Shown: positions 1 to 10,880 of the stretch, one piece after another
Layout of the letters: every line of letters begins with the position of its first letter
Numbering within the stretch: the stretch's first letter is position 1
Assembly (NCBI RefSeq): GCF_006345805.1
Contig: NW_021826548.1
Span: 1-10,880 of the forward strand
Length of the DNA: 10,880 nucleotides
From: Octopus sinensis
Lineage: Eukaryota
Direction of reading: 5' to 3'
The notes under the pieces: model-generated
Told to the model about the DNA's origin: nothing
The model's database searches: none
Seen by the model: the letters and a program-made list of their open reading frames with translations, nothing else
Made by a program: the position numbers and the translations under genes

Positions 1-1483
1 AGGGTACTTGAGATTATGTAATAGATTGCGTAATAAATTCGGTAATATATTATGCAATTTGGGGAAGTCTCTAGATTTAAGTATATGAGGGTACTTGAGA
101 TTATTAAATAAATTATGTAATAAATTGCGTAATACATAATGCTATTTGCGGAGTTCCCAAGATTTAGTGATACGAGGGTACTTGAGATTATGTAAAGATT
201 GCGTCATATATTGCGTAATATATTATGCAATTTGTGGAAGTCTCTAGATTTATGTATATGAGGGTACTTGAGATTATGAAATAGATTGCGTAATAAATTG
301 CGTAATATATTATGCAATTTTGGGAGGTGCCAAGATGTAAAGATACGAGGGTACTTGAGATTATGTAATAGATTGCGTAATAAATTGCGTAATATATTAT
401 GCAATTTGTGGAAGTCTCTAGATTTATGTATATGAGGGTACTTGAGATTATGTAATAGATTGCGTAATAAATTGCGTAATATATTATGCAATTTTGGGAT
501 GTGCCAAGATGTGAAGATACGAGGGTATTTGAGATTATGTAATAGTTTGCGTAATAAATTGCGTAATATATTATGTAATTTTGGGATGTGCCAAGATGTG
601 AAGATACGAGGGTACTTGAGATTATGTAATAGATTGCGTAATAAATTGCGTAATATATTATGAAATTTTGGATGTGCCAAGATGTGAAGATACGAGGGTA
701 CTTGAGATTATGTAATAGATTGCGTCATATATTGCGTAATATATTATGTATTTGTGGAACTCTCTAGAATTATTATATGAGGGTACTTGAGATTATGTAA
801 TAATTGCGTAATAAATTGCGTAATATATTATGCAATTTTGGGAGGTGCCAAGATGTGAAGATACGAGGGTACTTGAGATTATGTAATAGATTGCTAATAA
901 ATGCGTAATATATTATGCATTTTTGGGAGGTGCCAAGATATGAAGATATGAGAAAACTGAGATTATGTAATAGATTGCTTCATATATTGCGTAATTATAT
1001 TATAATTTGTGGAAGTCTCTATTTTAGTATATGAGGGTACTTGAGATTATTAAATAAATTATGTAATAAATTGCGTAATATATAATGCTATTTGGGGGAG
1101 TTCCCAAGATTTAGTGATACGAGGGTACTTGAGATTATGTAATTATGTAAAGATTGCGTCATATATTGCGTAATATATTATGCATTTGTGGAAGTCTCTA
1201 GATTTATGTATATGAGGGTTATTGAGATTATGTAATAGATTGCGTAATAAATTGCGTATTTGGAGTGGTCCCTTGAATGTGAAGATACGAGGTACTTGAG
1301 ATTATGTAATAGATTGCGTAATAAATTCGGTAATATATTATGCAATTTGGGGAAGTCTCTAGATTTAAGTATATGAGGGTACTTGAGATTATGTAATAGA
1401 TTGCGTAATAAATTGCGTAATATATTATGTAATTTGTGAAAGTCTCTAGATTTATGTATATGAGGGTCCTTGAGATTATGTAA
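1..1483. repeat. 87-bp tandem satellite, segment 1
   Basis: GAGGGTACTTGAGATTATGTAA recurs about every 87 bp. The ORF track shows a 29-aa periodicity (87 nt). Confidence 0.97.
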
Positions 1484-1757
1484 GATTGGAAAGTACAAGA
1501 AGCTCTCTGAACGGTATCTGTTCACGTCCCCTCGCCGTCGAGACTTCCGGCGTCATCGGCGAAAAGTCTCTTTCCTTTCTAAAAAGCTTGGCGCATGATC
1601 TCCCATAAACGGGGAGACCCACGCGAGTCCAAGTGGCTTTTCGAAAGGATTTCCTTGGCCATAGTACGTGGAAACTGTGTTTCCATTTACGATGCCGGGA
1701 ATTTGTAGTTAATAACTATTGTTAATTACATATAACTTTTAAAAATAAAAAAAAAAA
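1484..1757 (+). mobile_element. 5'-truncated 3' end of a CRE-like non-LTR retrotransposon, copy 1 (frameshifted)
   Basis: Near-identical to 6299-6576. Ends in poly(A) at ~1741-1757. Small indels break the frame. Confidence 0.8.
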
Positions 1758-2860
1758 GTTGCGTAATATATTATACAATTTGGGAGGTGCCAAGATGTGA
1801 AGATATGAGGATACTTGAGATTATATAATAGATTGCGTAATAAATTAGGTAATATATTATGTAATTTGGAGAGTCCCTTGATGTGAAGATACGAGGGTAT
1901 TTGAGATTATGTAATAGATGCGTAATAAATTGCGTAATTATAATTATGTAATTTTGGGAGGTGCCAAGATGTGAAGATACGAGGGTACTTGAGATTATGT
2001 AATAGATTGCGTAATAAATTGCGTAATATATTATGCAATTTTGGGAGGTCCCTTGATGTGAAGATACGAGGGTATTGAGATTATGTAATAGATTGCGTAA
2101 TAATTGCGTAATATATTATGCAATTTTGGGAGGTGCCAAGATGTGAAGATACGAATGTACTTGAGATTATGAATAGATTGCGTAATAAATGCGTAATATA
2201 TTATGCAATTTTGGGAGGTGCCAAGATGTGAAGATATGAGGATACTTGAGATTATTTAATAGATAGCGTCATATATTGCGTATAATTATATGTAATTTGT
2301 GGAAGTCTCTAGATTTATATATGAGGGTACTTGAGATATTAAATAAATTATGTAATAAATTGCTTAATATATAATGCTATTTGGAGTTCCCAAGATTTAG
2401 TGATACGAGGGTACTTGAGATTATGTAAAGATTGCGTCATATATTGCGTAATATATTATGCAATTTGGTGGAAGTCTCTAGATTTATGTATATGAGGGTA
2501 CTTGAAATTATGTAATAGATTGCGTAATAAATTGCGTAATATATTATGCATTTTGGGAGGTGCCAAGATGTGAAGATACGAGGGTACTTGAGATTATGTA
2601 ATAGATTGCGTAATAAATTGCGTAATATATTATGCAATTATGGGATGTGCCAAGATGTGAAGATACGAGGGTACTTGAGATTATGTAATAGAATGCGTCA
2701 TATATTGCGTAATATATTATGTAATTGTGGAAGTCTCTAGAATTATGTATATGAGGGTACTTGAGATTATGTAATAAATTGCGTAATAATTGCGTAATAT
2801 ATTATGCAATTTTGGGAGGTGCCAAGATGTGAAGATACGAGGGTACTTGAGATTATGTAA
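1758..2860. repeat. 87-bp tandem satellite, segment 2
   Basis: Same monomer. Includes an empty transposon target site (GAGA-TTATA-TAATAG, TTATA at 1821-1825). Confidence 0.97.
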
Positions 2861-3127
2861 GATTGGAAAGTACAAGAAGCTCTCTGAACGGTATCTGTTC
2901 ACTCCATCGCGTCGAAACTTACGGCGTCATCGGCGAAAAGTTCTCTTTCCTCTAAAAAAGCTTGCCGCATGATCTCCCATAAACGGGGAGACCCACGCGA
3001 GTCCAAGTGGCTTTTCGAAAGGATTTCCTTGGCCATAGTACGTGGAAACTGTGTTTCCATTTACGATGCCGGGATTTAGTTAGTTAATAACTATTTGTTA
3101 ATTAATATAACTTTTAAAAAAAAAAAA
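2861..3127 (+). mobile_element. 5'-truncated 3' end of a CRE-like non-LTR retrotransposon, copy 2 (frameshifted)
   Basis: Near-identical to 6299-6576, with the same 5' junction (TTATGTAA|GATTGG) and 3' junction (poly(A)|GTTGCGTAA). Confidence 0.8.
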
Positions 3128-6100
3128 GTTGCGTAATATATTATCAATTTGGGAGGTGCCAAGATGTGAAGATATGAGGATACTTGAGATTATATAATAG
3201 ATTGCGTAATAAATTAGGTAATATATTATGTAATTTGGAGAGGTCCCTTGATGTGAAGATACGAGGGTACTTGAGATTATGTAATAGATTGCGTAATAAA
3301 TTGCGTAATATATTATGCAATTTTGGGAGGTGCCAAGATGTGAAGATACGAGGGTACTTGAGATTATGTAATAGATTGCGTAATAAATTGCGTAATATAT
3401 TATGTAATTTGGAGAGGTCCCTTGATGTGAAGATACGAGGGTACTTGAAATTATGTAATTGATTGCGTAATAAGTTGCGTAATATATTATGCAATTTTAT
3501 GATGTGCCAAGATGTGAAGATACGAGGGTACTTGAGATTATGTAATAGATTGCGTAATAAATTAGGTAATATATTATGTAATTTGTGGAAGTCTCTAGAT
3601 TTAAGTATATGAGGGTACTTGAGATTATTAAATAAATTATGTAATAAATTGCGTAATACATAATGCTATTTGCGGAGTTCCCAAGATTTAGTGATACGAG
3701 GGTACTTGAGATTATGTAAAGATTGCGTCTATATTGCGTAATATATTATGCAATTTGTGGAAGTCTCTAGATTTATGTATATGAGGGTACTTGAGATATG
3801 AATAGATTGCGTAATAAATGCGTATATATTATGCAATTTTGGGAGGTGCCAAGATGTAAAGATACAGGGTACTTGAGATTATGTAATAGATTGCGTAATA
3901 AATGCGTAATATATTATGCAATTTGTGGAAGTCTCTAGATTTATGTATATGAGGGTACTTGAGATTATGTAATAGATGCGTATAAATTGCGTAATATATT
4001 ATGCAATTTTGGGATGTGCCAAGATGTGAAGATACGAGGGTATTTGAGATTATGTAATAGATTGCGTAATAAATTGCGTAATATATTATGTAATTGGGAG
4101 TTTGCCAAGATGTGAAGAACGAGGGTACTTGAGATTATGTAATAGATTGCGTAATAAATGCGTAATATATTATGAAATTTTGGGATGTGCCAAGATGTGA
4201 AGATACGAGGGTACTTGAGATATGTAATAGATTGCGTCATATATTGCGTAATATATTATGTAATTTGTGGAAGTCTCTAGAATTATGTATATGAGGGTAC
4301 TTGAGATTATGTAATAAATTGCGTAATAAATTGCGTAATAAATTGCGTAATATATTATGCAATTTTGGGAGGTGCCAAGATGTGAAGATACGAGGGTACT
4401 TGAGATTATGTAATAGATTGCGTAATAAATTGCGTAATATATTATGCAATTTTGGGAGGTGCCAAGATATGAAGATATGAGAAAACTTGAGATTATGTAA
4501 TAGATTGCTTCATATATTGCGTAATATATTATGTAATTTGTGGAAGTCTCTAGATTTAAGTATATGAGGGTACTTGAGATTATTAAATAAATTATGTAAT
4601 AAATTGCGTAATATATAATGCTATTTGGGGAGTTCCCAAGATTTAGTGATACGAGGGTACTTGAGATTATGTAAATTATGTAAAGATTGCGTCATATATT
4701 GCGTAATATTATGCAATTTGTGGAAGTCTCTAGATTATGTATATGAGGGTTATTGAGATTATGTAATAGATTGCGTATAAATTGCGTAATTTGGAGTGGT
4801 CCTAGATGTGAAGATACGAGGGTACTTGAGATTATGTAATAGATTGCGTAATAAATTCGGTAATATATTATGCAATTTGGGGAAGTCTCTAGATTTAAGT
4901 ATATGAGGGTACTTGAGATTATGTAATAGATTGCGTAATAAATTGCGTAATATATTATGTAATTTGTGAAAGTCTCTAGATTTATGTATATGAGGGTACT
5001 TGAGATTATGTAATAGATTGCGTAATAAATTGCGTAATATAATATGCAATTTGTGGAAGTCTCTAGATTTATGTATATGAGGGTACTTGAGACTATGTAA
5101 TAGATTGCGTAATATATTATGCAATTTTGGGAGGTGCCAAGATGTGAAGATACGAGGGTACTTGAGATTATGTAATAGATTGCGTCATATATTGCGTAAT
5201 ATATTATGTAATTTGTGAAAGTCTCTAGATTTATGTATATGAGGGTACTTGAGATTATGTAATAGATTGCGTAATAAATTGCGTAATATAATATGCAATT
5301 TTGGGAGGTGCCAAGATGTGAAGATACGAGGGTACTTGAGATTATGTAATAGATTGCGTAATAAATTCGGTAATATATTATGCAATTTGGGGAAGTCTCT
5401 AGATTTAAGTATATGAGGGTACTTGAGATTATTAAATAAATTATGTAATAAATTGCGTAATACATAATGCTATTGCGGAGTTCAAGATTTAGTGATACGA
5501 GGATACTTGAGATTATGTAAGATTGCGTCATATATTGCGTAATATATTATGCAATTTGTGGAAGTCTCTAGATTTATGTATATGAGGGTACTTGAGATTA
5601 TGTAATAGATTGCGTAATAATTGCTTAATATATTATGCAATTTTGGGAGGTGCCAAGATGTGAGATATGAGGATACTTGAGATTATTTAATAGATAGCGT
5701 CATATATTGCGTAATATATTATGTAATTTGTGGAAGTCTCTAGATGTATGTATGATGAGGTACTTGAGATTATTAAATAAATTATGTAATAAATTGCGTA
5801 ATATATAATGCTATTTGGGGAGTTCCCAAGATTTAGTGATACGAGGGTACTTGAGATTATGTAAAGATTGCGTCATATATTGCGTAATATATTATGCAAT
5901 TTGTGGAAGTCTCTAGATTTATGTATATGAGGGTACTTGAGATTATGTAATAGATTGCGTAATAAATTGCGTAATATATTATGCAATTTTGGGAGGTGCC
6001 AAGATGTGAAGATACGAGGGTACTTGAGATTATGTAATAGATTGCGTAATAAATTGCGTAATATATTATGCAATTTTGGGATGTGCCAAGATGTGAAGAT

Positions 6101-6298
6101 ACGAGGGTACTTGAGATTATGTAATAGATTGCGTCATATATTGCGTAATATATTATGTAATTTGTGGAAGTCTCTAGAATTATGTATATGAGGGTACTTG
6201 AGATTATGTAATAAATTGCGTAATAAATTGCGTAATATATTATGCAATTTTGGGAGGTGCCAAGATGTGAAGATACGAGGGTACTTGAGATTATGTAA
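3128..6298. repeat. 87-bp tandem satellite, segment 3
   Basis: Reference monomer 5929-6015: GAGGGTACTTGAGATTATGTAATAGATTGCGTAATAAATTGCGTAATATATTATGCAATTTTGGGAGGTGCCAAGATGTGAAGATAC. The next monomer starts at 6016. Confidence 0.97.
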
Positions 6299-6576
6299 GA
6301 TTGGAAAGTACAAGAAGCTCTCTGAACGGTATCTGTTCACTCCCATCGCCGTCGAAACTTCCGGCGTCATCGGCGAAAAGTCTCTTTCCTTTCTAAAAAA
6401 GCTTGGCCGCATGATCTCCCATAAACGGGGAGACCCACGCGAGTCCAAGTGGCTTTTCGAAAGGATTTCCTTGGCCATAGTACGTGGAAACTGTGTTTCC
6501 ATTTACGATGCCGGGAATTTAGTTAGTTAATAACTATTTGTTAATTACATATAACTTTTAAAAATAAAAAAAAAAA
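6299..6576 (+). mobile_element. 5'-truncated 3' end of a CRE-like non-LTR retrotransposon, copy 3 (best preserved)
   Basis: Open frame KIGKYKKLSERYLFTPIAVETSGVIGEKSLSFLKKLGRMISHKRGDPRESKWLFERISLAIVRGNCVSIYDAGNLVS* (stop 6528-6530). It fits the K..KY...Y.F.P.A.ET.G..G....FL..LG......R.S.AI.RGN pattern I recognise from the C-terminus of CRE-clade RLE retrotransposon proteins. A ~30-nt AT-rich UTR and a poly(A) tail follow. Family assignment is by motif recall, not by search. Confidence 0.85.
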
Positions 6577-6640
6577 GTTGCGTAATATATTATACAATTT
6601 TGGGAGGTGCCAAGATGTGAAGATATGAGGATACTTGAGA

Positions 6641-6645
6641 TTATA
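6641..6645 (+). repeat. Target-site duplication TTATA (partner at 8423-8427)
   Basis: Empty sites at 1821-1825 and 3190-3194 have a single TTATA in the same flanking context. Confidence 0.92.
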
Positions 6646-6679
6646 TGTCACAGTCCGAATAAACTACACGCCGAATAAT
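6646..6679 (+). repeat. Left terminal inverted repeat
   Basis: TGTCACAGTCCGAATAAACTACACGCCGAATAAT, containing two CCGAATAA direct repeats. Confidence 0.95.
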
Positions 6680-7095
6680 TACATTCTTTAATTTTACTGA
6701 AATTAAAAATTTACACAACAAAATGTTTAATTATTATAAAAATATGATTTTTAATGTAAAATTCATTAACCTTTTTTACTAATTTATATAAACAAAACCA
6801 ACCACACTCAATTTACGCAGTTAACTTATACGTTTGAATATTGTTAGTCCATTTTAGGTTATCCTAATAAATTTTCATATAAAATTTATCGTTAATTTAA
6901 ATAAAAAATTATTTTTATTAGGATTTATGAAAATTAATCAATTTTAGCTAATCGAGAAATATGAATTCCGTGTAACCGCTCACCGTCCTCCTTTTCGATA
7001 ACATAGAGATCATTTCTTCGCTCGACAACAATATACTTATTAACATCAAGTCCATCGTACAGCGATACTGCCGAACATTGGCATCGTTGTCCTGT

Positions 7096-7121
7096 CTAAA
7101 AATTAATTTGACGCTTGAGAC
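7096..7121 (-). other. Putative spliceosomal intron 5 (26 nt)
   Basis: AG|GTCTCAAGCGTCAAATTAATTTTTAG. It contains an in-frame TAA. Removal joins VGTTVLLR to QDNDAN. Confidence 0.65.
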
Positions 7122-7463
7122 CTTAAAAGCACAGTCGTTCCGACATTGATATTTTCTTCGTCGTATCTCCATTTTCTTTTTTCAATCATTTTTTCGCCAG
7201 CATAATTAAGTTTTCTAATGCACTTTCTCGTGCCTCTGATAATCCAGTTGAATCATAGGCTAAAAGTTTGCTCCATTCCCCCTTCATCAATCCTTCCAGG
7301 ATTTTCAACACCCATGAATATTAAAAAGGGATTTTTTTGTCGAAGAATGAATGCTGTTATTGTAATCATACACGATGTCCTTTATGCATTCGCGATATCG
7401 TCCAAAACAAATTTTGAGAAGAACTTGCCGACGATATCCAGCGTTTTAATGCTTTGATTAAAT

Positions 7464-7490
7464 CTACAAATCGATTTTTAAATCATTAAC
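7464..7490 (-). other. Putative spliceosomal intron 4 (27 nt)
   Basis: GTTAATGATTTAAAAATCGATTTGTAG. Removal plus one missing A restores the catalytic QGQVER-FNQ motif. Confidence 0.78.
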
Positions 7491-7730
7491 CTTCGACTTG
7501 CCTTGTACCCAAGGAGCACGAGGCCTCCCACGTACATGTTTTATACCATATTTCGTACATAGAGCATCCATTTGCGAATTGCAAAATCCCTTCCATTATC
7601 AGTGTGTAGAATAAGCGGAGGCCCGACATAATAAAAAATTCTTTGGAATAATCTGCGATTTCTTCAGAAGATTTGGTCACCGACAGTTCAAGCATTACAT
7701 ATTTGGAAAAAAATCCACAATTACCAAAAT

Positions 7731-7755
7731 CTATTTATTAACATTAAATTCATAC
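7731..7755 (-). other. Putative spliceosomal intron 3 (25 nt)
   Basis: TGG|GTATGAATTTAATGTTAATAAATAG. It contains an in-frame stop. Removal restores the conserved DGFSW-ILVIVD integrase strand exactly. Confidence 0.88.
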
Positions 7756-7879
7756 CCAGCTAAAGCCATCATTCAACGCCGAATATCTTCTGAGGTCAAT
7801 TAAATCCGCAATGTATCTGTCCCTACATCTCCTTGCAATGTTGGCGTATCGGAGGCTTCGTAGACAATAATTTTTTCGA

Positions 7880-7907
7880 CTAAGAATATTACTAAAAGGA
7901 TTATTAC
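7880..7907 (-). other. Putative spliceosomal intron 2 (28 nt)
   Basis: CAG|GTAATAATCCTTTTAGTAATATTCTTAG. Removal joins CAFCQ to SKKLLSTKPPIR. Confidence 0.75.
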
Positions 7908-8024
7908 CTGACAGAAAGCACAATTCGAAATCACCTTAGAGATTTCTTCTCTATTCAATCCATAATAGAGATTTCTTAATTTCGAAAAAGCGGTCTCTCC
8001 CAAAGTGTTATAGTTATGTTCCGC

Positions 8025-8047
8025 CTAATTTTATTTATTAAGTTGAC
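8025..8047 (-). other. Putative spliceosomal intron 1 (23 nt)
   Basis: GTCAACTTAATAAATAAAATTAG. AT-rich with GT-AG ends. Removal joins KCVE to AEHNY in frame. Confidence 0.7.
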
Positions 8048-8388
8048 CTCAACGCACTTAAGCTTTAATTCGATTTCATCTTCACAGAAAAAACGCAATT
8101 AAGCCCATTTTTTCGAAAATATGTTTTTCCCTTTTCAAAATGGAAATTCTTTCCCAATTTTGTGAGCCTGTAATCGCTCATGCCGCTCGATTGACGATGT
8201 ATCAAAGTTGGAGTCTTCATTTCTTTGATTTTGTCCAGTGTTTCCTTAATAATCTCACTACACGCATGTTTCACGCTTTTTTAAATAAAAAATAATAATG
8301 TGATTCTACTAAAATAATAATCAATTATTGATTTTTTTTCATCTAATTTTTAGATTTCTAATTTTTTCAGCCATTGTGACAAGTGTAG

Positions 8389-8422
8389 ATTATTCGGCGT
8401 GTATTTTATTCGGACTGTCACA
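8389..8422 (-). repeat. Right terminal inverted repeat
   Basis: Reverse complement TGTGACAGTCCGAATAAAATACACGCCGAATAAT, 2 mismatches to the left TIR. Confidence 0.95.
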
Positions 8423-10670
8423 TTATATAATAGATTGCGTAATAAATTAGGTAATATATTATGTAATTTGGAGAGGTCCCTTGATGTGAAGATACGAGGG
8501 TACTTGAGATTATGTAATAGATTGCGTAATAAATTGCGTAATATATTATGCAATTATGGGAGGTGCCAAGATGTGAAGATACGAGGGTACTTGAGATTAG
8601 TAATAGATTGCGTAATAAATTGCGTAATATATTATGTAATTTGGAGAGGTCCCTTGATGTGAAGATACGAGGGTACTTGAAATTTGTAATTGATTGCGTA
8701 ATAAGTTGCGTAAATATATGCAATTTTATGATGTGCAATGTGAAGATACAGGGTACTTGAGATTATGTAATAGATTGCGTAATAAATTATGTAATATATT
8801 ATGTAATTGTGGAAGTCTCTAGATTTAAGTATATGAGGGTACTTGAGATTATGTAATAAATTGCGTAATAAATTGCGTAATATATTATGCAATTTTGGGA
8901 GGTGCCAAGATGTGAAGATACGAGGGTACTTGAGATTATGTAATAGATTGCGTAATAAATTGCGTAATATATTATGCAATTTTGGGAGGTGCCAAGATGT
9001 GAAGATATGAGGATACTCGAGATTATTTAATAGATAGCGTCATATATTGCGTAATATATTATGTAATTTGTGGAAGTCTCTAGATTTATGTATATGAGGG
9101 TACTTGAGATTATTAAATAAATTATGTAATAAATTGCTTAATATATAATGCTATTTGGGGAGTTCCCAAGATTTAGTGATACGAGGGTACTTGAGATTAT
9201 GTAAAGATTGCGTCATATATTGCGTAATATATTATGCAATTTGTGGAAGTCTCTAGATTTATGTATATGAGGGTACTTGAGATTATGTAATAGATTGCGT
9301 AATAAATTGCGTAATATATTATGCAATTTTGGGAGGTGCCAAGATGTGAAGATACGAGGGTACTTGAGATTATGTAATAGATTGCGTAATAAATTGCGTA
9401 ATATATTATGCAATTTTGGGATGTGCCAAGATGTGAAGATACGAGGGTACTTGAGATTATGTAATAGATTGCGTCATATATTGCGTAATATATTATGTAA
9501 TTTGGAAGTTTCTAGAATTATGTATATGAGGGTACTGAGATTATGTAATTAATTGCGTAATAAATTGCGTAATAATTATGCAATTTTGGGAGGTGCCAAG
9601 ATGTGAAGATACGAGGGTACTTGAGATTATGTAATAGATTGCGTAATAATTGCGTAATATATTATGCATTTTTTGGGGTGCCAAGATATGAAGATATGAG
9701 AAAACTTGAGATTATGTAATAGATTGCGTAATAAATTAGGTATATATTATGTAATTTATAGAGGTACCTTGATGTGAAGATACGAGGATACTTGAGATTA
9801 TGTAATAGATTGCATAATAAATTAGGTAATATATTATGCAATTTTGGGAGGTGCTAAGATGTGAAGATACGAGGGTACTTGAGATTATGTAATAGATTGC
9901 TTCATATATTGCGTAATATATTATGTAATTTGTGGAAGTCTCTAGATTTAAGTATATGAGGGTACTTGAGATTATTAAATAAATTATGTAATAAATTGCG
10001 TAATATATAATGCTATTTGGGGAGTTCCCAAGATTTAGTGATACGAGGGTACTTGAGATTATGTAAATTATGTAAAGATTGCGTCATATATTGCGTAATA
10101 TATTATGCAATTTGTGGAAGTCTCTAGATTTATGTATATGAGGGTTATTGAGATTATGTAATAGATTGCGTAATAAATTGCGTAATTTGGAGTGGTCCCT
10201 TGATGTGAAGATACGAGGGTACTTGAGATTATGTAAAGATTGCGTCATATATTGCCTAATATATTATGCAATTTGTGGAAGTCTCTAGATTTATGTATAT
10301 GAGGGTACTTGAAATTATGTAATAGATTGCGTAATAAATTGCGTAATATATTATGCAATTTTGGGAGGTGCCAAGATGTGAAGATACGAGGGTACTTGAG
10401 ATTATGTAATAGATTGCGTAATAAATTGCGTAATATATTATGCAATTTTGGGATGTGCCAAGATGTGAAGATACGAGGGTACTTGAGATTATGTAATAGA
10501 TTGCGTCATATATTGCGTAATATATTATGTAATTTTGTGAAGTCTCTAGAATTATGTATATGAGGGTACTTGAGATTATGTAATAAAGTGCGTAATAAAT
10601 TGCGTAATATATTATGCAATTTTGGGAGGTTCCAAGATGTGAAGATACGAGGGTACTTGAGATTATGTAA
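8423..10670. repeat. 87-bp tandem satellite, segment 4
   Basis: Same monomer. It resumes exactly where the monomer at 6577-6645 was interrupted. Confidence 0.97.
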
Positions 10671-10880
10671 GATTGGAAAGTACAGAAGCTCTCGGAACGG
10701 TATCTGTTCACTCCCATCGCCGTCGAAACTTCCGGCGTCATCGGCGAAAAGTCTCTTTCCTTTCTAAAAAAGCTTGCCGCATGATCTCCCATAAACGGGG
10801 AGACCCACGCGAGTCCAAGTGGCTTTTCGAAAGGATTTCCTTGGCCATAGTACGTGGAAACTGTGTTTCCATTTACGATG
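10671..10880 (+). mobile_element. 5'-truncated 3' end of a CRE-like non-LTR retrotransposon, copy 4 (cut by window edge)
   Basis: Near-identical to 6299-6510 with the same 5' junction TTATGTAA|GATTGGAAAG. Confidence 0.8.

Follow-up and report, generated by a model that had tools for sequence, protein, structure and literature searches.

The window, by which we mean the whole 10,880-nt stretch of DNA that was analysed, carries an array of an 87-bp satellite with higher-order structure (plus strand, positions 1-6645, continuing at 8423-10670), into which an element of 1,777 bp is inserted at positions 6646-8422. The element begins with TGT, ends with ACA and is flanked on either side by TTATA, the left copy of this target-site duplication (TSD) lying at 6641-6645 and the right copy at 8423-8427, both on the plus strand. 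Its terminal inverted repeats (TIRs) are 34 bp in length: the repeat on the 3' side of the gene described below, TGTCA..., lies at 6646-6679 (plus strand) and contains the 8-mer CCGAATAA twice, and the repeat on the 5' side, TGTGA... (minus strand, 8389-8422), matches it at 32 of 34 positions. Single TTATA sequences, corresponding to empty sites, were observed at 1821-1825 and 3190-3194 in two equivalent satellite monomers of the window; the element is therefore a true insertion and, as these monomers occupy corresponding places in one and the same higher-order repeat, one that is younger than that satellite amplification. The first-pass annotation of this DNA had described the insert in the same terms, and its length, ends, inverted repeats, duplication and satellite target were all found again, in agreement with the empty sites. 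The satellite is strongly G-skewed, and its monomers, which alternate in type, contain AATTTTGG or AATTTGTGG, sequences that we take to resemble Sm-binding sites; a search of window positions 5800-9000 against Rfam gave no match. A further array of this satellite was seen elsewhere in the same assembly (contig C3074; L135:790-3134), interrupted there by other repeats that form an insert of 2.3 kb, coding-like in part.

The insert contains a gene on the minus strand for which our homolog-guided model predicts six exons, from an ATG at 8267 to a TAA at 6934, and a protein of ~405 aa; the choice of start codon rests on alignment to a database protein, P0003. Read in order, the minus-strand motifs are CxxC, ADLID, HTDNG, the catalytic E, YNNSIHS and HISRL, as had been proposed from the first reading of the sequence; the SPF which that reading placed after YNNSIHSST was not borne out, since copies with an in-frame A-run read KKIPF at this point. 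The exon at 7908-8024 (minus strand) encodes an H2C2 zinc finger (H-x3-H...CxxC), and the catalytic core lies at 7491-7809 (minus strand), with its aspartates in ADLID (7795-7809) and HTDNG (7593-7606) and its glutamate at 7491-7499; the second D and the E are spaced by 35 residues, as measured in another copy, L002. Single exons of L002 matched Pfam Integrase_H2C2 (E 2e-6, on the exon equivalent to 7908-8024) and rve (E 9e-16), both above the cut-offs, whereas the broken pieces of the window copy alone reached E 0.005 for rve, short of the Pfam cut-off, so that the profile check suggested by the first-pass annotation succeeded on L002 exons and failed on the window itself. Searches of the ESM Atlas returned generic integrase clusters only.

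That an integrase is hidden here behind out-of-frame scraps in the open reading frame track had been recognized from the outset, but the cause was missed: the reading frame is broken up by five inserts of 25-30 nt, likely introns, and by what are likely read errors. All five inserts are of GT-AG type on the minus strand. Intron 1 (8025-8047, phase 0; 23 nt in the window, 25 in L002) directly precedes the HHCC zinc finger, intron 2 (7880-7907, phase 0; 28 and 30 nt, respectively) directly follows the CxxC, intron 3 (7731-7755, phase 0) is 25 nt in length, intron 4 (7464-7490, phase 2; 27 and 26 nt) directly follows the catalytic E, and intron 5 (7096-7121, phase 2) is 26 nt in length; in L002, introns 1-5 are 25, 30, 25, 26 and 26 nt, all GT-AG. 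With the five inserts removed, L002 aligned with P0003 from residue 1 to 411, with 186 of 404 residues identical (46%). When the ends of the gaps were left free in this comparison, 3 of the 5 fell exactly at GT..AG and the other 2 within 4 nt. A model that allowed frameshifts only, with no introns, was rejected on its score (697, vs 884 with introns). Unguided longest-ORF splicing recovered introns 1-3 but, where homopolymers had slipped, chose introns that are false, and on the 5' side a possible one of 36 nt; the homolog-guided models were preferred to it.

The inserts are not peculiar to the window copy. We compared 14 loci, from about a dozen families, of the clade that contains the window family, and found introns at the same codons (numbered here by P0003). 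The codon 158 insert (intron 3) was present in all 14 loci; that at codon 239 in 13, the fourteenth, L091 (C12459:384326-388150), having an apparent in-frame GC-AG insert of 27 nt; that at codon 76 in 10 of the 11 loci covering the position; and that at codon 116 in 8 of 13, with 3 precise absences and 2 ambiguous cases. Two positions were restricted to few families, codon 356 (2 of 12 loci, in two families) and codon 194 (1 of 14, in one family). Wherever an intron was missing from a locus of this clade, the absence was precise (+0 nt). Measurement of 42 introns in 12 loci gave lengths of 22-31 nt (median 26), with interiors only ~50% alike. Outside the clade, none of the shared positions carries an intron in L077, L087 or L096, and the single intron of L099 (24 nt) is a different one. 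Between families, pN was 0.20-0.30 and pS 0.58-0.84; dN/dS was 0.20 for the pair L082/L100, pS being saturated for three other family pairs, and it was 0.5-0.95 among the close copies compared. Judged from these ratios, purifying selection acts on the coding sequence in comparisons between families. These observations support, rather than prove, the view that the five inserts of 25-30 nt are likely spliced introns.

Relative to L002, the window copy shows 3 substitutions and 32 indel bases, of which 26 are deletions, all single-base. It keeps all five inserts and has ~14 frameshifts besides, which are most likely long-read sequencing errors; 12 of 13 other copies compared were likewise indel-dominated or else nearly identical. 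In L002, one -1 slip in an A-run remains after removal of the introns, at a site where the run is of in-frame length in many other copies. The first-pass description of the element as complete thus holds for its ends, whereas the coding integrity of the window copy is too noisy to read.

Because none of the 30 loci of the window family combines full length with an absence of frameshifts (L026+L027 is frameshift-free but carries an insertion), one may ask whether the family is dead or non-autonomous, its inserts being spliced poorly or not at all and its copies being moved in trans by an intronless relative. Such relatives do occur, some of them on the same contigs, yet their TIRs differ from those of the window family. 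A public run, X1, of unrecorded library kind, bears on the question in both directions: one 238-nt contig (depth 2.3), the single spliced form seen, agrees with L002 at every aligned base, the 26 nt of intron 5 being precisely missing, whereas other contigs of the run keep intron 4. The inserts, moreover, are GT-AG, are sized like the introns of other genes on the unplaced contigs (below) and occupy identical codons across diverged families, with precise absences, and selection appears to have preserved the coding sequence between these families; after splicing, two loci of families related to that of the window, L081 and L090, are intact. We consider a dead or non-autonomous family unlikely on these grounds.

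To place the element among its copies, we searched the assembly that contains the window (G000; 2.7 Gb), which comprises the chromosome-scale sequences C1-C30 plus thousands of small contigs. At least 16 near-full-length loci with 95-100% identity were found by DNA search, plus deleted or interrupted copies; as 40 of 221 candidates were scored, the copy number is a lower bound. Both ends were kept in 24 of 30 loci, and 17 of these 24 had an exact, AT-rich 5-bp TSD, which was missing in the other 7. Allowing for shared flanks in two pairs of loci, there were 22 independent sites, 15 of them with an exact 5-bp TSD, as compared with 15 exact 5-bp duplications among 552 cross-paired flanks used as a control; the duplications at the ends of the copies are not due to chance. 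The flanks of the copies are mostly unrelated to one another, and since independent sites have their own TSDs, the mobile unit runs from TIR to TIR. Thus the genome-wide search for copies and TSD lengths that the first-pass annotation had advised revealed a real, young and recently multiplied transposon family. Three of its copies carry nested insertions, of ~1.1 kb (L074:2501-3601), ~2.0 kb (L073:2565-4596) and ~0.7 kb (L075:1622-2311).

These results also bear on the idea that the gene is an integrase fragment of an LTR retrotransposon or a Polinton and not part of a self-contained DNA transposon. The domains are common to Gypsy integrases, and some database relatives of the protein are labelled Pol or Gag-Pol. 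However, the repeated unit stops at the TIRs, a single gene fills it from ATG to stop, and we found no LTR, gag, RT, polB or capsid genes within it, in keeping with the absence of RT and LTR reported in the first-pass annotation; copies embedded in LTR- or RT-bearing elements, which that annotation had named as evidence to the contrary, did not appear, the copies ending at TIRs with TSDs of their own. Eight further loci of related families in the assembly likewise have TGT...ACA ends, with TIRs of 22-73 bp around units of 1.3-2.2 kb; six have 5-bp TSDs and two, which represent one duplicated site, have 6-bp TSDs. An origin as a retrotransposon or Polinton fragment, already largely refuted, therefore appears extremely improbable.

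By its described features the window family is Ginger2/TDD-like: compact, with a 5-bp TSD and a gene split by micro-introns. It is set beside Ginger2 on those features and not by Ginger2 reference proteins in the trees. As characterized by Bao, Kapitonov and Jurka 2010 (PMC2836005), Ginger2/TDD elements have TGTNR termini, of which TGTGA and TGTCA are examples here; an H2C2 finger with a DDE core, found here as a D-D35-E core and as Pfam matches above cut-off on L002; AT-rich targets; and neither GPY/F nor YPYY motifs, which a pattern search of the L002 model also failed to find. Their TSDs are of 4 bp in animals and of 5 bp, as in the window element, in Dictyostelium TDD-4 and TDD-5; the Ginger2 table of that paper shows no introns, as opposed to five micro-introns here (PMC2836005). 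The Ginger2 target consensus RTATAY was not evident at the TSDs of the window family. In size, the window element (1.8 kb, with 34-bp TIRs) falls outside the range described for autonomous Ginger2/TDD families (2.75-6.7 kb, the smallest of 2,751 bp, with TIRs of 45-297 bp; PMC2836005), which is descriptive and not diagnostic, and it is shorter than a Bombyx element of Ginger2 type (2,442 bp; PMC3845634); the related families of the same assembly, with TIRs of 22-73 bp and lengths up to 2.2 kb, are similarly placed.

Other groups agree less well. Ginger1 shares TGT ends, H2C2 and DDE domains and a transposase with 0-4 introns, but its TSDs are 4-bp CCGG/CCGT, its protein has YPYY and GPY/F motifs, and an OTU or Ulp1 domain is usually present (PMC2836005), none of which we found in the window element by TSD tally or by motif and Pfam searches. 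GingerRoot/IS3EU and IS481EU are also eukaryotic DNA transposons with an integrase-like DDE, the latter with short TIRs and TGT ends; both are described as lacking the HHCC finger, with 6-bp TSDs and mostly TA...TA ends in GingerRoot/IS3EU and with TSDs of 4, 15 or 24 bp in IS481EU (PMC6839031, PMC10045372), and the window element, with its finger, TGT...ACA ends and 5-bp TSD, conforms to neither. The first-pass annotation had likened the wording of the protein to KRBA2/SCAND3, and database relatives of the transposase do bear these names; the two share a Ginger2-derived integrase core with it, but are described as domesticated genes of mammals, present in single copy and carrying KRAB or SCAN domains (PMC3575427, Llorens 2012), whereas the window element is mobile, multicopy and has neither domain. 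The initial identification as a Ginger-like TIR transposon with a retroviral-type integrase can accordingly be narrowed to Ginger2/TDD, as distinct from Ginger1, GingerRoot and IS481EU; it also missed the probable owner of the DNA.

All 50 exact TIR matches lie on small unplaced contigs, none on C1-C30, and C1-C30 likewise hold none of the 100 satellite matches listed out of 162 (apparently ordered by contig, from C3019). A ~275-bp A-tailed LINE fragment occurs four times within the satellite of the window (~1484-1757, ~2861-3127, 6299-6577 and 10671-10880); that at 6299-6577 (plus strand) is the 3' end, with A-tail, of a non-LTR retrotransposon. None of its 40 scored matches lies on C1-C30, and the fragment is 95-99% identical to copies on micro-intron contigs that also hold the transposon, which links the window contig to the contigs of a putative parasite, where the longer element has many dispersed copies. 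One copy, L110, has an open frame of 487 codons, which gave no match in Pfam; from its Cys/His and PD motifs we take it to be an RLE-type non-LTR retrotransposon.

Housekeeping genes on several of the unplaced contigs are split by very short introns: EFTUD2 has 16 (23-48 nt) and EF-2 has 11 (19-32 nt), and contig C12467 holds transposon copy L004 plus an EF-G gene with short introns. On C8460, C12600 and C9737, where transposon copies are present as well, short gaps interrupt the genes of the actin family, whereas the first actin intron on chromosome-scale C2 is ~2 kb. Introns of Dicyema have a median length of 27 nt (PMC6543705), and dicyemids, which are kidney parasites of cephalopods (PMC7710466, PMC12953835), are listed with myxobolids as the only animals with introns of less than 30 nt (PMC13644364). 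One 18S gene of the assembly is 1,667 nt in length, vs ~2,600 nt for the others, and matches the dicyemid primers R2 and F3 (PMC6778094, supplement) at 23 of 23 and 20 of 22 positions, the other 11 loci having at least 7 mismatches; the in-silico product is 1,472 bp as compared with a published fragment of 1,330 bp, and the contig in question, C1618, has no physical link to any element-bearing contig. Because of the micro-intron genes, the primer matches, the restriction of copies to unplaced contigs and the known intron lengths of dicyemids, the likely owner of the element, the satellite and the window contig is a co-assembled dicyemid parasite and not the chromosome-scale host. A myxozoan or ascetosporean owner was considered and dropped after the 18S primer comparison and a protein search with a piece of EFTUD2, which gave animal matches only, molluscs first, at just 69-74%. 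A chromosomal locus considered as the host EFTUD2, L036, proved not to be the orthologue.

Host satellites often remain unplaced. This, together with the presence of the window in the host assembly and the restriction of the satellite count to 100 of 162 matches, could be taken to mean that the element belongs to the chromosome-scale host, where it decayed by frameshifts within an unplaced satellite. Against a host origin, however, stand the absence of TIR, scored LINE-fragment and listed satellite matches from C1-C30, the near-identity of the LINE fragment to copies on micro-intron contigs, and the ratio of 3 substitutions to 32 indel bases relative to L002, which is not a pattern of neutral decay; we regard it as very improbable. 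Unplaced contigs including C1794, C8460, C9082, C12459-C12468, C12597-C12603 and C1618 would make up a large share of the likely dicyemid genome, with contigs up to at least 1.2 Mb. Such a co-assembled fraction is both a usable resource and a contamination risk.

In the aggregate, we hold with considerable confidence that the window contains a recently multiplied, 1.8-kb TIR transposon of Ginger2/TDD type, probably of a co-assembled dicyemid, whose integrase-type gene is likely expressed through splicing of five 25-30-nt introns and whose protein would cut at the TGT...ACA ends and paste into AT-rich DNA. Splicing would yield the ~405-aa H2C2 and D-D35-E protein. By analogy with the Ginger/integrase family (PMC2836005), this protein would bind the TIRs, and the CA-3' ends would be freed and joined to AT-rich DNA with a 5-bp stagger. 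The element would in this way be cut out at its TGT...ACA ends and pasted elsewhere; the window copy landed in one unit of the already amplified satellite. In the open literature, as distinct from Repbase, Dfam and subscription papers, we found no report of Ginger-type elements in dicyemids, nor anything at odds with the first-pass suggestion that the family may be undescribed. Short inverted-repeat elements have reportedly been noted in Dicyema. The main text of the D. japonicum genome paper, apart from its repeat supplements, contains no match for Ginger or integrase.

A protein search of the assembly gave 114 matches; 101 of 3,001 candidates were scored, and distant relatives on host chromosomes may lie beyond those. 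Named database relatives of the transposase are mostly microsporidian, the closest being from Pseudoloma (P0138), Dictyocoela (P0005, P0134, P0136, P0139), Nematocida (P0133) and Cucumispora (P0146); they are known here as proteins only, and interleave with lineages of the assembly in all three trees. In one other microsporidian, Anncaliia, Ginger elements have been named on the rve domain only, as far as the account in PMC5751038 goes. In a FastTree analysis of 92 rows, from which nine distant rows of the first tree were dropped and short fragments, P0007 and P0143 left out, the 14 intron-rich loci formed one clade (support 99). With IQ-TREE (LG+G4, 30 rows), the 9 intron-rich loci included were again a clade (85/98), which joined P0003, P0138, P0135, P0137 and P0161 at 95/98, and a single clade of all 12 rows from the assembly was rejected (p-AU 1e-7); the first, quick tree had placed P0137 inside the intron-rich clade. 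The tree results therefore define at least four lineages of the assembly interleaved with microsporidian ones. Two octopus-labelled database proteins, P0143 ('KRAB-A domain-containing protein 2-like') and P0007 ('uncharacterized'), belong to the transposase clade; in P0143, intron 3 is read through and accounts for nine additional residues.

Dicyemids are on record as hosts of microsporidia (PMC4150386, citing Czaker 1997), a group between which and animals transposons are exchanged (PMC4202319). The presence of lineages with 0, 1 or 3-5 introns suggests repeated transfer followed by intron gain, this being the simplest reading of trees that are unrooted and include database proteins that may be spliced products; alternatively, the pattern may reflect old vertical diversity with loss of introns. 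We put forward, tentatively and as something short of probable, a fuller history along the lines of transfer and gain: the dicyemid was invaded several times by a compact Ginger2-like lineage with 5-bp TSDs shared with microsporidia, hyperparasites of dicyemids, and host-type introns of 22-31 nt were then gained stepwise, two lineages having none, another a single one and the large radiation 3-5, with late, family-specific gains at codon 356 in two families and at codon 194 in one.

The finding would extend the known repeats of the phylum, for which LINE types are the only ones named in the main text of the genome paper (PMC6736024), by a radiation of DNA transposons, and it shows that a host assembly holds a large parasite fraction, two public proteins of the transposase clade (P0007 and P0143) carrying the octopus label. 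It also bears on how introns of less than 30 nt arise: transposase families in which such introns are either there or precisely missing, together with intronless relatives, make gain versus loss directly testable. If the history of repeated invasion is true, these mobile elements would record, as a time series, the de novo gain of micro-introns in an animal.

Follow-up and report, generated by a model that had tools for sequence, protein, structure and literature searches.

The locus analysed here raises the question of whether five AT-rich segments of 23 to 28 nt, which interrupt a transposase gene in an octopus assembly, are spliceosomal introns, and whose spliceosome would remove them. The window, meaning the whole stretch of DNA that was analysed, is the entire 10,880-nt contig C3019 of G000 (its own assembly, 2.72 Gb in 13,516 contigs), and consists of an array of an 87-bp satellite with one 1777-nt element inside it, at 6646-8422. 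Our preferred reading, to which we give a probability of roughly 0.9, is a joint one: that the segments are U2-type introns of the transposase gene of a Ginger2/Tdd element, and that the contig belongs to a co-assembled dicyemid with introns of about 27 nt. The features of the element are as follows.

6646..8422, minus strand: likely Ginger2/Tdd-type DNA transposon, 1777 nt here and 1797 nt in the cleanest copies, with TGT...ACA ends
8389..8422, minus strand: 5' terminal inverted repeat (TIR), 34 bp
6646..6679, plus strand: 3' TIR, 34 bp
6641..6645, plus strand: left copy of the target-site duplication (TSD) TTATA, 5 bp
8423..8427, plus strand: right copy of the TSD TTATA, 5 bp
8048..8267, minus strand: exon 1, the N-terminal region as far as the zinc finger, with the likely start ATG at 8267-8265
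8025..8047, minus strand: intron 1, phase 0, 23 nt here and 25 nt in 21 of 24 copies
7908..8024, minus strand: exon 2, H2C2 zinc finger
7880..7907, minus strand: intron 2, phase 0, 28 nt here and 30 nt (a multiple of three) in 22 of 25 copies, with an in-frame TAG at its end
7756..7879, minus strand: exon 3, YIADLID, region of the putative first catalytic Asp
7731..7755, minus strand: intron 3, phase 0, 25 nt, at a position that all 13 loci in the intron-bearing clade have in common
7491..7730, minus strand: exon 4, integrase core (LHTDNG ... GQVER)
7464..7490, minus strand: intron 4, phase 2, 27 nt here and 26 nt in 26 of 27 copies, at a position found in 13 of 13 clade loci
7122..7463, minus strand: exon 5
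7096..7121, minus strand: intron 5, phase 2, 26 nt, at a position common only to family L078/L079
6934..7095, minus strand: exon 6, ending at the stop TAA (6936-6934), without a GPY/F motif

The homologue P0001 aligned from its residue 1 at the ATG within exon 1 (at the corresponding site of copy L002), and on this ground we rejected a further, sixth intron close to the 5' end. In Pfam, exon 2 matched the zinc finger family PF17921 with E 2.2e-6 in L002 and E 0.23 in the window frame, and the frame of copy L010 corresponding to exon 4 matched the integrase core PF00665 with E 9e-15. The Asp in exon 3 would be catalytic by analogy with the integrase family. No Pfam family was found for exon 6, and the window copy's own broken frames gave only sub-threshold Pfam matches.

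The sequence-only reading had described five short AT-rich segments on the minus strand, each beginning with GT, ending with TAG and containing a TAA, and their coordinates and lengths (23, 28, 25, 27 and 26 nt, 69-84% AT) proved to be as claimed. Since the element also contains about 100 GT..AG spans of 15-40 nt, however, the GT..AG appearance of the five segments lends by itself weak support to their being introns. It had also been claimed that removal of the segments restores conserved motifs, W/ILVIVD exactly and VER/FNQ once one base is repaired. The introns themselves were upheld by homology, as described below, but the errors had been understated, as the window copy differs from the column majority by 27 indel events, 21 of them 1-nt changes in single-letter runs, and carries 14 frameshifts relative to P0001. 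Its lengths of 23, 28 and 27 nt for introns 1, 2 and 4 are due to single-base differences from the modal lengths over the copies, which for introns 1 to 5 are 25, 30, 25, 26 and 26 nt (23 of 25 copies for intron 3 and 20 of 25 for intron 5, the others as listed above). Most other copies have a similar pattern of 1-nt indels in single-letter runs, which is likely to reflect uncorrected long-read sequencing error.

We searched the assembly for further copies of the element, scoring 40 of 221 candidates, and obtained at least 105 matches, of which the 30 best copies, fetched as loci, were 92-100% identical. Among the matches listed, every element copy lay on a contig numbered above 2000. Whether other copies conserve the GT and AG ends, a check proposed at the outset, is answered in the affirmative: these ends were kept in 23/24, 23/25, 24/25, 24/27 and 24/25 copies for introns 1 to 5, respectively, and the misses at intron 4 in L001 and L007 are alignment shifts only. 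In the cleanest copies, which depart from the column majority by 0-2 substitutions, all five introns are present, and the similarity of these copies suggests that the element was active recently. With the five introns removed, the natural copy L002 has a longest open frame of 305 aa instead of 111 aa, one 1-nt frameshift being left in an A run of 7 or 8 letters, depending on the copy. None of the 16 near-full-length copies had a fully open spliced frame, and the two cleanest each had one 1-nt frameshift, within an A run. An extra intron at the break after HSSTKK was considered and rejected, as the copies differ there in having a run of 7 or of 8 A.

Several other loci (L021/L022, L023, L024/L025 and L029/L030) have internal deletions and keep both TIRs, some of them as near-identical pairs, and are likely to be non-autonomous derivatives. 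Truncated copies in L020 and L026 stop at flanking sequence that resembles other inserted elements, and a second piece, 80% similar, adjoins L002 (L002:43103-43163, in coordinates of contig C12462). Nested insertions thus appear to be common around the element copies.

We evaluated the segments by spliced alignment to copy L002, allowing the aligner free choice of any GT-AG intron of 12-120 nt. Introns 1-4 were chosen exactly by all seven homologues (P0001-P0007), while intron 5 was chosen by two of the seven and by P0128, P0129 and P0130 from a wider search, so that the gaps in homologues match the segments, as an earlier proposal for checking them had anticipated. When all 256 pairs of donor and acceptor dinucleotides were compared, GT-AG scored joint highest, together with GG-TA (892, relative to a median of 745 and to 603 without introns). 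A sequencing run of RNA or DNA (X1) yielded a contig of 238 nt that agrees with L002:2691-2954 at every base apart from a gap of 26 nt at 2816; this is the left-shifted position of intron 5 (L002:2818-2843), which is exactly absent. Because other X1 contigs still contained all or some of intron 4, and some of intron 2, X1 supports at most one of the five junctions, that of intron 5. A search of sequencing runs listed no RNA run holding the element, which argues neither for nor against splicing. Four of the introns are not multiples of three in length and the 30-nt intron 2 closes with an in-frame TAG, so that retention of any one would abolish the transposase.

A search of the assembly with P0001 gave 114 matches. 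In a midpoint-rooted tree of 17 of the 31 loci (near-duplicates excluded), built from the first 285 codons only and with L099 and P0007 as long branches, an intron-bearing clade was recovered with 98/97 support, comprising 13 loci of about 12 families that are 53-73% identical to L002. All 13 loci of this clade have an intron at P0001 codon 158 (phase 0) and another at codon 240 (phase 2); of the loci covering codons 76 and 116, 9 of 10 and 8 of 11, respectively, have an intron there. The introns at equal positions are unrelated in sequence and 22-31 nt long, save one doubtful call of 16 nt. This conservation of position among divergent families is the strongest test of whether the segments are introns. 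The earlier proposal of spliceosomal-type introns, at about one per 200-245 coding nt, is therefore supported by both homology and shared positions, and the five segments are almost certainly real spliceosomal introns.

Families without introns in the core of the gene were also found (L077, L087/L096 and L099). Ginger2-like families that lack introns and have open frames of about 400-470 aa (L077, L087-L089, L096, L098, L099, L101-L105) coexist with the intron-bearing clade, and TIR pairs are present in L087, L088, L096 and L099. We treated as coding the intron calls past codon 285 in the open-frame loci L077, L087-L089, L098, L099 and L101-L105, as well as similar single calls in L076, L080, L082, L083 and L091. 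L081 has at P0001 codon 195 a private 30-nt insert (GTAAGT..TAG) without an in-frame stop, which could be a young intron or a coding insertion of 10 residues. The proteins P0001 and P0128-P0130 are uninterrupted and 42-55% alike to each other, with P0001 nested in the intron-bearing clade, and they may be spliced transcripts of other dicyemids or intronless relatives. A tentative history of these introns, to which we would give somewhat less than even odds, starts with the gain of four introns of 22-31 nt, already at their minimal size, by one dicyemid Ginger2 clade, whose sister families within that genome have none; a fifth intron would have followed (in this element and in L078), and perhaps a sixth (in L081), and some branches would have lost single introns. 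This history depends on the midpoint-rooted tree with its long branches and on three intronless families.

The earlier argument that the element moves as DNA is borne out by its 34-bp TIRs, its mostly 5-bp TSDs, its single gene and the presence of introns in nearly all copies. TIR pairs were found in 12 of the 31 loci examined, and 8 of the 13 copies with both ends had an exact 5-bp TSD (one of the others had 4 bp, one 7 bp and three none). Bao, Kapitonov and Jurka (2010; PMC2836005, in its available portions) define Ginger2/Tdd elements by TGTNR ends, TIRs, a TSD of 4 bp in animals or 5 bp in TDD elements, AT-rich targets, an H2C2 finger with a DDE core, and neither GPY/F nor YPYY. The element described here has TGTNR termini (TGTGA and TGTCA), TIRs, the H2C2 finger (PF17921, in L002) and the DDE core (PF00665, in L010). 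Neither a GPY/F nor a YPYY motif was present in its translations, and no reverse transcriptase or RNase H was found, the single gene filling the 1.8-kb element. Its targets are AT-rich, as in Ginger2/Tdd elements, and it resembles TDD-4 and TDD-5 in its 5-bp TSD, whereas the animal Ginger2 elements in the published descriptions available have a 4-bp TSD. It also differs in its shorter TIRs (34 bp, versus 45-297 bp in PMC2836005 Table 2, as available), in its size (1.8 kb, versus 2.7-6.7 kb for autonomous elements in the same source) and in its five introns of 25-30 nt. Relatives of the element are named KRAB-A domain-containing protein 2, which agrees with the derivation of KRBA2/SCAND3 from Ginger2 given in the available part of PMC3575427. 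As every tested feature agreed, the element is likely to be of Ginger2/Tdd type, its placement relative to reference transposases being by feature descriptions and the names of relatives.

Introns in such transposase genes have a precedent in Ginger1, some of whose transposase genes have 1-4 introns (PMC2836005, available portions). Ginger1 shares with the present element an integrase-like transposase, TGT ends and transposase introns, but differs in its 4-bp CCGG/CCGT TSD, relative to the AT-rich 5-bp TSDs here, and in its GPY/F, YPYY and OTU or Ulp1 domains, none of which were found here. TDD-4 has introns as well. A Gypsy-type LTR retrotransposon was rejected, as the terminal repeats are inverted rather than direct and there is a single integrase-like gene in place of gag, reverse transcriptase and RNase H. 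GingerRoot elements differ in having 6-bp TSDs and mostly TA ends and in being much larger (PMC6839031, as far as its text is available).

The remainder of the window (1-6645 and 8423-10880) is the AT-rich 87-bp satellite, with several unit variants and a higher-order repeat; its matches lay on unplaced contigs only (best 150 of 575 matches). Four plus-strand copies of a 5'-truncated, A-tailed piece lie within the array at about 1487-1758, 2861-3128, 6298-6578 and 10660-10880, with a frame that reads FTPIAVETSG ... FERISLAIVRGN. We take it to resemble the C-terminal restriction-like endonuclease of CRE-type non-LTR retrotransposons; no Pfam match was found for it. As the piece occupies a constant satellite position in all four copies, it was amplified together with the array. 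At least 40 copies of it occur in the assembly, at 96-100% identity.

In order to identify the owner of this DNA, we compared introns of housekeeping genes in the same assembly. On unplaced contigs, seven tubulin genes had 20 introns of 26-32 nt, and five HSP70 genes had another 20, of which 18 were 24-31 nt and two were called at 51 and 65 nt; together, 38 of 40 fell at 24-32 nt, with a median of 27 nt. Excluded from the count were calls of 24-27 nt near tubulin codon 360 (L047, L048, L054, L058, L070), which match a coding insertion of alpha-tubulins, calls of 48-57 nt in the HSP70 C-terminal repeat, and the duplicate loci L049, L132, L140, L147 and L152. Runs of neighbouring calls in chromosomal genes were also excluded, as they represent long introns split by the limit set on intron length. 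The tubulin and HSP70 introns on chromosomal contigs were at least 95 nt long, mostly with GTAAGT or GTGAGT donors and pyrimidine tracts. The element's introns had been thought exceptional in size, far below the usual animal minimum, but against the intron-length distribution of the likely owner this does not hold: at 25-30 nt they are of normal size, and the surprise disappears because the likely host's own introns are about 27 nt long. On C8845 and C9082, copies of the element occur together with housekeeping genes whose introns are 24-31 nt long, and the retrotransposon piece is also present on tiny-intron contigs (e.g. C8595, C7755 and C8698).

The assembly has two kinds of 18S, one of about 2.6 kb, GC-rich and mostly on large contigs, the other of 1667 nt and 45% GC on C1618; they are 73-84% alike over the aligning stretches only. 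The dicyemid 18S primers F3 and R2, published in the supplement of PMC6778094, matched the C1618 18S with 2 and 0 mismatches, respectively, and neither matched the chromosomal 18S tested (2645 nt, 64% GC) within 3 mismatches. C1618 is separate from both C3019 and the tiny-intron contigs, and we infer that they come from the same organism. The simplest reading is that the assembly includes the genome of a dicyemid, a tiny kidney parasite, which would have been co-assembled with its octopus host. The unplaced contigs, for example C1794 (more than 1.2 Mb), C7755, C8460, C8845, C9082, C12459-C12603 and C1618, contain a second animal genome, whose introns measure about 27 nt and whose compact 18S fits the dicyemid primers.

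We considered it improbable that the introns are real and the co-assembled organism is another parasite with small introns, whether a myxozoan, a microsporidian or a ciliate. These groups also have introns below 30 nt (PMC13644364, available part), and for P0003, one of the transposase relatives, a microsporidian is the named source. The tiny-intron tubulin, however, is of animal type, its beta-tubulin being 95-96% identical to animal beta-tubulins, although a search with tubulin exons for a dicyemid-named match returned generic animal tubulins only. Tubulin and HSP70 are readable in the standard code, no gene having more than one stop, the sole non-host 18S found fits the dicyemid primers, and the donors vary (GTC, GTA, GTT) as in reports on dicyemids, unlike those of microsporidia, which are generally described as strictly GTAAGT.

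Residence of the element in the octopus genome itself, either as a native or as a parasite-derived element, with the octopus spliceosome removing 25-nt introns, is less probable still. The window does belong to the octopus assembly, its contig has no host gene by which to place it, and P0005, a protein identical to locus L077 on C1794, bears an octopus species name in its source. However, C1794 also carries families with tiny introns, and among the matches listed the large contigs C1-C30 had no match to the element, its relatives, the satellite (best 150 of 575 matches) or the retrotransposon piece; moreover, the tested chromosomal introns have the minimum of 95 nt given above. The weakest alternative, that the segments are unspliced decay insertions or assembly artefacts of a dead element, draws on the many 1-nt errors of the window copy, the commonness of chance GT..AG spans and the retention of intron 4 in some X1 contigs, but is very hard to reconcile with positions and phases shared by about 12 divergent families whose intron sequences are unrelated, with copies that retain all five introns at 0-2 substitutions from the majority, and with the exact loss of intron 5 from one X1 contig.

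Under the preferred reading of a Ginger2/Tdd element in a dicyemid, the element would be transcribed from within its own 5' end, and the parasite's U2 spliceosome, presumably needing little beyond GT..AG and a fixed short length, would remove the five introns to give an mRNA for a transposase of about 404 aa. This transposase would bind the 34-bp TIRs and cut at TGT..ACA, and the DNA copy would be inserted at AT-rich sites with a 5-bp stagger, by cut-and-paste. The introns would be kept because it is the DNA copy that moves.

Dicyemid introns of this size are already known. They have a mean of 26.2 nt by comparison of cDNA with genomic sequence (PMC2222250) or a median of 27 bp (PMC6543705), while a further report gives means of 38 nt for introns and 198 nt for exons, with repeats making up 49% of the genome (PMC6736024), and dicyemids and myxobolids are named as the animal lineages with introns below 30 bp and reduced splice signals (PMC13644364), each in the available portion of the source. 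The introns described here agree with those of dicyemids in length (25-30 nt), GT..AG ends, weak further consensus, A-rich interior and a density of about one per 200 coding nt, but differ in lying within a mobile gene, at positions conserved over a transposon radiation. Intron-bearing Ginger transposons are likewise known. We found no paper in the freely readable literature on such introns in mobile genes, on DNA transposons of dicyemids, Ginger elements included, or on contigs of dicyemid origin within an octopus assembly. The apparent novelties are thus a radiation of dicyemid Ginger2 elements with apparent intron gain and, likely and apparently unreported, a long-contig parasite genome concealed within the assembly of an octopus.

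The conservation of intron positions over the transposon radiation confirms that introns of 25 nt can be processed by an animal spliceosome, even where the gene is a selfish one and its splice signals are weak. PMC13644364 closes, in its available text, on the open question of how introns this short are recognised, and for this question the element offers a compact test gene with five introns, together with a series of gains and losses. If the proposed history of gain is true, the radiation is a natural series for intron gain and loss in the presence of a spliceosome tuned to lengths near 25 nt, and could test whether poor splicing throttles transposase output. Many unplaced contigs of the octopus assembly, at least one of them over 1.2 Mb, are likely dicyemid, and proteins from them, such as P0005, carry an octopus label in public databases. 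These contigs provide a workable genome for a phylum that has been sparsely sampled.
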